Shown piece after piece: positions 1 to 64,000 of a DNA stretch of 64,000 nt. The notes beneath the pieces were generated by a model. That model was not told the DNA's origin. It did not search any database and worked only from the letters and a program-made list of their open reading frames with translations. The stretch is from the IMG/VR virus record IMGVR_UViG_3300020577_002484, positions 12,858 to 76,857 of that record; one strand, given 5' to 3'. Position 1 is the first letter of the stretch. Every line of letters begins with the position of its first letter. The DNA is from a virus (Duplodnaviria > Caudoviricetes). The position numbers and the translations under genes were made by a program.

Positions 1-20
1 AATCCGCCCCTTTCTTCATC

Positions 21-1124
21 TTACTGGCCGGTTTCGGCGGGGCTTTGGGCTTGGTCTTGGGCGGGGCTTTGGACTTGCTCTTGCTCATTGGAATCTTCTT
101 TCGTAACAACACCTTCTGGGATGTAAATCTTGCACGGCTCAGAGGTAGTCTTACCATCCAACCGTTCAAGTGTACGCTCAGCCGTCCTATCGAGAGTTTC
201 CATCCGTTGCTTGTTTTCCTCAAAACCCATGTCATCGAAGACTAGGCCAGTCTCAATGGCGTTGTGAACCTTGTGGAACCGATCGAATGTAAACTCTTGG
301 AACTCTTTAGACACCTTGGTACGGTGTTCTGCAATACGAAGTTGAGGATATATACCACCCATGTTCTTACCAACGATCTGGTCGATACAGGTGACAAACT
401 CATCCCCAATCTCAGCACCACAGAGCCAACCATAAGTGGCAACCTGCTCAGCCCAACCCTCATTGACGCATTCGAGAGTTGTGGCTGTGTTGATGATCAT
501 CCCTTGGTACTCACCCAAAACACAGTTCTTGTGAGCTTTACCGGGATCATTCTCTCCACTACCGTTTCTCAACCGGACATAGCCGGGGCTTGGGGAAGTG
601 TTACCATTCCCACAGTACCCATTGACCTTCCAATCGAGAATGACAATCTTGCCGTGTTTGTTCATGAAGAACACGTCAGGCTTCCCAAGGATGGAAATAC
701 CCTTAGTAGCACGAACACGCTCCGCACCCACACGACTCTGAATCTCAATCTCAAACCTCGGGTTACCAACTGCTTGATTAAGCTCAAGCATCAAGTCTGC
801 AAGTGCACCAGACCGCTTATAGCACTCGTAGACATACTTCCCTGCGTCCTTTGCCCAAACCCGATTGTGTTTTTCCACCTGAGACTCGAACAAGGTGGTG
901 AACTCGAAGCGAGGATCAGCACCCTTACCGAACAGGGTCTCATGTAGGTAAGCCTTGACGTAAGCGTCAAAGGCTGAACCAACAGACATTGGACGAGTCT
1001 GTGGGTCACGAGGGACTTTGAAAGGGGACAAATACTGAATGTACCACGCTTCACGATCTTCAAAGAACAACTTGACGTTCGACGGCGAAAGGTAAGCTGG
1101 CTTACGCATTAAGAGCTTTACCAA
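21..1124 (-). CDS. PD-(D/E)XK RecB/Cas4-like exonuclease
   Basis: N-terminal LSPS and GSAFD motifs, catalytic GKPD...ILDWK, and QVATY (QxxxY of the RecB family). Confidence 0.75.
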   Translation of the reverse strand: MVKLLMRKPAYLSPSNVKLFFEDREAWYIQYLSPFKVPRDPQTRPMSVGSAFDAYVKAYLHETLFGKGADPRFEFTTLFESQVEKHNRVWAKDAGKYVYECYKRSGALADLMLELNQAVGNPRFEIEIQSRVGAERVRATKGISILGKPDVFFMNKHGKIVILDWKVNGYCGNGNTSPSPGYVRLRNGSGENDPGKAHKNCVLGEYQGMIINTATTLECVNEGWAEQVATYGWLCGAEIGDEFVTCIDQIVGKNMGGIYPQLRIAEHRTKVSKEFQEFTFDRFHKVHNAIETGLVFDDMGFEENKQRMETLDRTAERTLERLDGKTTSEPCKIYIPEGVVTKEDSNEQEQVQSPAQDQAQSPAETGQ

Positions 1125-1425
1125 CCATCTTGAGAACGTAGAGGGAGGAGTAGATCATGAATGGTAGCAGCACCAAGGTCCGAAGGAAGTAGAGTGCATC
1201 AACCGGCACTCCAATGTTGACGTACAGGCCAATGATGCAGATGAGGGAGGACATCATGATCGAGTAGCTGACCAGCGGAGTAAGCTTCTGCCGGTCAACC
1301 CTTCTCCTCTCTTCATTTGCCTTACTGAAGGCACTTACAAGTGCATCAGTGATGGAACCTTTGTCATTGAAGCTCACAGGATCATCCATAATTTGTCTTT
1401 CATTTGTTTGTGGTAATGTTACCAA
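1102..1425 (-). CDS. Hypothetical membrane protein with two predicted TM segments
   Basis: ORF of 107 aa with two hydrophobic C-terminal stretches. Confidence 0.6.
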   Translation of the reverse strand: MVTLPQTNERQIMDDPVSFNDKGSITDALVSAFSKANEERRRVDRQKLTPLVSYSIMMSSLICIIGLYVNIGVPVDALYFLRTLVLLPFMIYSSLYVLKMVGKALNA

Positions 1426-1431
1426 GTACAG

Positions 1432-1505
1432 TAGCAGAGACAGGGATCGAACCTGCGACCGACGGATTAGAAGTCCGTTGCTCTATCCAACTGAGCTACT
1501 CTGCC
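1432..1505 (-). tRNA. tRNA-Arg(UCU), CCA not encoded
   Basis: Reverse complement GGCAGAGTAGCTCAGTTGGATAGAGCAACGGACTTCTAATCCGTCGGTCGCAGGTTCGATCCCTGTCTCTGCTA folds as a cloverleaf with anticodon TCT. Confidence 0.95.
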
Positions 1506-1509
1506 AAAC

Positions 1510-1701
1510 TCATCTCTTTTTGTTGTTACCAGACCTAGGATTCCAACCCTCACTTTGACCTAACTTATTAAGTTCATTTCTGGCTTTATTAACGTCTCTT
1601 TTATCCTTTTCTTCTTTTAGGCGACGTTTTAGAGTGTGTACTGAAATACCTAAGTCCCTAGCTTGCTCCTCTAGCGTTTTCTTTTGCATTGGAACCTTCA
1701 A
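1510..1701 (-). CDS. Small basic protein, possible HTH
   Basis: ARDLGISVHTLKRRL resembles a helix-turn-helix; overlaps the upstream stop codon. Confidence 0.5.
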   Translation of the reverse strand: MKVPMQKKTLEEQARDLGISVHTLKRRLKEEKDKRDVNKARNELNKLGQSEGWNPRSGNNKKR

Positions 1702-2006
1702 ACGGTATGCGTACCAAGCACACCACGACTATCCCGTTCGTTGGCTCGTTGTGCCAACGCCATCAGGGCGAGATTGAGATGGCTGATAGCTAGTTTGTTG
1801 GCTTCGTTGGCGAACTGAGTAGTCTGGAAGTGTTCCAGCCGCCCTTTGGCTGCTTCAATGATGTCAGAGACAAAGGCTCCATTTTGAGGAAGTTTGTTAG
1901 GCTCCCGGCCCAAAGGACCATTTTGCCAACCAATGGCGAATCCTGGGCCAAAGGTAGTGCCACCACTAGGTTTCCCATCAATCAGATTGTGATACTGTTC
2001 GATCAT
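1698..2006 (-). CDS. tad1: Tad1-like anti-defence nucleotide sponge
   Basis: WQNGP...SDIIEAAKGRLEHFQ..QF..EAN..A..HL..AL.....R..ER..RGVLGT matches the recalled Tad1 pattern FQKG...DLLEIVRDRL..FQ.GPF...EN..ALTH.EEAL.W...R...R..R.VLGT; start moved to the ATG at 2006 (AAAGG RBS, ATGA overlap). Confidence 0.75.
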   Translation of the reverse strand: MIEQYHNLIDGKPSGGTTFGPGFAIGWQNGPLGREPNKLPQNGAFVSDIIEAAKGRLEHFQTTQFANEANKLAISHLNLALMALAQRANERDSRGVLGTHTV

Positions 2007-2617
2007 GCTTCGCCTTTCTTTGGTTTGAACTCCCCACACCATCCGTTTTTATATGTGTGGGGGAACTCAGCGTTCAGTGGGCTGATGTAACCTTTGAATA
2101 CAACTTGAGGAGGGTATCTCCTACAGTCTCCAGCCCTGCCACCATCCCTCATCGTATTAAGGAAGAAGATACAGTCTTTACATTGACCACTCATGGTTTG
2201 TGTCCTAGCAGTTGCTAGGATCTGATCCTGATGGTCCTTCCACTCTAGGCCCACACTCTCGTGGGCACTGTCCTCTTTGGTATGGTCATAGTGTTTGCAC
2301 TCATAGGGCTTGACAGTATGGATGGTACAGAGACCATCTTTGAGGAAGGTGCAGACACCGGTTGGGTCTTCAGGGTACATACCACCCTTAACTGATTTGT
2401 CTGAAGCTGGGGCAAGGACATAAATGTTGGGAATGTCTACCCAATAGTCCACCGAGAGATGTTTCTGGAAGAACTCCTCCAAGGTCATGTTGAGATAGGC
2501 TGCGGCTTTCTCGGCCTCTCCGGGTGCGAACCAACCCGGTCTATGGGAACAGGCTGATTTACAATCATCACATTGACACTCAATAGTATCGTCGAGAACA
2601 GGAAGGGTCATGGTCAT
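2003..2617 (-). CDS. YkgJ-family Cys-cluster (Zn/Fe-chelating) protein fused to a second small Cys-rich domain
   Basis: CQCDDCKSAC...CTFL..GLCTIH..KP..CK, followed by MSGQCKDC...CRRYPP...WCGEF. Confidence 0.7.
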   Translation of the reverse strand: MTMTLPVLDDTIECQCDDCKSACSHRPGWFAPGEAEKAAAYLNMTLEEFFQKHLSVDYWVDIPNIYVLAPASDKSVKGGMYPEDPTGVCTFLKDGLCTIHTVKPYECKHYDHTKEDSAHESVGLEWKDHQDQILATARTQTMSGQCKDCIFFLNTMRDGGRAGDCRRYPPQVVFKGYISPLNAEFPHTYKNGWCGEFKPKKGEA

Positions 2618-2856
2618 ACCTCCAAATTTTTGTGTATATCCTGAAGGGACTTAATGAGTAACTTGAGTTGGTCCTTGGTAATGTAGGCTGAGTGCTTGCC
2701 ATCGGTCACTAAGCAAGCACCTAGGTAAGGTTTGAAGTCGAGCAAACTTACTCGATCCACCGTTTTCTCTTCTGAGTCTCGGAGGAGGATGTTAATCCTA
2801 ACATGCTCCTGATCATCCTCAAGTCCAACTTCAATGCCAAGTGGTTTTATACTCAT
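2614..2856 (-). CDS. Hypothetical protein
   Basis: ORF of 80 aa with GAGGAGG RBS and overlap with the next gene. Confidence 0.65.
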   Translation of the reverse strand: MSIKPLGIEVGLEDDQEHVRINILLRDSEEKTVDRVSLLDFKPYLGACLVTDGKHSAYITKDQLKLLIKSLQDIHKNLEV

Positions 2857-2893
2857 TCTGCATCCTCCTCTAAATGTGGTAGTGTCACCATAG

Positions 2894-2967
2894 TGGGAAG
2901 GGTGGGACTCGAACCCACAACCAACAAATTATGAGTTTGCTGCTCTGACCGATTGAGCTACCTTCCC
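2894..2967 (-). tRNA. tRNA with CAU anticodon, non-initiator (Ile2/lysidine type or elongator Met), CCA not encoded
   Basis: GGGAAGG/CCTTCCC acceptor stem, GCAAA-CTCATAA-TTTGT anticodon arm, GTGGG-TTCGAGT-CCCAC T arm; no C1:A72 mismatch and no 3GC initiator stem. Confidence 0.92.
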
Positions 2968-3040
2968 AAACCCACAACGACGCTTAAGCTATGATCGTTG
3001 TGGGGCCATCTTGACAGAGAATTCTCTGACAAGACGGTAG

Positions 3041-3132
3041 TGGAGAGGGTGGGAATCGAACCCACAACCCACACAATTAGGTTAATCGGAAGGGAACCTA
3101 ATCGTGTGTTCTACCGTTTGATTTACCTCTCC
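3041..3132 (-). ncRNA. tRNA-like RNA with a 14-bp extended anticodon arm and no canonical anticodon loop
   Basis: Perfect GGAGAGG/CCTCTCC-A acceptor stem and GTGGG-TTCGATT-CCCAC T arm, weak D arm, CACACGATTAGGTT/AACCTAATTGTGTG stem closing an 11-nt loop. Confidence 0.75.
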
Positions 3133-3278
3133 AGAGTGTAGCGTGGTACGCAACCTAAGCTGCAATAGCTTTTGATAGATACATCACGCTACATCTGACC
3201 ATCACCAAACTAACTTTTCCCTGTGAGTGTCCTCAAGACCTCACACGTAATAGGTGGGAGGTGATGATCCTCGCGAGT

Positions 3279-3929
3279 TTACTCTTTCCGAAACTCATTG
3301 AACCTCATCTCGATAGCATAAAGTGTATTACACACAAGAGACGTTGAAACACCCATTTGGTAGGCTACCTCTTTTTGAGTGTAGCCTTGCTTAAGTAGCT
3401 TGATGATCTGTAACTCACGATAGTTTTTGATTGAGCGATCCAAATCCTCAAGCAATTCTTCCGTATTACCATTAGATAACCCGATGTCAACCTCGTTAGG
3501 GTCAACGTAGGTTATCTTGACTGGACAATGATCCCCTCCCTTGCTGTTCAATAATAAGCTCCTGTTGCCAAGAATCTTATTATTCATGAACGCTACGAAG
3601 TCTTTGCACCTAGTGTGCATCTTCGCAACTGCAAAACCAGTGAAGTTATCATCGTACATTTCTTTTATCAGGTCGCAAGCCTGACAGACACCAGTTACTG
3701 CTTCTGACAGCAGATCATTACCAAACTTTGGGTAGAAGAAGGAATACTGTGAGGCCACAACGAAACAAAGTCTCAAGTGTCCTTGGACCAGATCGGACTT
3801 TGCGGTACTGTCGCCACTCTTCAATCGGAGCACCAAACTCTTAATCTGTTCTTCTGTTAGGTCTTTGATCTTGTCACTTAGAGGGCTTCTTATGCAACCC
3901 TTGCGTGACTTGCGTCTGAATAAGTACAT
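3279..3929 (-). CDS. Sigma70-family RNA polymerase sigma factor
   Basis: Region 1.2/2-like LTEEQ..L..RLKSGD..AK..LV.GHLRL..VVA.QY and region 4 HTH GYTQKEVAYQMGVS. Confidence 0.8.
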   Translation of the reverse strand: MYLFRRKSRKGCIRSPLSDKIKDLTEEQIKSLVLRLKSGDSTAKSDLVQGHLRLCFVVASQYSFFYPKFGNDLLSEAVTGVCQACDLIKEMYDDNFTGFAVAKMHTRCKDFVAFMNNKILGNRSLLLNSKGGDHCPVKITYVDPNEVDIGLSNGNTEELLEDLDRSIKNYRELQIIKLLKQGYTQKEVAYQMGVSTSLVCNTLYAIEMRFNEFRKE

Positions 3930-4357
3930 CAGGGCAGCTTGGCACTTCTCCTTGTGTTTTCTAATTTATCTCTGATCTTTGACCAGTGGTTTCCTGTCTC
4001 TGTGATGCCCATTTCGTAGGATCTTGTTACCATTCTTGAGGCAACCTCTATCAGGGCAGCACGGAAGTTTGTCCAACCGTACTTCTTCACCAACTGATAC
4101 ACCTCTTGAATGAGAGGTGTATCAAGGTTGGACGACATGGTATTCAGTTTGGATCTCTCAGACATAGCTGCCATAAACCTTTGGTATTCGGCAGCTACGT
4201 TTGGGTCTGATCGAATGTACTTGTTGAACACTGTTTGGTACTGTACCCCGATTGGAAGATCGAAGAAAGAATCATGTTCTTTGGTGTGGATAAGACTCCA
4301 CAGTTCGTGGTTTGAAGCCAAGAACTTTGTCATCGTTTCCGCGTGGTACAATACCAT
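3929..4357 (-). CDS. Hypothetical protein
   Basis: ORF of 142 aa with AGGA RBS and TGATG coupling to the sigma gene. Confidence 0.7.
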   Translation of the reverse strand: MVLYHAETMTKFLASNHELWSLIHTKEHDSFFDLPIGVQYQTVFNKYIRSDPNVAAEYQRFMAAMSERSKLNTMSSNLDTPLIQEVYQLVKKYGWTNFRAALIEVASRMVTRSYEMGITETGNHWSKIRDKLENTRRSAKLP

Positions 4358-4575
4358 GATTCATCCTAGAGGTACGATTACCAAATGTGGTACTGGCCGC
4401 CGTACCATTTCCAAGAATCCAGTACCATGCGGCCCGAACGAACCAAAATCCCTCCTCCATTATATCGACCTCTCGCACGGCATGCAAGCTAAGAAAACGG
4501 AAAAAATTCAGAAAGTTAAGAAAGTTTTGAAAGATACGCACAAGGTAAACAAAAATGGTACCGATACCAGTACCA
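4344..4575. promoter_or_regulatory. Cluster of TGGTA/TACCA palindromes (operator-like)
   Basis: TGGTAC-N8-GTACCA at 4388-4407 and 4556-4575; AGGTA-N4-TACCA at 4370-4383; TGGTA-N3-TACCA over the start codon at 4357. Confidence 0.55.
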
Positions 4576-4577
4576 CT

Positions 4578-5009
4578 TTACAAGAGCACCACTTGTACTA
4601 CTTTCAGATCATTGGGTGTTCTTTCTCGACGGGAAGGGTCGTATACCTTTTGTCCGTCCCAAGCCACAGCGTGAGTGGGTTCAATGATAACACACTTGCC
4701 GTGGGACATGTACTTTTTCACCCGATCATCATTGTTGTAAACGTCATGATGTGTACTTTTGTCTGGGGTCCAAAGACGCACTTTCGCAGGGACCATCATG
4801 GCTTTGATACCAAAGCTGAACCAGCAGAAGTCGAACATTTCAGAGGTGTGAAACCCTCTTCTATTCATTGGTTCGTGCAAGTCTGGAAACCAAATCTCTG
4901 AGCCATCATGCATCAGATAATCCGTGATCTTCTTCACATCAATGTCAAGAGCAATAGCGAAAGCTGTAGGCAAACAACTCCACATATTGGGTTGAGTCTG
5001 CATTTTCAT
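4578..5009 (-). CDS. Papain-fold (C39-like) cysteine peptidase
   Basis: Q..MWSCLPTAFAIAL (Gln oxyanion hole and Cys) and HAVAWDG..VYDP (His/Asp). Confidence 0.6.
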   Translation of the reverse strand: MKMQTQPNMWSCLPTAFAIALDIDVKKITDYLMHDGSEIWFPDLHEPMNRRGFHTSEMFDFCWFSFGIKAMMVPAKVRLWTPDKSTHHDVYNNDDRVKKYMSHGKCVIIEPTHAVAWDGQKVYDPSRRERTPNDLKVVQVVLL

Positions 5010-5011
5010 AT

Positions 5012-5224
5012 TTATAGTTCCAGTAGTTCGTGGAAAGGGTTTACCTGAAGCTCCCAACACTTGATAAAGAAGGAGATTGGTAAATCATCATCTCTATATG
5101 GACTGGCTTCAACGTATGAACAAACGAAGCAATAACCAGGTGAACACTTAACTGAGCCAACACCTACATCAACGTATTCTCCATCCTCAAAGGTATCGTT
5201 ACCACAGACGGGGCATGTTAGCAT
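5012..5224 (-). CDS. Small zinc-ribbon protein
   Basis: MLTCPVCG...CFVCSY; the upstream extension in the ORF track overlaps the NYN gene. Confidence 0.6.
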   Translation of the reverse strand: MLTCPVCGNDTFEDGEYVDVGVGSVKCSPGYCFVCSYVEASPYRDDDLPISFFIKCWELQVNPFHELLEL

Positions 5225-5273
5225 GGTAAAAGAAAAAAGGGTGAATGAGATTACTCCCATCCACCCTTTATAG

Positions 5274-5795
5274 TTACTCCTGTACAGTGGTGGCTTTGGC
5301 CTCTTCGAGACACTCAGGAGTGATCTCGATACAGGTGTCAGCCACAGCACGCAGTTCGCGAGGAATGCCACAAGACACGATAGTACACTTTTTACCGCGT
5401 GCTTTGACGTACTCAACGATCGGAGCAAGTTCAGGATCGGACGAGCAAATAGCAACAATGTCCAGCTTGTCAATCATATTGACAACATCCAGAGCAATGC
5501 TAACATTCCAATTCGTCTTAATAAGACGAACTACTCCATCCCCTCCTTGTCTTGATCTCGGTTGTTTGTACTTAGGCTCAAAGCCAATCTTCTTCAGACA
5601 AGTTATGAACTTGGTTGCTTCATCCTTGGCCTGAACACCATAAGCCACAGCACGGTAAATGGTATCACTACCTACAACTAACTCTCGCAACTGCCCATAG
5701 TCCAACTTCCTGTCAGGGAATTTCTTCCCCACACAGTAGAACAGACTACTAACATCAGCAAAGATACCGACAGTTTTCATACTCAGATTTGACAT
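5274..5795 (-). CDS. NYN/LabA-DUF88 (PIN-fold) domain protein
   Basis: IFADVSSL, SIALDV, CSSDPELAPIVEY.K.RGKK..IV, LRAVADTCI. Confidence 0.8.
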   Translation of the reverse strand: MSNLSMKTVGIFADVSSLFYCVGKKFPDRKLDYGQLRELVVGSDTIYRAVAYGVQAKDEATKFITCLKKIGFEPKYKQPRSRQGGDGVVRLIKTNWNVSIALDVVNMIDKLDIVAICSSDPELAPIVEYVKARGKKCTIVSCGIPRELRAVADTCIEITPECLEEAKATTVQE

Positions 5796-5820
5796 CTTTT
5801 CTGTCTTTCAACAATAAAGC

Positions 5821-8800
5821 CTACCCTACGTTAATCTGACACTGTGGTCCATCACAGTAGAGTTCAGCTTCCGGGTTTGAATTTGTTAGTTCACTCCAGT
5901 CGATAGGTTGTATCTGTTTGATACGGTGGTTATATTCTTCTTCTGTGATACCCTCTTCAGGCATTTGCTGGTAAACACCAGCAGCCGTATGAGGCAACAA
6001 AGAAACAGACTTGGTGAGAGGGGCAATTGAAGACAACACATTCTCAATGTCATCTTCCTCGTGTTTGATATTGTAGGTATACAACTTGACATCGACAGGG
6101 GTTCGAGTCTCGTTACGAGTTACCTTAATCTTGTGAAAAGAGTTCTCACTCTCATGCTCGATCTCATCGAAATCGAATCCATAGTCGTGAGCAATCTTTT
6201 TCGCAGATTGGAGGGTATCAGCAGTAAAAAGGTGTTTTACCAATACCCACTTAGGCTTGAAGTATAAAGTGTTTGATACGGCGTTATCCGCCCACTCTCT
6301 CTGAAGAACAATGATGTTATTTGATTGTTCCCAAACAGTAACTTCCTCCGCTGGCTTGGCTGGGCCTTGGATGATTGGGAACTCGAAAACATAAGTTCTC
6401 GTCGGATCAGTAACATCAGGTTCATGCGGAACTCCAGCCTTCACCAACAGTTTGAAGATAGGCTGGAACGTGGCGACTCTGACTCTGCGAACCGTCCACT
6501 TGAACGTAGGATAACCAGCACCTGAAGTCTTGCCAGCCAGTTTTGGTGTAGTACCACCTGGCTTGCAAGTTGTCTTACGAATAGCCTCAGGAACTCCGGC
6601 CTCTCCATTGGCCCAACGGTTCGTGTCACAAACAACCTCGTAACCTTTACGCAACAATGCAACAACCTTGTTCAACTCCGAGTTGTGTTTCCAACCTGTG
6701 AAGTCGACCAAGGACACGCCGATTCGGCGATTCTTGGCGACAACCTTGTTTGTAGACTTCCTGTGCGTCGGTAGCAGCGACACTGTTGAGCAGTAGAAGG
6801 TAGCATACTCACAAGCTTTGAGCCACTGTGCATCATTGTTGCAACGTGTGGGCAAAGTTTCAGCCAGATTACACACTTCACGATGCTCAAGTGGTATTTC
6901 ACCACAGTTAGAAACATTGCATCCTTGGGCCCAGAAAGTATGACTCGGACCATTGACAGTAATGTCCCAAGTCTCTTCCTCGCCAAGATACTCCTCAGAC
7001 AAAATCTCATAAGTCAATTTTGACTTGTTGTTTTTACCAGTACCATTTACAATTTTCTTGAGCTTTTCAGTTTTGTAGTTCTGAATGAACCCAATGTATT
7101 TGTAGAACACATCTCTGTCTGTAGAGATTTGAAGATTCCAAGAGTCTCGGCAAAGATAGGTACCATTACCAAACTCAATAATCTTACCTTCTTCCTTGGT
7201 ATAGTATGATCTGATCCCTAAGGCGGACAGCATCATCTGAGCAGCTTCAATCACTTTGAATGATGAAGCCTTCAGACATACTCTACCACGAATCACTGAA
7301 CCATTGGCAGAATACAAACCACGAAGGAACCCAGCCATCTTGGATGGGTTACAAAGGTAGAACCTTCCATCAATAGTCCGTTCATAGGTAAGCGGCAGCC
7401 TATGGATAGTAGTCTTAACCTTGTGACAGTAGTCCTTCGAGTAGGATTCACCAATCAGGTGTGCCACCTCACTTAAGAAGTAGTCATGGTCATTGGCACC
7501 AATGTTTAGGCAGACATGGTTATTCTCTTGAGATCCATCCCCAACCACAAGACCGTCCATAATATCTTGAGGGTCAAGCTGATCGGTAGCAATACCGGCT
7601 GGGCCTTCCAGAACATCAATTCCAAAGGCATCCTTAACTTCAACCTTCATACCTTCACAAACTACTCTATGGTTAGCTGTCCCATAGAATACATTTGCGT
7701 TGGTCCTATAGGCAAAGACAGGGTTGACACCTGTTGACCACTTTTTCTCAATAGTAACCCATCCATCTTCTGACCAAATCTTGGAGCCAACGTCAACCTG
7801 ATCAAAGGTAGTAATACCATTTGGAGTTAGTACCTTTGATGACGCTCTTAGGCAAGGGTTCATACCAGTGGCATAGTCCTTCCTTGCATATTCTGTCTTA
7901 CCAATGCGTCCCAAAGGGAGGTTCATCGAATTGATAAAGCCGGGTTCACCATTCTTAATCACTCTACGAGCGATCTCACCCAACTGTTGAAAATCCTCAG
8001 GTTCTTCAAGCTTGACAGAATTGTTACTCATGTAACCAACTTCTGCACGGTGTGGGAACGTCGTGTAATCCTTGAGATTCATAAAGGTCTCATCATAGAT
8101 GCTACCACTAAGGATCTCAGCACTACGTCTTACGTTCCCAGATACCACGCAACAGCCTGTGGCATTCATAATGTCAGACTTGAGCAAGATGGTATCATAG
8201 TATGGATCTTCCAGATACATACGCATGTACTTGTCAATCCTATTATGAAGTTCAATCAAGGGTCCGGGACCAGAAGCGACCCCGCCAAATCCTTTGATAG
8301 GTTCACCCTCAGGTCTGATCTCATCATAGATGAATCGTGGTCGTGAGCAACCCTTGGTAAGATAAGACTCAATAAGAGACTTAGTAGAGTCGCACCACCC
8401 TTCGCGAGAGTCTTCGACGACAAAGTCTCGTCCATTGCTCTTTGGTGAGAATACCTCAAGACCGGATCTGAGTGGTTGGGCACCAACTCCAACTCCATTC
8501 ATTAAGCAGTCCATGGCCCAATGGATGTCGTCACCAATCACATCAGTGAGATTGGTGAAAGCACAATTGTACAGAGCCATCGCACCACGTTGATAAACGA
8601 ACTCTGTTCCCATAGCCCACAGTCCACGTCCCGGCGGGAGCCAATACATATTGAACATGGAAATGGCAAAACCCAAAGCATAATGCTGCCACTGAAAGTC
8701 ATCCCAGAACAGATGATTCTTGATGTAATGGTCCTTACGGATGGACATTACACCTTCAGTAACACGAATTACACAATCAGCCCACGACTCCATCTTACCA

Positions 8801-8931
8801 TTTAGCATCATCCTTGAATAGTGTTTATAGAAGATAAATTCGCTGAACTGACCATACCCGAAGTTCGCGGACATGGAACGAATTGTATCTTTAGTTTGTT
8901 CTGCAAGCACAAACCTCTGCGTTACATACAT
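5821..8931 (-). CDS. nrdJ: Class II (adenosylcobalamin-dependent, monomeric type) ribonucleotide reductase with an intein
   Basis: PPGRGLW, LYNCAF, GNVRRSAE, NP-[intein]-CGEIPL, VCNLAE, TCKPGGT, C-terminal CDGPQC. Confidence 0.92.
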   Translation of the reverse strand: MYVTQRFVLAEQTKDTIRSMSANFGYGQFSEFIFYKHYSRMMLNGKMESWADCVIRVTEGVMSIRKDHYIKNHLFWDDFQWQHYALGFAISMFNMYWLPPGRGLWAMGTEFVYQRGAMALYNCAFTNLTDVIGDDIHWAMDCLMNGVGVGAQPLRSGLEVFSPKSNGRDFVVEDSREGWCDSTKSLIESYLTKGCSRPRFIYDEIRPEGEPIKGFGGVASGPGPLIELHNRIDKYMRMYLEDPYYDTILLKSDIMNATGCCVVSGNVRRSAEILSGSIYDETFMNLKDYTTFPHRAEVGYMSNNSVKLEEPEDFQQLGEIARRVIKNGEPGFINSMNLPLGRIGKTEYARKDYATGMNPCLRASSKVLTPNGITTFDQVDVGSKIWSEDGWVTIEKKWSTGVNPVFAYRTNANVFYGTANHRVVCEGMKVEVKDAFGIDVLEGPAGIATDQLDPQDIMDGLVVGDGSQENNHVCLNIGANDHDYFLSEVAHLIGESYSKDYCHKVKTTIHRLPLTYERTIDGRFYLCNPSKMAGFLRGLYSANGSVIRGRVCLKASSFKVIEAAQMMLSALGIRSYYTKEEGKIIEFGNGTYLCRDSWNLQISTDRDVFYKYIGFIQNYKTEKLKKIVNGTGKNNKSKLTYEILSEEYLGEEETWDITVNGPSHTFWAQGCNVSNCGEIPLEHREVCNLAETLPTRCNNDAQWLKACEYATFYCSTVSLLPTHRKSTNKVVAKNRRIGVSLVDFTGWKHNSELNKVVALLRKGYEVVCDTNRWANGEAGVPEAIRKTTCKPGGTTPKLAGKTSGAGYPTFKWTVRRVRVATFQPIFKLLVKAGVPHEPDVTDPTRTYVFEFPIIQGPAKPAEEVTVWEQSNNIIVLQREWADNAVSNTLYFKPKWVLVKHLFTADTLQSAKKIAHDYGFDFDEIEHESENSFHKIKVTRNETRTPVDVKLYTYNIKHEEDDIENVLSSIAPLTKSVSLLPHTAAGVYQQMPEEGITEEEYNHRIKQIQPIDWSELTNSNPEAELYCDGPQCQINVG
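6907..7854 (-). mobile_element. Intein (316 aa) with LAGLIDADG homing endonuclease, inserted just before the thiyl-radical Cys
   Basis: Starts CLRASSKVLTPNG, ends HTFWAQGCNVSN followed by C+1; LAGLIDADG-like IMDGLVVGDG and FLRGLYSANG. Confidence 0.9.
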
Positions 8932-8940
8932 GGGCTATTC

Positions 8941-9318
8941 TCACTTCATTCTTAATTGTTGTTTCAGGAAATACTCCCTCCAGTTGTGAGGTTTCCTAAG
9001 TTTGTCTATCTCAGAATCAGAAGCACCAACCAAGATCCATATGGCTGCACCGTGTGCTTCAAAGATTGGAAACCACTCACATTGGGCAGGGGTAAAGACA
9101 TGCTTCTCAGGATGTTTTACCTCTACCCACCTTTCACCGTATGTCTTGTGCCGACAGTACAAGTCAGGGAAGCCAGCTTGGAACATGCTACCATGAGTAG
9201 GTTTCACCAACCATTCTCGGTACCTTAGTTCCCTTATAATGGCTTCCTGAATATCAGCTTCTGACTCTTTGTGCTTTTTTAGTGACCCCATTGGCTCCAT
9301 TGACGGTCTCCATAGCAA
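8941..9318 (-). CDS. VRR-NUC nuclease (probable junction resolvase)
   Basis: E.DIQ..II..L, GFPDL, WVEVK, TPAQ..W. Confidence 0.85.
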   Translation of the reverse strand: MLWRPSMEPMGSLKKHKESEADIQEAIIRELRYREWLVKPTHGSMFQAGFPDLYCRHKTYGERWVEVKHPEKHVFTPAQCEWFPIFEAHGAAIWILVGASDSEIDKLRKPHNWREYFLKQQLRMK

Positions 9319-9523
9319 GTGACAAAGTGATCATTTGAACGACGTTGTGCAAGGACTCAACTTTCTTCGTTTGCTTGTACTCGTTGAGGTACTCCTCAGC
9401 ACGGATCAAACAATACTCTGGGCTACTGTTGGCAATGGCTGTTCTGAACAGGATAGCGGTCGGGTCGAAAATGAATTGACGAATGATTTCTTTGATGAGG
9501 GTTTTGGTAACACGTTGTTTCAT
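9254..9523 (-). CDS. Hypothetical protein
   Basis: ORF of 89 aa in the operon strand. Confidence 0.55.
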   Translation of the reverse strand: MKQRVTKTLIKEIIRQFIFDPTAILFRTAIANSSPEYCLIRAEEYLNEYKQTKKVESLHNVVQMITLSLAMETVNGANGVTKKAQRVRS

Positions 9524-9532
9524 GGTTTTCTT

Positions 9533-9853
9533 TCACATTTTCATAATTTTGAGGAAGTCACGTTTCAACTCTTCAAGGTGCCCCTTGATGAGATTCTGTT
9601 CTTGCAGTCCAGTAATCTCATGAAGAAGGTACATCTGCCAAACTGATGAGGTCAGTCCCGGAAGTGTCCAGACTTGGTTCGCTTGGGTCCAAGGACCATC
9701 ATAAAGGTACTTTACCGCAAGCTCGATCAAATCTTTGTTTTGCCTCGGTACTATACCATCCAACACATCTTTCAATCTCTCAATGAAGATTGAGTCTACG
9801 CCCGAGTAGAGTAGAATCTCAACCATGTTGTCTAGCATCTCAGCAAAAGACAA
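9533..9853 (-). CDS. Hypothetical protein
   Basis: ORF of 106 aa in the operon strand. Confidence 0.65.
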   Translation of the reverse strand: MSFAEMLDNMVEILLYSGVDSIFIERLKDVLDGIVPRQNKDLIELAVKYLYDGPWTQANQVWTLPGLTSSVWQMYLLHEITGLQEQNLIKGHLEELKRDFLKIMKM

Positions 9854-9857
9854 TTCT

Positions 9858-10097
9858 TCACTCGTCTTGATCTGATTCAGTTTGGTCCTCTATTCTTACA
9901 TTTTCTTGATCTTGAAGAAGTCTCAAAGCCTTATTGTACGAGGCAACGAACTCGCAGCATTCTCTGTACACAATATACTCACACTCCGATAAGGTCTTAC
10001 CCTCAGCACGCATATAAGACATACGCATGATGATATTGTAAGCCATAACGTAGGATTCGCTTATTTGGACGCCCAACTTTTCATCCCCATCTTCCAC
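9858..10097 (-). CDS. Hypothetical protein
   Basis: ORF of 79 aa overlapping the polymerase end; true start may be internal. Confidence 0.55.
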   Translation of the reverse strand: MEDGDEKLGVQISESYVMAYNIIMRMSYMRAEGKTLSECEYIVYRECCEFVASYNKALRLLQDQENVRIEDQTESDQDE

Positions 10098-12358
10098 TCC
10101 ATCCCAATGAGAGGGATTAGAGGTCTGAATGACTCTACTGTGTCACTCACGATCTTCTTTACTTGAAGTTCATAACCCCATTTTACTGGGCACAAGATTT
10201 CGTCATGAATGTTCATGGGCATGACAATCCATTCATTGATACCAGAAGGTTGAATCTGCCAAATCTTCTCTTGCACAATCTTAGTGATCCCTGCACCAGT
10301 ACCTTGAATCTCATGGTTGGTAGCTGATCTCACATTAGACTGTTGCAAGGCGAAAGCTGCACCAAACAAAGCTGACCGTGCTGCACCTTGTTCGGTCTGT
10401 TGACTTCCATCCCTGCGTCTGTTGACCTTTGCTTTGAAGGTCAACCAAGACTTGGGAGGGTCGTTACCCAGATCAAACAAAGCCTTGCAAATCATGTTTT
10501 CTAGGGTATAGTACCTTTTGAAGCCAAGCAAGGTTGGCATGAACTCAGCAGGCTCTTTCCAGATGATCCTGCTACCTATACCACCCACCTGTCTCATGGA
10601 CTGGAACATATTGGTAACACGAATCTGGGCACGAGCCACACCCTCATAGGTCTTGGCCCAATTCTCCATCGTGTTATCAGCCATCTCTTGACTGAGACCA
10701 ATATTGTTTACAAGAGAGTGGGCAGTACCACCATACAAAGAACTGAACAGTCCAGACTTACCCTTTTTGTATTTGTCATTCTCAGTATGCTGAGAAAGCA
10801 AGATACTATCGTAGGTCTCTTCGGGAAACATGGCCTGTGCGAACAGAGCATGGATCTTTTTACCAGACTTAAGTTCCTCTGTGAGCTTAGGATCATCGTA
10901 AATTGAAACTGCAATACCAACCTCAAACGAATCGAAGTCACCTCCACAAAGACTCATGCCCGGCCAATTTAGGTAAAAGCATTCTCGAACTTCTTTGGTA
11001 GCTTTGATACCTTGAGGGTTCAGTCCGTCGGCCCCAGCCATACGACCAGACAGGGCACCAATGATTTTGAATGAAGCGTGAAACCGTTCAGCTTGGAGAA
11101 GTTTGTCAAACAGTTCACGTTCTTTTCCAGCGGTCCGTGCAGCAGTAACAGCCTTTGCACGTTTAGTGATCTCATTGTCAATGGTACCGGTACCACCACA
11201 AGTCTTGCACTCCTTATCAGGTTCCCCTGACACTAAGGTGCAATCACATTCATCACCCCAAGTGGCCATCTCTTCCATAGTTACCTTATCGGTGCTATTC
11301 TCGGTGACAGCTACTTGTTCTGGAGTCAACAGGGGGAAGATCCATCTCTTCACATAGTGATGGTCCGTTGGGGCGGACTTTTCCTTCTGCTCGGCAATCT
11401 GTCTCTGCTTTTCTATCTTAGTGGTATCAACCCTGAAACCACGCCAACGTATTGCAGCGACAGCACAAGCAAGATTACTGTCCACATCTCCCACCTCAGG
11501 TCGTCCGAAATAGTCGTAAAGACGCCGGGTATAATCCACATCTTTTCTGGCGTACGTTCTCGCAAGTTCATTATACTCCCAATGGTCTATGTGTAACTTG
11601 ATCATTTGGGGCCATGTCCCCTGCCAGTTTTTCTTACTAGCGAAAGGAATGGCCTTGGCATAAGGAGCGTGTCCTACCTCTTTAGGTAGGAACTTCCTGT
11701 CCACCTCAATGTCAGAGAAACGAAGAATATCATCTTCCTTCTCACCCAAAGCATCTATGGCTAAGACCTTCAAAGCTGTTGAAGGCTTGAACTTCAGGAC
11801 GACATCTTTGAAGTCTGGATTAACGTGTCCATCACCATCGGTGACATCATATACTTGCCACCGTTTGTTGGTATCACCACCACGAGCGAAGTAAATGTCT
11901 TTGAGCGGTATACGTGCTTCAAGTTCATCGGCAAGCTGGAAGGCAATGGCTGTAGGAACCCTCTTGATACGAATATCATGACGGTCCATGCACGATTGGT
12001 ATGGGCCTTTGCGAGCTTCAAGGAACAAGTCGCACGCTTTGACCGGCTTAAGGCATAATCCATCTCTGGCATAAGGTTCAAGCTCACCAAGTTCATCAAT
12101 CAGATCAACAGGGTAAGCGTCCCAATCATCAATGAGTGAGAAGACAGTATAGGCTTTGCATAGTTGGAAATGGTCGAATGCAAGGTTGAACCCGACCACC
12201 CCTGTCTCATGCTCCATGAACATCTTGATTAGGCGAAGGTTATCTCCAATGGTATTGTACCAGAAGTTATGAAGATAAATATCACCATCATTTACTGCAT
12301 ATTGCAGTAAGACTGGCATTCCGTGCAGGCCGCAAGTTTCTGTATCATAGAAGATCAT
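10061..12358 (-). CDS. polA: Family A DNA polymerase with 3'-5' exonuclease
   Basis: ExoI DTET, ExoII FNLAFD, ExoIII YARKD; SGRM, motif A DFDSFE, motif B KSGLFSSLYG, IQGTGA, motif C IHDE. Confidence 0.92.
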   Translation of the reverse strand: MIFYDTETCGLHGMPVLLQYAVNDGDIYLHNFWYNTIGDNLRLIKMFMEHETGVVGFNLAFDHFQLCKAYTVFSLIDDWDAYPVDLIDELGELEPYARDGLCLKPVKACDLFLEARKGPYQSCMDRHDIRIKRVPTAIAFQLADELEARIPLKDIYFARGGDTNKRWQVYDVTDGDGHVNPDFKDVVLKFKPSTALKVLAIDALGEKEDDILRFSDIEVDRKFLPKEVGHAPYAKAIPFASKKNWQGTWPQMIKLHIDHWEYNELARTYARKDVDYTRRLYDYFGRPEVGDVDSNLACAVAAIRWRGFRVDTTKIEKQRQIAEQKEKSAPTDHHYVKRWIFPLLTPEQVAVTENSTDKVTMEEMATWGDECDCTLVSGEPDKECKTCGGTGTIDNEITKRAKAVTAARTAGKERELFDKLLQAERFHASFKIIGALSGRMAGADGLNPQGIKATKEVRECFYLNWPGMSLCGGDFDSFEVGIAVSIYDDPKLTEELKSGKKIHALFAQAMFPEETYDSILLSQHTENDKYKKGKSGLFSSLYGGTAHSLVNNIGLSQEMADNTMENWAKTYEGVARAQIRVTNMFQSMRQVGGIGSRIIWKEPAEFMPTLLGFKRYYTLENMICKALFDLGNDPPKSWLTFKAKVNRRRDGSQQTEQGAARSALFGAAFALQQSNVRSATNHEIQGTGAGITKIVQEKIWQIQPSGINEWIVMPMNIHDEILCPVKWGYELQVKKIVSDTVESFRPLIPLIGMEWKMGMKSWASK

Positions 12359-12366
12359 AGGTTGCC

Positions 12367-12567
12367 TTAGTTATTGCTTGGGTTGATCCCGCCACGCTTC
12401 CACGCCTCACCATCGTCTTCATCCTTAGGAGGGGTGTAAGTGAAATCATCAGAAGGTAGTTTCTTAACTACACCGTGTACTATCACCGTTGCACAGACTG
12501 TTGCAACACTGAAGCACACAGTAGCAAGGAAAGCTAATGTCATAACAAGATCATTCAGATTGTTCAT
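12367..12567 (-). CDS. Small membrane protein
   Basis: MNNLNDLVMTLAFLATV... one TM helix and a charged tail; the ORF-track extension overlaps ParB. Confidence 0.55.
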   Translation of the reverse strand: MNNLNDLVMTLAFLATVCFSVATVCATVIVHGVVKKLPSDDFTYTPPKDEDDGEAWKRGGINPSNN

Positions 12568-13510
12568 CGCTTGTGAGTTCCTTGAGTCTGATGGCACGAT
12601 CGCGGATTTCCTGCGGCATCTTCCACTCTCTACCGAACCCCTCTGCGTAGGATTCGATCTCCTCAAGAAGTTCAAACGTGTTCACATGACCGGCCACCCA
12701 ACCAAGGACTCTAGCTTCCAAGCAAGGTCCAACAGCCTCCATGATCATGTCTTGAATGGAATAAATCTCATTCAATGATCGTATCTTGTTAGAGAGTGGG
12801 TTAGACACCTTAGCTTCAGAAATCTTCTTGGCCTTACGGTTGATGGTAGACTCACCGCGAGCTTTCGATTCCTTCAAACAACGGTAGGTTGCGTAAAGGT
12901 CTTCTTTGACCCCAACAAGAGGGAGCAGGGTTTTGGCTTGCTCAAAGGTGATCGTACCAATTGACAACTCATCCTGAATGTCTTGTGGCAACTGAAGAAT
13001 GTCGATTCTGTCCTTGACCCAAGAGCCAGAGAAACCTACCATCTTACCGATGGAAACGTAGTCCATTCCAAGAACTCTAAACCTTTTCATGAACTCGGCA
13101 ATCTTGATCAGACTAATATCCTTACGGTGGATATTCTCTGCCAAGTTGTGACGCATGGCATCAAGTTCTGAAAGTCCAGTTCTGATGGATGCACGAATAG
13201 TGGGGAGGCCGAGGTGCTTGCAGGCTGTATATCGTCTGTGGCCCACAACGATCTTATATTTGTACTTACCGTTCGGGTCATTGAACGGCTGGACAAGGAT
13301 GGCTTGCAACAGGCCATCCCTCTTAATCTCTGCCATCAGATCCATCACATCAAACTTGGTAATGTCACCACGACAATTGAAACTCCCGTCGCAGAAGATT
13401 TCTGCAATAGGGAGTTCCTGTTCAGTAATGTGGTCACCATTATTGAATGTGACAGGTTCAAGCTCCCGCTTGAACTCATCAGATACTTCTTGTTGAGTGT
13501 ACTCAGACAT
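12551..13510 (-). CDS. ParB/Spo0J-like protein 1 (CTPase fold plus HTH)
   Basis: NCR...DLMAEIKRDGLLQAILV, VVGHRRYTAC, LAENIHRKDI, HTH IGKMVGFSGSWV. Confidence 0.85.
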   Translation of the reverse strand: MSEYTQQEVSDEFKRELEPVTFNNGDHITEQELPIAEIFCDGSFNCRGDITKFDVMDLMAEIKRDGLLQAILVQPFNDPNGKYKYKIVVGHRRYTACKHLGLPTIRASIRTGLSELDAMRHNLAENIHRKDISLIKIAEFMKRFRVLGMDYVSIGKMVGFSGSWVKDRIDILQLPQDIQDELSIGTITFEQAKTLLPLVGVKEDLYATYRCLKESKARGESTINRKAKKISEAKVSNPLSNKIRSLNEIYSIQDMIMEAVGPCLEARVLGWVAGHVNTFELLEEIESYAEGFGREWKMPQEIRDRAIRLKELTSDEQSE

Positions 13511-15521
13511 AGATTGCCTCTTCCAGTTGTCCTAATGAGATGTCTTGAAGTTCTTTCTTCTTCCGAAGATTCTCAAGGACCAATTGATCTGATGGTAAAT
13601 GGATGAGGTCAATGATGGTTGCACCTTTGTTCACATCCATACTGATACGATGAATACGATCTTCTGACTGCATTCTTGCGTCAGCCGAGAAAGTGTTGGA
13701 GTAGTACAAAATGGTAGGAGATTTGGTCAGGGTAAGTCCAGTACCGGCAGCTTCAGGATTCCCAATGAAAACTACTCTGGGGACTTCTTCCAGCTTCTCC
13801 TGAAACACGTTAAGCAGGTCCGTTGGGCTGAGTTGAGTATTGAAGGAACTTCTGTACCCTCTACCATCAACTGCAATCCACTCCCACTTCATAGACTTTG
13901 CGATTTCAATGCAGCGGTCCACAGAACCCATGAACCCCGCAAAGACCACAAGACGACCAACATCCTCATGCTCATCAAGTAAGTCACGAAGATACTGTTC
14001 TTTAGGCGTGTCAAGCTGTCTTGCAGTCCTCTCATAAGTCTTGATCTCACCAACACCATCACAGTGCTGACAGGCCAGTTGCTCCTGTTTGTAGAGGTTC
14101 GGGAATTCAACGCTGTTAATGGTAATTGATTCAAGTTCTTCATCGCTGACGAAATCTCTTCCATTGAGAAGGCCAAGCTCCGACATGAACTCAAAGGTCT
14201 TTGCAGGGCCACAATACACATCTTGTAGTGTGGTACGGGTACCTTCGCAGAGTGGGCATGTTTGCTTACCCTTCTCAGTTTCTTCATATAGAAACCCATC
14301 AGACAACTCCCTCAGATGTGTCAGAGCTTTGATCGTACTTGAAGACTTCTTAACCAACAACCGTGCAGCACGCAACGTGTCTGTAGTCGGTGGTAGCTGT
14401 ACCACTTTGTAAATCTTGTCAGGAAGATTCAGACACTCTTTCTTCGTCTTGACAATGACCAGACCTTGCATACGCTTGTACAGGTTGGACACCTCATTGA
14501 CACACTTCTTATAGTCATGACGGTGGAGGTTAGACAAAGAGTGTTCTATGGAGTCTTTACCTTCTCCGCAAACGTCACAACGTAACTCGTTGTCCCTCCA
14601 AGCTTTTCTCTCAGGGTACACCCCTCCTGTACCATTATCCTTTTGTACAACGATAGCCAATCTGTAGGTGAATTTGTGAATGTCACCCTCCATGATATAG
14701 CCGGGGCGGGCAATCTCACACTGGTGGTACCAGTCCACCGGAGTCTTAGGTGCCGGGGCACCAGACATCTCAATCACATAACCCGCAGGACCATGTTCTC
14801 TACGAATGGCATCAGCAATGTACATAGCGGCTTTGGACCGTTGTGCTGTTGGAGTCTTGAACCTTGCAGATTCATCGAACACAACACCTTGATGGATCAA
14901 TCGACCGGGAGTCCAATTGTTTGCGTACTTCTCAAGTGAGGAGCATGTGACAAAGGTAGGATTGACCTTACTGTTCCATTTCTTGAATTCCAACTTGACA
15001 GAGTTCAAAGCGGAAGCAGGACCGACCCAAAGCCAATCCTTGACTCCGCTTATCTCCATCGCTTCCATAGCTGATAGTGTCTTGCCAGTACCCATCTCAC
15101 CAGCGATAATCGCGTAGTGTCTCGTGATGAAGTGCTGGATGAATTCATACTGATGAGGGTACACGTTCCTACCAGAATGCAGCATGGTAATCATACCATC
15201 TGACATCTTTGTGTGCGGGATGTCAATCAGAGGAATGTCATATTGGAAGTAAGGATTCTTACCTTCCATGAATTCAATCTGGAACCAGTTGTGGAAGTTA
15301 TCGTCGCACGACCATTGTTTGACAGGGTTATCATCAAACCCGTGCCACTTCATACCGGACATACACTTCTTCAGATCGTCAGTCAGCTTCTTGTTGAAGC
15401 CATACTGCAACCACAGTTTATTACCTTTCTTGGTAAAAATGACAGGAACAGATCGTTTGATCCCATTGTCCATTGTCACGATAAGGTCTGTTCTGTAACT
15501 TTCACCATGCTCAAGGATCAT
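13503..15521 (-). CDS. SF2 (SNF2-like) helicase with zinc-binding inserts
   Basis: GEMGTGKT, VFDES, MSGAP, GTGLTL, QSEDRIHR. Confidence 0.85.
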   Translation of the reverse strand: MILEHGESYRTDLIVTMDNGIKRSVPVIFTKKGNKLWLQYGFNKKLTDDLKKCMSGMKWHGFDDNPVKQWSCDDNFHNWFQIEFMEGKNPYFQYDIPLIDIPHTKMSDGMITMLHSGRNVYPHQYEFIQHFITRHYAIIAGEMGTGKTLSAMEAMEISGVKDWLWVGPASALNSVKLEFKKWNSKVNPTFVTCSSLEKYANNWTPGRLIHQGVVFDESARFKTPTAQRSKAAMYIADAIRREHGPAGYVIEMSGAPAPKTPVDWYHQCEIARPGYIMEGDIHKFTYRLAIVVQKDNGTGGVYPERKAWRDNELRCDVCGEGKDSIEHSLSNLHRHDYKKCVNEVSNLYKRMQGLVIVKTKKECLNLPDKIYKVVQLPPTTDTLRAARLLVKKSSSTIKALTHLRELSDGFLYEETEKGKQTCPLCEGTRTTLQDVYCGPAKTFEFMSELGLLNGRDFVSDEELESITINSVEFPNLYKQEQLACQHCDGVGEIKTYERTARQLDTPKEQYLRDLLDEHEDVGRLVVFAGFMGSVDRCIEIAKSMKWEWIAVDGRGYRSSFNTQLSPTDLLNVFQEKLEEVPRVVFIGNPEAAGTGLTLTKSPTILYYSNTFSADARMQSEDRIHRISMDVNKGATIIDLIHLPSDQLVLENLRKKKELQDISLGQLEEAIYV

Positions 15522-15523
15522 AT

Positions 15524-16048
15524 TTATTTCCTGTGTTGAAGTTTGAATGTGTTGTCTGGTAGCTGTACCCGGTTATAATCTGAGAACATGGCCCCAAGGC
15601 CCTCTGAATCAAATAACTCAATAGCCCTATCCCCAAATGACCTCAGTGAGAAACTTGCGGAGCCTGTGCAGCTATTTATTACTGCTGACCTCCATTGATC
15701 GAGGTCTCCTGAAATTATAGTGAAAAGGAAACCGTCTGATGATTTACCCGACACTGTGGAGAGCTTGGTATTTTGTATGACCTCATTAAGCTCATCCAAT
15801 GTCGAGAACATAGCCACGTTATAGTGGACATGGTCCAACGCAAAGCCCGGATTCTTACCAACTAAAGAGGGTTTAGAACCGGGTGACTTAATTTCGTGTA
15901 AGGTGGTGAGAAACCCTAATGGGATTTCTGGCTTGATGCCTACCTCATCAAGTGTCTTGGATACCGAACGGTGGAGAATCTGATTAGCTCCAGCTAAGTA
16001 AGAGTTCCAATTTATGTTCGTCTTACCAATGATTATTAGCTTTATCAT
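15524..16048 (-). CDS. Hypothetical protein, possibly a degenerate ThyX fold
   Basis: ALDHVHYNVAM and IISGDLDQWR...SLRSFGDRAIELF echo ThyX EH.xF and T.N.R...WEI...A segments; no RHRxxS motif. Confidence 0.35.
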   Translation of the reverse strand: MIKLIIIGKTNINWNSYLAGANQILHRSVSKTLDEVGIKPEIPLGFLTTLHEIKSPGSKPSLVGKNPGFALDHVHYNVAMFSTLDELNEVIQNTKLSTVSGKSSDGFLFTIISGDLDQWRSAVINSCTGSASFSLRSFGDRAIELFDSEGLGAMFSDYNRVQLPDNTFKLQHRK

Positions 16049-16063
16049 AGATTCCCTAAAAAG

Positions 16064-16103
16064 AAAAAGAGGTTGACCCCTGTGATGGAGCCAACCTCTT
16101 TTT
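16064..16103 (-). terminator. Intrinsic terminator
   Basis: AAAAAGAGGTTG/CAACCTCTTTTT inverted repeat with a U tract on the minus strand after 16111. Confidence 0.75.
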
Positions 16104-16110
16104 GGTATTG

Positions 16111-16809
16111 TTACCGTGCCCGGTCCGTGGCAGCAGCCGCGGTGGCATCAACGGACTTCACATCGGTATCGGTGGGGTTGGCGAATTTCTCAGCGATACG
16201 AGTGAGTTCAGCATGGTCAGGCAGATTTTCCTGAGCGATGGGTGTCGAGGACGCAAGGATCTGTGGGGCTTCCCACTTGTACTTTGCATTCTTCGCAAGA
16301 CGCCACTTCAACAGGATAGCCTTACCCATAGACGATTCCACATTGTCAGCTTCGTTACGAGCCGAAGCGTTGTTCATGTGGTAAACCACAAACTTCTTCT
16401 GGGTCGGGAGCCAGAGCAGGAACTCGGGGCCGTACATGCAGCCAGAGTCCTTTTCGCTGGACTTCTCTTTGACCTTCTGGTACTCCGGATTTTCCGGATT
16501 GTAGAAGGTCTCGAACACTTGCCCGATGATTCGGACAGCTTTCCATCGCCAAGAAACAGGAATAGCAACGACCTCTTCGCCAAGGTCGATCAAGACTTGA
16601 TTCTCGGTGAGGCCATAGTGACCTCTGCTGATGGTGCCCTCCTTCACTTCGCCACTGTTGCTACCATACAACTTGATGTATGGGAGGAAGCCAGCGGATC
16701 GGATCTCGCTCTTGAACACTTCGCGGTTTGCGTGTTGGTTCTGGGCGAGTCCCGACATAGGAATGAGCGATTGTTCTGCGGGGACTGTTGCGGGAAGGTC
16801 AGACGACAT
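16111..16809 (-). CDS. Highly expressed hypothetical protein, possibly ssDNA-binding
   Basis: GC3-biased codons, beta-rich aromatic core (FLPYIKL, GPEFLLW), position in the replication module. Confidence 0.5.
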   Translation of the reverse strand: MSSDLPATVPAEQSLIPMSGLAQNQHANREVFKSEIRSAGFLPYIKLYGSNSGEVKEGTISRGHYGLTENQVLIDLGEEVVAIPVSWRWKAVRIIGQVFETFYNPENPEYQKVKEKSSEKDSGCMYGPEFLLWLPTQKKFVVYHMNNASARNEADNVESSMGKAILLKWRLAKNAKYKWEAPQILASSTPIAQENLPDHAELTRIAEKFANPTDTDVKSVDATAAAATDRAR

Positions 16810-16845
16810 GAGGTTGTTCTTTCGTTTTGTTTATTGAGAGGGTAA

Positions 16846-16874
16846 ACCCGGCCCCAAGAATCATGGGGCCGGGT
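16846..16874. terminator. GC-rich hairpin (terminator or processing stem)
   Basis: ACCCGGCCCCA-N7-TGGGGCCGGGT between ParB2 and the downstream gene; weak U tract. Confidence 0.5.
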
Positions 16875-16891
16875 ACTGATACCAAGATCGC

Positions 16892-18007
16892 TTAGCCATC
16901 AACCTTTTCGGTCGAGGCAGGAGCTTCAGCAGCAGGGGGAGCGTAGTGGCCCTTCACCCAATGGTGCTCTTTGTCCCACGCCGCCATGGTGGCCTTAACG
17001 TCACCACCTTCCTTGATGGTCTTCGCTTCGAGAGCGAACCGTTCAGCCTTGAGTTCGGCTTCCTTCAGTTGCTTCTCTTTGCGTTCCTTCTCGGAAGTGG
17101 TACGCTTCTCAGCGATCTTACGCTGCGATTCCTCGAACTTCTGCCGAGCGGTGGCAATCGAGTTCGGGTCTTGGTGCAGGCACCACAGCATGGCCAAACG
17201 CCAGCCAGCGATGGCGGAAGACTTGTCCGCGATCGAGGCATCCTGATCAACAAGCAGCTTTCCGATGTTCTGGGCTTCGGATTCTGACTTGATGTCGGTC
17301 ATCTTCTGGAGTTTGACCACCGGGGTGAACACTTCACCACCAGCAGCACGTCCAGCACGCTTGGCAGCGGTCAGTTCCTTACGGAACGTATTGGCCGCTT
17401 GCAGGAATTCCTCGGGGGAGAGGTTCTGGGCACGTTCAATGAACTGGCCCTGATTTTCTTCCGGCAGTTTCGCCAGAGCGTACGCATTGGTCAGCTTGAT
17501 CATGCCGCTATCGACAAGTTCAGCCGCCTCTTTCGAGAGCTTGGCCAAGCCAAGCATCTCACCGAACCAAGCGGACGATTTGCCCAACTTGGCAGCCAGA
17601 TCCCCGGACGTAAGGGTGGGGTTCTGGGCAAGGATGCGGACCAAGCTGCGAGCATACTCGGCGGGCTTGGTCTCTTTGCGTTGGACGTTGGTGATGATCT
17701 GGCTGATCATCGCTTCGTTGTCGTCCATCGCCTTGATGGTCGCGGGGATGGTATCAAGACCAGCCGCACGACTCGCCGTCAGTCGGTTCAGCCCATCAAC
17801 GAGGAAATACAGAGGCTCGTTGTTTTCGTTCAGGGCCGGGGTACCGTCACCCTCAAGGATCGGTCGGACCAGAACCGAGTTCAAGACACCCTTTTGGGCG
17901 ATAGAAGCGGTAAGCTCCTTGAAGTCAACCGATTCCGTTTCCACTTCGCGGAGGGCGACGGGATTTTCCTTGATCTGTGACAGCTTCAGTGTTGCGAGTT
18001 CGGACAT
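16892..18007 (-). CDS. ParB-like protein 2 (ParB N domain, HTH, long charged tail)
   Basis: I.ENP..LR...KELTASIAQKGVLNSVLVRP, LVDGLNRLTA, ITNVQRKE..PAEYA, LAAKLGKSSAW; true start at 18007. Confidence 0.85.
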   Translation of the reverse strand: MSELATLKLSQIKENPVALREVETESVDFKELTASIAQKGVLNSVLVRPILEGDGTPALNENNEPLYFLVDGLNRLTASRAAGLDTIPATIKAMDDNEAMISQIITNVQRKETKPAEYARSLVRILAQNPTLTSGDLAAKLGKSSAWFGEMLGLAKLSKEAAELVDSGMIKLTNAYALAKLPEENQGQFIERAQNLSPEEFLQAANTFRKELTAAKRAGRAAGGEVFTPVVKLQKMTDIKSESEAQNIGKLLVDQDASIADKSSAIAGWRLAMLWCLHQDPNSIATARQKFEESQRKIAEKRTTSEKERKEKQLKEAELKAERFALEAKTIKEGGDVKATMAAWDKEHHWVKGHYAPPAAEAPASTEKVDG

Positions 18008-18066
18008 AGTTTCTTTCTCGTAAGTTTGTGGTGTGGTACCTTTACCCACGCCTGTCGATTGGTTCC

Positions 18067-18136
18067 CGTACCAAAAGTACGCCAGTCGTACCAAAAGGTC
18101 GGGTCCGTACCAAAAAGCCGGGGTGCGTACCAAAAG
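18067..18136. repeat. Four iteron-like direct repeats CGTACCAAAA(A)G
   Basis: Copies start at 18067, 18087, 18106 and 18126 (19-20 bp period). Confidence 0.85.
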
Positions 18137-18410
18137 GACGCTCCAGCGATCGGACGGCGATAATTTTCCCCTGCAAAAGAGATTAGGATACTTGTCAAAA
18201 AAAATTTACTAATTTCGCCAAGTGACTGATTGGATTACTGTTTATCCCTTTTCTATTATTGCACTAGGGAAGGGAAATTTTCTCTATCTAGTGCGATAAA
18301 TAAAATGGGGTTGAGTGGTAAGTTAATCAGGGATCACTGGCAATTTTTGGCCAAAAGTATCCTAAGATCAAAAGTAGGGAGGTAAGGTAATCAGTCATGG
18401 TATCGAAAAA

Positions 18411-18448
18411 TGGTACGGCAGGTCGTACCACAATTGGTATCAATACCC
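18411..18448. promoter_or_regulatory. Palindromes upstream of the primase gene
   Basis: TGGTAC-GGCAGGTC-GTACCA at 18411-18430 and TGGTA-TCAA-TACCC at 18435-18448. Confidence 0.55.
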
Positions 18449-18461
18449 TAAGAGAGGATAA

Positions 18462-21191
18462 ATGGTCACACAAGTAGAAGCAATCAAGAATTTCCTAGTT
18501 ATGAAGACGCACTCGGACCTAGCGTCCATGTACAGTGAGTGTATGGAGGTACAGGTCAATGTGGCCGCGGATGATGGTACACGTATAGAGGATGTGTTCA
18601 AAGGACACAAGTGGCACGGTTACACGGATGGTATACAAACATGGAAGTCTTTCAGGATTCCTAGGAATGCGAAAACCAATCCTGAGTATGGTATGGATAC
18701 CACGATGGCATATGATCTTGTCAAGCATGCCGAAGGTATTGGTATGACAGGATGGGATTGGGTAAATAAGAAGTCACGTTGGGTCGCTTACGACTTCGAC
18801 GCTATGACAGGCCATAGCGAAAAGCATGATAAGAGACTTTCAGACAGTGACCTTGAGGCCATCAAGAATGCTGTCAGCAACATCCCGTGGGTAACAGTCC
18901 GAAAGAGTACAGGTGGTAAGGGTTTGCATCTGTATGTGTTTCTCGATGGTATTGATACCGAAAACCATTCTGAGCACGCTGCCCTCGCACGAGCGATCCT
19001 AGGTATGATCGTGGCACTCACAGGCTACGACTTCCAATCTAAGGTTGACATTTGCGGAGGTAATATGTGGGTGTGGCATCGCAAGATGTCCACAGCTAAC
19101 GATGGGTTGCAGCTTATCAAGTCTGGGGATGTCCTGAAAGATATTCCTATGAACTGGAGAGACCACATTAACGTGGTTTCTGGTAAGCGTAAGCGTGTTG
19201 TACCTGACTTTATCGCCAAAGAACAGTCCGAACTGGTCGAGAAAATGTTTGAGGAGCTGTCGGGCCAACGGTCCCGCACCTCATTGGACGAGACTCACCT
19301 CAAACTTATGTCTTACTTGAAGGACAACGGACACTACTGGACCTTTGATCAAGACAACAATATGTTGATCACGCACACATATAGCCTCAAGTGTGCCCAC
19401 ACTGATCTAGGCTTCAAAGGTGTCTTTGAGACTTTGGCCGAGGGGTCAGAGAAAGGGGTTGACAAGAACTGCTTCCTGTTCCCCATGCGTAATGGTGCAT
19501 GGTCCGTACGTAGATACAGTCCCGGTGTTGCGGAGGCACCAACGTGGGAGCAGGATGGTCAAGGATGGACCATGTCTTACTTCAATATTGATGCTGATCT
19601 GAAGACTGCTTCAAGATTCCACAATGGTCTCGAAGATGACGACGGATCATTTATCTTTCGCACCGCTGAGTCAGCGGCCAAAGCCGCATTGATGCTAGGG
19701 ATCAATGCCACGTTTGACCCGTTGCTTCGCGATCGAGAAGCTGCTTTGAAGGAGGGTAAAGACGGTCGCATCAGGTTTTCCATCAAATGTGATGACAATA
19801 TGGTGGCCTCTGATAAGATGTCTGGTTGGCTTCCCAAGAAGGGTAAAGTGCAGAAGTTATTCAAACCACGATCAGTCGCTAAGGTTGAGGCCGAAAGTGG
19901 TAACTACGATGAAGTGGTACGGCACCTTATCACAACAAGCCGCGAAGACTTTGGTTGGGTCTCTAAGAACAGTGATGGTTGGAACAATGAACCACTAAAT
20001 CACATCAGGATTTATCTTCAGTCTTTGAACCTTTCTCCTAATGATATTAACAGAATTCTTGGTAGTGCTATCATTAACTGCTGGACAGTTACTAACAAGC
20101 CCTTCCAACCTGAGTATCCAGGTGATAGGAAATGGAATAAGGAGGGTGCACAACTCAGATTCACGCCTAGCCAAAATGTCGATTCACTATCATATCCAAA
20201 TTGGTTATCTGTGTTGAAACATTGCGGTGCTGGATTGGATAGTGCTGTTAAGGAGAATGTGTGGTGCAAGGCCAATGGTATCCTGAATGGTGCTGACTAC
20301 CTCAAGTGTTGGGTAGCCAGTCTGTTGCAAAGACCACTTGAACCATTACCTTACCTGTTCTTGTATTCCTATGGACAAAACACTGGTAAGAGTATTTTCC
20401 ACGAGGCACTATCTTTATTGATCAATAGAGGTGTCGCTCGTGCGGATAATGCCCTTACTAATAACAGCTCCTTCAATGGTGAGTTGGCCAATGCTGTCCT
20501 TTGTGTGGTTGAAGAAACTGATCTGCAAAGGAACAAGTTGGCCTACAACAGAATTAAGGATTGGGTCACAGCCCGACAGATCCCTATCCATAGGAAGCAC
20601 GAAACCCCTATAACCATTGATAACACGACGCATTGGATTCAGTGTGCTAATGACGATGCCTACTGTCCAATCTTCCCCGGTGATACCAGAATCACTATGA
20701 TCAAGGTTGAACCATTATCACCTTTGGAAATGATTCCGAAGACAGAGTTACTTACTTTGTTGGAAAAGGAAGCTGCCGACTTCTTAGCTGAGGTGCTTAG
20801 TCTTGAGCTACCCAAGTCCAATGATCGTTTGGGTATCCCTGTCATTGAGACTCAAGAGAAGACTTCAGCAGCTATGGCCAACAGGTCAGAGTTGCAGACG
20901 TTTGTGGACGACTGTTGCTTTGAGGATATTGGAAATTCCATTACTTTCGCGGAGTTCGACGCTGCATTCAAGAAGTGGTTAGATCCTAATGAGGCTTACA
21001 AGTGGTCCAAGATTAAGGTTGGTAAGGAGATTGTCAAGTATTATTCCGGACAATATCCGAAAGGTAGGAGTACCAAGGATGGGACACATTGTATAGGTAA
21101 CATATCTCTCACTAAACCTGAGAAGGAAAGTGGGAAACCCAAGTATGTAGTGCATGACGACAAGTTGGTCCACTATACCCAAGGATCGTAA
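18462..21191 (+). CDS. Primase-polymerase (AEP-like) fused to an SF3/D5-like helicase
   Basis: AYDFD and STGGKGLHLY (AEP motifs I and II); C-terminal GQNTGKS Walker A, VVEE Walker B, IKDWVT. Confidence 0.8.
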   Translation: MVTQVEAIKNFLVMKTHSDLASMYSECMEVQVNVAADDGTRIEDVFKGHKWHGYTDGIQTWKSFRIPRNAKTNPEYGMDTTMAYDLVKHAEGIGMTGWDWVNKKSRWVAYDFDAMTGHSEKHDKRLSDSDLEAIKNAVSNIPWVTVRKSTGGKGLHLYVFLDGIDTENHSEHAALARAILGMIVALTGYDFQSKVDICGGNMWVWHRKMSTANDGLQLIKSGDVLKDIPMNWRDHINVVSGKRKRVVPDFIAKEQSELVEKMFEELSGQRSRTSLDETHLKLMSYLKDNGHYWTFDQDNNMLITHTYSLKCAHTDLGFKGVFETLAEGSEKGVDKNCFLFPMRNGAWSVRRYSPGVAEAPTWEQDGQGWTMSYFNIDADLKTASRFHNGLEDDDGSFIFRTAESAAKAALMLGINATFDPLLRDREAALKEGKDGRIRFSIKCDDNMVASDKMSGWLPKKGKVQKLFKPRSVAKVEAESGNYDEVVRHLITTSREDFGWVSKNSDGWNNEPLNHIRIYLQSLNLSPNDINRILGSAIINCWTVTNKPFQPEYPGDRKWNKEGAQLRFTPSQNVDSLSYPNWLSVLKHCGAGLDSAVKENVWCKANGILNGADYLKCWVASLLQRPLEPLPYLFLYSYGQNTGKSIFHEALSLLINRGVARADNALTNNSSFNGELANAVLCVVEETDLQRNKLAYNRIKDWVTARQIPIHRKHETPITIDNTTHWIQCANDDAYCPIFPGDTRITMIKVEPLSPLEMIPKTELLTLLEKEAADFLAEVLSLELPKSNDRLGIPVIETQEKTSAAMANRSELQTFVDDCCFEDIGNSITFAEFDAAFKKWLDPNEAYKWSKIKVGKEIVKYYSGQYPKGRSTKDGTHCIGNISLTKPEKESGKPKYVVHDDKLVHYTQGS

Positions 21192-21194
21192 CCT

Positions 21195-21404
21195 ATGGGA
21201 ATAGTAGAAACCTACAACCGACTAACAGACAAAGAAAAAGGTCTATTGCAGATTGGATTTGAGTCTGGATCAACACAAATTGTCATCTTCAAGGATGGTA
21301 GTTTCATCAGTGTCAACTTCGATCACAGAGATGGTTACATTGCCACCGAGTCCAAGAACCGTTGGACCGTGGGAGTAACTAACGAAAAAGAAAGTGTCTT
21401 ATGA
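21195..21404 (+). CDS. Hypothetical protein
   Basis: ORF of 69 aa coupled to its neighbours. Confidence 0.6.
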   Translation: MGIVETYNRLTDKEKGLLQIGFESGSTQIVIFKDGSFISVNFDHRDGYIATESKNRWTVGVTNEKESVL

Positions 21405-21976
21405 TTATTATCGGCTTTGGCCACAGGAAAAGAGTTGGTAAGGATACCGCTTGCAAGTTCCTCATGTCACACCTCAGGATGAATACTAAGGGTCTTGCAA
21501 TTGTCAAAGGTAACCTTGCCTACCCTTTGAAGCAAATCTGTTACATGGCCTATGGGTGGGCAGGACTGAATGGTCCAGAGTATTATGACACGGATGAAGG
21601 GGCTAAGTATAGAGAGGTCATTCTTCCCAAACTTGGCAAAACCCCTCGTCAGATCTGGATTGAGGTTGGTAACAAACTGCGAGACGTGTATGAGGACACA
21701 TGGATCGACTTAACCATCAACCAAAGTAATGCTGATGTACTTATCCTAGGGGACGTACGATACCCTAATGAGGTCAACACCATTAGAAGATATGGTGGTG
21801 AGGTCCACAAGATCGAACGTGATGCTGCTGAAGTCAGTCACGACGTTGCGGACACGGCCTTAAGGGACTATGAAGGTTGGGACAGTGTCTTGAAGAATAA
21901 TGGTGATCTCGGAGACTTCCACAAGGAAGTTTCCGCACTTGGTGACAAGATCATTTCTGGAATGAAAGGCATCTAA
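21401..21976 (+). CDS. Deoxynucleoside monophosphate kinase
   Basis: IIGFGHRKRVGKDT, PLKQ, TPRQIW..VG, DVRYPNE. Confidence 0.88.
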   Translation: MIIIGFGHRKRVGKDTACKFLMSHLRMNTKGLAIVKGNLAYPLKQICYMAYGWAGLNGPEYYDTDEGAKYREVILPKLGKTPRQIWIEVGNKLRDVYEDTWIDLTINQSNADVLILGDVRYPNEVNTIRRYGGEVHKIERDAAEVSHDVADTALRDYEGWDSVLKNNGDLGDFHKEVSALGDKIISGMKGI

Positions 21977-22851
21977 TGGCTAAGAGTCTCTTAGAACTGA
22001 TGATGGAATCAGAACACCTCGATGAAGTCTCTACTTCATCGAGAGTGGAGCCGGTACGGGGACCATTTCTCTGGCCCGGCAACAAATTCTCCTCCCTTGA
22101 GAATATCCTCCCTATGTTACCACACAGGGAAAGTTTCATTGATGTGTTTGGTGGCTCTGGTGCCGTTACCTTGAACAGGAAAGTTTCCAAGTTCCAAGTG
22201 TTCAACGATGCGAACTCTGGGGTTTGTGCATTCTTTCGTGTCTGCCGAGACAAGGATAAGTTGGAACAGTTGTGCGACATTATCAACCTCATGCCACATG
22301 CTCGTGAAGAGTTTATGCTTTGTAAGCGAACGTGGGAACAAGAGCTTGATGATGTGGTCAAGGCTGCCAAGTTCTACTATACTGTTCAGTGTTCCTTCCA
22401 TGGGGACATGAGAGTGTTTGGCAGAACCAGAACCGGCTCCACCATTATCTGGAAACGACTCAGAGACAAGTTACCTGAGTTCCAAAGGATAGCCAATGCG
22501 TTTCTCAGTATACAGATTGAGAATCTTGATTGGCGAGTCTGTTTGAAGGACTTCGATAGCAAGGATACAGTATTCTACCTTGATCCACCTTATGTGAACA
22601 AGAACTGCTACCATGATAAGATGACAGTTGACGATCATCATGAGATGTGTAGGAAGATCATGGGTATGAAGGGGTTCGTTGCCCTCTCAGGTTATGAAAA
22701 TGAAGTGTACGATCAGTACCAATGGGATCATGTCTACAGTTGGGAGATCCCTGACAGATTAAGTACACAGATGTACAACGACAACTTCGAGAGTAAGGAA
22801 AAAGGTCAAGTGCGTGGTGCGGCTAAGGAAGTCCTCTGGATCAAAGAATAG
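21976..22851 (+). CDS. Dam/D12-class DNA adenine methyltransferase
   Basis: WPGNK, FIDVFGGSGAV, FND, YLDPPY. Confidence 0.9.
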   Translation: MAKSLLELMMESEHLDEVSTSSRVEPVRGPFLWPGNKFSSLENILPMLPHRESFIDVFGGSGAVTLNRKVSKFQVFNDANSGVCAFFRVCRDKDKLEQLCDIINLMPHAREEFMLCKRTWEQELDDVVKAAKFYYTVQCSFHGDMRVFGRTRTGSTIIWKRLRDKLPEFQRIANAFLSIQIENLDWRVCLKDFDSKDTVFYLDPPYVNKNCYHDKMTVDDHHEMCRKIMGMKGFVALSGYENEVYDQYQWDHVYSWEIPDRLSTQMYNDNFESKEKGQVRGAAKEVLWIKE

Positions 22852-22862
22852 AAAGATTAACT

Positions 22863-23543
22863 ATGAGACACTTCAATGGTGATATACCATGTGTTGTGGA
22901 TACCGAAACTACAGGGTTCGACCCAAGAACCTTTGACATTGTTAGTATGTGCATTCTACCTTTGCACCCTGAAACTCTTGACATACACCCCAAGATTGGT
23001 GCCTTTGATATTCTCATCAAACCCAAGCGACCTGAGAATATTGACTTTGATGCTATCCGTATTCAAAGACAAAACAATCATATGGGTGATGCCGATGACA
23101 TTGTGTTTGTCAAGGAGTACATCGCGAAGATATGCAGAGAGGGTCTTGAGCCAGATTATGCCAAGACCCTGCTGTATGAGTGGTTCCAGTCATTGAAGCT
23201 CCGTCCGACGAAAAGGATTATTCCTATTGCCCACAACTGGCCATTCGATCGGGAGCACCTGATTGAATGGTTGGGTTACAATGGGTTTGGATTCATCTTC
23301 CAGCACCAATACCGTGATACAATGCCAATCACATTGTTCCTCAATGATGTGGCTGATTGGCACGGTAATGAATACCCTTTCCAACATCACAAACTTAATG
23401 CCTTGTGCAATGCTATGGGGATCAAGCGTGATAGGAAGCATACAGCTTTGGACGATTGTGTGGACACACAGAAACTTTACAAGGCTCTGGTCAAACGAGA
23501 AATCCCTCTCAAGGTGAATGTAATTGAACCACTCTCCAGGTGA
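22863..23543 (+). CDS. DEDDh 3'-5' exonuclease (DnaQ-like)
   Basis: VDTETTG, AHNWPFD, HTALDD. Confidence 0.88.
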   Translation: MRHFNGDIPCVVDTETTGFDPRTFDIVSMCILPLHPETLDIHPKIGAFDILIKPKRPENIDFDAIRIQRQNNHMGDADDIVFVKEYIAKICREGLEPDYAKTLLYEWFQSLKLRPTKRIIPIAHNWPFDREHLIEWLGYNGFGFIFQHQYRDTMPITLFLNDVADWHGNEYPFQHHKLNALCNAMGIKRDRKHTALDDCVDTQKLYKALVKREIPLKVNVIEPLSR

Positions 23544-23622
23544 TTTTTACATACTTTGTGGTGTGATCATGTTTGCTCTTGGTTTGATTGGTGTGTTCTT
23601 GGCCATGATCAGTAGGGATTAA
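23524..23622 (+). CDS. Possible 32-aa single-TM peptide, not in the ORF track
   Basis: TTG start after AAGGTG; LNHSPGDFYILCGVIMFALGLIGVFLAMISRD-stop. Confidence 0.35.
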   Translation: MNHSPGDFYILCGVIMFALGLIGVFLAMISRD

Positions 23623-23625
23623 GAC

Positions 23626-23665
23626 AAAAGCCCACAGATGGTACTAATACCATCTGTGGGCTTTT
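23626..23665. terminator. Bidirectional terminator between convergent operons
   Basis: Perfect 18-bp inverted repeat AAAAGCCCACAGATGGTA-CTAA-TACCATCTGTGGGCTTTT. Confidence 0.9.
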
Positions 23666-23668
23666 TTG

Positions 23669-23863
23669 TTACACCTCACGGACTAACACTTGATAACCAC
23701 CATGCACATTGAACTCTGCGGATTCTCCACCCTTCAGAGTCTTGACATAGTGTTTCTGATCTCCCCCGAAGTATGGTTTACCTTCGGTGGTCACAGGTTC
23801 AGCCTCAATCACTCTTTCACTTTCAGGAGACTCGTCATTCTTAACTATGATCCTGATCGTCAT
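23669..23863 (-). CDS. Hypothetical protein
   Basis: ORF of 64 aa, last gene of the late operon. Confidence 0.6.
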   Translation of the reverse strand: MTIRIIVKNDESPESERVIEAEPVTTEGKPYFGGDQKHYVKTLKGGESAEFNVHGGYQVLVREV

Positions 23864-24198
23864 TGGGCCACACTCTTTTGTTCGCCCGGATCTTCATCTT
23901 CAACCTGTTCAAGAACCTTGAACTGGAGGTCTCCCGGTTGGTGCGGAGCAATGGTATCAACCGGAGTGAAGCTCTGAACCTTGGGAAGCGATCTGTTTCC
24001 AGCCGCATCAACATCAACCAAGGTCACAGTGATCTTGGTATTCGCAGGGATCAGGAAGGATTGGGAAGGGGCCGTAGGGGTCAACTTGGTCGTGATAGGG
24101 TTTTCATCACCATCGACGGCGACCGAGAACTCACGCGACACAACGTCGCTATCAACAACCGGCGGGAGCAGGACTTGGACTTTCAATTTCGTACCCAT
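23860..24198 (-). CDS. Small Ig/FN3-like beta protein
   Basis: VTLVDVDAAGNRS..., VDTIAPHQP pattern; AGGAG RBS before the ATG at 24198. Confidence 0.6.
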   Translation of the reverse strand: MGTKLKVQVLLPPVVDSDVVSREFSVAVDGDENPITTKLTPTAPSQSFLIPANTKITVTLVDVDAAGNRSLPKVQSFTPVDTIAPHQPGDLQFKVLEQVEDEDPGEQKSVAQ

Positions 24199-24279
24199 CA
24201 GGGTATCTCCTATCATCATGTACATGTTATCAGGGCAACACGATGCTACCCTGCTTATTCCAAACTGTTTGGGCATAGT

Positions 24280-25308
24280 TCACACCAACGATCTCTTGGG
24301 CTTTGTGATTGGTCCAGAGTAGGACCAACGATTATTATAGAATCCCTTGTTGAAGTATTGCATATAATCAATCCTGCAACGGTAGATCGCACCAGTCTTT
24401 GGGTCTTGACTGAGACGACAGATCCCTCCCCCGACATGGGCATCTAATCCTTTCTTACGCATAAACACAGTCTGATCCTGAGTGCAACCTGTTTGAATGG
24501 TATGGACACCACGAATCAGATTATAGCTCAACTTATGATAGTGTCCAATGAGTAGGACTGCTGGTTTCTCCCCTCCTGAGAAACTCTCAACGATCTTCTG
24601 AGGCTTGTAGCTCATGGCATAGGCTGAGCCTCCACCGGGGTGCATGGAGAGGAGGAACTGCTTCTTCCTTGAATTGACATTGATCAAAGGTATGAAGGCT
24701 TCCATGTATCCTGTACATACCCAATCCTCTCTCCCCTCCTTGTACATCAAGTCTTCCAATCGACTCCCTACATCTATCCCTTGGTCGTGGGCCCACCATC
24801 CTTCGTGGTCATCACCAGTGATAGCGTAGGTAGTGATACCTTTTCTCTTAGGATAGTTATCGACACAGTATTTCAACTGTCCGTCTATACCGTGAGTATG
24901 AATATCATGCTTATTCAATCTGCACTCACCATCCACCCAATTTCCTTGGTGGTACACCCTAGTTACACCCTCAATCTCAAATACATCATACATGGTATTG
25001 AGAACGTCAAGTCTCTCATATTTACTTCCTAAGTGTGTATCCCCTAGGAAACCAAACGTAAAAGAGTTATCCTTGTCGCTGATGAAGGCATGTTCCTTGT
25101 CCACCTGGTTGACAGGTTTGACAGGTAGTTCCTTGGAGATAGAATACTTATCTCCATGCTTAACGAGCATGTAGCCCAATAATTTGATGTCCTTCAGAAT
25201 GTCTCTAACAGCTACCTTAGAAAGTTTGAACCTCTCCGAGAGACTAGAGATTGTCTGAGCTTTGGACCTCAGTGCGTTGATCAGTTGTTCCATCTGTACT
25301 TTCTCCAC
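24280..25308 (-). CDS. Winged-HTH plus calcineurin-like metallophosphoesterase
   Basis: GDTH, GNWVDG, GDDHE, MHPGGG, GHYH; N-terminal ISSLSERFKLS..AVRDIL HTH. Confidence 0.8.
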   Translation of the reverse strand: MEKVQMEQLINALRSKAQTISSLSERFKLSKVAVRDILKDIKLLGYMLVKHGDKYSISKELPVKPVNQVDKEHAFISDKDNSFTFGFLGDTHLGSKYERLDVLNTMYDVFEIEGVTRVYHQGNWVDGECRLNKHDIHTHGIDGQLKYCVDNYPKRKGITTYAITGDDHEGWWAHDQGIDVGSRLEDLMYKEGREDWVCTGYMEAFIPLINVNSRKKQFLLSMHPGGGSAYAMSYKPQKIVESFSGGEKPAVLLIGHYHKLSYNLIRGVHTIQTGCTQDQTVFMRKKGLDAHVGGGICRLSQDPKTGAIYRCRIDYMQYFNKGFYNNRWSYSGPITKPKRSLV

Positions 25309-25918
25309 TTTCTAAGTAGGGAGGAAGTTTTACCTTCTCATTGAATTTCCTACAGGGTTCCAACTCGATCTGGTCTCCAAGACAAGAGAAGTTAGAAACA
25401 TCAGCAGGTGTGGTAATAGATGGGTCGTTTCCGTTCTTGTAGCCAGCCTCAATCAAAGCTCTCGTAACGAGTTCCGAACAGTGTTGTCCATTAGGATCAC
25501 TGTCCATGGGCTTATTCAACAAATAACGAATGGTCTTGATAGTGAATGAACCAAGGACGAGGAACTGATACCAACTTGCGTAGGACTTGGACCAACGCTT
25601 CAGAGCATTGGCCGCAACATTGGTCCCAGCAATCCTTGAATCAGCAATAGATTGCCAGTAAACTTTTCCACCGTGCTTCCAATAGTCATTCTTGAGAACT
25701 TCGCTCAGTGGGGCCAAGCGAACACCCTTCATTGCGTGGGACTCCAAGATCGCAAGTCTATCAACATTTTCATCAGGGAACCTGATCCAAATGGCAATAC
25801 CAACATGGGTGATTGGACTTCTCGTTACAATTCGAATTACCTTACTGTAGAAGGCTGTGCCAGCACAAGTAAGAATATCACCAGTTCTGATCAGCTTCCT
25901 TGCATCAATGTATCTCAT
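25244..25918 (-). CDS. Permuted papain-like (YiiX/YaeF, C92) amidase
   Basis: TGDIL, SPITHVGI, later HCSELV (His precedes Cys). Confidence 0.75.
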   Translation of the reverse strand: MRYIDARKLIRTGDILTCAGTAFYSKVIRIVTRSPITHVGIAIWIRFPDENVDRLAILESHAMKGVRLAPLSEVLKNDYWKHGGKVYWQSIADSRIAGTNVAANALKRWSKSYASWYQFLVLGSFTIKTIRYLLNKPMDSDPNGQHCSELVTRALIEAGYKNGNDPSITTPADVSNFSCLGDQIELEPCRKFNEKVKLPPYLESGESTDGTTDQRTEVQSSDNL

Positions 25919-26178
25919 GCTTCTTTCCTCTCTTTACAACCTTCACAATCACTTGATGAGGTGATGTCTATGGACTTGAGTTTGCACCTTTGAAAGGCAC
26001 GTAGTTTATTGCAGGGTGTGGGTCTGAAAAACTCTTCACGGTATATGCAAGGTTCAAAGATGTAAATGAAGTGGTAAGGGTTCTGAGGATTAGCCTCATA
26101 CCCCGCTGGAGGATCTTGCTTCTTTCCATTGGCTGGAAGGACCAAGTCCCCATTCTCCAACTTAATGAATCTTGCCAT
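25915..26178 (-). CDS. Small Cys-containing hypothetical protein
   Basis: ORF of 87 aa with five Cys, coupled to its neighbours. Confidence 0.6.
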   Translation of the reverse strand: MARFIKLENGDLVLPANGKKQDPPAGYEANPQNPYHFIYIFEPCIYREEFFRPTPCNKLRAFQRCKLKSIDITSSSDCEGCKERKEA

Positions 26179-28415
26179 TATTCAAGGAAAGTCACTGTGA
26201 CTCTTGGTTTGGGACCATCAGTGATATTTGAGTAATCGTATATTGTCTCTCCGTAACGGTCAGATAACTGTGGCACTACAGCAGTCCAGCCAGATAATTC
26301 AGGATGGTATGTATACCCTATCTGAAGGGAGACTTGTGGAATGTATCCATAATACACACCATTTTTGTAAATATACTTTGACACTGGATCAATGTGGTAG
26401 ATTGGATTATTATAGTGATTTGTATACTGGTACCCGGATGGGTACAATCCATACAAGCCAGGTGGTGGTTCTGTTCCATCAGACTGAATAAGCTGTGGTT
26501 TTCCTAGATAGAACTTGTGACCATTAGCTTCACTGTAGTCTACCTTGAAGTAGAGATACATCTGAGCATAAGGATTGTACCCAGAATATCCTGCCCACAT
26601 ATTCTGGAAGTAAATGCCAATCAGATCCAGATTGTCTGAGCAGTTGGGATTGATATAAAAGTAGTCATAGTCGCAAGTTAGACGCTTACGTTCGATGGTA
26701 AAGGTACCATTACCTTTAGAGTACACACCTTCGAGATCCTCAATCTTTACAGAATATTTGGTTGGTGGCTGATAAAAAAGTTTCGGTATTTTACCGAGCC
26801 ATTGTTTAGTAGCATATTTCCCAGTCCAGATGTTGAATGTCGGAGATACTTTCTCTAATGTCACCTGATAATTCAACATCTTAGTTGAATCACTAATCAT
26901 CACTTCAGGATCTTTTTCTCCAATACCTGTTAGTGAAAACTCACAGGTATAGTCTAGGTATCCTGTCGGCTGATTATTATTTGGCAGATTGGTTATGGAT
27001 GTAACACTGTATCTACTTAGATACTGAAACAAACCATAGGTACTACCGTAATAATCAAAGGCTGGATTCTCCCTGTAGCTAGGAGGGCCAGCTATTTGAA
27101 AGAGTCTTTCTCTCGCTCCGCGATCCACTAGACAATCAGGATTATCCAGAATATCTTCTACATAATTTCCATTTCCATCCAAATGGAAGACCCCTGAGTA
27201 TTGGTACGGGATATAGTTCGAAGCGGTTTTGGAGATTAAGACTGGATCTGATTCTTGACCATCAACTGAGAACTTGAATCTCTCAACATTGGGAAGAAGA
27301 TCACTAATCTTGTACTTTTTCATAAGAGGGAATTTATCAAGCCTATCTCCAACAGGTATTGGAGTATATCCACCATTAGTGGTACCTGTACCATTAAGTG
27401 CAGTATTGGTATTCCATGTTTCCTCAATAATATCTAGTCCGGAGATATTAAGTTCTTTGAAAGTAGACACACTAAAATCTTGTCTAATATAGACTTCTTC
27501 AAGATTGTAGTCTCTCCTCAATATCTCCATCTTATTATTGTTATAGTTAGGGAGGCTGAATGACCCACTGATACTTGATGGATTATTAGTAATGTATGTG
27601 TATATCTGATTACTTATATCTGAGAATATGAGACCCATAGTATTGAATATAGTCGTGGTTGATGCATTTTTGGCTACAGTTTTGCTTGAATCAAATGGAC
27701 AATCTCTATACCCATTATAAATTTGTCCACCTGATGATGAAGGTGTTGGATTGATTATAGTGTAGAAGTAGGCACGGTAGGTGCCTTGCATTCTGATTTG
27801 ATGTTGCCCCACATCTTCATGTTGTCCCCAAACACGCAAACGATATTTGTTGTTTGTGAAGGTTTGTTTGGACGTTTCAATTAGTAGTTCAGATCCATCA
27901 ATGGTACTATCTGTGAAACCTCTATCTCTGACACGCATAAAATCTTGTGTATCAGGAAAGGTAATAGTACCAACAAATGATCTTCTTGTGTTATACGGCC
28001 AGATTTGTGCATAGCTTGGATTTCTTATAGGCTGCTCTCCTACCGATGGTGCACTAAAAGCCAAACCTGAGTCTTGAGAAGGCATTCCAGTACCTGAGCA
28101 AACAAGTTCCATGAGGATCTCTTTGTCTGGATCAATATTACCATCTAGAATATCCAGATGTAGTACACCTCTCCAAGTACCCCCATCATACTTGAGAGTT
28201 CCAATCTCTCTAATCTTAGGAGTCTTAGCCTTGATAATTAGGAACTCAGTTTTGCCGGTTCCTTGGACATTCTGATCACCTCTTGTCCTATCATTCACAG
28301 CGAACATTTGGAACTTGTAACAGCCAGTTGTGTCGATCTTTCCACAACTATGATTGCACTTCAGGCACTTTCCATTAGTCATTTGTTCTCCATTAGTAAT
28401 CTTCCTGCCCGTCAC
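26178..28415 (-). CDS. Putative tail tip or receptor-binding protein
   Basis: 745 aa, rich in Tyr/Asn/Gly, downstream of the large tail-tip gene. Confidence 0.55.
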   Translation of the reverse strand: MTGRKITNGEQMTNGKCLKCNHSCGKIDTTGCYKFQMFAVNDRTRGDQNVQGTGKTEFLIIKAKTPKIREIGTLKYDGGTWRGVLHLDILDGNIDPDKEILMELVCSGTGMPSQDSGLAFSAPSVGEQPIRNPSYAQIWPYNTRRSFVGTITFPDTQDFMRVRDRGFTDSTIDGSELLIETSKQTFTNNKYRLRVWGQHEDVGQHQIRMQGTYRAYFYTIINPTPSSSGGQIYNGYRDCPFDSSKTVAKNASTTTIFNTMGLIFSDISNQIYTYITNNPSSISGSFSLPNYNNNKMEILRRDYNLEEVYIRQDFSVSTFKELNISGLDIIEETWNTNTALNGTGTTNGGYTPIPVGDRLDKFPLMKKYKISDLLPNVERFKFSVDGQESDPVLISKTASNYIPYQYSGVFHLDGNGNYVEDILDNPDCLVDRGARERLFQIAGPPSYRENPAFDYYGSTYGLFQYLSRYSVTSITNLPNNNQPTGYLDYTCEFSLTGIGEKDPEVMISDSTKMLNYQVTLEKVSPTFNIWTGKYATKQWLGKIPKLFYQPPTKYSVKIEDLEGVYSKGNGTFTIERKRLTCDYDYFYINPNCSDNLDLIGIYFQNMWAGYSGYNPYAQMYLYFKVDYSEANGHKFYLGKPQLIQSDGTEPPPGLYGLYPSGYQYTNHYNNPIYHIDPVSKYIYKNGVYYGYIPQVSLQIGYTYHPELSGWTAVVPQLSDRYGETIYDYSNITDGPKPRVTVTFLE

Positions 28416-29424
28416 AGTATGTATAAGTTCTTGTTAGTGCCCACCGATTCATCACAACCTTAGCAACACCTACACCATTTGTTCCAATTAGAGATTTGTC
28501 TGTGAAAGGAAAGCTCGCCCAATAGTTAATAGTCGATGATGAAGTGATAGATTGTAAAGGTGTATAGATAGGTTCCACACCAACATGCTCATTTTCCCCT
28601 AATACCAGATATGTAAGATTGGTAGTATCTATATGAAGGTCTTTGATAAGTCCTCTAGTGTTGTTGAACTCAGAATAGTTATTATTGACCGTAACAACAT
28701 AAGCCATTCTATTGGTTGAATATTGTTCGAAATACTGCCCAATCTTTATTTGCTTGTTTGCTGAGTTAATAGAGGAAAGCTGCGTTCTTGTTGCATTGTA
28801 GGGGATGTCAGGAGTGGTATAATTACCAAGTCGAATCTTGAAAGTACCACCTGATGCTCCTATCCAGAATACAACGCTCTGAGTTTGGTAATAGGGATAG
28901 AATGAACACACCATGTCTTTGCCACAGATAAAGTACCCAAACATGGAGTTGCATCTTGGATACAATGAAGGGATCTGTGGTGAGTTGAACTTCTTATTCA
29001 CATCAGACTTCAGATAGGCTGTAGATTTGTAGATATAGTTTCCTGTTGCTTTGGCATAGCCCAGACTACCACTCAAGTAGCCATTAGACTCAATCCAAAT
29101 CCAAGGACCAAGATTAGCAGCTTGAGCAGAAGATACTATAAAAGCCCCATTGGACCCATTCAACTGGAAGAATGTAGTCTTGGTTTCAGGTTGAGCTATA
29201 TCTTTGTCTCTATAATAAGTTTCAATGTCCGATTTGATTGGACCAGAGTTATCAATAATCTCTTTATGACCAACGTCATAACCACCTTCCGGGTAAGCTA
29301 TTTGGTCTGAAGGCCAAATATGAAAAGAGTTGTAGGAAGGTTCTGTGAGGTATATTACCTTATCTTTTCTGATAATGAATGGCTGCAATGGTTTGGATGC
29401 AACCATGACGTCTTTCTCAGCCAT
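28393..29424 (-). CDS. Putative minor tail protein
   Basis: 343 aa, beta-rich, in the tail module. Confidence 0.55.
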   Translation of the reverse strand: MAEKDVMVASKPLQPFIIRKDKVIYLTEPSYNSFHIWPSDQIAYPEGGYDVGHKEIIDNSGPIKSDIETYYRDKDIAQPETKTTFFQLNGSNGAFIVSSAQAANLGPWIWIESNGYLSGSLGYAKATGNYIYKSTAYLKSDVNKKFNSPQIPSLYPRCNSMFGYFICGKDMVCSFYPYYQTQSVVFWIGASGGTFKIRLGNYTTPDIPYNATRTQLSSINSANKQIKIGQYFEQYSTNRMAYVVTVNNNYSEFNNTRGLIKDLHIDTTNLTYLVLGENEHVGVEPIYTPLQSITSSSTINYWASFPFTDKSLIGTNGVGVAKVVMNRWALTRTYTYCDGQEDY

Positions 29425-29425
29425 T

Positions 29426-30346
29426 TTATGTTCCCGGTTCTTCGTACCAAGTGATCATCCAAGTACCCGCGATCTTCTCAACAATACACTCAGAGTTTGG
29501 CTTGATACTGTTTTGCTTTGAGGGGTTCTGGCACTCTTTGATAGTATCTGTCAGACTAAAGACAGCTTCGTTAGTACATTGGAATCCATACCTATAGGGC
29601 GGGGTAGGTACTGCTGGAAGTGGGGAGGTCCAAAGAGCAGGGTCCATATTAGCATCTGGTACCAGTACCACACGCTTATCCCAAGGAACATCATTAGTAA
29701 CTTGAAAAATATAATGGTTATTATCGCTCTTGGTGAAATCAAATTGTACCCCATGTAGAATGGACATTGCCTCAAGTTTTTGCTTCATCAAAGATGAAGC
29801 AGAGCCATAAGGAAATGAAGCTGACTTTTGATTTTCAATCAAGAAGTACATATCACCATATACATACTCTGGGCTAGAAGGAACTACCGTGCCCCTTGAG
29901 TAATTACCTGTAGTTAGTTCAAGCTGCTGGTAGCTCGACCGATACAGTTTGAGTTGAACTGGCCCAAGGCCATTGGGAGCCACACCAGCCGTCGTAACTC
30001 CGAAAGAGATATTGCATTCTGGTGATATTACCACATAAACCCCTGAATATGTGATAACACAAGTTACCCAAGTATTCTTGGGAATAACTAATTCCTGATC
30101 TTCTGGTCCTTGTACATTGATCTTGAATTCGTACCTTGGATCATCTTCTGGGTGGTCAGGGTCTGCTGGTACGAATACCGAATAGTTCCTATCAAGGTAA
30201 ACCTCAATAGATTCATGTGGTACAATATCTTCCCCAAGCTGGAAGTGAATAGCAAAGGGATACTCTTTCACCTTGTTAGCAAAAACAGGAGTCAAAGGTT
30301 TTTCGTACTTGGCGAGGTCACTCATTACTTTTGACTCCTGTTTCAT
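29426..30346 (-). CDS. Putative minor tail protein
   Basis: 306 aa in the tail module. Confidence 0.55.
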   Translation of the reverse strand: MKQESKVMSDLAKYEKPLTPVFANKVKEYPFAIHFQLGEDIVPHESIEVYLDRNYSVFVPADPDHPEDDPRYEFKINVQGPEDQELVIPKNTWVTCVITYSGVYVVISPECNISFGVTTAGVAPNGLGPVQLKLYRSSYQQLELTTGNYSRGTVVPSSPEYVYGDMYFLIENQKSASFPYGSASSLMKQKLEAMSILHGVQFDFTKSDNNHYIFQVTNDVPWDKRVVLVPDANMDPALWTSPLPAVPTPPYRYGFQCTNEAVFSLTDTIKECQNPSKQNSIKPNSECIVEKIAGTWMITWYEEPGT

Positions 30347-30357
30347 TATTCAGATGT

Positions 30358-33300
30358 CTAGGAAATACCAGTGTCTGGCCAAAGAAACACTGGAACCTGC
30401 ATCTGGAACTCTTTTTGATGTTTGTCATAAGATACATAAGCCATAGTTCCTCCAGGAATTCTGGAGTCTTTGGCTATCTGCATCTGCCGAACAGAGACTA
30501 ACCGACCATCTGTCAATCTGACCTTGTAGAACTGCTTAGTAACTTCTGCATCACTGTCTGCCTTTTCAGGCATATCAGTTTCAGTACCAGACTTCTCAGT
30601 GTCATACTCGATGACTCGTCCAAAAGCTGAGAAGGTAGGTTCAATGTTGTTCCATTCCTTGGTTGAATCATTCTTTGGCCTGTCGGCTTCAGCATGACTT
30701 TCATTATTAGGAGCATCCTTCTCCACATCTCTATCGTCAGAGATTTGTTTGGAACCTGAAGTAGAGGGTGAGGTATAAGTTGTTGTAGTATTATAATCAA
30801 CTTCCTTGAAGTCCAATGCTGGGTTCTTTGGAAGTTCATCTCCATGATCTGACACCTTGATCTGTCCATAAGTCTTAGGGCGATAGATCAACAGTGAAGG
30901 ATCATTAGGATCATATGGGTTACCAGTTGGCACGTTACTGTTGATTGGATTCCCTGCATAGCCACTAACAATATCAGTGATCTTCGGGAAGTAGTTGTTG
31001 ATAGAGATTCCTGCGGGCCAGAAAAAGTCATAAGGTTCCATGTCACCCATCCGGATTGGTAACAGTACCTCAAAGTCTACAGAGTTCGTAGAACTATCAT
31101 ACACAGCTTTCTGTATGATTCCATTAACTGGCCCATTAGACACATCAGTACCAACATCCAGTGTGATACAGTCATGCATCTCAAGGTTCAACTTAGTTAG
31201 TGGACACTTGAATGCAACTACCTTCCAAGAGTTGCAGTTACGGATCATCCAGAAGGTAGCAGACTTGTAAACGAGATCATAAATGTTGTAAGTGAAGAAA
31301 TTATGAACTTCCTCACTCAGTCCATACCTTGCGACGTTGTGTCTTAAGATGATCTTGTTCTCTTTATCAAGATGCAGGGACGGCTTCCATGTCGCCACCA
31401 TCTTAGTATTGATGTCCTCAGTTTCAGTGTGCATCAGCTTGAACGTCCCAATGACGATATCATCATTGGTGATTGTGTCCACAGGATCAGGGGTTTCGGC
31501 TAGGTAAACCAGTCGAACCACTTGACCCTTTAGATCAACCATGCAGCGGGCCTGCCAAGCAATGTCCTTAATAAGATCAAGGGCGTTGCGTTGTTCATTG
31601 ATCACAAAGTTCTGAGGATAGTTAGCAAGGATAGTTCTCACATGATCAAAAGAATCATTATCAACAGTCAAGTTGGTATAATTCTCAATGATGTGTTGAA
31701 TAATGTCAGCCGTGTTAGGGCCAACAGACGAGGTATATGAGACAAAGACCGAATCCTCCCACTGTTCATCAACGAAGTCTGAGAGTGGGCGGACCAATGT
31801 GATGGTTGTCGCATTGAATAATCCAAAGTTCTCAGATTCATTTTTGATATAGTATCGAGATGGTATCGGTACCAAGGTACCAACACCTTTGATTGTTCTC
31901 CGACCATACACCCCGGTAACAGTAGAAGGTAGTGTGTTTGCTACATACTTCTCTTGGAAGTTTGCATTCAGCACACACTGGCTACCAACTTGATTGATCC
32001 AAGGGTCAGTTGAGGGGAGTGCATCAATCCGTCGTCTCAGTCCATATTCATCCAATGCTCCAAAGTTCGCAACCCATTGTGGTAATATTGCTGGAGAGAC
32101 TTCACTGATCCCTGTGACATTGAAGCCAGTTAGAAAATACTTTTCAGTATTATCATCAGTGACATCAATGGGAGTCATTGATCTGACCCACTCAAGATAA
32201 TGGTAGACTTCCATTTCAAAGAGGTGTTTATATTCATGTTGTGAGATTGGTGCATATGCCTCTTCCATTACGGACTTAGCATAGTAAATCTTCTTGATCA
32301 CACCCCAATATTCTCTCACAGTCTCATAGAACGCTTTCTTAATGACTTGATAATCGTCATCCGTGAGTTCATCATCATTCATTGCATCCTTCATCTCGTT
32401 GTAGGCTTGAAGCATGGCTTTCCTGGCCTTCTTCAAGTTCGTTCCAAACTCACCTTTGCCTACCACGTTCTTAAGTAGTGAGTCAATCTCCTGAGTGGTA
32501 TGCTCATGGGCACCTGTGCTGTCTGTGTAGGCAGTAATGAATGCTCGTTCATCATCCTCCGGTTCAACGAACACATAAGCCTTTTTCCCGTTTGCCTTGA
32601 GTAGACTGTTATCAGTAATCTCAATAGTGGCATTGGGGTCAAGGAAGTGTACGGTCAATGGATCATCAGGGAATACACCACCAGAGAAAGTCACTACTTG
32701 ACTGTACTGGTTCAAACTACTGTTAATCAGGGCGGCAGAAGCATCCCACGGAACAGTGATAGCTGGGATTGTGATATTACTCCCTGAGGAGTTCTGCACA
32801 GAGACATTACTAATCTGGAAGGTAAAGGTACCACTAGCAGCAGTATCCTCCATCCTAATGATGGAATCTCCACACAATCCCTCAGAATCAACTTTCAAGA
32901 TGGGCATAGGCATCTTGTTGAAAGTGATAGTTATCTCATGGTCCTTATCAAGAGGTCCACCAGTAACAGTAAACGAGGGTTGATTATTGCCATTACCTGA
33001 GTTCAGGAAGTTCTGAACAGAAGGTAGATAGTGCAAAGCATTATCTACATCTTGTGCAGTAGCATGTAATGGAATAGGAAGGGATTCAAACTCATCCACA
33101 CTGATGGTCCACGTACCATTGGTAGGCGTACCATACATCTTGATTTTCTGCGTGTTGTTCTGTCCAATCAGCTTTTTCCAAGCAGCTTGGGATAAATCCC
33201 TAGGAAAAGTATTGATAATAAAGTTAATCTCGTCAAGTGTCTCGTCACCTGTCAGGATGTTTCCAAGACCCTCATTGATGGCTGTGGAGTTTTGTCCACT

Positions 33301-34764
33301 GTACTGAATTGGTCTCTTCTGCATTCTCCTGTTATTAGGATCAGACAGAAGTTGAAAAGTACACTTTTGATGCTCTTGAGAAGTAACTTTGATAATGTCA
33401 CCAGTAGTGAGCAGGCAATACTTATTCTGTAATTGGATATTTGGATCTACTATGTAGAAGGTATCCTTCTTGTCATCGAGCTTTGGTCCCACTACCACGT
33501 TTGTGTATGATGGGATAAAGTTATCAATGGTAAAGGTTCTTCCACTCATAACCCCGAGGATCAACATACCTCCAAAGTTCACGTAGATGGGGACATTTTG
33601 TGGGAAGTATTCACCTCCAGAAATGAGAACTTGGTTTGAAAGGAACTGTTGCTGTTGGAGCATTGCCTCTTGGACGAGAGCAATCTCACGATTGATTCTT
33701 CCATAATCCTGAATCAATGCAGCAATCTTAGTTCTCAAGCTACCAATCACACCAAAGATGTATTTCTCATTTTCACCATCAACCTCTGAGGCTTTCTTTT
33801 CAAACTCAATGTCAGAGAGTTTGTTAGTGAAGTTCTTAATTAACTTCATGACCTTGTCTCTTTCACCCTTGACCACATCAATGCGATCCTGAATATCCTG
33901 CTTCTGCGTGTCATAATCTGGGTCTTCTTCATCCAAATTATAATACTCTTCGATCATCGCATCTATCTGCTTGTTGTATTTCTCAACACTGTAGATACGA
34001 TCTTCGCGGGCTTGCTTGAGTTCATCCTCCTCTTTGATCAAGGCAATATAAGCATCTTGAATATCGAGAGGTAGTGGGATCTGTTCTTTCACATAGTTGC
34101 CGAACGTGATGTATGTCTCAAAAGCATACTGCAACTTGGAGAGATCATTTTCCAGCATTTTCTTTTTGAATTGCAGGGTTACATCTGGAAAGCCGAAAAG
34201 GGACATAGTTGTCCCTGTACGTGCTGATCCAATTTTCGTAGCTGGTGAGTGTACCACTCCACCAAACCCTACAGGCCAAACCACGCCAATAAACTCAGGA
34301 ACGATATTTGCATATTGTCCCTCTTCAATGGCAAACCCAACCTCACCAGTGTAGATTTGGGTCATAATGCTAAAAGATACGGTTCTAGAATCTCGATCCC
34401 ATTCAATGGGAGAGACAATCTGACCGTAGAGAATTGGAAAGGCATCAGAGATTGGAAGATCCTCAAAATGCTGGTAGACCGTACAAGGTCTTTTGTGCAG
34501 AGGATAAGTGTCCATCAGTGCCTTAATGGTTCCATCAGTATCATCCAGTGTCACCGAACAAGTCGAGGAACCACCAGTCTTCGCCAGACTGATGATCTCC
34601 TCGACTGTGGACATCTGTATGATTTTGGGATTCACTCCAGGGATGGCTTTATCGCCATATCTGGTAACAGTACCATCTTGCCATTGAACCTCAATGAAGT
34701 TCATAGGACGGGTACCTTGCTCAGTAGCGATCTTTGCCAAAGCTGTGGAGTTGATATTCCTCAT
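30358..34764 (-). CDS. Large tail tip / baseplate hub-central fibre protein
   Basis: 1468 aa after TMP and two Dit-like genes; hub-like N-terminus, coiled coil, C-terminal hub-like region (N.A.II..I, LI..IAWQ.RC). Confidence 0.7.
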   Translation of the reverse strand: MRNINSTALAKIATEQGTRPMNFIEVQWQDGTVTRYGDKAIPGVNPKIIQMSTVEEIISLAKTGGSSTCSVTLDDTDGTIKALMDTYPLHKRPCTVYQHFEDLPISDAFPILYGQIVSPIEWDRDSRTVSFSIMTQIYTGEVGFAIEEGQYANIVPEFIGVVWPVGFGGVVHSPATKIGSARTGTTMSLFGFPDVTLQFKKKMLENDLSKLQYAFETYITFGNYVKEQIPLPLDIQDAYIALIKEEDELKQAREDRIYSVEKYNKQIDAMIEEYYNLDEEDPDYDTQKQDIQDRIDVVKGERDKVMKLIKNFTNKLSDIEFEKKASEVDGENEKYIFGVIGSLRTKIAALIQDYGRINREIALVQEAMLQQQQFLSNQVLISGGEYFPQNVPIYVNFGGMLILGVMSGRTFTIDNFIPSYTNVVVGPKLDDKKDTFYIVDPNIQLQNKYCLLTTGDIIKVTSQEHQKCTFQLLSDPNNRRMQKRPIQYSGQNSTAINEGLGNILTGDETLDEINFIINTFPRDLSQAAWKKLIGQNNTQKIKMYGTPTNGTWTISVDEFESLPIPLHATAQDVDNALHYLPSVQNFLNSGNGNNQPSFTVTGGPLDKDHEITITFNKMPMPILKVDSEGLCGDSIIRMEDTAASGTFTFQISNVSVQNSSGSNITIPAITVPWDASAALINSSLNQYSQVVTFSGGVFPDDPLTVHFLDPNATIEITDNSLLKANGKKAYVFVEPEDDERAFITAYTDSTGAHEHTTQEIDSLLKNVVGKGEFGTNLKKARKAMLQAYNEMKDAMNDDELTDDDYQVIKKAFYETVREYWGVIKKIYYAKSVMEEAYAPISQHEYKHLFEMEVYHYLEWVRSMTPIDVTDDNTEKYFLTGFNVTGISEVSPAILPQWVANFGALDEYGLRRRIDALPSTDPWINQVGSQCVLNANFQEKYVANTLPSTVTGVYGRRTIKGVGTLVPIPSRYYIKNESENFGLFNATTITLVRPLSDFVDEQWEDSVFVSYTSSVGPNTADIIQHIIENYTNLTVDNDSFDHVRTILANYPQNFVINEQRNALDLIKDIAWQARCMVDLKGQVVRLVYLAETPDPVDTITNDDIVIGTFKLMHTETEDINTKMVATWKPSLHLDKENKIILRHNVARYGLSEEVHNFFTYNIYDLVYKSATFWMIRNCNSWKVVAFKCPLTKLNLEMHDCITLDVGTDVSNGPVNGIIQKAVYDSSTNSVDFEVLLPIRMGDMEPYDFFWPAGISINNYFPKITDIVSGYAGNPINSNVPTGNPYDPNDPSLLIYRPKTYGQIKVSDHGDELPKNPALDFKEVDYNTTTTYTSPSTSGSKQISDDRDVEKDAPNNESHAEADRPKNDSTKEWNNIEPTFSAFGRVIEYDTEKSGTETDMPEKADSDAEVTKQFYKVRLTDGRLVSVRQMQIAKDSRIPGGTMAYVSYDKHQKEFQMQVPVFLWPDTGIS

Positions 34765-34772
34765 AATTCCCT

Positions 34773-35141
34773 CTAGTTGATTTTAGTTCCCTCAAACTGT
34801 ACATGAATCGTACAGAATTCAGATCGACCAAGAATCTCAATGTTTATCGAGTCCTCAATGAAATAAACTACCCAGACTTCATTGTTCCAGTTGGTCAACC
34901 TAATAGGCTGGTCATTATAAGCCTTATAAAACTCACGAAGTTCAATAGCTTTCTCTCTTGTCAAAGAGATGTTATAGGTTAGCTTTCTCCTATTGTTCTT
35001 TTTTACATAGGTGAAAGTCTTACCACTAGCTGATCTCAACACATTGATTTGACTCTGAGGGGCCAAGGTGTCCCCTAACTCTGCGTTAGGGAACACCGAG
35101 GTTGTTTGAATCAGAGTATGTGGTGCTTGCAGGATGATCAT
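34773..35141 (-). CDS. Distal tail (Dit/gpM-like) protein
   Basis: 122 aa; ...Q PIRLTNWNNEVW pattern and position in the tail module. Confidence 0.5.
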   Translation of the reverse strand: MIILQAPHTLIQTTSVFPNAELGDTLAPQSQINVLRSASGKTFTYVKKNNRRKLTYNISLTREKAIELREFYKAYNDQPIRLTNWNNEVWVVYFIEDSINIEILGRSEFCTIHVQFEGTKIN

Positions 35142-35611
35142 ACTACTTCACCTTGAAAAGTGAACTCAGCAGTATAGTTGCATTGCTTGCCAACATCTGT
35201 AACTACTGAGTCAGGATTCAGGATTATTCCTTTCCACTGTTGAGATTCATAGTCGAGGTAGCCAATGTCAACACCCAAAGAAGCATCAACAAAAGCCAAG
35301 ACCTCAAGAACCTTTGCATAAGGTAAAGCACCAATTACAAAGTTGAGTATATGATTCTGTGGCCAATCCCTGTCATTGAAGATCAGCATATCATTGTTTC
35401 GAGTTCTACGATTTACTCTTCGTAGCTGAACTGCCTCCTTATTCTGAAACTCAGGTGATCTAAGTTCCAAGGTCAAAGTAGGGCTTGTATAAGGGTATGT
35501 AAGTATTACTGTGTTTCTTCTGATAAGGGATGGAATAATTGACGGGGGCGGGGTTAGGTTGTTATTCCCTGGAGAAATTTGTGGGTTATAATGCTTCAAG
35601 TCCATTGGCAT
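35138..35611 (-). CDS. Distal tail (Dit/gpM-like) protein
   Basis: 157 aa with a similar architecture to its neighbour (IGYLDYESQQWKG). Confidence 0.5.
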   Translation of the reverse strand: MPMDLKHYNPQISPGNNNLTPPPSIIPSLIRRNTVILTYPYTSPTLTLELRSPEFQNKEAVQLRRVNRRTRNNDMLIFNDRDWPQNHILNFVIGALPYAKVLEVLAFVDASLGVDIGYLDYESQQWKGIILNPDSVVTDVGKQCNYTAEFTFQGEVV

Positions 35612-35626
35612 GATAAACCTTCCTTT

Positions 35627-37003
35627 CTACAGGATGTAGTAAGCCACTGTATCTGCGAGTCCAAGTGTGTCCTCTACTTGGATACTTGGGTTAATCCCAA
35701 TAGTCACAGAATCGTGGAGAATGATTTGGTCGATAAGGTATTTATCTTCAACAAACACCCTATCACAGCAAAGATCGAAAGTGACATTGATCTCAAAGTT
35801 ATCAGAAAGTTCTAGATAATCTTTCAAATTGGTAGGCCACCACCAATCAGATATATTGATTGTTTGAGTGACACTAACCTCAATGGCTCTTTGGGCTAGA
35901 TCCTGAATACCAATACAGTCACAGAGCATTTGGTACGATACCAAGTTGACCTTGACTGTCTGAGTGATATTGAGTTCATCAACCAAGAACTTCCTACCAC
36001 TGTCAACAACTCTAACAGTCACAGACTGTCCGAGGCTCAACCCTTGAGTCATTGGGTCGTACTTCAGATTCCTGAATTCTGCTGTATCACCAAACACCAG
36101 AGTGTGAAGTATGTTTTGTTGCTGAAACAGATCGTAGGTCAAAGTATCAGAGATTACTAAATCTCCAACTACTCTCTGTACCTCGAAGTTGTTAGCAGCA
36201 ACAAGCTGAGTCAATGCCAAGGTGTGAGTCAAATTTCCTTGTGGTAAGACTCTGGTGTCATAAGCATCACTTACTGTAATGTTATCTGCTAGGTTGAACT
36301 CAAGGTTGTTATAGTAAGTTACTCCCTGTCCAAGGTTCAGAGAGTGTTGGATACTCTGTTGTTGCAAGTTTCTCTGATCGAAACTGCTCACTAGAGTCAG
36401 TGTGTCAGTGAAGCTAAAAGGCAAGATCCTATGCAAAGTGTCACTGATAGTGAGTGTATCAATCAGTGATCTTGTCAGAGCTAATGCTGGTTCAGCATTA
36501 TCACTCAGAGTGAGTGTTTGGCTCACAGATACAGTTGGGTCTATCTTCAGAGCCAAATCTGTCAGGCTCAACGAGTCAGACAGGGAGAATAGAAAATTCC
36601 TTGTAGCAATATCTGACAAAGCTAAGTAGTCCAACAGTGATGTCGTAAAGTCAGCATTATACTCAACAGAGTCACTTAGGGTCAGTGTTGAACTTACATC
36701 AGTCCTGCCAATGTAGTGAACATCAAAAGCATCAGCCAGTGAGAGTGTATCTGATAGATCACTGGTGAAGATACCATTTAGATTGATACTATCTATTAGT
36801 GACAGTGTATCACTTTTGTCCAATGTGAATACAAAGTTTCCTAATAGATCATCAGCCAAAGAAAGATCCGACGAGGCAATGCCAAGTCTATCGGCAGTTG
36901 CACTCGTCGAATCAGAAAGACTGAGTAGATGGTAGATATTCTGAAAAAGACCAGAGCTTAAGCCAGAGATTGGTGCTCCGGAAATCGGATCATGCGATTC
37001 CAT
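35627..37003 (-). CDS. Repeat protein of about 20 xxD/H-T-L-x-L-x-D units (solenoid or fibre-like virion protein)
   Basis: LSDTLSLAD, VSSTLTLSD, LSDSLSLTD, LIDTLTISD and further units at 17-20 aa spacing. Confidence 0.65.
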   Translation of the reverse strand: MESHDPISGAPISGLSSGLFQNIYHLLSLSDSTSATADRLGIASSDLSLADDLLGNFVFTLDKSDTLSLIDSINLNGIFTSDLSDTLSLADAFDVHYIGRTDVSSTLTLSDSVEYNADFTTSLLDYLALSDIATRNFLFSLSDSLSLTDLALKIDPTVSVSQTLTLSDNAEPALALTRSLIDTLTISDTLHRILPFSFTDTLTLVSSFDQRNLQQQSIQHSLNLGQGVTYYNNLEFNLADNITVSDAYDTRVLPQGNLTHTLALTQLVAANNFEVQRVVGDLVISDTLTYDLFQQQNILHTLVFGDTAEFRNLKYDPMTQGLSLGQSVTVRVVDSGRKFLVDELNITQTVKVNLVSYQMLCDCIGIQDLAQRAIEVSVTQTINISDWWWPTNLKDYLELSDNFEINVTFDLCCDRVFVEDKYLIDQIILHDSVTIGINPSIQVEDTLGLADTVAYYIL

Positions 37004-37030
37004 TGTTCATTCCTTTCTCTGGCTCTATGC

Positions 37031-37573
37031 TTAGGCATTAACAGTATAAGTAACCTTGAGTTGGTCACCGTTATTCACAGGGACAACAGAACCGAACGCG
37101 GCGGTGGACCAAAGGGTTCCACTCGTGCCACCCTTGGTTGAGTTGCTTGCCACAAAGATACCTTTGAGGTTAGCAGAACCAGTGATGGAGAACGTAGCAA
37201 CAGTTCCGTTAGTGATGGCTTTGGATGCCGAAGCGTCCGGACCCCACGCAACACGAGTGGATTCATTGTAGGTAGTGAACTCAGTCCAACCACTGTGAGA
37301 ACCCATCGTGTCAGCATCTGCAAAAGCGGTCCAACCAGAGTTGTTGACCAGTCCAAAGTACCAAGCTGCAATCTGGGTCTGATTACGGAACATGATGTCA
37401 AGCAAAGAATTCTTGCCCACATCGACGATACCGTTCTTGAACCCATAAACATTGAGGAGATTGCCTCTGCTGTCCAAGTGAAGCAAGTTGTACTTGCCAC
37501 CCATTTTCAATTGGCCTTCTTCAATAGAGTCCGGCACAGTGATCGAGGGCTTTTGGAAGTAAGAATTAAGCAT
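37031..37573 (-). CDS. Virion structural protein (tail-associated)
   Basis: KNGIVDVGKN.LLD.MF, WYFGL, GWTEFTTY...R, LWSTAAF pattern common in phage tail regions. Confidence 0.6.
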   Translation of the reverse strand: MLNSYFQKPSITVPDSIEEGQLKMGGKYNLLHLDSRGNLLNVYGFKNGIVDVGKNSLLDIMFRNQTQIAAWYFGLVNNSGWTAFADADTMGSHSGWTEFTTYNESTRVAWGPDASASKAITNGTVATFSITGSANLKGIFVASNSTKGGTSGTLWSTAAFGSVVPVNNGDQLKVTYTVNA

Positions 37574-37586
37574 TCTTTAGCCTTTC

Positions 37587-40500
37587 TTAGGTAAGTTTCA
37601 AAGTGCCGTTGCGAATGGCACGACGTAAATGGCGACCAATTTCAACGACTGATTGGGCCGGGGTACTATCACCGTTGACACTTACGTTAATGTCTCCGAT
37701 GTTAGTGACAGGTCCACCTTCAGAGAAACCACGAGGTGCGTAGCCACCATTCATTGCAACCAAGGTTGAATAGAATCTTTTGGTAGCTTCACCGTTGACA
37801 ATAAACTCATCACTTCTGGCTGCAATGATTTGATTATCACCAGAACCGTACGGGGTTGGTCCTCCTACCATACCACCTCTTGCTCGTCCGGGAATAGGTA
37901 TGGATTTACCATCTTGGTCTAATACGGTAAGTGGAGGTACACTACCAAGTTTGGATATAAGTTCATCAATTTTCTTAATGAGGTCGTTGAGAGACTCATT
38001 GCTATTGTTGAACAATTGTTCCTTGGCTTTATTCATTTGTTCATAGGCTTCAGTATACTGTACTTGAGCAGTTTTATAAGCTTCAAGGGCTTCGTTGATC
38101 TTATCAATATCTTCTTGACCACCAGCATCTGGATTTCTCTCAAGGATCTTTTTATAAAGTGAGTTGACTTTTGCAGTAGCACCCTTAATACCTGCAGTAG
38201 ATTGGTCCTTAGACGATCTATTCAGGTAGTCCAAAGCTTCTTGAAACTCCCTATTCAAGACCTTATCAGGTGTGTCAGCACCACCAACTCCGAAGGGTAT
38301 CTGTACCCCAACTCCTTTAGAGGACAGATTCTTCGATGCTTCTATGAGTATACCAGCAGCCCCGCCTTTAGCAGTTTCTGCCTCGGAAAGCTTTTTCGCT
38401 GTATTATCGCCACCTTGTTGCAATTGCTTTTGGGCAGCTAAAATTTTCTCTTGTATTTCAAAATACTGTTTGGCTACAGCAACCTTGTTCACAGCGTTGG
38501 CATAGCTTTGTTCCTCAAACAGTCTAAGTTGGGCTTCAATCTCCTTAGCTTTGTTGAGTATAGCTATTCTATCGTTTCCAAGAGTCTGGTTTAGGGACTT
38601 TTGAACATCTTTTTGACGTTGCTCCTGCTTATCAATATTTTGTTCTTCAAGTTCAATTCTTCTATTGTTAATATCTCTCAACTCATCAACTAATCCGTTG
38701 ACACTTCTCTTACCAGTCCCTCCCTTTTTCTTGTTAAGGGTATCTTGTTTCTGGATTGCCTTATCAAGGAAACCATCAGCAAGGTCGAATTGGCGTCTAG
38801 CTTCTTCAAAGTCACCTTTGTCTTGGGCTTCGATGCCTTTTTGCTTGGATTGGGCGGACCTTTGTTTGAGTGCAGAAATCTGTTGTTGGTCGGTCTTACC
38901 ACCTATTCGTCTGTTGAACTCTCGTTCTTCAAACGACTCGGTAAGTCTTTTGATAATCCGTTCACTTTCTTGGATACTATCCTTTGTATCCTTGAAAATG
39001 TCAAACTTCTTTCCTGCGATCTGATCAATTAACCTACTGGCCTCATCAAGGTTTGCTCTCGCATCCTCGACGCTACCAGTGAGGGACAGTTGACCCTGTT
39101 CGTTCACAGCGAATACGTTATTTGTCTTGTTATAAAGTTCAAGGAGTTTGTTTTGAAGAGCATTCAGAGTCTCTGAATCAGAGAGACCCTTAATAGAATC
39201 TTCAAATGTCTTTTTGTCAAAGTTGACTTGGAGATTCAATTCACGGTCAAGACTCTTTTCAATCTCATTCCTGGCCTTCTGAAGGAGTCTCTTCAAACCT
39301 TGGGTAATTTCCTCAGAGGAGTTATAAGTCTCTTTTTGAGAGGTTATAGCTTCATAGATTGATGGCAGGTCTTTGACTCTAGCGGCCAATAGGTCAACAG
39401 ATTTCAGAGCTTCATCAACTTGATTGGAATAAGCTTCATTTGCAGGTAAGAACTGTTGGTTCAGGTATTTGTTTCTCTGTTCGGAGAGTTCTCTGTAAGC
39501 AGCTATTTGTGCATAGAGTTGCTTATTTCTAAATTCTATGTACTCTCGTTGCTTATTTTCAAACTCTCTCTTCTCTTCGCTACCTGCTTTATCCCTCTGA
39601 TCGGACAGGTAAGCGTAGGCTCCAGCCAATGCCCCAATAGAAACAATTAACGCTCCAACTGGTGCTACCAAAGCTACCAAAGCAAGTGAGAACGAAGATA
39701 ATCCTAAGGTAGCAATACCAACAGTGGAGCCTATCGCAGTTATTACAGGAATTGCTAGTCTCAATGCACCGACTGCTGCTGTTGCAGCTATCAAACCGGA
39801 GATTGAGCCACCTAAACCTGATATGATTAGTCCAACATTTTGGGAATTGACTCCTAGGAGTCCAATGGAATTAGCAAGGACATTTATGGCCCCTGTGAAA
39901 ACCACTAGACCGTTGCTGACTCCAACAATCAAGTCACCGAATGATGCCACGATCTTATGCAACCCTTGCATACTGTCAGAGAGTCTTGCAATGGACCTTA
40001 CAAGATTGTTACCAATATCAATGGCTAAAACATTCTTGATCCTATTGATTTCTTGTTCAAACTTGAAGCCAGGATTTGTCAAAGCTATTGCTTTAGCTTT
40101 GTTATATTCCTCAAGAGCTTTCTTAGCTCCTTCGGCTGAGCCACCAACAGCCACTAGAGCTTTAGCGTATTTCTCTTCAAAGGTAGTGTTACCAGTAAAG
40201 GTAGCAATACCTTGGATAGCACGCATATCCTCTAGCTCTTTAGCTATTTTGCTGATACCACCTTTTTCTATCTCTTCGGCGAATTTTTGCAAAACACCGG
40301 AAAATCCAAAGGTAGCAATGGCTGCCTCCCCAGATGTGACCTTCCATTCACGGAATAAATCTTTCATTTCCTGTGTAGGCTTAATCAACTTCAAGAGGAC
40401 GTTACGCATCAAAGTGTTAGATGTATCAAATGTAACACCTTGAATGGTAGCCACAGCTATGGCAGCAGAAAGCTCTTCAAATCTAACACCAGCAATTGCA

Positions 40501-41672
40501 GCAAGAGAAGCCGTAGCACCAATGGTGTTTGCCATCTCAGCAGCACGAACACGTCCAACCTCAATAGTTTTGAACAGCACAGAGGTAACTCTGTCAGCAT
40601 CAAGAAGTGAGAGATTGTAAGAGTTCAATATACTGGAGATAAGATTAACAGAGTCACCGAGTGAAGAAACTGAGACCTTGGCAAACTCTGAGGCTTTGGC
40701 CATGAAGTTTGTCGAGGTAGCAGCATTCACAACCTGATTGGAGATTGCTTCGTAGGAACCTTCAGCAACATCAAGAATGTCCAGAGAAAAGTTGTCGCTC
40801 AATTGTCTTAAGCTGGCGGACCAGTCTGCTGTACTTCTTGAGTTTCTTTGAGTAATAGTTTGAATTTCAGCGATCTTAATTTGAAGCTTAACTGATTTAT
40901 CAGTGGCTTCGCTAATAGCACCAATCAATTGATTGATGAAGATGTGTGCAATCTGAATCTGGAAAAGTCTCACAAGGCTTTGCCAAGTGAGCAACAGTTG
41001 AGCAGATTGTTGATTAGCTTGTGGATAACCCGATCCACCTCCACCACCTCCCGGAGGGCCGGGCGGAGGACCGGGCGGAGGACCGGGTGGTCCCGGAGGC
41101 GGCGGTTGAGGAGGTCCGGGCGGAGGAGGTAAAGGTGGCCCCGGAGGTCTAGGACCGGGCGGTTGGGGTGGCCCCGGAGGTCTAGGACCGGGCGGTTGAG
41201 GAGGGTTAGGTGGATTATTTCTCGGTTGAGGGTATTGGTACCTTATCAAACCGTTCGCACTACTTAGTGAGGCTATTTTATCATGGATTTGTGAAACAGC
41301 ACGGTCTACTGTGATCAATGCGTTTGAGGTATTTATAGTCAATTGGGCAGGTGTTGATATCTCAGCCTTCAAATCTTGAATGGCCCTTTGGACTTTCCTC
41401 ATAATGAATTCGGATGATCGTAATTTAGAATTAACGACCTCCCACTCATTACTGACTCTCTTCAAGACCAGTTCAAGTTGCTTATTATTTGTAGTAAGCA
41501 ACTTGACTCTAAGGTCAACTAGCTGTCCAGCCTTATCGAACTTCTCAAAAGTGTCAACTACTTTGAGAATATCTCCACCGGTAGAAGCTAGAACATCCTT
41601 AACACCTTTCAACCCAGAAATGAAGTCTTTGGTGTCTACACCTAAATTGACAATTTCTTCTTTGCCAGCCAT
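37587..41672 (-). CDS. Tape measure protein (TP901-like core) with a polyproline insert
   Basis: 1361 aa; repeating helical pattern (FSLDILDVAEG.YE.IS, TL.RN.L.KL.KPT), hydrophobic middle, coiled-coil C-terminal half. Confidence 0.88.
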   Translation of the reverse strand: MAGKEEIVNLGVDTKDFISGLKGVKDVLASTGGDILKVVDTFEKFDKAGQLVDLRVKLLTTNNKQLELVLKRVSNEWEVVNSKLRSSEFIMRKVQRAIQDLKAEISTPAQLTINTSNALITVDRAVSQIHDKIASLSSANGLIRYQYPQPRNNPPNPPQPPGPRPPGPPQPPGPRPPGPPLPPPPGPPQPPPPGPPGPPPGPPPGPPGGGGGGSGYPQANQQSAQLLLTWQSLVRLFQIQIAHIFINQLIGAISEATDKSVKLQIKIAEIQTITQRNSRSTADWSASLRQLSDNFSLDILDVAEGSYEAISNQVVNAATSTNFMAKASEFAKVSVSSLGDSVNLISSILNSYNLSLLDADRVTSVLFKTIEVGRVRAAEMANTIGATASLAAIAGVRFEELSAAIAVATIQGVTFDTSNTLMRNVLLKLIKPTQEMKDLFREWKVTSGEAAIATFGFSGVLQKFAEEIEKGGISKIAKELEDMRAIQGIATFTGNTTFEEKYAKALVAVGGSAEGAKKALEEYNKAKAIALTNPGFKFEQEINRIKNVLAIDIGNNLVRSIARLSDSMQGLHKIVASFGDLIVGVSNGLVVFTGAINVLANSIGLLGVNSQNVGLIISGLGGSISGLIAATAAVGALRLAIPVITAIGSTVGIATLGLSSFSLALVALVAPVGALIVSIGALAGAYAYLSDQRDKAGSEEKREFENKQREYIEFRNKQLYAQIAAYRELSEQRNKYLNQQFLPANEAYSNQVDEALKSVDLLAARVKDLPSIYEAITSQKETYNSSEEITQGLKRLLQKARNEIEKSLDRELNLQVNFDKKTFEDSIKGLSDSETLNALQNKLLELYNKTNNVFAVNEQGQLSLTGSVEDARANLDEASRLIDQIAGKKFDIFKDTKDSIQESERIIKRLTESFEEREFNRRIGGKTDQQQISALKQRSAQSKQKGIEAQDKGDFEEARRQFDLADGFLDKAIQKQDTLNKKKGGTGKRSVNGLVDELRDINNRRIELEEQNIDKQEQRQKDVQKSLNQTLGNDRIAILNKAKEIEAQLRLFEEQSYANAVNKVAVAKQYFEIQEKILAAQKQLQQGGDNTAKKLSEAETAKGGAAGILIEASKNLSSKGVGVQIPFGVGGADTPDKVLNREFQEALDYLNRSSKDQSTAGIKGATAKVNSLYKKILERNPDAGGQEDIDKINEALEAYKTAQVQYTEAYEQMNKAKEQLFNNSNESLNDLIKKIDELISKLGSVPPLTVLDQDGKSIPIPGRARGGMVGGPTPYGSGDNQIIAARSDEFIVNGEATKRFYSTLVAMNGGYAPRGFSEGGPVTNIGDINVSVNGDSTPAQSVVEIGRHLRRAIRNGTLKLT

Positions 41673-41674
41673 TA

Positions 41675-42337
41675 TTAGACTTTCCTTCTGGTTCTAATCC
41701 GGATCTTGGGACCATTAACATACCGACTATTCGCACCATAAGTTATGTTAGTTTCCAAGAAGAAGTCTTGAAATTTAGGTAGATGATCCCTGATGTCAGA
41801 CATACTTGCGAACCAAGCATCCCTACCGCGTTGTAGTGCGAACCAAGGCCCGGTGTTTCCTAAGTTGTGAAATTCTGCTAAGGTGAAATGGTACACCTTA
41901 GTTTGAAAGGTGAATTTGATCTTATTACTGTTAAGATCAAATAGGTCATCTGGTGAGGAGGCATTGGTGGATAATCTAGCCCCAGATTCTGGGGTTTTTC
42001 TGATTCTTGGGCCACCACCCGGTGGGTAGTACCACTTGACTAATGATCTCCACCTACCACCTTTCCACTTTCTACCCCTGTTTGTACGTCTTTGACTTGT
42101 TACTTGCCTCTCCGTGTATGGTAGGGATGCAATTGGTACTGCCACCTTTAGCAATCGTCCTAAGTTCAAAAATGAACCTCGTGCCATACCAGTCTGTACG
42201 GGGACAAGAGGAATGGCTGCCCGCAGAAAAGCACGGGAAGCCACTCGGGATCTAGTAAGAACAGCCTCATTGGTAGCTTTAGTCATATTCTCAACATCGA
42301 GACCTAGAATAGTTACAGTAGCTGTGAATCTAGGCAT
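41675..42337 (-). CDS. Putative tail completion protein (HK97 gp10-like)
   Basis: PVQTG.ARGS motif, Arg-rich. Confidence 0.55.
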   Translation of the reverse strand: MPRFTATVTILGLDVENMTKATNEAVLTRSRVASRAFLRAAIPLVPVQTGMARGSFLNLGRLLKVAVPIASLPYTERQVTSQRRTNRGRKWKGGRWRSLVKWYYPPGGGPRIRKTPESGARLSTNASSPDDLFDLNSNKIKFTFQTKVYHFTLAEFHNLGNTGPWFALQRGRDAWFASMSDIRDHLPKFQDFFLETNITYGANSRYVNGPKIRIRTRRKV

Positions 42338-42561
42338 TATATTCCTCTCAATGCTGAGTAAATTTCAGTCTCCTCCATTTGTCGAAGCTGACTGTAAGCT
42401 ATCAAAGCGGCCTGAGCATCTACATCGCAATCCTCCCACTTACCATTTACGTTGGGTGGGAGGATTTTGAACCTCTCGCAAGCACTCCAGACAGCATATC
42501 TCTCCGTCCTAGCCGGAGGTAAGATTACTCTGTTGGTGTACTCGCTAGACCAGCTAAAAAA
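42337..42561 (-). CDS. -1 frame extension of the tail assembly chaperone (gpGT-like), not in the ORF track
   Basis: Slippery T TTT TTA at 42561-42555, then an open -1 frame FFSWSSEY...YAVWSACERFKILPP...ALIAYSQLRQMEE...GI ending TAA, which overlaps the next ATG. Confidence 0.85.
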   Translation of the reverse strand, partial: FFSWSSEYTNRVILPPARTERYAVWSACERFKILPPNVNGKWEDCDVDAQAALIAYSQLRQMEETEIYSALRGI

Positions 42562-42995
42562 GATTCTCTGGCCCTCTGAATCTTAGATTCGCTGAGGCCA
42601 TTCACGATAGTGATGGTATTGAGAAGATACAAAATCTCGCCTTCAGTCAAGAAGGTTCTGAGTTCATCCTTCCAATCCTTCCAAGTCTGAGGATCTTCAT
42701 ACTTGACCATTTCCCATTCAAGTCCCGGTGTGTCCCGGAGTGATGTGAGAATGGTCCAGTCGGACTTCATTTGCAAATACTTAGCGATGTCTTCCTTATA
42801 CTCATCGCTCTCCACATTTTTGACTACCCTGTTGTCAGGGTAACGGATGACCGGAGGTTCTGGTATCGGTACCATCTTCTCAAAGTCTTCATGAGAGAGC
42901 AAAGCTTTGCAATAAAAAACAACGTCCCCATCTTCGCGAGGGAAGATGGCATACTCAACTGAGGGTGCGGATAATTTCCGACCATTGATCTTCAT
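42525..42995 (-). CDS. Tail assembly chaperone (gpG-like)
   Basis: Position between tail tube and TMP; ends in a slippery heptamer. Confidence 0.8.
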   Translation of the reverse strand: MKINGRKLSAPSVEYAIFPREDGDVVFYCKALLSHEDFEKMVPIPEPPVIRYPDNRVVKNVESDEYKEDIAKYLQMKSDWTILTSLRDTPGLEWEMVKYEDPQTWKDWKDELRTFLTEGEILYLLNTITIVNGLSESKIQRARESFLAGLASTPTE

Positions 42996-43009
42996 AACTG
43001 GCCTTTCAC

Positions 43010-43495
43010 TTATTTGCCCAAGATACCAACAGAAACATTGATACTGTTGCTGCCGGGATTTGCGATTTTGAAAATATCCGCAGACGATGCGGTAACGATA
43101 TAACCACCAACACCACTAAACAAGAACAGACATCCAGTGGGTCCAACCACAACCTTGTCAGTAGCAGAACCGAGCCAAGCGGCAAAATTGCTGTTACCAA
43201 CTTCAATGGTGTCACCGGGCGTGGCGTTCAAGTTAATGACGCAGAATCCATAAACCACAGTAAAGACAGAGGACTGACCAAGGAGGTCAGTCAATGCTCC
43301 ACTGAGGTCAATGCTCTGGTTACCACTTCCAGAGATTGCGTACTTGTTATGGAAGAACAAAGCCGTATCGCTGGGAACCGTCGGGGCAAATGAAAGGAAG
43401 AAGTTTTCAACCTGAACAGAACCATCAGTAGAACTTTTGGTTGATTTCGCTCCAAAAGTCAAGGACGCTTGCTTATTGTCAAGTGTCAAACTCAT
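43010..43495 (-). CDS. Hypothetical virion protein
   Basis: 161 aa, beta-rich, coupled to the tail tube gene. Confidence 0.6.
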   Translation of the reverse strand: MSLTLDNKQASLTFGAKSTKSSTDGSVQVENFFLSFAPTVPSDTALFFHNKYAISGSGNQSIDLSGALTDLLGQSSVFTVVYGFCVINLNATPGDTIEVGNSNFAAWLGSATDKVVVGPTGCLFLFSGVGGYIVTASSADIFKIANPGSNSINVSVGILGK

Positions 43496-43980
43496 TAGGA
43501 CGATCTCGCAGCGGTGACCTTAGTAATGTTGCACTTACCAGAGATGGACACCGTACCATCTTTGGCGTTGTGATCCAACTTCTCATAGCGGAAGTCAGAG
43601 AGGGTAATGGTTTCCTTCTTGATGCCAGCACAACCCGGAGTGTAGATCACGACAAGATCAACAGCATACGGTCGGCAAGCATCAGTATCAGAAGATGCCC
43701 AAGAAGAGGCTCCGCCGGTCTGCTTGAGGGCATCCTCCAAAGTGGTCTCACCAGTGTCACCAGTGATGAAATCCCACTTCGCGTCGATCTTGACATCCAC
43801 AGGAACGTCATCACCTTCCCGCACCTCATCAATGACGCCACGATTGAGCTTATACTCAATGTTTCGGCTTTCGGTGTAGGTAAGGGTACCTTCACCAATC
43901 GTAACGTCAATATGATTCGGGGTCGGAGAAGTTCCGTCCTGAATACGAATGACTGCCTTTTTCAGGGAAAATTGGGACAT
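43495..43980 (-). CDS. Major tail tube protein
   Basis: Tube-like GEG.LTYTE.R..EY..NRG and ETITL.DF..E.L......TVS.SG patterns; biased codons. Confidence 0.7.
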   Translation of the reverse strand: MSQFSLKKAVIRIQDGTSPTPNHIDVTIGEGTLTYTESRNIEYKLNRGVIDEVREGDDVPVDVKIDAKWDFITGDTGETTLEDALKQTGGASSWASSDTDACRPYAVDLVVIYTPGCAGIKKETITLSDFRYEKLDHNAKDGTVSISGKCNITKVTAARSS

Positions 43981-43982
43981 TG

Positions 43983-44429
43983 CTACTCCTCTATGAGAAG
44001 ATTATAAGAAGCCTCAATGGTACCACATTGTAGTCCCTTTGGAGATTCTTGATCGTACCTCTCAGTAATTACGCTTGTTATTTGATCGAAACACCCTAAC
44101 AGTTCACCATTATCATCCACACCGCTTCCGTACTTGTAAATTGGTATAGATGTAGTGAAACAGGGCAACCCCTCACCAAGTATCCTATCAAAAGCGTAAA
44201 GATCACTTTGGGTCATCTCAACTTGGACTAGCAAATTGATATAGACTGTAAGAGTGAACCTTCCTTTGGTAGTTTCAGAGATATTAGGACCATCTATCCG
44301 TAACTCGTAACGAGTTACATCGGGATGATCGCTTTCACCCTCAACTACCAATTTCACTTCTGATGGCAAACTTGTTTGAAAATGTTTTGCTATAGAAGAT
44401 TTTACCCATCTAGGCCAATGCTTATTCAT
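43983..44429 (-). CDS. Tail terminator protein
   Basis: Size and synteny before the tube gene. Confidence 0.55.
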   Translation of the reverse strand: MNKHWPRWVKSSIAKHFQTSLPSEVKLVVEGESDHPDVTRYELRIDGPNISETTKGRFTLTVYINLLVQVEMTQSDLYAFDRILGEGLPCFTTSIPIYKYGSGVDDNGELLGCFDQITSVITERYDQESPKGLQCGTIEASYNLLIEE

Positions 44430-44817
44430 GTGCCTCCGTGGTGACTACATAGCCAAAACCCTCAATATCAGTAACATCCTTAATGGCATACTCAATATCT
44501 CGGTATTTGACAACATCCCCGATCTTAGGGATAAACTCCATGTCTTTCCTGTCGATCGCATATTGGGTAGAACCCAAAGTAACTTCAGAGCCAAAACGAA
44601 AATGCCTGAATACCGCTCCAAACTCTACGCTTGATGAGGATAATTCAGGCATTTTTATAGCTCTCTGGATGTCATAATCCTGATCTGTGACTGCTGCCAG
44701 TCCAGTTTCCAAGTTTCTTTGGCCAGATGTTCTTCTGATAATGGTAACAGGCACACCATACTGTCTTTTCAGACGGTAAAAGGTTTGCTTGATAAACTGT
44801 GTTTGATTATTGACCAC
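44422..44817 (-). CDS. Head closure (stopper) protein
   Basis: YG.PVTI.R, PKIGD.V.Y...EY.IKDV pattern. Confidence 0.65.
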   Translation of the reverse strand: MVNNQTQFIKQTFYRLKRQYGVPVTIIRRTSGQRNLETGLAAVTDQDYDIQRAIKMPELSSSSVEFGAVFRHFRFGSEVTLGSTQYAIDRKDMEFIPKIGDVVKYRDIEYAIKDVTDIEGFGYVVTTEAHE

Positions 44818-45271
44818 TGGTCCTTCCTTTGGTCTCCAACTTCAAGACCCTATTAGAAGTTTCCTTTTCCGAGATTTTCAGTTCCTTCATATCATTGAGA
44901 ATCACATCAATCTTATCTTCCATTCGGATGATAGTCTTGACAGCATTCTGCAACTCCTTGATGTCGGTCTTAATAGAGGCGACATCTGAGGTGATATAAG
45001 GTTTGTCTCTGGACCAAGAGGTTTTATCTATCTCTTTCTGAAGCTCACCAACCTTATCTTGTAGAATTTCGCGAGTTACGAAAGTCTTCTCAAAGGCTGA
45101 TAATTGAGCATTCGGTCCGAAAGATAACCATGTTCCTAGACCAGTGATTAGGGCCGTAAGTAAGACTGCTACAAGTCCAATCAGAACATTGTTAAGCCTA
45201 TCCTTAGTTCTTTCGTTTCTTTCAAGAATCATTTCCTCAGAAAATTCTTGAAAATCTATTGTATCAGTCAT
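44807..45271 (-). CDS. Membrane protein with TM helix and coiled coil (lysis-related candidate)
   Basis: VLIGLVAVLLTALITGLGTWL followed by heptad repeats. Confidence 0.55.
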   Translation of the reverse strand: MTDTIDFQEFSEEMILERNERTKDRLNNVLIGLVAVLLTALITGLGTWLSFGPNAQLSAFEKTFVTREILQDKVGELQKEIDKTSWSRDKPYITSDVASIKTDIKELQNAVKTIIRMEDKIDVILNDMKELKISEKETSNRVLKLETKGRTSGQ

Positions 45272-45294
45272 CTATGGTCACTTTCTAAGAAAAC

Positions 45295-45326
45295 ACTCAG
45301 GGTTGGTATTGCTACCAACCCTGAGT
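45295..45326 (-). terminator. Terminator after the major capsid gene
   Basis: 14-bp inverted repeat ACTCAGGGTTGGTA/TACCAACCCTGAGT with GCAA loop on the minus strand, followed by GTTTTCTT. Confidence 0.8.
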
Positions 45327-45334
45327 AGAAAGGA

Positions 45335-46735
45335 TTAACCCATGAGGACGCAACCCAGATTGGTGTCGAGAACCTTGATGCCGAACAGCATGTCAAGGGT
45401 CACTTGAGTACCCTGCTTGGTCGGGTTGTACGACAAGGTCGCCCGGAGGGACAGACCATTGTAGTTCACGACCGCAGCACGAGCACCAGAACCTGCCGGA
45501 GGCAGGGCCAGAGGACGGACAACCAACGCAATTGCGTTGCGATGGAACGCAAAGTTGTAGTCACCGGTACCCATCGGGTAGATCGGATCGCTGTTGCTGA
45601 TAGCAGCCTCCAGCGGACGATCCAACAGAATGGTGTTGTCGGTGGAATTGGCGTCAACGATCGTGTAGACCGCAGACGAGGCAGAAGTGCCAAACGTAAC
45701 CATCTGACCATCTTGGAACTTGATAGTCGGGTTGGTCACAGCAATGGTCTTCGTCCAACCAGCAGCATATCCACCACTCAGGTTCACGGAGCCGCCAGTG
45801 ATCGGGGTGATCACAGCGTTGTCAGCAACCGCAGAACGCAGACCCGGAGCAGCAATGGTGATACCAGTGGTGTTTCCGGTCGTCAGGGACGAAGAAACAA
45901 CACGGTACGGATCACTTCCAATCAGGATGAAGCTGTTGGACGGGATCGCATCACCAGTGAAACCATCAACCACCAGAACAGTCGTACCAACCGCGTAGCT
46001 ACCAGAGTGATTGACAGCACCGGCAGACCCGGTGGTAACGCTACCAATGCTGGCCATGTTCTGACCCATGTAGTGGTCAAAACCGAGCTTGCGGTCAATC
46101 ATCGCGTTCCGCATTGCAGCACCACCGTCACCGGAGGTATTGGCCTGAAGGATAATGTCGGCCTTCAAGACGTTAGTCTCGGAGGACGGTGCCCAAACGA
46201 TGTTACGACCCGAAACGTACGCCTTGTTGATGTTCATCTTGTTACGAACATCGAGGATCTTGTCCTTGGCGTTCGAGCTAGTCAGACCACCGGGCGTACC
46301 AACAAAGTTGGCATAGAACTGAGAATACTGACCGAGAACGATCTGATCAATGAACCGGGCCTGAGCGAGCAGGGCCGGAGCGAGGTAAGTGGCAACCAGA
46401 TCCTTGAAGGACCAAGTTTGTTCCACGTCGCGGATCAGGAACGAGACTTCAGCATGCTGGTTCAACGGGACAGCCACATTCGTGGAAGTCGCATCTTGCA
46501 GCGTGATGTCGTCGTTCGTACCCTTACGCTTCGATTGGAACTCGCCCGGACGACGGGTGTTTACCGTGTCGCCATAGGCTTGGAGTTGATTCTCGAAATC
46601 CCGGTGGACGAGGTTGGTAGCGACCATGTTCTCTTCGAGAATGGCCAAACCTTCCTGTGCCCAGAGTTCCGGGATGAAGGGATCAACACTGTTGGCGAAC
46701 ACGCGGATAGCGTGGTTGAGAATGGAATTTTCCAT
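45335..46735 (-). CDS. Major capsid protein (HK97 fold, P22-coat-like) with two inserted beta domains
   Basis: F.PELWA.E.L..LEEN.V..NLV.RD, GDTV...RP, N.AFHRNAIALV.RPL, LD.LFG.K.L. Confidence 0.9.
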   Translation of the reverse strand: MENSILNHAIRVFANSVDPFIPELWAQEGLAILEENMVATNLVHRDFENQLQAYGDTVNTRRPGEFQSKRKGTNDDITLQDATSTNVAVPLNQHAEVSFLIRDVEQTWSFKDLVATYLAPALLAQARFIDQIVLGQYSQFYANFVGTPGGLTSSNAKDKILDVRNKMNINKAYVSGRNIVWAPSSETNVLKADIILQANTSGDGGAAMRNAMIDRKLGFDHYMGQNMASIGSVTTGSAGAVNHSGSYAVGTTVLVVDGFTGDAIPSNSFILIGSDPYRVVSSSLTTGNTTGITIAAPGLRSAVADNAVITPITGGSVNLSGGYAAGWTKTIAVTNPTIKFQDGQMVTFGTSASSAVYTIVDANSTDNTILLDRPLEAAISNSDPIYPMGTGDYNFAFHRNAIALVVRPLALPPAGSGARAAVVNYNGLSLRATLSYNPTKQGTQVTLDMLFGIKVLDTNLGCVLMG

Positions 46736-46747
46736 TAGGGCCTTTCA

Positions 46748-47584
46748 TTAACCGTTAAGGACTTGCTTTCTGAAATTTTTGCGATACTGTTCAGGAGTCA
46801 TTTGGGAGGGGTCCATAGTTCCACGAGAACCAGTGTTACCTTGTCCGCCCACTCCATTGTTCGCAGTATCCTTGAAGAGGTTTCCATACTTCTCAGGGGT
46901 GTCTTTCATAATTTTCACGGCCTCTTGTACCGTAATATCGAGAATCGCAGGTTTCTTGTCCTTGTCCAAGGTCGGCATTTTGACTTTCGTCTGGAATTCC
47001 CCGGTGGGGTTACCTTCTGCGTCTTGGACCTCGACAACGCGGGCATTGCCGCGAATCATGGCAGCAATCTGATCCGGATCAAAGGCACCACTAGATGCGG
47101 CAGCATCTGAAATTTCTCGGGCGATAGTCGATTCCTTGTACCGTCTTTCCCAAGCTTCTGCCGACTGCTTTGCAGCAGTAATATCCGTGGTATACTGGTT
47201 CTTGAGCTTCTCTTGTTCCTTGCGGGCAAGCTCTTCTTTGGACATAAGAGTCTCATTGAGTTCAGTAATCTTAGTCTCAAGAGACTGCTTTTGCTGAGCC
47301 GTGAGTCCGTGATCCTTCTTCAACTTTTCCAGTTCCGTAATCGTTTTACGAGTTGCTTCCTCGCCACGAGTACGTTCCTGTTCGATCATCTTGGCCACCT
47401 CTTCCTTGGTGTAGGTCTGAGGGGTGTTGCCACCTTCTCCAGCACCTGCTCCAGTTCCAGTTCCGGCCCCAGCACCTGCTCCGGTACCAGTACCGGCTCC
47501 AGCACCTGCTCCAGAACCTTCACCTTCCATGATACGATCGAAGGAATCAGTCACGACACAGTTGATGATAAAGTTTTTCTTCAT
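46748..47584 (-). CDS. Capsid scaffolding protein
   Basis: Gly/Ala/Thr linker, TYTKEEV, coiled coil, P..YG.LF and ..GG.G C-terminus; GGAG RBS before 47584. Confidence 0.8.
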   Translation of the reverse strand: MKKNFIINCVVTDSFDRIMEGEGSGAGAGAGTGTGAGAGAGTGTGAGAGEGGNTPQTYTKEEVAKMIEQERTRGEEATRKTITELEKLKKDHGLTAQQKQSLETKITELNETLMSKEELARKEQEKLKNQYTTDITAAKQSAEAWERRYKESTIAREISDAAASSGAFDPDQIAAMIRGNARVVEVQDAEGNPTGEFQTKVKMPTLDKDKKPAILDITVQEAVKIMKDTPEKYGNLFKDTANNGVGGQGNTGSRGTMDPSQMTPEQYRKNFRKQVLNG

Positions 47585-47603
47585 TAGTTTCTCCGAATTC
47601 AAA

Positions 47604-48119
47604 TTAACTTGTCCGACTCACAATCAATGAGCCATGTTGTCTGAGATACGGTTTGATATACAGCCAAGCCTCTAACGATGGTATACCGGCTAGTATATGG
47701 TCAGGAACTTTGTTACGATCGTAGTTAGTATTCACAGGACCAATCCTGTGTTGCGTAACTGACAGATCCATTAGTTCCATTTCGGTATCCCTACCATCGA
47801 GCAGAGACAGGGCGATTAAGCATGTCGCTATAACGATGTTTTTAGGGATTGTGGTATCCGTACCACGAGGGAATTGACGAGATTGATTCTCATCAGCTTT
47901 TTCACCTAAGAAATTCAACCGATCAATCATTCTAGTGGCTGATCTCAGTGCTTTATCTTGATCGGCTTCTGAAGCCCCATCCCAAGCTGCCGTACCGAGC
48001 ATTTCCAAAAAGACTTGATTAGCGGTATCAATCGAGCAATAAGGGGAAATACTAACGAAAACTGAAACATTGTCACTTGGCTGAAGGTCATCACTAAGGC
48101 TTTGGTCAACATCTGCCAT
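47604..48119 (-). CDS. Head-tail adaptor (gp15/DnaT_2-like)
   Basis: Y.S...A, W..A...D..KAL..AT..ID.L.F.G.K....Q.RQFPR. Confidence 0.75.
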   Translation of the reverse strand: MADVDQSLSDDLQPSDNVSVFVSISPYCSIDTANQVFLEMLGTAAWDGASEADQDKALRSATRMIDRLNFLGEKADENQSRQFPRGTDTTIPKNIVIATCLIALSLLDGRDTEMELMDLSVTQHRIGPVNTNYDRNKVPDHILAGIPSLEAWLYIKPYLRQHGSLIVSRTS

Positions 48120-49891
48120 TAGTCATTCCTCCCTACATTCTTTTTACCAATTCCCCGTTTTTCCTTCCCTTGCTTTTCTTTTTGAGAAGCCTTAGGGTCA
48201 GTGGAAAGGTCTTTCACACCTCTAGCACCCGGATCTCCACCAACAGGACCATTATCGGCTGGTCCCATCTTCGCATCACTTTGTGCTTGTGCAATCTGGG
48301 TTGCTCGTTCGATAAATTCCTCTTCAGCCTTGTCAGCTTCACCTTCAGGGTATCCTCTGAGCTTGCTACCAAGTTCCTTACTGCAAACACCAGCTTCAAC
48401 ATCTTGGATCAAGGTAGCTGGATCACAGACAATATTTTCGAGAACATCAATTTCACTGTTGATTCTCTCAAGAGTCTCTGTGGGCACCTTGGATTCAAGA
48501 AGTGTTCGCATTGCTGATTTGGCAAGTTCCTTCTTACCAGTTAATGAAGGTATACGAGGAATTAAGTCGATGCACTTACTGGCTTCGTCGCGACGTTCGT
48601 CATCACTCTTTAGTCTGTAGTTGGTAGGATACCGGATGAAAGCCTGATCCTCGTTCTCATACATACTCCAAAGTTCAGCCAAACATCGTTCACCATACTC
48701 CAACTCCAACCCGATGTAACTAAGACCGTTTTCAAGACTACGATCATCAGCTACTTTGCTAGTATCACTAGCTCTCACAGGGTTGAGGTTCATAATGGTC
48801 AGGCTCAGCATCAATCTGATCTCAGATTTGAGTTGATCCTGTTTCTCCATCGAAGCCTTCATTGGTTCAGCAGAAGGATGAATGAATCCCGGACGATCCA
48901 AATTCTTGTGGTACACTCTACCACGCATGGACCCGACTTGGATTTCTTCATCAGAAGCCTTACCAGCGGACTTTTCAGTACCACTTACAGTAGAATTCTC
49001 ATCCCTATCTGCGTCAGAATCTCCCATCCTGAGGAACTCAGAAGTCATCTTCTGGTTCATGTCTTGTTGCTCAGTATAGAAGGTATGATTCGCGTTCATC
49101 GCGAAAGACATATCCGATGAGGCAAGATTCAGTAGAGCGATCTGATAATCCGCAATGTCTTTCATCAAACTGGATGACAGTTCAAGGATAACAAAGGGTA
49201 TTTTCGTCAAATTGAGTTCGACTGGTTGTGAATATACTGAATTATTGGGGTCTTCTCCGTGTAATTGCATCATTACACGACCATTTTCCCCTATCCACAT
49301 TCGACGGTAAGAGGTATTATACCCTATTGGGAAACCACTCTCTTCATCGTATTGGTAACCTGTATCTTGGAGCAGAATACTCGAAATGTTGAAACTCTCA
49401 TCATAGTCCCAACACAGGATCTCTTCAGCTTTGTAGATGTAGGCATATGGTCTCAGACCAAGATTTGACGCAATATCTGGGCCTCTTTTGGGTGGTTTGT
49501 CGAGGAAAATCCCTACTTTACCCATAGAAAGCAGTTCTGGTAGCACTTTGAAGCCTAAGAAACCGTTCATTGAGTTTCCGCGACGATCAACACCACCGTT
49601 ATTACCATCAATTACGTCCCTATATGACTTGGGACCACCTCGTCGAACAATATCTACCATTCTCTGGAAGATAGAGTTCTTAACTTCATCAACTGCAACT
49701 TTCGCAAAAGAGGGAGAGTAGCTAATAAGTTTGCGTCTAGCAAAATCATTAGCATCTTCTCTTTTGCTGAATTGTTGCAGGTATCTATCACGGAAAGTTG
49801 AGCCTCCGTAGTAGCACATCCGCCACTTGTCCCAATCCAAAGAGGATTCCAAGTAGTAGGGATGTCTCAATCCACCTATTCCTTGTACCAT
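48119..49891 (-). CDS. Portal protein
   Basis: YL..FSKRE...DF..RK, IPFV, DIA..QIA..NL.S; follows the terminase. Confidence 0.85.
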   Translation of the reverse strand: MVQGIGGLRHPYYLESSLDWDKWRMCYYGGSTFRDRYLQQFSKREDANDFARRKLISYSPSFAKVAVDEVKNSIFQRMVDIVRRGGPKSYRDVIDGNNGGVDRRGNSMNGFLGFKVLPELLSMGKVGIFLDKPPKRGPDIASNLGLRPYAYIYKAEEILCWDYDESFNISSILLQDTGYQYDEESGFPIGYNTSYRRMWIGENGRVMMQLHGEDPNNSVYSQPVELNLTKIPFVILELSSSLMKDIADYQIALLNLASSDMSFAMNANHTFYTEQQDMNQKMTSEFLRMGDSDADRDENSTVSGTEKSAGKASDEEIQVGSMRGRVYHKNLDRPGFIHPSAEPMKASMEKQDQLKSEIRLMLSLTIMNLNPVRASDTSKVADDRSLENGLSYIGLELEYGERCLAELWSMYENEDQAFIRYPTNYRLKSDDERRDEASKCIDLIPRIPSLTGKKELAKSAMRTLLESKVPTETLERINSEIDVLENIVCDPATLIQDVEAGVCSKELGSKLRGYPEGEADKAEEEFIERATQIAQAQSDAKMGPADNGPVGGDPGARGVKDLSTDPKASQKEKQGKEKRGIGKKNVGRND

Positions 49892-51541
49892 TTACTCTCT
49901 AATATCCTCATTTTCGCCAGCACCTAAAGCGAATCTGAAGGCTAACTCTGAGTAGTTTCGAGCATGTGCGAAGTGGTCTGCTACCCCTTCACCAATCTCA
50001 TACCTACCCATAGGGTTACCATCAGCATCTCTTAGGTATCGTCTGACGGGGGCTTTGATGTGGTCTTTGTACGCTGTAGGAGTGTCAATAGGGAGACTTA
50101 TTGTCTTATTTTTGAACCTTCCAAGGGAAATATCAAGCCAAGAAGTTCTATCAACCTTGATAATTGGCTCAATATCGTCATCTTTTGACGTTAAGATCGT
50201 TCTTCCGACCTTATTTTGTGTATAGTAACAAACGTGTGCCCGACCATAGAATCGTCTAGCAAACTGCAATGACAATCTACGTTCGGGTTGGGCATCAATC
50301 ACAGCATGGCATATATTGTACCTTTTCATCAACTTGTCCAAGTCTGAAAAGTCAACTACCGTGCCCATTCTAAGACAAATACACATGCTATCTAAGGCTA
50401 CATCATTGCTGGTATTCTTCTTAGGAGGCTTCCACCAGTCAATCTCGTAGTGGCATTCAGCCCCAACGTCAATTCCCATGGTAATGATACCATCAGGGAT
50501 TGGGTCGTCGAATCTATTCTTATACCCCTTAATGATAGCGTAGTCAACCTGTTCGTCGTTGATTCGTGCACCTTCGACAGCATGGGTCAGACCTAGTTTA
50601 CTGTTGTAGAATTCCTGTTCAACAGTTGGATCTTTCTTGCTGTCAAAGAACATTTTTGCAATAGCTTGTGGCTTAACGGCTGAAGAATACAGTTGGCTGA
50701 CTGAAAATCCTCGGCTGAGGGCTTGTGGCTTCCTTGGTACCCATACCCCAGAAGCGAGATACTCCCATTTACCATCATGAGAAAGTTTATTTTTACATTC
50801 CGTACATTGCAGATAACTATCTACAATTCTAGGATCTTCACCGTGTTCGGCAGTGATGACCAGTGACTCTGGGAATGAGAAAATAATCTTTCTACTACAA
50901 CAGGGGCAGGTGAAGAAGAACTGTTCCTTTGTGGATTCTTCATGGTACTTGTCGATACCTCTGCCAGCTATGGTAGGAGTAGAGATCATCCAAATCTCTT
51001 TTTCCATTTGTCCGGATGTGCGTTCAAGTGCAAGAGCGATATTCTCTTGCACCATAACCTCAACCTCATCGAGGATGAGAAAGGCCACCGGAACCGATCG
51101 AAGCCCAGCTTTAGACTGACTGCCTCTAATCATCATACTGGCAGAGCCAGCACGCTTCAAAGAGACATTCTTCACATTACTGAACATATTTGCCAGATGT
51201 GGAGAAAGTTCTAGGGCACCATCAAACCGTGAAGCTGAAAAATCAGTTGCATCGGGTGTCTTGGATGGTAGGACATAGAGGCAGTCTTTTCCCTCAATAT
51301 CAATCTTATAGAAGGCTAAGTTGAGGACCACTTCAGTGAACCCCATCTGTGCAGCCTTCATACCAACATTCATTTCACACTTGGAGTCGTGCATTTCACG
51401 AGTCCAAGGGTGGTATTTATAACTCCATTTCCCCGATGGACCTACCCGATAGGCTTCTGCCCATCGGGATGGTGACACTACCCCTTTCCGGATTAGGCCA
51501 CTAGCAAGTCTCTCAGAGATGATTTTCGCAATAGCGTGCAT
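49892..51541 (-). CDS. terL: Terminase large subunit (lambda gpA-like)
   Basis: KAAQMGFTE, LILDEV, ISTPT, CPCC/CTEC zinc motif, QEFYNSKLG, MGIDVG, VIDAQP. Confidence 0.9.
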   Translation of the reverse strand: MHAIAKIISERLASGLIRKGVVSPSRWAEAYRVGPSGKWSYKYHPWTREMHDSKCEMNVGMKAAQMGFTEVVLNLAFYKIDIEGKDCLYVLPSKTPDATDFSASRFDGALELSPHLANMFSNVKNVSLKRAGSASMMIRGSQSKAGLRSVPVAFLILDEVEVMVQENIALALERTSGQMEKEIWMISTPTIAGRGIDKYHEESTKEQFFFTCPCCSRKIIFSFPESLVITAEHGEDPRIVDSYLQCTECKNKLSHDGKWEYLASGVWVPRKPQALSRGFSVSQLYSSAVKPQAIAKMFFDSKKDPTVEQEFYNSKLGLTHAVEGARINDEQVDYAIIKGYKNRFDDPIPDGIITMGIDVGAECHYEIDWWKPPKKNTSNDVALDSMCICLRMGTVVDFSDLDKLMKRYNICHAVIDAQPERRLSLQFARRFYGRAHVCYYTQNKVGRTILTSKDDDIEPIIKVDRTSWLDISLGRFKNKTISLPIDTPTAYKDHIKAPVRRYLRDADGNPMGRYEIGEGVADHFAHARNYSELAFRFALGAGENEDIRE

Positions 51542-51543
51542 GA

Positions 51544-52083
51544 TTATTTCGGGTCTATGGCAGGTTCCAGTGCGTCTAGTGCCTTAACCATATCATCTGA
51601 TATGGCAGCAATAACGTCTGGATCTGTACAGTGTTTTCCGATGATCTCGATAAAGTTACCTGCAAGATGAAGTGCTGCACTCTTGTCGAGTAACATGCCA
51701 CTGGATTTCTCCAAGTGGTGGCAACTGACCACAAGTTTCTCAATCTTGAGGATCAGATCAGCAATTTTGTTCGACATGGCGACCAATTGTGCGGAATCCA
51801 CGCACATATTGATCAATTCTTCGAGGGCCATTCTAAGGACGGCGATCTCTTCCCGTAGGGACTTGATGTTTGGGTTGATGGCTTTCTCATCGACTCGGCT
51901 CTGCCATTGACCAAGTCTCAGATTCTTAATAGTTTCCCTCTTCTCAGTAATTTGTGGCCCTTGGAGATGCATCTTGCAATATTCTTTACCCGGTAATGCC
52001 TCAATGGTACATTGACCACTACTCATCATGCCCTTGCAACGACGAGGATCGTCAGGACCAACGACGTATTTCTCTTCACTCAT
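51544..52083 (-). CDS. Putative terminase small subunit
   Basis: C.G....GQC...A..GK..C.MH followed by helical LREEIA.LR; directly upstream of terL. Confidence 0.6.
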   Translation of the reverse strand: MSEEKYVVGPDDPRRCKGMMSSGQCTIEALPGKEYCKMHLQGPQITEKRETIKNLRLGQWQSRVDEKAINPNIKSLREEIAVLRMALEELINMCVDSAQLVAMSNKIADLILKIEKLVVSCHHLEKSSGMLLDKSAALHLAGNFIEIIGKHCTDPDVIAAISDDMVKALDALEPAIDPK

Positions 52084-52621
52084 CGTTATTTGCCTTGAAT
52101 TTTAGGGTCCAGAGGATATTATTGTCTCTATCCTCTTGGGCCAGTTCTAAGAAGTTTGAGTAGCTTGACAGTTTCATAAGACCGAGTATTTCGGTTAGAA
52201 CCTTATCAAGAACGATACCTCTGGCTAGTCCAGCCTTAGAGGTGTAGTAATAAAGACCTTTTGAGCAGGTTATCTTGTTGAGATATTGAGCGGTTAAGTT
52301 TTCCTTGATAGCACGAATGATGACGCCTGAGACTTCTGAGCTTGGTACGTTTACCGTATTGAATGAGAGAAAAGCAAGTCGCCACATTTGCATATTGGAC
52401 TCAGTTTTGTCCAAAAATGAGACGTAGATGCTGTTACCTTCTCTCATATACCTGTAACAAACGTACTTCTCTAACGCAAGAATGTCGAACCCCTGCTGTA
52501 CTGTTAAGGTACAGTTGGGGTCGACAAACTGTCTTGCGTTGGAAAGATTCTCTGCCATTTCCTCTATGGAGTATGGACTATCTTTTGTGTATATCTGTCT
52601 TGTCCAATCATCGGCTGGCAT
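52076..52621 (-). CDS. Hypothetical protein
   Basis: ORF of 181 aa in the late operon. Confidence 0.65.
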   Translation of the reverse strand: MPADDWTRQIYTKDSPYSIEEMAENLSNARQFVDPNCTLTVQQGFDILALEKYVCYRYMREGNSIYVSFLDKTESNMQMWRLAFLSFNTVNVPSSEVSGVIIRAIKENLTAQYLNKITCSKGLYYYTSKAGLARGIVLDKVLTEILGLMKLSSYSNFLELAQEDRDNNILWTLKFKANNDE

Positions 52622-52624
52622 AAT

Positions 52625-53146
52625 TTACTCCCAAAGGAATGGTAGGATAGCCCTCTTACTTTTGGTAGAACCACCACCTCCACCACCTGCTGAGTAGGTT
52701 AGGTCAACGTAGGCACAAATGAAGTTTGCAGACTCTTGTTTACCCATAGTTGGGGAGGTAATCTGAAGTCTAGAACTTAGTCCTGTGGTTCCAATACTGA
52801 GTGAAGAGTAGCTCTTTGTGACCCATGCGTAGGAGGTTGATAATGTTATTGCACCTGACCCTAGGAAAGAGTTAAGGAACAAATTCACAGTGAATGCATT
52901 CAGAGCAGTTCCGTTGGCATTATCAAACTTAGCATAAAGGTGAACCACAGCAGAGGTAATGGTACCAGAAGTGCCAGGAGCAGCTAAGTTCCACTCCTGA
53001 GCTTCATTGTCATCCGTTGAGAGGCATTTCACCGCAGCCGCAGAAGGTGTTGATGGATCAACCGTTGTCAGATCGAAGTTCGTATAGTCGTAAGTACCCC
53101 ACAGAGTGTTGTAATTACCACTTGGTCGAATGATCTGTGTAGCCAT
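52625..53146 (-). CDS. Hypothetical virion-like beta protein
   Basis: Ser/Thr-rich, ends YVDLTY-GGGGG. Confidence 0.6.
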   Translation of the reverse strand: MATQIIRPSGNYNTLWGTYDYTNFDLTTVDPSTPSAAAVKCLSTDDNEAQEWNLAAPGTSGTITSAVVHLYAKFDNANGTALNAFTVNLFLNSFLGSGAITLSTSYAWVTKSYSSLSIGTTGLSSRLQITSPTMGKQESANFICAYVDLTYSAGGGGGGSTKSKRAILPFLWE

Positions 53147-54546
53147 TAGAATCCTCCAGATGGGGTAAGCAGGTAGCCTACATAGTCCCCTGATCCTCTT
53201 CTTCTGATGACTACCTCATCAATCTTATTAACACCAGTAGCGAGTATTGGTGCAGAACCTTCTACCCAATTGATACCTGATGGCCATGTTACGGTATTGT
53301 TACCAGAACTGGGTTGTTTGATCGCCAAGTGTATGGCCCCACCATCTTTATCGTTATAGAATGAGAAGGTAGGGTTACCAGCTAAAGTAATACTGTGGAA
53401 GTTTGAAAGTGACCAGTTAATTAGAGGTGTACCACTATAGGTAATTGCATTGATGTCTCTGAATGTTCCCTTGTTTTTCACATAGCCGTTGTGGAAGACA
53501 TAACCTGTGCTTGAACCGGGGGAAAGAATGATTGTCGAAGATGACCCTGTCGAGGTGAAGGTTAGTGAGCCAGAACCTGTGATAGACCCATTAGTAGTTC
53601 CAGTACCACCATACCCGACAGCAATAGTAGTACCGTTCCAGACTCCAGTAGAAATTGTACCGAGAGTCGTGATACTTGACTGACCGACATAAGCAGAGTC
53701 AATGTCAATAGAATTAGCATTGACAAGGATACGATTACTCGTCCCAACGACATTGAGTACGTTACCACTTCTAACAAGTCCTGCTCCTGCCATGTAAGTG
53801 CTGAAGCTGATCAGATTGAAAGTAATGGCATCAGTACCAATTACTGCACCATTAGAGGTGCACATCCAAACAGAGTCAGCGTAGTTAGTACCCTCTCGAC
53901 AAGGTATTAGGGAACCTTCTGAAGTTATTCCGACATCAAAGTCGTTGCGTCTTACCGGAGGGGAAGAAGTCTGGACGGTATAGATACCGTTCTGGGAACC
54001 TGTAGTCTGTGCAGTAACAAGGACATCATTACCAGCCGATAAGGTCACCCCATCAATCACATAACCAGCAATGATGGATGAAAGTGTGACGTTGCTGTCT
54101 AAGACGCAGCGAACCCTCTTTTTGGAAGGGTTGTTGAGTAGATCAAAGTATCTTAAGGCATCATTCGATGAGGTCGGGGCCGCGAGATCAGTGAGTTTGT
54201 TGCTCCCCATTGATTGATCAGCAGTAAAGGCGTTAGTACCTTTAGCGTTGATCAGGTCAGCTGCTGGGGAGACAAGGAACACCTCCTTAGTTCCTGCGGA
54301 CCAACTCACTTTAGAGTCAGAGTTGCTTGAGGATTTGACCGTGACTCTAGTGAGGGTATCGGAGGAATAAACCCCTTCGACCACTTCAAAGTCAACACCA
54401 TCAGTGATGCAGAACGTACAAGAATCTGAGTTGGAAAGTCTCGAACCGAAGGACTGGTGTCCGGGTCTGGCCCCAGACAAAGTAAGGGTACCGGTACCGG
54501 TTGTGGTCGAGGTTTCCATTACTCTATCGAAGAGCTTATATGACAT
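53146..54546 (-). CDS. Fibre-like virion protein
   Basis: DRVMETSTTTGTGTLTL N-terminus and GDRV-like VL..AQT..SQNGIY module typical of phage fibre proteins. Confidence 0.7.
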   Translation of the reverse strand: MSYKLFDRVMETSTTTGTGTLTLSGARPGHQSFGSRLSNSDSCTFCITDGVDFEVVEGVYSSDTLTRVTVKSSSNSDSKVSWSAGTKEVFLVSPAADLINAKGTNAFTADQSMGSNKLTDLAAPTSSNDALRYFDLLNNPSKKRVRCVLDSNVTLSSIIAGYVIDGVTLSAGNDVLVTAQTTGSQNGIYTVQTSSPPVRRNDFDVGITSEGSLIPCREGTNYADSVWMCTSNGAVIGTDAITFNLISFSTYMAGAGLVRSGNVLNVVGTSNRILVNANSIDIDSAYVGQSSITTLGTISTGVWNGTTIAVGYGGTGTTNGSITGSGSLTFTSTGSSSTIILSPGSSTGYVFHNGYVKNKGTFRDINAITYSGTPLINWSLSNFHSITLAGNPTFSFYNDKDGGAIHLAIKQPSSGNNTVTWPSGINWVEGSAPILATGVNKIDEVVIRRRGSGDYVGYLLTPSGGF

Positions 54547-54611
54547 TTGTTACCTCCTTCAGGTACCACCAAAAGCCTCTCACCATATTCATGATGAGAG
54601 GCTTAAGTGGT

Positions 54612-55586
54612 TTAGAGAATCTTCAACTTGTTAGGCTGAGGGGCAGGCTGAGGGGCTGGTTGGACAATAGGCTGAGGGGCCGGGTTGGTTAGAGCAGCGA
54701 CCTTCGCGTCGGCTGCTGCCTTATCGGCTGCTGCCTTATCGGCTGCTGCCTTATCGGCTGCTGCCTTATCGGCTGCTGCCTTGTCGGCTGCTGCCTTGTC
54801 GGCTGCTGCCTCTAGCTTGGCCTTATCAGCAGCAGCTTTGGCATCAGCTTCTTCCTTTAGCTTAGCGGCTTCAAGGTCAGCTTGGAGCTTCTTCTGTAAG
54901 GCTTCGGCATCTGCCGCTGCCTTGTCAGCTACCAATTTGGCTTGAGCGGCAGCGGCTTCTGCTTGAGCTTTGGCCTTAGCTGACGCCTCTTCAGCATCCT
55001 TTTGGACCTTCTCAGCAGCAGCTTTGCGTCGTTCAGCTTCCTGCTGAGCTTCTTCCGCCGCTTGGACCTGACGCTGATTGACCAAGCGTGCTTGGTTATC
55101 AGCCTCCTCCTTCAACCTGTCTGATAGTAGTCGGGCCTGTTCGGCACGAACTTTAGCTTCTTGGTCGAGCTTGTCCTGAGTGGATTGGATAGCCTCATGG
55201 ATAGCTGTTGGGTGGAGGGCGGTTCGAGTGGTGTTCGTTTGGACAGTTACAGAGAGTGGTGCTTCCACCGATTCTTTGGCTCTTGACTCGTCAGCATTCA
55301 CATATTCGAGACGAAAATAGTTCTCGAAGTGAATACTGACAGGTTTGGAGGGCATCACGAAAGAGAGGACACGGTTAACGGTAATGTTACCTTTGTCATC
55401 AACCTCTTTGTAGCTGATCTCAAGTTGTACACCTAACGGAATGCTGAAACCCACCTCACGAAGATCAGGAGGTAGGTGATTGTCACGTTCGGGGCAATCG
55501 AGGTCGGGTGGAGTAGGTTTGAGTCTAACCACCCGATCGACCGTCCCCACCCGTGCTTTCGGTAAAGCTAGGATGAAGTTTGCCAA
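54612..55586 (-). CDS. Hypothetical protein with an Ala/Lys-rich coiled coil and AAADK repeats
   Basis: Seven copies of a 15-nt unit at 54709-54810. Confidence 0.65.
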   Translation of the reverse strand: MANFILALPKARVGTVDRVVRLKPTPPDLDCPERDNHLPPDLREVGFSIPLGVQLEISYKEVDDKGNITVNRVLSFVMPSKPVSIHFENYFRLEYVNADESRAKESVEAPLSVTVQTNTTRTALHPTAIHEAIQSTQDKLDQEAKVRAEQARLLSDRLKEEADNQARLVNQRQVQAAEEAQQEAERRKAAAEKVQKDAEEASAKAKAQAEAAAAQAKLVADKAAADAEALQKKLQADLEAAKLKEEADAKAAADKAKLEAAADKAAADKAAADKAAADKAAADKAAADKAAADAKVAALTNPAPQPIVQPAPQPAPQPNKLKIL

Positions 55587-55596
55587 GAGTTAATCC

Positions 55597-56391
55597 TTAC
55601 GGAGAGGGTGCCGGGACGAAGGAAGCTGACGAGGTAGTCGGAGAACTGGTACTGTTACCACTGTTCGATGAACCCGGATAACGGGTCATCACAGGCAGAC
55701 GGTCCACAGGGATACCATCCGTGATCGGGACGAGGTCATCTTCCGTGGGTCTGTTGATCTCCGGAGGGACTTCGTCAATCATTTCTGTACTGGTGAACCA
55801 GTCGTTCGGATTGTACGATGAGAACACCTTGTCGTCGATCGTGTAGGCCGGATCGTCCATCTGTTTGGCCGGGACTTGTAGCAGTTCCGTTCCGACACGG
55901 TAGTAGACCCGTTGGATATACTGACCAACCAGACCAGCGAAGTCCGTGCTGATCTCAAGGGGACGAGCATTCTCCTGATGCTGAAAGCACTCGGTGAGGC
56001 AAGTGAGCATCAGACCGCAGTATTCCTTGAGCATTGCATTCCGCACAGTGAAGTACGGGACGGGGAAGACGATGAACTGTTCATAGGCTGGGACAGCATG
56101 GAGTGACTCCATGAAGGTCTCGCCCGGAGGGACAGCTCTGGAGGACAGGATGGATCGGGCACGGACGCAAAGCTTGCACACTCTCATGATGGTGTTTAGT
56201 GAGGGTGGGCGTCTGAGGGACGCATCAGTGTGGAACATGATCGCTTGCATGTTCCGACCGATCAGGCTGGTAAGTTGGAGGATGGTTGAGTTCTGGGTGC
56301 CACGGTCATTACCGAAGTTAGGCACAGCCAGACCAAGTTCTGCCCAGCCCGGCACATTGTACCAGAGAAAGGCGTCATTCGAGAAAGCCAT
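55597..56391 (-). CDS. Highly expressed hypothetical protein
   Basis: 264 aa with strongly GC3-biased codons like the capsid gene. Confidence 0.7.
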   Translation of the reverse strand: MAFSNDAFLWYNVPGWAELGLAVPNFGNDRGTQNSTILQLTSLIGRNMQAIMFHTDASLRRPPSLNTIMRVCKLCVRARSILSSRAVPPGETFMESLHAVPAYEQFIVFPVPYFTVRNAMLKEYCGLMLTCLTECFQHQENARPLEISTDFAGLVGQYIQRVYYRVGTELLQVPAKQMDDPAYTIDDKVFSSYNPNDWFTSTEMIDEVPPEINRPTEDDLVPITDGIPVDRLPVMTRYPGSSNSGNSTSSPTTSSASFVPAPSP

Positions 56392-56461
56392 TGTTCATTT
56401 TCCTTTGTTTGATAGAGATTAGGTATACAGACCTTTTGGGTCTGGAGAGGGTACGAACGAG

Positions 56462-57883
56462 CTACTTTTGGAGGTTCTGCCCCGCCATGAACTGCTTCAT
56501 AATACTTTCGACAGTTTCAAGGGTCTGAAGGGCACCGGGACTATTGACGGCTATTTGTTGCTTGGCATAAGCAAAAGCCCTTGAGGTGTTGTCCACCTCA
56601 ACTGGTACTGTTACCGTCTCAGTGTGAATGACAGGAGGGGAGGGAGGATGTTGAGTATGAACGGGGAACGCTCTATATTCAATCTTACCATCTTGTTGGT
56701 AATCAGGTGGTAGCTGAGGTTGTATCCTGACATCATTGTTATCAAACTTCGTTTGAGCGTTTCTCAAGGTATCATAATCAGTGGGTGTGGCTATCGGATT
56801 GGCATTGAGCCTTTGGGCCCGTCTATTGACTGCACCTTTGGCTAGGAAGCCGAGGATACCAGCACCCACGCCGATCAGACCCACACCTGGCACAGCGTAC
56901 CCAACAACGGTCGAGACACCACTAACGATGCTAGTAACAGTGTCGATCTTCCTAATGATCTGTTCCTGCTTGTCAGTAGAGGTGGTTAGGTCGGTCTTAG
57001 TGGGTAGGTCTTTGCGAAGATCGTCTTTGAGACCATTGAACTGCGTGGTCACATGCTCCCTGAGCAGTTCAAAACTTTTTTGAGCCTTGGGGCTGTCTTT
57101 TGGTTGGTCCTTGGGACTGTCCTTCGCTTGGTCCTTGGGGCCATCCTTAGGTTGTTCGGGAAGGGTGACTGAGGGGGTGGTAACGACTTTCGGTGGGGCT
57201 TGGTACTGTGGATTTGGTACAGTTACCTTACCTTGTGGGGTGAATATTGAGAGTGGGGTACCGAGGAACAACTTGATCGTCACAAGGTTGATGTAATCAG
57301 AAGTTGTTTGGAAGTCCGTTCCCCAGATCAGGCCGACAAGGTAATCACCTTGGCACAAACCTGCCCCACTGACTCCCTGTCTGACCGGGGTATTGACACG
57401 CTTGCCATCACCAAATGAGGTTGTTGTGATGAGACGAAAGTCTGTGGAGCTACAGTCAGTGATAGTCAAGGTGGTGTTAGCAGGAACCTTATTACCAATG
57501 GGTATCTTGACCACACTGAAGGGGGTTGTGTCATTGAGTCTCAGACTGATGATGGCCAGATCGTACTTGAATGAGTAGCGGGTCACCCAGCCATCGTACC
57601 ATCCGTGAAGAGTACCCACTTTAGCTTTATAGTAGATCGTGGATCGGCAAAAGCCACCTTCACAATATTGTACTGGGGTTTGGACGGCATCAGAGAATGT
57701 GTGGGCGGTCGTTAGGATAGAGACGTTGGTAGTGTCTTTGTAGATACAGATACCACTCCCGATCAGTGTGTTACCGTTAGTGGCTTTGGCTACCACCTGA
57801 CAAGAAGCCCTTGTGGGTAAGGGCTGGGCCGAACAGGTTGTTGGTAACAAGGTGACGAGTAGGATTGGTATCAGTACCTTCAT
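56462..57883 (-). CDS. Secreted or membrane trypsin-like serine protease
   Basis: Signal peptide, LTTAH, YDLAI, QGVSGAG triad, CEGGFC, PKDQ/PKDS linker, TM segment GVGLIGVGAGILGFL. Confidence 0.75.
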   Translation of the reverse strand: MKVLIPILLVTLLPTTCSAQPLPTRASCQVVAKATNGNTLIGSGICIYKDTTNVSILTTAHTFSDAVQTPVQYCEGGFCRSTIYYKAKVGTLHGWYDGWVTRYSFKYDLAIISLRLNDTTPFSVVKIPIGNKVPANTTLTITDCSSTDFRLITTTSFGDGKRVNTPVRQGVSGAGLCQGDYLVGLIWGTDFQTTSDYINLVTIKLFLGTPLSIFTPQGKVTVPNPQYQAPPKVVTTPSVTLPEQPKDGPKDQAKDSPKDQPKDSPKAQKSFELLREHVTTQFNGLKDDLRKDLPTKTDLTTSTDKQEQIIRKIDTVTSIVSGVSTVVGYAVPGVGLIGVGAGILGFLAKGAVNRRAQRLNANPIATPTDYDTLRNAQTKFDNNDVRIQPQLPPDYQQDGKIEYRAFPVHTQHPPSPPVIHTETVTVPVEVDNTSRAFAYAKQQIAVNSPGALQTLETVESIMKQFMAGQNLQK

Positions 57884-58061
57884 GATTTTCTCTCTTTGTG
57901 CATAGACTTCTACCCTCTAATAGAGAGTAGGATACTTTTTGGGAAAAATTTACTTTTGACCCTACCTCTAGATTGGATTTATATGGTACGTCTACCAAGA
58001 ATACATTTGACCCCTCCCTCCCTTAGGTCCAAAGATCCTTAGATCCTTTGTGGGTAAGGGA

Positions 58062-58183
58062 CATTGATCCTTTGGCCTAGATTTTCTTTAGATACATTGA
58101 TCCTTTGGGCCAAATTTACACAGTCTCATTGACTCTTAGATCCTCTTTGGGTTAATCCTTTAGATACATTGTTCCTTTGGGCC
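58062..58183 (+). repeat. 17-bp CATTGDTCCTTTGGGCC boxes, left cluster
   Basis: Copies at 58062, 58095 and 58167; two are preceded by TTTAGATA. Confidence 0.8.
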
Positions 58184-58291
58184 TTCTCAAAATTTAGTGA
58201 ACTTGTCTTTGTCAAAGCAGGGGTCGGGAATTGGGCCGGGGTGTCGTCGAATTGATCACACTTTTGACCCCTCCTGTGTCCTCATTTTGAT

Positions 58292-58375
58292 TGGCACGAA
58301 ATTTGCAGGTGTCGTCCGATTGATTGGCACGGCATTTGCAGGGTGTCGTCGGGTTGATCCGGCACGGTATTTGCA
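58292..58375 (+). promoter_or_regulatory. Three tandem sigma54 (-24/-12) promoters
   Basis: TGGCACG-AAAT-TTGCA (58292), TGGCACG-GCAT-TTGCA (58325), CGGCACG-GTAT-TTGCA (58360); all keep GG-N10-GC. Confidence 0.8.
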
Positions 58376-58493
58376 TAGTGTAGTCGTTCCTATTTCTGAG
58401 AATTCCGAGATTCTGGGGTTTACATTTTGAAACATGACGATAAAATGGGAGTGTGGGCAGACGAACAACACTCAAACCTAGGGAGAACGGACC

Positions 58494-59072
58494 ATGACGA
58501 AATTTACAGCCTGTGACGATTACTACGACGCACGGCAACATGCAGCAGACACAGGGAAGAAAATTTGGAATACTGTTATCGCAACCAAGTTCCTACGCAA
58601 ACGGTTCAAGGGCAGGGGTTATGGCAACCGGATCGCAGACCGCTTGGATGAGACATTGCAAGCGGCGTGCGTACGCTGGATTCGATCCGGCGGAAGATTA
58701 TCCCCTGCAACATGCTGCATATTCGAGGATCGACGCTTAGCAGCTAGGGAGGCACGATGGGGTCAAGTAGCGTCCTTTTCAGTCCTTTCCGAGGAACATC
58801 TTGATGAGGTTCTTACGCTGGCAACCGTGCAAGATATGATCGAAGGCGATGCGTCCCTAATCCCCTCTCTAGAAATCATTCTGGACTACTCATCCGACAG
58901 TCAGGAGCGTGAACTAATGATGTTGCTCGCGGAGGGATGGGACAAATCCGCCATTGCCGACCACCTTGGTATTTCACGTCCTACACTCTACAAGCGTATC
59001 AAGACGTGTCGTGAACGCCTCGTAGAACGGATGGGGGAGATTCTATCCGATGACCTGAACCAAGTCGCCTGA
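58494..59072 (+). CDS. ECF-like sigma or sigma region 4 HTH regulator
   Basis: C-terminal ERELMMLLAEGWDKSAIADHLGISRPTLYKRI...RERL; AGGGAG RBS. Confidence 0.7.
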   Translation: MTKFTACDDYYDARQHAADTGKKIWNTVIATKFLRKRFKGRGYGNRIADRLDETLQAACVRWIRSGGRLSPATCCIFEDRRLAAREARWGQVASFSVLSEEHLDEVLTLATVQDMIEGDASLIPSLEIILDYSSDSQERELMMLLAEGWDKSAIADHLGISRPTLYKRIKTCRERLVERMGEILSDDLNQVA

Positions 59073-59086
59073 GACGATACGGCATC

Positions 59087-59114
59087 AAGAGGGAGGAGAA
59101 ATCCTCCCTCTTTT
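59087..59114 (+). terminator. Intrinsic terminator
   Basis: AAGAGGGAGGA-GAAA-TCCTCCCTCTT followed by TT. Confidence 0.8.
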
Positions 59115-59116
59115 GC

Positions 59117-59147
59117 TTTACACTCTCGATTCTCATTGGTGTACAAT
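59117..59147 (+). promoter_or_regulatory. Sigma70-type early promoter P1
   Basis: TTTACA-19-TACAAT; nearly identical to P2 and P3. Confidence 0.7.
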
Positions 59148-59274
59148 GGTGTGAGGGTGTTGGAAACAATCACCTCACGGGGAGCAATCGGCCCAACCGA
59201 ACGGGGTTTCAAGATTCCAGAAAACTTGAGCAGATTGGTAGCGATACCTGCCAGATTGGCAGTCTGAAACATGA

Positions 59275-59332
59275 CTGCCAAACTGGCACCTGCCAAACTG
59301 GCACCTGCCAAACTGGCACCTGCCAAACTGGC
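59275..59332. repeat. Tandem 15-bp repeat CTGCCAAACTGGCAC (about 3.9 copies)
   Basis: Each unit holds TGCCA-N3-TGGCA; related copies at 59249 and 62801. Confidence 0.9.
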
Positions 59333-59349
59333 TGGTCAAAAATTGACCG

Positions 59350-59380
59350 TTTACACTCTCGATTCTCGATGGTGTATAAT
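59350..59380 (+). promoter_or_regulatory. Sigma70-type early promoter P2
   Basis: TTTACA-19-TATAAT. Confidence 0.75.
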
Positions 59381-59510
59381 AGTGTAAGGACAACAATGAA
59401 AACTATCCGTGAAAGCGGCGGGCACAGCCGGATCTGTGAAGGCCACCTGCGGGCCAGTCCGCAGGATTTTGAACCCTTGAATCTGCGGACCTCAGAAAGA
59501 GAGGTGCCGT

Positions 59511-59774
59511 ATGAAAAATCTGAATCTTGAACAGGATAAAGTGGGGGAAATCATTCCCCTTTCAATCCAATTGAAGGAACAGGCTTTGCTAGCTCAAAAC
59601 GGTTTGCTGTTCAATGAAATTGTTCGCAAATTGAGGAGAGCAGCACGGAACGCGGAGTTTGGGATCGTGGTACCATACCTCGATGAAAACACCTGCGACC
59701 GTTTGACTTCCGAAGGGTTCAAACTCAAGACCAGCAAAGGCTTCGATGATTGGTTCATCGTGTCATTCGAGTAA
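59511..59774 (+). CDS. Early hypothetical protein
   Basis: AGAAAGAGAGGTG RBS, 87 aa. Confidence 0.75.
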   Translation: MKNLNLEQDKVGEIIPLSIQLKEQALLAQNGLLFNEIVRKLRRAARNAEFGIVVPYLDENTCDRLTSEGFKLKTSKGFDDWFIVSFE

Positions 59775-59821
59775 AATGGTCCAGCAGATTCAACGGTTCA
59801 ACAGTAGAAAGAGAGGTGCCC

Positions 59822-60040
59822 TTGACCCGGATCACTGTGGTCCCGGCCTATGGTCGAGACTACGAATCCCGTGCCGAGGTTGAACAGGCCGTTCTTGTCG
59901 ATCAAAAGGATTTCCTTATTCGCGACGTCTCTTGTCGATGGAATGGTGCTTACGTCTCGGCTCGGGATCTGCAAAGCGGGGACGTTCTTAACGTCCGTTA
60001 CAATCGCCTAACTCAATCAACGGAGGTACGAATACCATAA
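59822..60040 (+). CDS. Early hypothetical protein (TTG start)
   Basis: Same AGAAAGAGAGGTG RBS precedes an in-frame TTG. Confidence 0.7.
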   Translation: MTRITVVPAYGRDYESRAEVEQAVLVDQKDFLIRDVSCRWNGAYVSARDLQSGDVLNVRYNRLTQSTEVRIP

Positions 60041-60312
60041 TGGTCGCTCCCGCGAAAACATGGGAGCTGATGATTACGTGTGGGGGAGGGGTGGATACTT
60101 TGTCAATCAACCCCGATCTCGCGGTTTCCAACGAAGAGTTGGTGAGAGCTATCTACGATGGGTTTCGGTTACTGTGTCTCTCCCACGGGGTGAGGCAATA
60201 TAACTTCTCAACCGAATTCATCCGCGACACAATCAACATCTCAAAGTATCCTTCTGGGATGCAGGTTAGTTGGGAATGTAGTGGTCATCTGCTCTGCATC
60301 CGCCTCAAATAA
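60040..60312 (+). CDS. Early hypothetical protein
   Basis: TAATG coupling, 90 aa. Confidence 0.65.
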   Translation: MVAPAKTWELMITCGGGVDTLSINPDLAVSNEELVRAIYDGFRLLCLSHGVRQYNFSTEFIRDTINISKYPSGMQVSWECSGHLLCIRLK

Positions 60313-60369
60313 ACAATCAACCTGACACCTCACCCTCCCTTGAGGGTGTGGACTCAGCTTGATTGTACC

Positions 60370-60399
60370 TTTACACTTTTCGGTGTGATGGTATATAAT
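60370..60399 (+). promoter_or_regulatory. Sigma70-type early promoter P3
   Basis: TTTACA-18-TATAAT. Confidence 0.75.
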
Positions 60400-60527
60400 A
60401 GTGTGCAACGATGGTTTGGTCTTAACGTGTCAAGAGAGTTTTACGTTCAACCTTTTACGGTGTGGGTTGGTATCGTTACCAACCCCGAACGGTTCTCAAT
60501 TGAACGATTAAGAAAGTGAGTTTTACT

Positions 60528-61820
60528 ATGGCCAAACATCGTAGCGTCTCGGTTGCCGTCCCCTTCTGGCAGATCGCGTGGTTCCCCTCCTTGAACTTCA
60601 GCCGTCAGGCTGATCCGGTCAAGATGGATTCCGCGAAGATGAAGGAACTGACCATGTCCATCAAGAACCACGGGTTCATCATGGATCGGTCGGTTCACAT
60701 CGTCATGATCACGCCGGAACTCGCGGATGAGGCGGTCAAACACCGTCAGGGTATTTTGGACCGGGTTCGGTCGGCCTACAAGGCCACACCGACTCCGACC
60801 ACCGAGTACAACATGAAGATGTTTGAGTACCTCTGGTGCGACAAGGACGGAGCGGTACGGACACCACTGTACCGCGGTTTCACGGGTCACTGTCGGTCGG
60901 AGGCTTATCCGATCGCAATGGCCCAACGTGCGGAGATGAAGGAGTCTTTCGACTTCGATGCAGTCACCGGCGGTGCAGAATTCCCGGCGATCCTGTACAA
61001 GGATCTCCCCGACCTGCAACTGGTGGAAATGCAAGCGGTCGAAAATCAGCTCAACATCACCGGCGTCAACGTCCCGACGGCGGAAGACTGCTACTTCAAC
61101 GTCCGCAAGGCTGTGGAGTACGGTGCAACGCAGGATTGGGCGAGGGACACCTACAAGGCTGGTACCGGTCGCAAATACTGGTATCTTGCCAAGGTGGACA
61201 ACGCCCACCCACATCTGGACGTTGGCGGTCGAATCCTCGACAAGGAGTCGACCACTCGGTGGTGGAATCTGGCCAAGTTCAGCCATCAGGACATGCGGGA
61301 GATTTACGTGCGTTCCGACAAACTCCTCCTCACCGAGGAGAATGAGAAGCGGACGAACAAAGGTCAGCCCGAATGGTCCGCGATGAACGAACAGGACATC
61401 GTTCTCCGGCTCGAAACTCTGATGGGTCGTGGGGGTGTGCCGCAAGCTGCCCCTCCGAAGATGTTGGAGAAGAAGGTCGTCGAAGGAATGTCACAAGGTC
61501 ACCGGAACCAGATCGTTCGTGCCGCGATGGCTGCTGTCGCGAAGGGCGATACGGTTCACCTGCAACGGCTGGACGGTTTGACGGATGGTGCCAACGCCTT
61601 GATGAAGATCGGTCCCAATACCGTTCTAAATACGGCCTTGAGCCACCTGTCCAACCTCTCGCCGGAGAATTTCCAAGAATGCCTGACCAAGGTGTCGGAG
61701 CTGATCGGCAGCTACCCTGTTGCCGAACAGCCCTCCGAAGTCAAGGCGGAAACGGCTCCCATTGAGCCGGACCGTCTGGCCACCTCGGACACGGAAGAAA
61801 TGGAAAACGCTCAAGCATGA
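60528..61820 (+). CDS. Divergent ParB-like protein 3
   Basis: NFSR...KMKELTMSIKNHGF, insert of about 50 aa, YRGFTGHCR.EA, FPAIL...QAVENQ; GC3-biased codons. Confidence 0.6.
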   Translation: MAKHRSVSVAVPFWQIAWFPSLNFSRQADPVKMDSAKMKELTMSIKNHGFIMDRSVHIVMITPELADEAVKHRQGILDRVRSAYKATPTPTTEYNMKMFEYLWCDKDGAVRTPLYRGFTGHCRSEAYPIAMAQRAEMKESFDFDAVTGGAEFPAILYKDLPDLQLVEMQAVENQLNITGVNVPTAEDCYFNVRKAVEYGATQDWARDTYKAGTGRKYWYLAKVDNAHPHLDVGGRILDKESTTRWWNLAKFSHQDMREIYVRSDKLLLTEENEKRTNKGQPEWSAMNEQDIVLRLETLMGRGGVPQAAPPKMLEKKVVEGMSQGHRNQIVRAAMAAVAKGDTVHLQRLDGLTDGANALMKIGPNTVLNTALSHLSNLSPENFQECLTKVSELIGSYPVAEQPSEVKAETAPIEPDRLATSDTEEMENAQA

Positions 61821-61895
61821 TTTCATCTCTTGACCGTTAGGACCAAACCATCGTTGCACACCACACTAAGGGAAAATAGAAAGAGAGGTGATGGA

Positions 61896-62288
61896 GTGAG
61901 TTTGTACGGTAGATTCTTGGCAATCTATCGCAAGGTACTACTACCGTTTCCCGAACTCAAGAAGGAGATTCCCGAGGAACATATGCAATCCATTGCGTTC
62001 CTCAATGGTCTCTTTCTTGAGGAAGATCCCCAGACCTCAACCGAACACGGGATGGCTGAATTGAACAGACTCAATTCGGCCAACCCGGCCAACGACGCTC
62101 TGAAAGCTGACATCAGCTTCCGTCGGGTCAAGATGAAAGATACTGGGGACATTCGGTACATGGTGGTTTACACCGTCGATAGTGTCAAGATTTTCCAGTT
62201 GTGGGCACCATCCATCATTTATGGTGTCCTTGTGATCTTCCTTCAGTTGCTGCGTGTCGTCCCACCCGTCGAGGATCAGGAGGTGTAA
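61896..62288 (+). CDS. Early hypothetical protein (GTG start)
   Basis: AGAAAGAGAGGTG RBS before an in-frame GTG; hydrophobic C-terminus. Confidence 0.65.
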   Translation: MSLYGRFLAIYRKVLLPFPELKKEIPEEHMQSIAFLNGLFLEEDPQTSTEHGMAELNRLNSANPANDALKADISFRRVKMKDTGDIRYMVVYTVDSVKIFQLWAPSIIYGVLVIFLQLLRVVPPVEDQEV

Positions 62289-62289
62289 C

Positions 62290-62400
62290 ATGGGTGCGGG
62301 CGGAATCTTTCTGCTGATCATCCTGTTTCTTGCCGCTCAAACCGTCATGTCACTCAAGAAATGGCATGATGATGAACGTCGCAAGAACAGGAAACGCTAA
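62290..62400 (+). CDS. 36-aa single-TM peptide, not in the ORF track
   Basis: AGGAGGTG RBS; MGAGGIFLLIILFLAAQTVMSLKKWHDDERRKNRKR. Confidence 0.6.
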   Translation: MGAGGIFLLIILFLAAQTVMSLKKWHDDERRKNRKR

Positions 62401-62406
62401 AACCCC

Positions 62407-62460
62407 AAGACCCACTCCCTGCCCGCACTTACGTGTAGGCAGGGGTGGGTCTTTTTTTTT
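62407..62460 (+). terminator. Intrinsic terminator ending the early cassette
   Basis: AAGACCCACTCCCTGCC...GGCAGGGGTGGGTCTT followed by a long T tract. Confidence 0.88.
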
Positions 62461-62580
62461 GGCCCAAAGGACCATTGGACCTGATGGCCCATAGGATCAA
62501 TGGGTATAGATACCGCCGGGTACCTGTCGGCTAACCACCCAGATTGGGGTCGATTTTGAGTTCCATTGGTCCTTTGGGCC
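62461..62580. repeat. 17-bp CATTGDTCCTTTGGGCC boxes, right cluster
   Basis: Minus-strand copies at 62461-62477 and 62486-62502, plus-strand copy at 62564-62580. Confidence 0.8.
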
Positions 62581-62592
62581 TTAATATAAAAT

Positions 62593-62630
62593 AGCCACTT
62601 TATAACTTTACCGTTATAAAGTGGCTTTTT
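62593..62630. terminator. Perfect 14-bp hairpin with T tract
   Basis: AGCCACTTTATAAC-TTTACC-GTTATAAAGTGGCT-TTTT. Confidence 0.75.
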
Positions 62631-62706
62631 TTGTGCCCTCTTAAAAAATTTTTAGGGTTTTTGAGCCTTTGGGCCTATATGGTACGGCGGCTAAAATTGT
62701 TTTGGG

Positions 62707-62828
62707 ATGGTATTTGTACCACACTTTTGAGCTGTTGGGAATGGTGATTTACCATCACTTTTTAGCTGTCGAGAATGGTACAAATACCCTACTTTTTGTC
62801 TGCCAAAATGGCAATTTACCCCACTTTT
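62707..62828. repeat. Four degenerate tandem repeats with 33-34 bp period
   Basis: ATGGY-N5/6-TACC-N2/3-ACTTTT units start at 62707, 62741, 62775 and 62808. Confidence 0.8.
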
Positions 62829-63124
62829 GGAAGTTCGAGTAAAATAGCCTCTCCCGGAACCAAGACTCGGACAGTCACAGACTTCAATAACCTAGTAGGC
62901 GGGTAAAAATAGTCATCTTTCTCATGGTTGTTGAGACAAATGTAACCTTCATCCGTGGCCCTTACAAAATCATCAATCTGTAAACTGGTGGGATTACCTT
63001 CCAGACCAATAACCTGCCCAATTTCACCAGATTCAAGATCATAAAGTGTCTTTTGGGGAGATAAACTGTCCGGTCCAGTGTTCTGGCAGATTGAGTACGG
63101 GTTAGTGAGTAGTGTGACCTTCAC
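62816..63124 (-). CDS. Hypothetical protein
   Basis: ORF of 102 aa, coupled upstream. Confidence 0.6.
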   Translation of the reverse strand: MKVTLLTNPYSICQNTGPDSLSPQKTLYDLESGEIGQVIGLEGNPTSLQIDDFVRATDEGYICLNNHEKDDYFYPPTRLLKSVTVRVLVPGEAILLELPKVG

Positions 63125-63330
63125 TTTCTCACCTCCTTTTTCTTCTTTTCCTTTCTTGATTCCTTCTCTTCGAGACTTGCTGTGAGGAGAGCATGCAGTC
63201 TGGCCCTTTCCTTGGTCGCCCCGACACCCACACCGAGTCGTGAATCGAGAATACCAAGCTGTTTGGAGGGAGAAATACCTCTTGATTCAATGGTTGAAGA
63301 CACGAACTTCTCAGTCCGACGACTGTTCAC
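63121..63330 (-). CDS. Small basic phage protein
   Basis: LDSRLGVGVGATKERARL motif, coupled to the sigma gene. Confidence 0.6.
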   Translation of the reverse strand: MNSRRTEKFVSSTIESRGISPSKQLGILDSRLGVGVGATKERARLHALLTASLEEKESRKEKKKKEVRK

Positions 63331-63971
63331 AGTTTACCTTCCCTTTCAATAATTAAGGCAGCATGTCGACGCATAAGTTTCAGAGCAGCAGTGGTTCTGT
63401 GGATAACTGTACTATTGTGTATACCCAGAATCTTTTCACACTCTAGAGTATTGTATCCGTACCAAAAACGTAGTTCAATGATTGTTTTGAGCCTTTCAGG
63501 CAGCATTACAGTGAGTCTATCGAAGTTTTCCCGCTGAACCCACTCGGGTTCCCCACATGAGGATTTATCCAAAGGACCAACGAACCTTGGGAACAGGTGT
63601 TCAACGGGTGGAAGACAATGAGCAGACTCAATCTCCTCCTCTTCAAACCGAGTAAGCTTTCTCCTCAAGGTGTTGGATAGAGAAATCTTGGCATTGAGGC
63701 AGGGTTTATACTTACGAAGGTAGTTTCTGACGTTGGGTTGAGACTTTCTTAGCCCATCAATGAAAGCGTACTGGACACAAGTTATCAAGTATGACTTGAA
63801 AGTGGTGCCTTTGGATGGGTTGTAAGTGTCAATGGCCCTTTGGACGGCTGCCGAACATTGTGACCTGACAACGTGTTCGTTAACAAATTCGGGATATAAC
63901 TTGATCCGTTGGGTCACGAAATCCATTGCATAGGAGTGTGCCAGGGTAAAATCGGGTATGCAGCGGACCAA
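63327..63971 (-). CDS. FliA/WhiG-like sigma70-family sigma factor
   Basis: AIDTYNPSKGTTFKSYL..CV..AFID.LRK (region 2.3-2.4) and LPERLKTIIELRF..GY...E...ILG (region 4); start uncertain (63971 or 63926). Confidence 0.85.
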   Translation of the reverse strand: MVRCIPDFTLAHSYAMDFVTQRIKLYPEFVNEHVVRSQCSAAVQRAIDTYNPSKGTTFKSYLITCVQYAFIDGLRKSQPNVRNYLRKYKPCLNAKISLSNTLRRKLTRFEEEEIESAHCLPPVEHLFPRFVGPLDKSSCGEPEWVQRENFDRLTVMLPERLKTIIELRFWYGYNTLECEKILGIHNSTVIHRTTAALKLMRRHAALIIEREGKL

Positions 63972-64000
63972 AGGATCAATGAATCTCTCAGTGTTATGGA

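Follow-up and report, generated by a model that had tools for sequence, protein, structure and literature searches.

A compact Tad1-family protein encoded by a freshwater phage: conserved dimer-pocket residues and an altered trinucleotide site

Introduction

Tad1 (Thoeris anti-defence 1) proteins act as sponges for the nucleotide signals of two bacterial defences, Thoeris and CBASS. A short reading frame on the minus strand of a viral contig from freshwater raises the question of whether its product is a genuine Tad1 protein and, if so, which nucleotide immune signals it may sequester. The frame lies in a stretch of 64,000 nucleotides (positions 12,858 to 76,857 of IMG/VR record IMGVR_UViG_3300020577_002484), which is called the window throughout. 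Leavitt et al. (2022) listed 799 Tad1 homologs in phages of Proteobacteria, Firmicutes and Cyanobacteria. Thoeris was blocked by each of the ten diverse homologs tested there, among them proteins of Leptolyngbya, Opitutaceae (104 aa) and Acinetobacter. A 2025 study of 20 diverse Tad1 proteins again reported inhibition of CBASS and of type I Thoeris (PMC12393519).

Results

Gene structure and genomic neighborhood

The first-pass annotation, which was made from the sequence alone, had placed the gene at 1698-2006, and this assignment held. The open frame spans 2042 to 1698 on the minus strand, an in-frame ATG at 2006 yields a protein of 102 amino acids and the stop codon occupies 1700-1698. The ATG shares the sequence ATGA (2006-2003) with the stop of the preceding gene, and in an alignment of relatives the homologs start at the equivalent position. 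Since these two observations and the Shine-Dalgarno-like GAAAGG (Table 1) agree with each other, 2006 was taken as the start of the gene.

The gene forms part of a tight co-directional block, which consists of an 80-aa ORF, the 204-aa CxxCxxCC protein, the 102-aa gene, an HTH-like ORF of about 60 aa and tRNA-Arg. No terminator-like sites were seen between the genes of this block. The CxxCxxCC domain of the 204-aa protein is N-terminal and putatively Zn/Fe-chelating, and a second, C-terminal Cys motif of this protein matches PHROG 15838 over residues 143-173 only. When we looked for homologs of nine neighboring proteins at 32 loci of Tad1-like relatives, none was found, and for this reason the 204-aa gene is regarded as an operon neighbor and not as a conserved partner. 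The gene neighborhoods differ between the relatives at these 32 loci. Variable neighborhoods are usual for anti-defence genes.

Table 1. Features of the 102-aa gene, its predicted protein elements and other genes of the window
Feature	Position	Strand	Remarks
Tad1-family gene, putative sponge	1698..2006	-	102 aa + stop, protein P0001; ORF and translation
N-terminal antiparallel beta-sheet, residues 1-27 (predicted)	1926..2006	-	Conserved P13-x-G15-G16 loop and W27-Q28-x-G30 strand end
beta4-alpha1-equivalent loop, residues 28-45 (predicted)	1872..1925	-	Holds R34, probable CbTad1 R57 counterpart
Helix alpha1, residues 46-61 (predicted)	1824..1871	-	R56 (= CbTad1 R78), F60 (= F82, adenine stacking)
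Helix alpha2, residues 68-93 (predicted)	1728..1805	-	N70 (= N92), R87 (= R109), R91 (= R113) of gcADPR/CDN pocket
C-terminal lid, residues 94-102 (predicted)	1701..1727	-	R-G-V-L-G-T-H-T-V; G98 = CbTad1 G120, L97 = L119
Shine-Dalgarno-like GAAAGG	2013..2018	-	6 nt 5' of ATG; read off sequence
204-aa Cys-rich gene	2003..2617	-	Upstream, translationally coupled; CxxCxxCC domain, Pfam PF03692 E 1.8e-5
Small HTH-like ORF	1510..1701	-	Downstream; probable ATG at 1689; weak HTH matches only
tRNA-Arg(TCT)	1431-1505	-	After HTH-like ORF
tRNA-Met(CAT)	2893-2967	-	With tRNA-Arg(TCT), brackets small-gene block
216-aa sigma-factor-like protein	3279-3929	-	Just upstream of small-gene block; PHROG 351 E 3.5e-7, C-terminal HTH
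1036-aa ribonucleotide-reductase-like ORF	5821-8931	-	Apparent intein-like insert, by eye from translation
Major head protein	45335-46735	-	Only distant isolate relatives
Large terminase	49892-51541	-	Only distant isolate relatives

Phage lineage and environment

The source contig comprises 76,857 bp, was estimated to be 82% complete and carries genes for DNA polymerase, helicase, primase, terminase, portal, major head and tape-measure proteins. When head protein and large terminase were compared by tblastn with 50,697 isolate phage records, the best identities were about 25-36%, and the matches of terminase and capsid were distant and taxonomically mixed (Bacillus, Vibrio, Streptomyces, Gordonia, Pseudanabaena). 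In a megablast search of window positions 1-12000 against isolate phages, tRNA-Arg was the sole match. The phage belongs to a lineage without a close cultured relative. The contig was found again in freshwater and river metagenomes of several studies, and near-identical copies of the 102-aa gene are present in river metagenome contigs from separate studies. In the river metagenomes, the tRNA-Arg segment draws many unrelated contigs at 85-90% identity, and the depth is inflated there. The apparent intein-like insert in the ribonucleotide-reductase-like ORF of the window, as judged by eye, has a Cys-initiated block and a homing-endonuclease-like middle and ends with ...VSNC.

Sequence relation to Tad1

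To place the 102-aa protein, we searched the PDB with phmmer. Here, we found CbTad1 from a Clostridium botulinum prophage (7uav and related entries) at E 1e-8 in an alignment that covers query residues 35-101 without gaps, and CmTad1 from Clostridioides mangenotii at E 1.3e-3 for the protein alone. With a profile of 22 relatives, CmTad1 was matched at E 4.7e-12 and CbTad1 at E 8.8e-11. The same clade profile also matched gp184 of phiKZ (8y6v_I) at E 4.7e-7, which is a known Tad1. A match to PHROG 2428 was obtained at E 7.7e-16, and tblastn gave 39.6% identity (E 6e-9) to the 'Tad1' of Bacillus phage SPG24 and 41-44% identity to proteins of Vibrio phages. The precomputed Pfam label of the 102-aa protein is PF24729 (Acb2_Tad1_hairpin). 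A local Pfam scan returned no match for this protein or for any of the 22 relatives, and a six-frame PF24729 search of the contig returned nothing, as did its controls. The Tad1 relationship that had been proposed by eye is thus backed by significant sequence and profile matches.

The individual motifs on which that proposal rested are each present in the HMMER alignments to CbTad1. These alignments pair IGWQNGP with IKFQKGA, RLEHFQ with RLKSFQ, ANKLAISH with ENACALTH, QRANERDSRGVLGT with RRVEDRIERNVLGT, and RANERDSRGVLGT with RVEDRIERNVLGT. The first-pass annotation had noted the loss of the Cys in ENACALTH. This residue is indeed replaced (by Leu), but Tad1 proteins do not conserve it: CmTad1 and the Tad1 proteins of SPG24 and SBSphiJ7 have Met there. 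The functionally telling change, which had been overlooked, lies three residues before that Cys, where R90 of CbTad1 corresponds to E68.

Predicted fold

An AF2 model of the 102-aa protein was built from a 65-sequence alignment and reached a mean pLDDT of 95.3 and a pTM of 0.82. DSSP assigned strands to residues 2-7, 13-20 and 23-27 of this model and helices to residues 46-61 and 68-93. When we compared the model with the PDB by Foldseek, all 18 matches at E<=1e-3 (18/18) were Tad1 chains. VIA-align superimposed model residues 1-102 on residues 15-122 of the CmTad1 chain (Z 10.2, rmsd 1.8 A, 94 residues) and on residues 16-124 of the CbTad1 chain (Z 9.8, rmsd 2.5 A, 96 residues), and the next unrelated fold followed at Z 5.2. 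The predicted fold is that of Tad1, an N-terminal antiparallel sheet followed by two long C-terminal helices, minus beta1. Because the alignments begin at residue 16 of CbTad1 and residue 15 of CmTad1, about 15 N-terminal Tad1 residues, which form beta1, are absent from the model, and the shorter N-terminus noted earlier was therefore real. The connections within the sheet are shorter in the model than in Tad1. In the remaining sheet and the adjoining loop, P13, G15, G16, W27, Q28 and G30 are near-invariant among 167 relatives.

PF24729 is a joint Acb2 and Tad1 hairpin family, the 102 residues come near the size of Acb2 (about 90-95 aa), and some Acb2 proteins carry additional beta-strands and bind 3'cADPR. 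From these points it might be argued that the protein is an Acb2-type sponge, which would act mainly against cyclic-dinucleotide CBASS signalling by way of the common helical hairpin. We consider this extremely unlikely. Acb2 chains were absent from the PDB sequence matches up to E<=10, both for the protein and for the clade profile, and the alignment of T4 Vs.4 (7uq2) did not rise above the noise (Z 4.7, rmsd 9.3 A). Moreover, a three-stranded sheet as in Tad1 is present in the model, and the residues at the pocket positions are of the Tad1 type, not Y11/K26 of Acb2. An Acb2 identity was rejected, as the sequence and profile searches of the PDB and the fold comparisons all point to Tad1. The 102-aa protein is a genuine, compact member of the Tad1 family, and thus of a known kind; it does not represent a new system.

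The gcADPR/dinucleotide pocket

In CbTad1, gcADPR is contacted by F82, R109, N92, R57, R113, G120, F87, H29, G55, R78 and N122 (Leavitt et al. preprint). The adenine is stacked by F82 and R109 and contacted by N92, the diphosphate is bound by R109, R113 and R57 (the role of R57 being given in the same preprint), and F87, R78, G55, G120, H29 and N122 surround the riboses. Binding of 2',3'-cGAMP likewise needs F82/N92 and R109/R113 of CbTad1 (PMC10680739). For the comparison with the 102-aa protein, the PDB chain index equals the number used in the papers plus 1, and the query position equals the chain index minus 23.

The HMMER alignment indicated that 8/11 of these contacts are identical in the 102-aa protein, namely F82 (F60), F87 (F65), N92 (N70), R109 (R87), R113 (R91), R78 (R56), G55 (G30) and G120 (G98). 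The other three are unmatched. N122 corresponds to H100, H29 has no clear counterpart, and R57 can be matched only across a three-residue loop insertion, with R34 as its probable counterpart. This insertion was seen in the profile alignment as a 3-residue gap in CbTad1, and it makes the beta4-alpha1 loop 3 residues longer than in that protein.

To define the degree of conservation of these residues, we counted them in 167 full-length domains among the closest relatives. Every one of these domains has R87 and R91 (167/167 each), and R56 (164/167), Y/F60 (158/167), N70 (157/167) and F65 (155/167) are nearly invariant. R34 is present in 85/167 relatives, and H100 is the norm of the clade (130/167). 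If the retained residues act as they do in CbTad1, F60, R87 and N70 would stack on and read the adenine, R87, R91, probably R34 and the backbone of G98 would hold the diphosphate, and F65, R56 and G30 would buttress the riboses. Since the pocket residues are kept here and across the clade, a dimer pocket suited to a signal with adenine and diphosphate appears to be conserved. This conservation and the exclusive match to Tad1 structures support the first-pass reading of a Tad1-like sponge.

The same comparison permits a different reading, in which the adenine/diphosphate core is kept, the readers of the ribose linkage are changed and the Tad1-fold sponge has been retuned to a signal other than those known for Tad1. 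The ligand might then be a further TIR-derived isomer or conjugate of ADPR (His-ADPR, N7-cADPR) or a nucleotide of Gram-negative freshwater hosts that is not yet known. The readers of the ribose-ribose linkage are indeed not conserved (no clear H29 counterpart, His for N122), the beta4-alpha1 loop is extended, four clade-invariant positions close to pocket and lid are altered (see below), and ligand switches between homologs are known in sponge families (PMC12393519). Despite these points we regard a retuned sponge as rather unlikely. Eight of the eleven gcADPR contacts are identical, the Tad1 homologs that have been tested (ten, then a 'diverse' set) block type I Thoeris and/or CBASS and not other systems, and His100 is so common in the clade that it is nothing special to the 102-aa protein.

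The trinucleotide site and the hexamer interface

Cyclic trinucleotides are bound by Tad1 at the three-fold interface of the hexamer, where R90 and T97 of CbTad1 (R88 and T95 of CmTad1) form the site, and the R90A or T97A exchange in CbTad1 markedly reduced cA3 binding (PMC10680739). This site of the hexamer, which is a trimer of dimers, is common but not universal, as 6% of homologs are substituted there (PMC10680739).

In the HMMER alignment to CbTad1, both residues are altered in the 102-aa protein (R90 to E68, T97 to S75), and the same applies to residues of the hexamer interface (W105 to A83, E101 to L79). Helix alpha2, which carries the conserved pocket residues, thus also bears the altered trinucleotide positions E68, K71, L72 and S75. 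An Arg at position 68 occurs in 14/167 clade relatives, and the interface positions are freely variable. T4 Acb2 has an Asp (D61) at the equivalent of the Arg position and does not bind cA3. From these alignments we infer that the canonical trinucleotide site has been lost and that cA3 and cAAG would not be bound in the manner described for Tad1. The loss is not certain, because K71, which lies within the former site (= CmTad1 A91), could in principle stand in for the missing Arg.

Departures from the own clade

At four positions the 102-aa protein departs from the residue that prevails among the 167 relatives. These are position 47 (S here, E in 157/167), position 67 (N here, C in 135/167), position 88 (A here, T in 153/167) and position 97 (L here, E in 160/167). 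Positions 88 and 97 co-vary, as all domains without E97 (7/7) are also without T88. CbTad1 has V and L at the positions equivalent to 88 and 97, and its L119 (= L97) touches the guanine of 2',3'-cGAMP (PMC10680739). The lid function in CbTad1 has been assigned to residues 116-122 (Leavitt et al. preprint; PMC10680739).

Substitution of near-invariant clade positions (S47, N67, A88, L97) together with the absent trinucleotide site might suggest a decaying or functionless Tad1 copy that rides in an accessory operon. We judge this very unlikely. The frame, the ribosome-binding site and the translational coupling are intact, as are all core pocket residues, and the AF2 model is very confident. In addition, independent river metagenome contigs carry the gene in identical form, and the A88/L97 pair, besides co-varying, is also found in CbTad1 (V/L) and 6 other relatives. 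This recurrence argues for a compensated change at 88/97 and against drift, and from the alignments the pair looks like a switch of lid contact that was compensated. The co-varying T/E and hydrophobic lid pairs are a candidate specificity switch.

Discussion

The 102-aa protein most likely sequesters gcADPR-type signals in a dimer pocket, perhaps also cyclic dinucleotides, and not cA3 or cAAG. We hold this reading, which is drawn from aligned residues, to be probable. In the mechanism that we propose, the protein would form a head-to-tail dimer with two enclosed pockets, as CbTad1 and CmTad1 do, and would soak up an adenine-containing immune signal early in infection. The signal would be 1''-3' gcADPR from type I Thoeris, and some of the cyclic dinucleotides of CBASS are possible further ligands. 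With the signal sequestered, the host effector would never be activated.

A differing ligand range had been suspected in the first-pass annotation because of the replaced Cys and the shorter N-terminus. The suspicion is reasonable, but not on account of the Cys. The range may differ because the protein has lost the trinucleotide Arg, lacks beta1 with its residues Q8 and L13 (CbTad1 numbering) and has a lid pair like that of CbTad1. A preference among cyclic dinucleotides is not predictable, since the second-base contacts of beta1 are absent and the lid Leu resembles that of CbTad1.

A bolder reading concerns the whole group of short proteins with the motif 'GGTTFG-GWQNGPLGR'. This clade, which occurs in thousands of environmental phages, might be a dimer-only Tad1 lineage without trinucleotide binding, in which the 102-aa protein would have independently re-made a CbTad1-type lid (A88/L97 for T/E, together with S47 and N67). 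Its specificity could thereby have shifted to another second base or to another TIR- or cGAS-derived signal of freshwater Gram-negative hosts. We put this forward as a speculative and, on balance, doubtful reading.

A search with the clade profile returned 4,131 cluster representatives at E<=1e-3, of which 93 remained at E<=1e-30. The relatives stem from 23 IMG/VR viral contigs and a few MAG contigs (Verrucomicrobiota, Gammaproteobacteria, others) with unrelated gene neighborhoods. Some relatives are tandem short-Tad1 forms of about 190-216 aa with two matched stretches (P0025, P0026, P0030, P0051, P0064, P0085, P0099). In these tandem forms, the first copy ends before the R87/R91 end of the helix, and the second copy of P0030 and P0085 combines a degenerate pocket with a hydrophobic lid pair. 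The tandem forms may act as pseudo-dimers within a single chain, in which one pocket works.

The novelty of the gene is low, because the short clade is contained in the 2022 list of Tad1 homologs and Tad1 proteins from outside the Firmicutes have already been tested. The novelty that the first-pass annotation had implied for a host clade outside the Firmicutes was overstated, as the 2022 work had already listed and tested homologs from Proteobacteria, Verrucomicrobia and Cyanobacteria. What is known of Tad1 biology is not altered by this gene. With the assignment, a putative anti-defence gene is annotated in a freshwater phage that is otherwise uncharacterised, and the presence of a Tad1-family gene implies a host with TIR- or cGAS-type nucleotide signalling. 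Moreover, the pattern of the clade, in which the dimer pocket is invariant and the trinucleotide site and hexamer interface are variable, leads to a simple testable rule. Such a rule would sort two-pronged Tad1 homologs (gcADPR/CDN plus CTN) from single-site sponges.

Comparison with known systems

CbTad1 (PDB 7UAV, 7UAW, 8SMD, 8KBE-8KBH) is about 28% identical to the 102-aa protein over the structure alignment. The two proteins have in common the sheet-plus-two-helix fold, the lid Leu (L119 = L97) and the ...VLGT tail. CbTad1 is longer (124 aa), and its beta1 (residues 1-15), of which Q8 and L13 touch the guanine of 2',3'-cGAMP, is missing here. The beta3-beta4 connection is shorter than in CbTad1, whereas the beta4-alpha1 loop exceeds that of CbTad1 by the 3 residues mentioned above.

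CmTad1 (PDB 8KBB-8KBD) is both the best structural match and the best match of the clade profile, and it has the pattern E...C.EN...RT...EGT in common with the clade consensus. Its trinucleotide site C87/R88/T95 corresponds to N67/E68/S75 and its hexamer contact M102/W103 to M82/A83 of the 102-aa protein. S47, A88 and L97 stand in place of E, T and E, which are found in CmTad1 and in the clade.

A prophage homolog of 103 aa from Mycolicibacterium mucogenicum CSUR P2099 (Table S3, Leavitt et al. 2022 preprint) belongs to the same short clade and has the same architecture, NPAGGTTFG.GFAIGWQNGPLGRG...NGAFVED...VEGTH. Its identity to the 102-aa protein is about 54%, as determined via locus L012 of the same IMG genome. 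At positions 47, 88 and 97 it has E/T/E, as is typical of the clade, and Table S3 does not flag it as an experimentally tested protein.

Acb2 (anti-CBASS 2; T4 Vs.4; PDB 7UQ2, 8H39) is a small phage sponge of the same two-helix hairpin superfamily (PF24729). It is devoid of the N-terminal sheet and binds dinucleotides through Y11/K26. The 7uq2_A alignment ranks among those of unrelated helical hairpins, and the model of the 102-aa protein has a three-stranded sheet where Acb2 has its N-terminal helix.

Follow-up and report, generated by a model that had tools for sequence, protein, structure and literature searches.

The tRNA-shaped gene described here belongs to an uncultivated tailed phage from IMG/VR, whose source record comprises 76,857 bp and is estimated to be 82% complete. 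The window analysed is a stretch of 64,000 nucleotides (positions 12,858 to 76,857 of record IMGVR_UViG_3300020577_002484), and coordinates without a prefix refer to it. The phage encodes terminase, portal, major head protein, a family A DNA polymerase (PolA), helicase, primase, and two ParB-like proteins, along with an NYN-domain protein and a class II ribonucleotide reductase with a LAGLIDADG-type insert. Cultured phages come no closer than about 25% to its PolA. The reductase (5821-8931, minus strand) is about 330 residues longer than those of relatives, has the LAGLIDADG-type domain inside, and probably carries an intein. There are three tRNA-family matches in the 76.9-kb record, namely two true tRNAs and the 92-nt element considered here, which is located 146 nt downstream of a sigma-70-family gene and 73 nt upstream of tRNA-Met.

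The sigma-type gene (ORF 3279-3929, minus strand, 216 aa) is assigned to its family by language-model and structure look-alikes. Homologues with 21-35% identity were recovered by tblastn in 15 related phage loci, and a word-based protein search returned no word-sharing relative. For another flanking gene, of 204 aa, the best relative is 50% identical, and a 745-aa ORF has no usable look-alike. Between the two tRNAs, about 1 kb downstream of the element, ORF 1698-2042 (minus strand, 114 aa) shares 37% identity over 75 residues (E = 1e-11) with a relative's Acb2/Tad1-hairpin-domain protein; judged from this similarity, it is likely a signal-sponge anti-defence gene. The whole intergenic RNA around the element (434 nt) is unusually structured (z = -6.6). 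It holds four spacer hairpin domains flanking the element, which may be processing or termination signals, and one of them forms an almost perfect palindrome with GAATTC at its centre. Neither a sigma-70-type promoter nor a terminator signal is conspicuous.

Read on the minus strand from 3132 to 3041, the element is GGAGAGG-UA-AAUC-AAACGGUA-GAAC-A-[CACGAUUAGGUU-CCCUUCCGAUU-AACCUAAUUGUG]-UGGGUU-GUGGG-UUCGAUU-CCCAC-CCUCUCC-A, and its parts are listed in Table 1. All seven pairs of the acceptor stem are Watson-Crick, the preceding base (-1) is U, and CCA is not encoded at the 3' end. Instead of the usual D stem of 3-4 bp with G10, the element has A at position 10 and pairs only U12-A23 and C13-G22, leaving 10/25 (A, C) and 11/24 (A, A) unpaired. 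The D arm nevertheless keeps U8, A14, A15, G18, G19, and A21; the remaining elbow and core nucleotides, namely U48 as partner of A15, G46, U54, U55, C56, A58, and G53-C61, are also present. The tertiary contacts that can be read from the sequence are all compatible (U8-A14, A15-U48, G18/G19 with U55/C56, A9 with U12-A23, C13-G22 with G46, U54-A58, and G53-C61), with 10-25-45 as the sole exception. The canonical anticodon arm (5-bp stem, 7-nt loop, U33, and purine 37) is replaced by an uninterrupted 14-bp helix, from C25-G63 to U38-A50 with the single wobble G30-U58, and an 11-nt loop. Compared with the usual anticodon stem, there are two more pairs above 27-43, formed by C25 and A26 with G and U of the variable region, and seven more below 31-39. 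The inner part of the loop, CUUCCGA, is shaped as a 7-nt anticodon loop with a C/U mismatch on each side. Within the hairpin, the 6-nt direct repeat CGAUUA occurs at positions 29-34 and 45-50.

Table 1. Coordinates of the element, its parts and neighbours, and of Ro60-linked Y-arm tRNAs at other loci
Feature	Position	Strand	Basis
tRNA-shaped gene (the element), 92 nt	3041..3132	-	RF00005 score, fold z, ARAGORN intron mode
Acceptor stem 5' strand GGAGAGG, RNA positions 1-7	3126..3132	-	sequence; pair probabilities 0.98-1.0
U8 A9 and reduced D arm AAUC-AAACGGUA-GAAC	3109..3125	-	sequence
14-bp helix 5' strand CACACGAUUAGGUU, RNA positions 25-38	3095..3108	-	fold
Terminal loop CCCUUCCGAUU, 11 nt, RNA positions 39-49	3084..3094	-	fold; sequence
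14-bp helix 3' strand AACCUAAUUGUGUG, RNA positions 50-63	3070..3083	-	fold
18 nt A34-A51, AGGUUCCCUUCCGAUUAA	3082..3099	-	removal gives loop UU-CCU-AA, 74-nt cloverleaf
T arm GUGGG-UUCGAUU-CCCAC, perfect (5/5 pairs)	3049..3065	-	sequence, fold
Acceptor stem 3' strand CCUCUCC and discriminator A73	3041..3048	-	sequence
tRNA-Met/Ile2(CAU), true tRNA, closest relative of the element	2894..2967	-	RF00005 75.8 bits
Two strong spacer hairpins (3006-3037, 2971-3004), element to tRNA-Met	2971..3037	-	folding
Two structured domains (3197-3269, 3133-3196), sigma-factor gene to element	3133..3269	-	folding
Y-arm tRNA examples (among L141-L220)	L144:2870-2991; L216:3146-3270, 3274-3397; L213:5608-6220		
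Further Y-arm tRNAs	L055:276-405, 476-596; L100:15439-15562		

The predicted fold of the element is far more stable than expected by chance. Its minimum free energy in RNAfold, -37.3 kcal/mol, lies below the -23.2 +/- 3.3 of dinucleotide shuffles (z = -4.2), and none of the 200 shuffles was equally stable; 13 of the 14 helix pairs have a probability of at least 0.98. An alternative cloverleaf, in which AAUC pairs with GAUU at 30-33, is less stable than the long helix by 15.6 kcal/mol. The Rfam tRNA model RF00005 aligns end to end at 38.2 bits, above its gathering score of 29, which places the element in the tRNA family. Default ARAGORN reports only tRNA-Arg(UCU) at 1431-1505 and tRNA-Met(CAU) at 2893-2967 in the window and no gene at the element, as the first-pass annotation had expected of tRNA finders. 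In intron mode, the element is called as a tRNA with an 18-nt insert placed one base further on than A34-A51; the exact limits of the insert are ambiguous, as the region is palindromic. When A34-A51 is removed, tRNA-Arg(cct) is called. As transcribed, the element cannot decode, since its arm extends 7 bp beyond the lower end of a normal stem and lacks a 7-nt loop. In this respect the first-pass annotation was right, and its anatomy (acceptor stem, discriminator A, T arm, 14-bp stem with one G-U, and loop) agrees throughout with sequence and fold. It had also proposed pairing of GAUU in the loop with AAUC of the D arm; the sequences would permit this, but it is geometrically unlikely, as the two should lie at opposite ends of a rigid 14-bp helix.

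The affinity to the neighbouring tRNA-CAU noted in the first-pass annotation is borne out by comparison. Without the 18 nt, the resulting 74-mer is 80% identical to tRNA-CAU, whereas identity to 215 other phage tRNAs reaches at most 77% (median 58%). In the 3' halves, identity is 91% over 34 nt, the T stem GUGGG/CCCAC is the same in both, and CUA follows each gene. When the two are compared, pairs 3-70, 4-69, 27-43, 28-42, and 29-41 are changed on both sides with pairing kept, which indicates that the acceptor and anticodon helices were under selection during divergence. Pair 30-40 has become G-U, and two differences in the D stem disrupt pairing. The compensating changes could all have arisen in the tRNA-CAU lineage, or before the insertion, and no outgroup tRNA-CAU close enough to place them in one lineage was found. 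Most likely, the element originated as a phage tRNA copy, with the adjacent tRNA-CAU as its nearest relative. Structure, tRNA kinship, and genomic setting are matters of direct observation. The elbow and 3' end are both intact and may be maintained by selection, as the first-pass annotation claimed.

The element is currently a singleton among the viral, metagenome, genome, and phage collections searched. No homologue was found in IMG/VR with three exact sub-patterns and one two-anchor pattern. A two-anchor pattern likewise retrieved no homologue from JGI metagenomes, only two ordinary tRNAs, one of which (L057) has the D arm GTTC-AAACGGTA-GAAC where the element has AAUC-AAACGGUA-GAAC. A blastn search of 50,697 phage records gave matches to the T arm and acceptor portion alone. 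These last 25 nt (T arm and acceptor 3' strand) are identical in tRNA-Phe(GAA) genes of six phage contigs; in IMG/VR, the 25-mer leads to tRNA-Phe genes, one tRNA-Ala (L003), and one odd tRNA-like sequence (L007). The latter, L007:2132-2230 (99 nt), combines the element's T arm and 3' acceptor strand with G3-U70 and a long, irregular hairpin that precedes the T arm, and is called neither by ARAGORN nor by Rfam at gathering score. The 19-mer of the distal hairpin gave one non-repeated chance match in 596 Gb of GTDB prokaryote genomes searched for exact matches only, which gives no support to a CRISPR-repeat mimic acting as an RNA anti-CRISPR. A mobile repeated hairpin was rejected, the 25-nt hairpin being present once in the window. 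No tRNA genes are present on contigs that carry homologues of the 204-aa gene. PolA relatives at 69% identity occur only on contigs too short to cover the element region, and in those at 43-59% the PolA-RNR-NYN order is kept with no tRNA-like gene at the corresponding site.

Several other odd tRNA-like genes were encountered during these searches. Two of them, L064:6216-6280 and L073:6153-6224, belong to PolA-related phages; one is about 65 nt long, with acceptor, D, and T arms and a 3-bp mini-hairpin at the site of the anticodon arm, and the other is 72 nt long, with a 6-bp stem and 5-nt loop replacing that arm. Another such gene, elongated to 99 nt, lies in a PolA relative (L129:17100-17261), where another T arm and a GGGUUAUC motif precede it. 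It comes about 1 kb after that phage's homologue of window ORF 4578-5060 and corresponds to the element in position but not in sequence. L113:9504-9630 (127 nt) has a 7-bp acceptor-like closing stem and two complete T arms, and may consist of two interleaved tRNA-like units.

A larger group of elongated tRNA-shaped genes is linked to Ro60. Among the PolA-related loci, 4 of 84 carry a Ro60/TROVE gene with such genes just upstream. In 80 IMG/VR Ro60 loci, elongated candidates (at least 95 nt) number 63 on the gene strand and 3 on the other, and about 50 of the elongated Ro60-linked candidates look tRNA-shaped, spread over 35 loci. They lie mostly upstream on the same strand, measure 95-150 nt, and have an open acceptor, canonical D and T arms, and a long arm. 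Short members of 95-97 nt also occur (L141:2376-2470, equal to L055:1155-1249, and L145:3241-3337); in these, the small extra hairpin preceding the T arm is missing, which gives the family its wide size range. Alignment of 37 of the RNAs reveals the conserved core ACUUGCC-loop-GGNCGAA followed by GUUAUC, with compensating changes at 18 of 20 model pairs. The core corresponds to the Rsr-binding motif GNCGAAN0-1G described by Chen et al. (2014, PMC4201824) for tRNA-like Y RNAs bound by Ro60. The Ro60-linked RNAs are YrlA-like RNAs in native tRNA topology, and the Rfam YrlA model does not detect these tRNA-shaped genes at its gathering score. Clearly, phages of this lineage use tRNA bodies with non-decoding arms. 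In the window itself, an apparent YrlA match at 2915-3084 was discarded, as it spans two adjacent genes and scores 36.8 bits against 69.

The preferred reading of the element, held tentatively and with somewhat less than even confidence, is a non-decoding mimic RNA that is processed like a tRNA. The 18 extra nucleotides would pair with former anticodon-loop bases, and C25 and A26 with the variable region, to give a 14-bp rod with an 11-nt C/U-rich loop. Maturation of tRNA ends by RNase P and subsequent steps is favoured by A73, by the U at -1, and by the undamaged elbow and acceptor/T minihelix. The element would be co-transcribed with tRNA-Met from the structured spacer downstream of the sigma-factor gene, excised by RNase P with the help of its own U at -1, minihelix, and elbow, and then trimmed at the 3' end and provided with CCA. 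The resulting RNA would be stable, like engineered 'tRNA scaffold' RNAs. Since the rod holds the loop about 7 bp further from the elbow than would let it reach the decoding centre, any activity must come from the tRNA body, the loop, or both. As a mimic or decoy, the body would bind proteins that recognise the tRNA elbow and acceptor end. We infer expression, processing, and any decoy, sponge, or handle role from these features. According to the first-pass annotation, the element may act as a decoy for anticodon nucleases, a ligand of tRNA-sensing proteins, an aminoacyl carrier, or an SD-targeting regulator. Targeting of many phage mRNAs by the loop was rejected: the window has 10 sites for GGAAGGG, the exact complement of the loop core, where 8.5 would be expected, which is no enrichment, and just one of them is on the coding strand.

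This reading of a non-decoding mimic is favoured by the fold above chance, the tRNA-family score, the compatible contacts, the five compensated stem pairs in the comparison with tRNA-CAU, the structured spacer, and the nearby Tad1/Acb2-like gene. By analogy, it is also favoured by the working RNAs of related phages with tRNA bodies and non-decoding arms and by the stable T4 rnaC. Moreover, the insert pairs exactly with the flanking loop bases, as an unselected, untemplated 18-mer rarely would (under 1% by our own estimate). Against it count the singleton status, the empty site in syntenic relatives, the two uncompensated D-stem mismatches, the uncertain lineage and timing of the compensating changes, and the absence of a partner protein, with no Ro60/TROVE (PF05731) and no TerD in the record. 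A more specific version is a natural 'tRNA scaffold', in which the tRNA body would serve as a processing and stability cassette, either for a sponge of a tRNA-sensing or tRNA-cutting host protein or for delivery of the loop. As a sponge, the element would parallel, in the form of RNA, the Tad1/Acb2-type sponge whose gene lies about 1 kb downstream; the scaffold version as a whole is unlikely.

The close rival to a working tRNA mimic is a recently broken tRNA gene, which is held with only slightly less confidence. According to this alternative, an 18-nt palindrome-forming insertion, arising for example from a template-switch replication error, entered the anticodon loop (UU-CCU-AA or similar), decay of the D stem began, and the gene is functionless. 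It is a serious possibility that nonetheless falls short of being likely. A single insertion plus D-stem decay accounts for everything: the 74-nt cloverleaf that ARAGORN calls tRNA-Arg(cct) once the 18 nt are out, the loss of G10-C25 and of pair 11-24 without compensation, the occurrence on one contig alone, and the CGAUUA direct repeat, such as duplication or slippage could leave. However, decay is confined to the D stem, with perfect acceptor stem, T arm, T loop, and D-loop contacts, and dead DNA is usually purged from phage genomes, though 92 nt are cheap. The perfect pairing of the insertion with its flanks also counts somewhat against a disabled gene, but a recent templated insertion would look identical. 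The first-pass annotation had stated that the long stem was not random decay; this is not established, given a singleton with two uncompensated D-stem mismatches whose whole shape an 18-nt insertion explains. Alternatively, the 18 nt could be a novel kind of short tRNA intron, excised in the bacterial host by an unknown route, whose removal would leave a working tRNA, most plausibly Arg CCU, complementing tRNA-Arg(UCU) and tRNA-CAU. ARAGORN accepts the element in intron mode, and excision between 33 and 34 would yield Y32-U33-CCU-A37-A38 in a canonical cloverleaf. That 'canonical' loop depends solely on two basal U-A pairs of the extension, with a chance of about 1 in 8, and excision at the canonical 37/38 intron position would leave a non-canonical loop. 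Use of AGA (15.1 per 1000 codons) by the phage is heavy and that of AGG (7.3 per 1000) moderate to heavy, and 'enigmatic' short introns are described in Lak megaphage tRNAs (bioRxiv 10.1101/356790). On the other hand, the helix is uninterrupted and has no bulge-helix-bulge motif, 18 nt is far below the size of a group I intron, and no splicing endonuclease, RtcB, or RNA ligase (PF01974, PF01139, PF09414) is encoded in the 76.9-kb record, which is 82% complete. Splicing is an improbable explanation. No bacterial pathway is known by which such tRNA inserts could be removed.

Two further explanations invoke known RNA classes with tRNA-like heads. The element could be a miniature Y-RNA-type handle, with a tRNA head and an arm docking a host Ro60-like protein. 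It shares the overall design of the Ro60-linked RNAs (open acceptor, T arm, and long arm at the anticodon position), its loop CUU...CCGA recalls ACUUGCC-loop-GGNCGAA, and GAUUAAC resembles GUUAUC. Yet the family model R1 gives 43.3 bits for the element, next to 49.3 for tRNA-Met and 42.9 for tRNA-Arg, within the range of ordinary tRNAs (26-56) and far below that of true members (82-105). The GNCGAAN0-1G motif is absent, the loop reading UCCGAUU, as are the distal mini-hairpin, internal loop, and GUUAUC, and the record has no TROVE or TerD gene. Membership of the Y-arm family is ruled out by the R1 score together with the missing motif, hairpin, GUUAUC, and Ro60, and the broader idea of a docking handle is very doubtful. 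Similarly, a tmRNA-like tRNA domain, acting as a mini-tmRNA or SmpB decoy, finds some resemblance in a local Rfam tmRNA alignment covering the acceptor stem, T arm, and long helix with 274 model positions skipped. This alignment scores 28.3 bits, below the gathering score of 47; moreover, pair 3-70 is A-U and not the G-U alanine identity pair, a tag reading frame is absent, and ARAGORN reports no tmRNA. The tmRNA explanation is extremely improbable.

Overall, the interpretation in the first-pass annotation is partly supported, and the element is a tRNA-derived gene, non-decoding as transcribed. Phage tRNA clusters matter in conflict with tRNA-cutting host defences. If expressed and stable, the element would be the simplest natural tRNA body bearing only a plain double-stranded rod and a short loop, and it would offer a clean test of which tRNA-binding proteins an anticodon-less mimic engages. 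If it is a freshly broken gene, it would be an ordinary by-product of phage tRNA gene turnover.

The element resembles kinds of genes already seen in phage tRNA clusters, namely T4 rnaC, the Lak tRNA inserts, and the Y-arm tRNAs. T4 species 1 RNA (rnaC) is likewise a small, non-coding, non-decoding gene in a phage tRNA cluster with a canonical T arm (CCGGG-UUCGAAU-CCCGG), and has long extra helices and a fold z of -4.6. Unlike the element, and as compared by fold, it is 139 nt long with several helices and no simple cloverleaf, and the two share no sequence. No function is known for T4 rnaC. In Bacillus cereus, the pseudo-tRNA 'tRNA-Other' has an abnormal anticodon arm and acts outside decoding; in contrast to the element, it is chromosomal, of normal length, and poorly aminoacylated, with no long helix. 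Lak megaphage tRNA genes have anticodon-region inserts that are recognised in intron mode alone (Devoto et al., bioRxiv 10.1101/356790). Like the element, these genes exceed the length that bacterial tRNA finders accept, and no mechanism is known for them; their inserts are conserved in several genomes and in some cases are long enough to hold a tRNA-like fold, whereas the element is a singleton with an 18-nt insert and a perfect helix. In 'tRNA scaffold' RNAs (Ponchon and Dardel; PMC3753655), a foreign hairpin replaces the anticodon stem-loop, and the products undergo tRNA-like processing and are stable in E. coli. The architecture is the same as that of the element, but the scaffold is a laboratory construct and speaks to feasibility only. 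Finally, Y-arm tRNAs and YrlA (RF02553) have in common with the element a tRNA-like body, with D arm, T arm, and acceptor, and a long non-decoding arm at the anticodon position.
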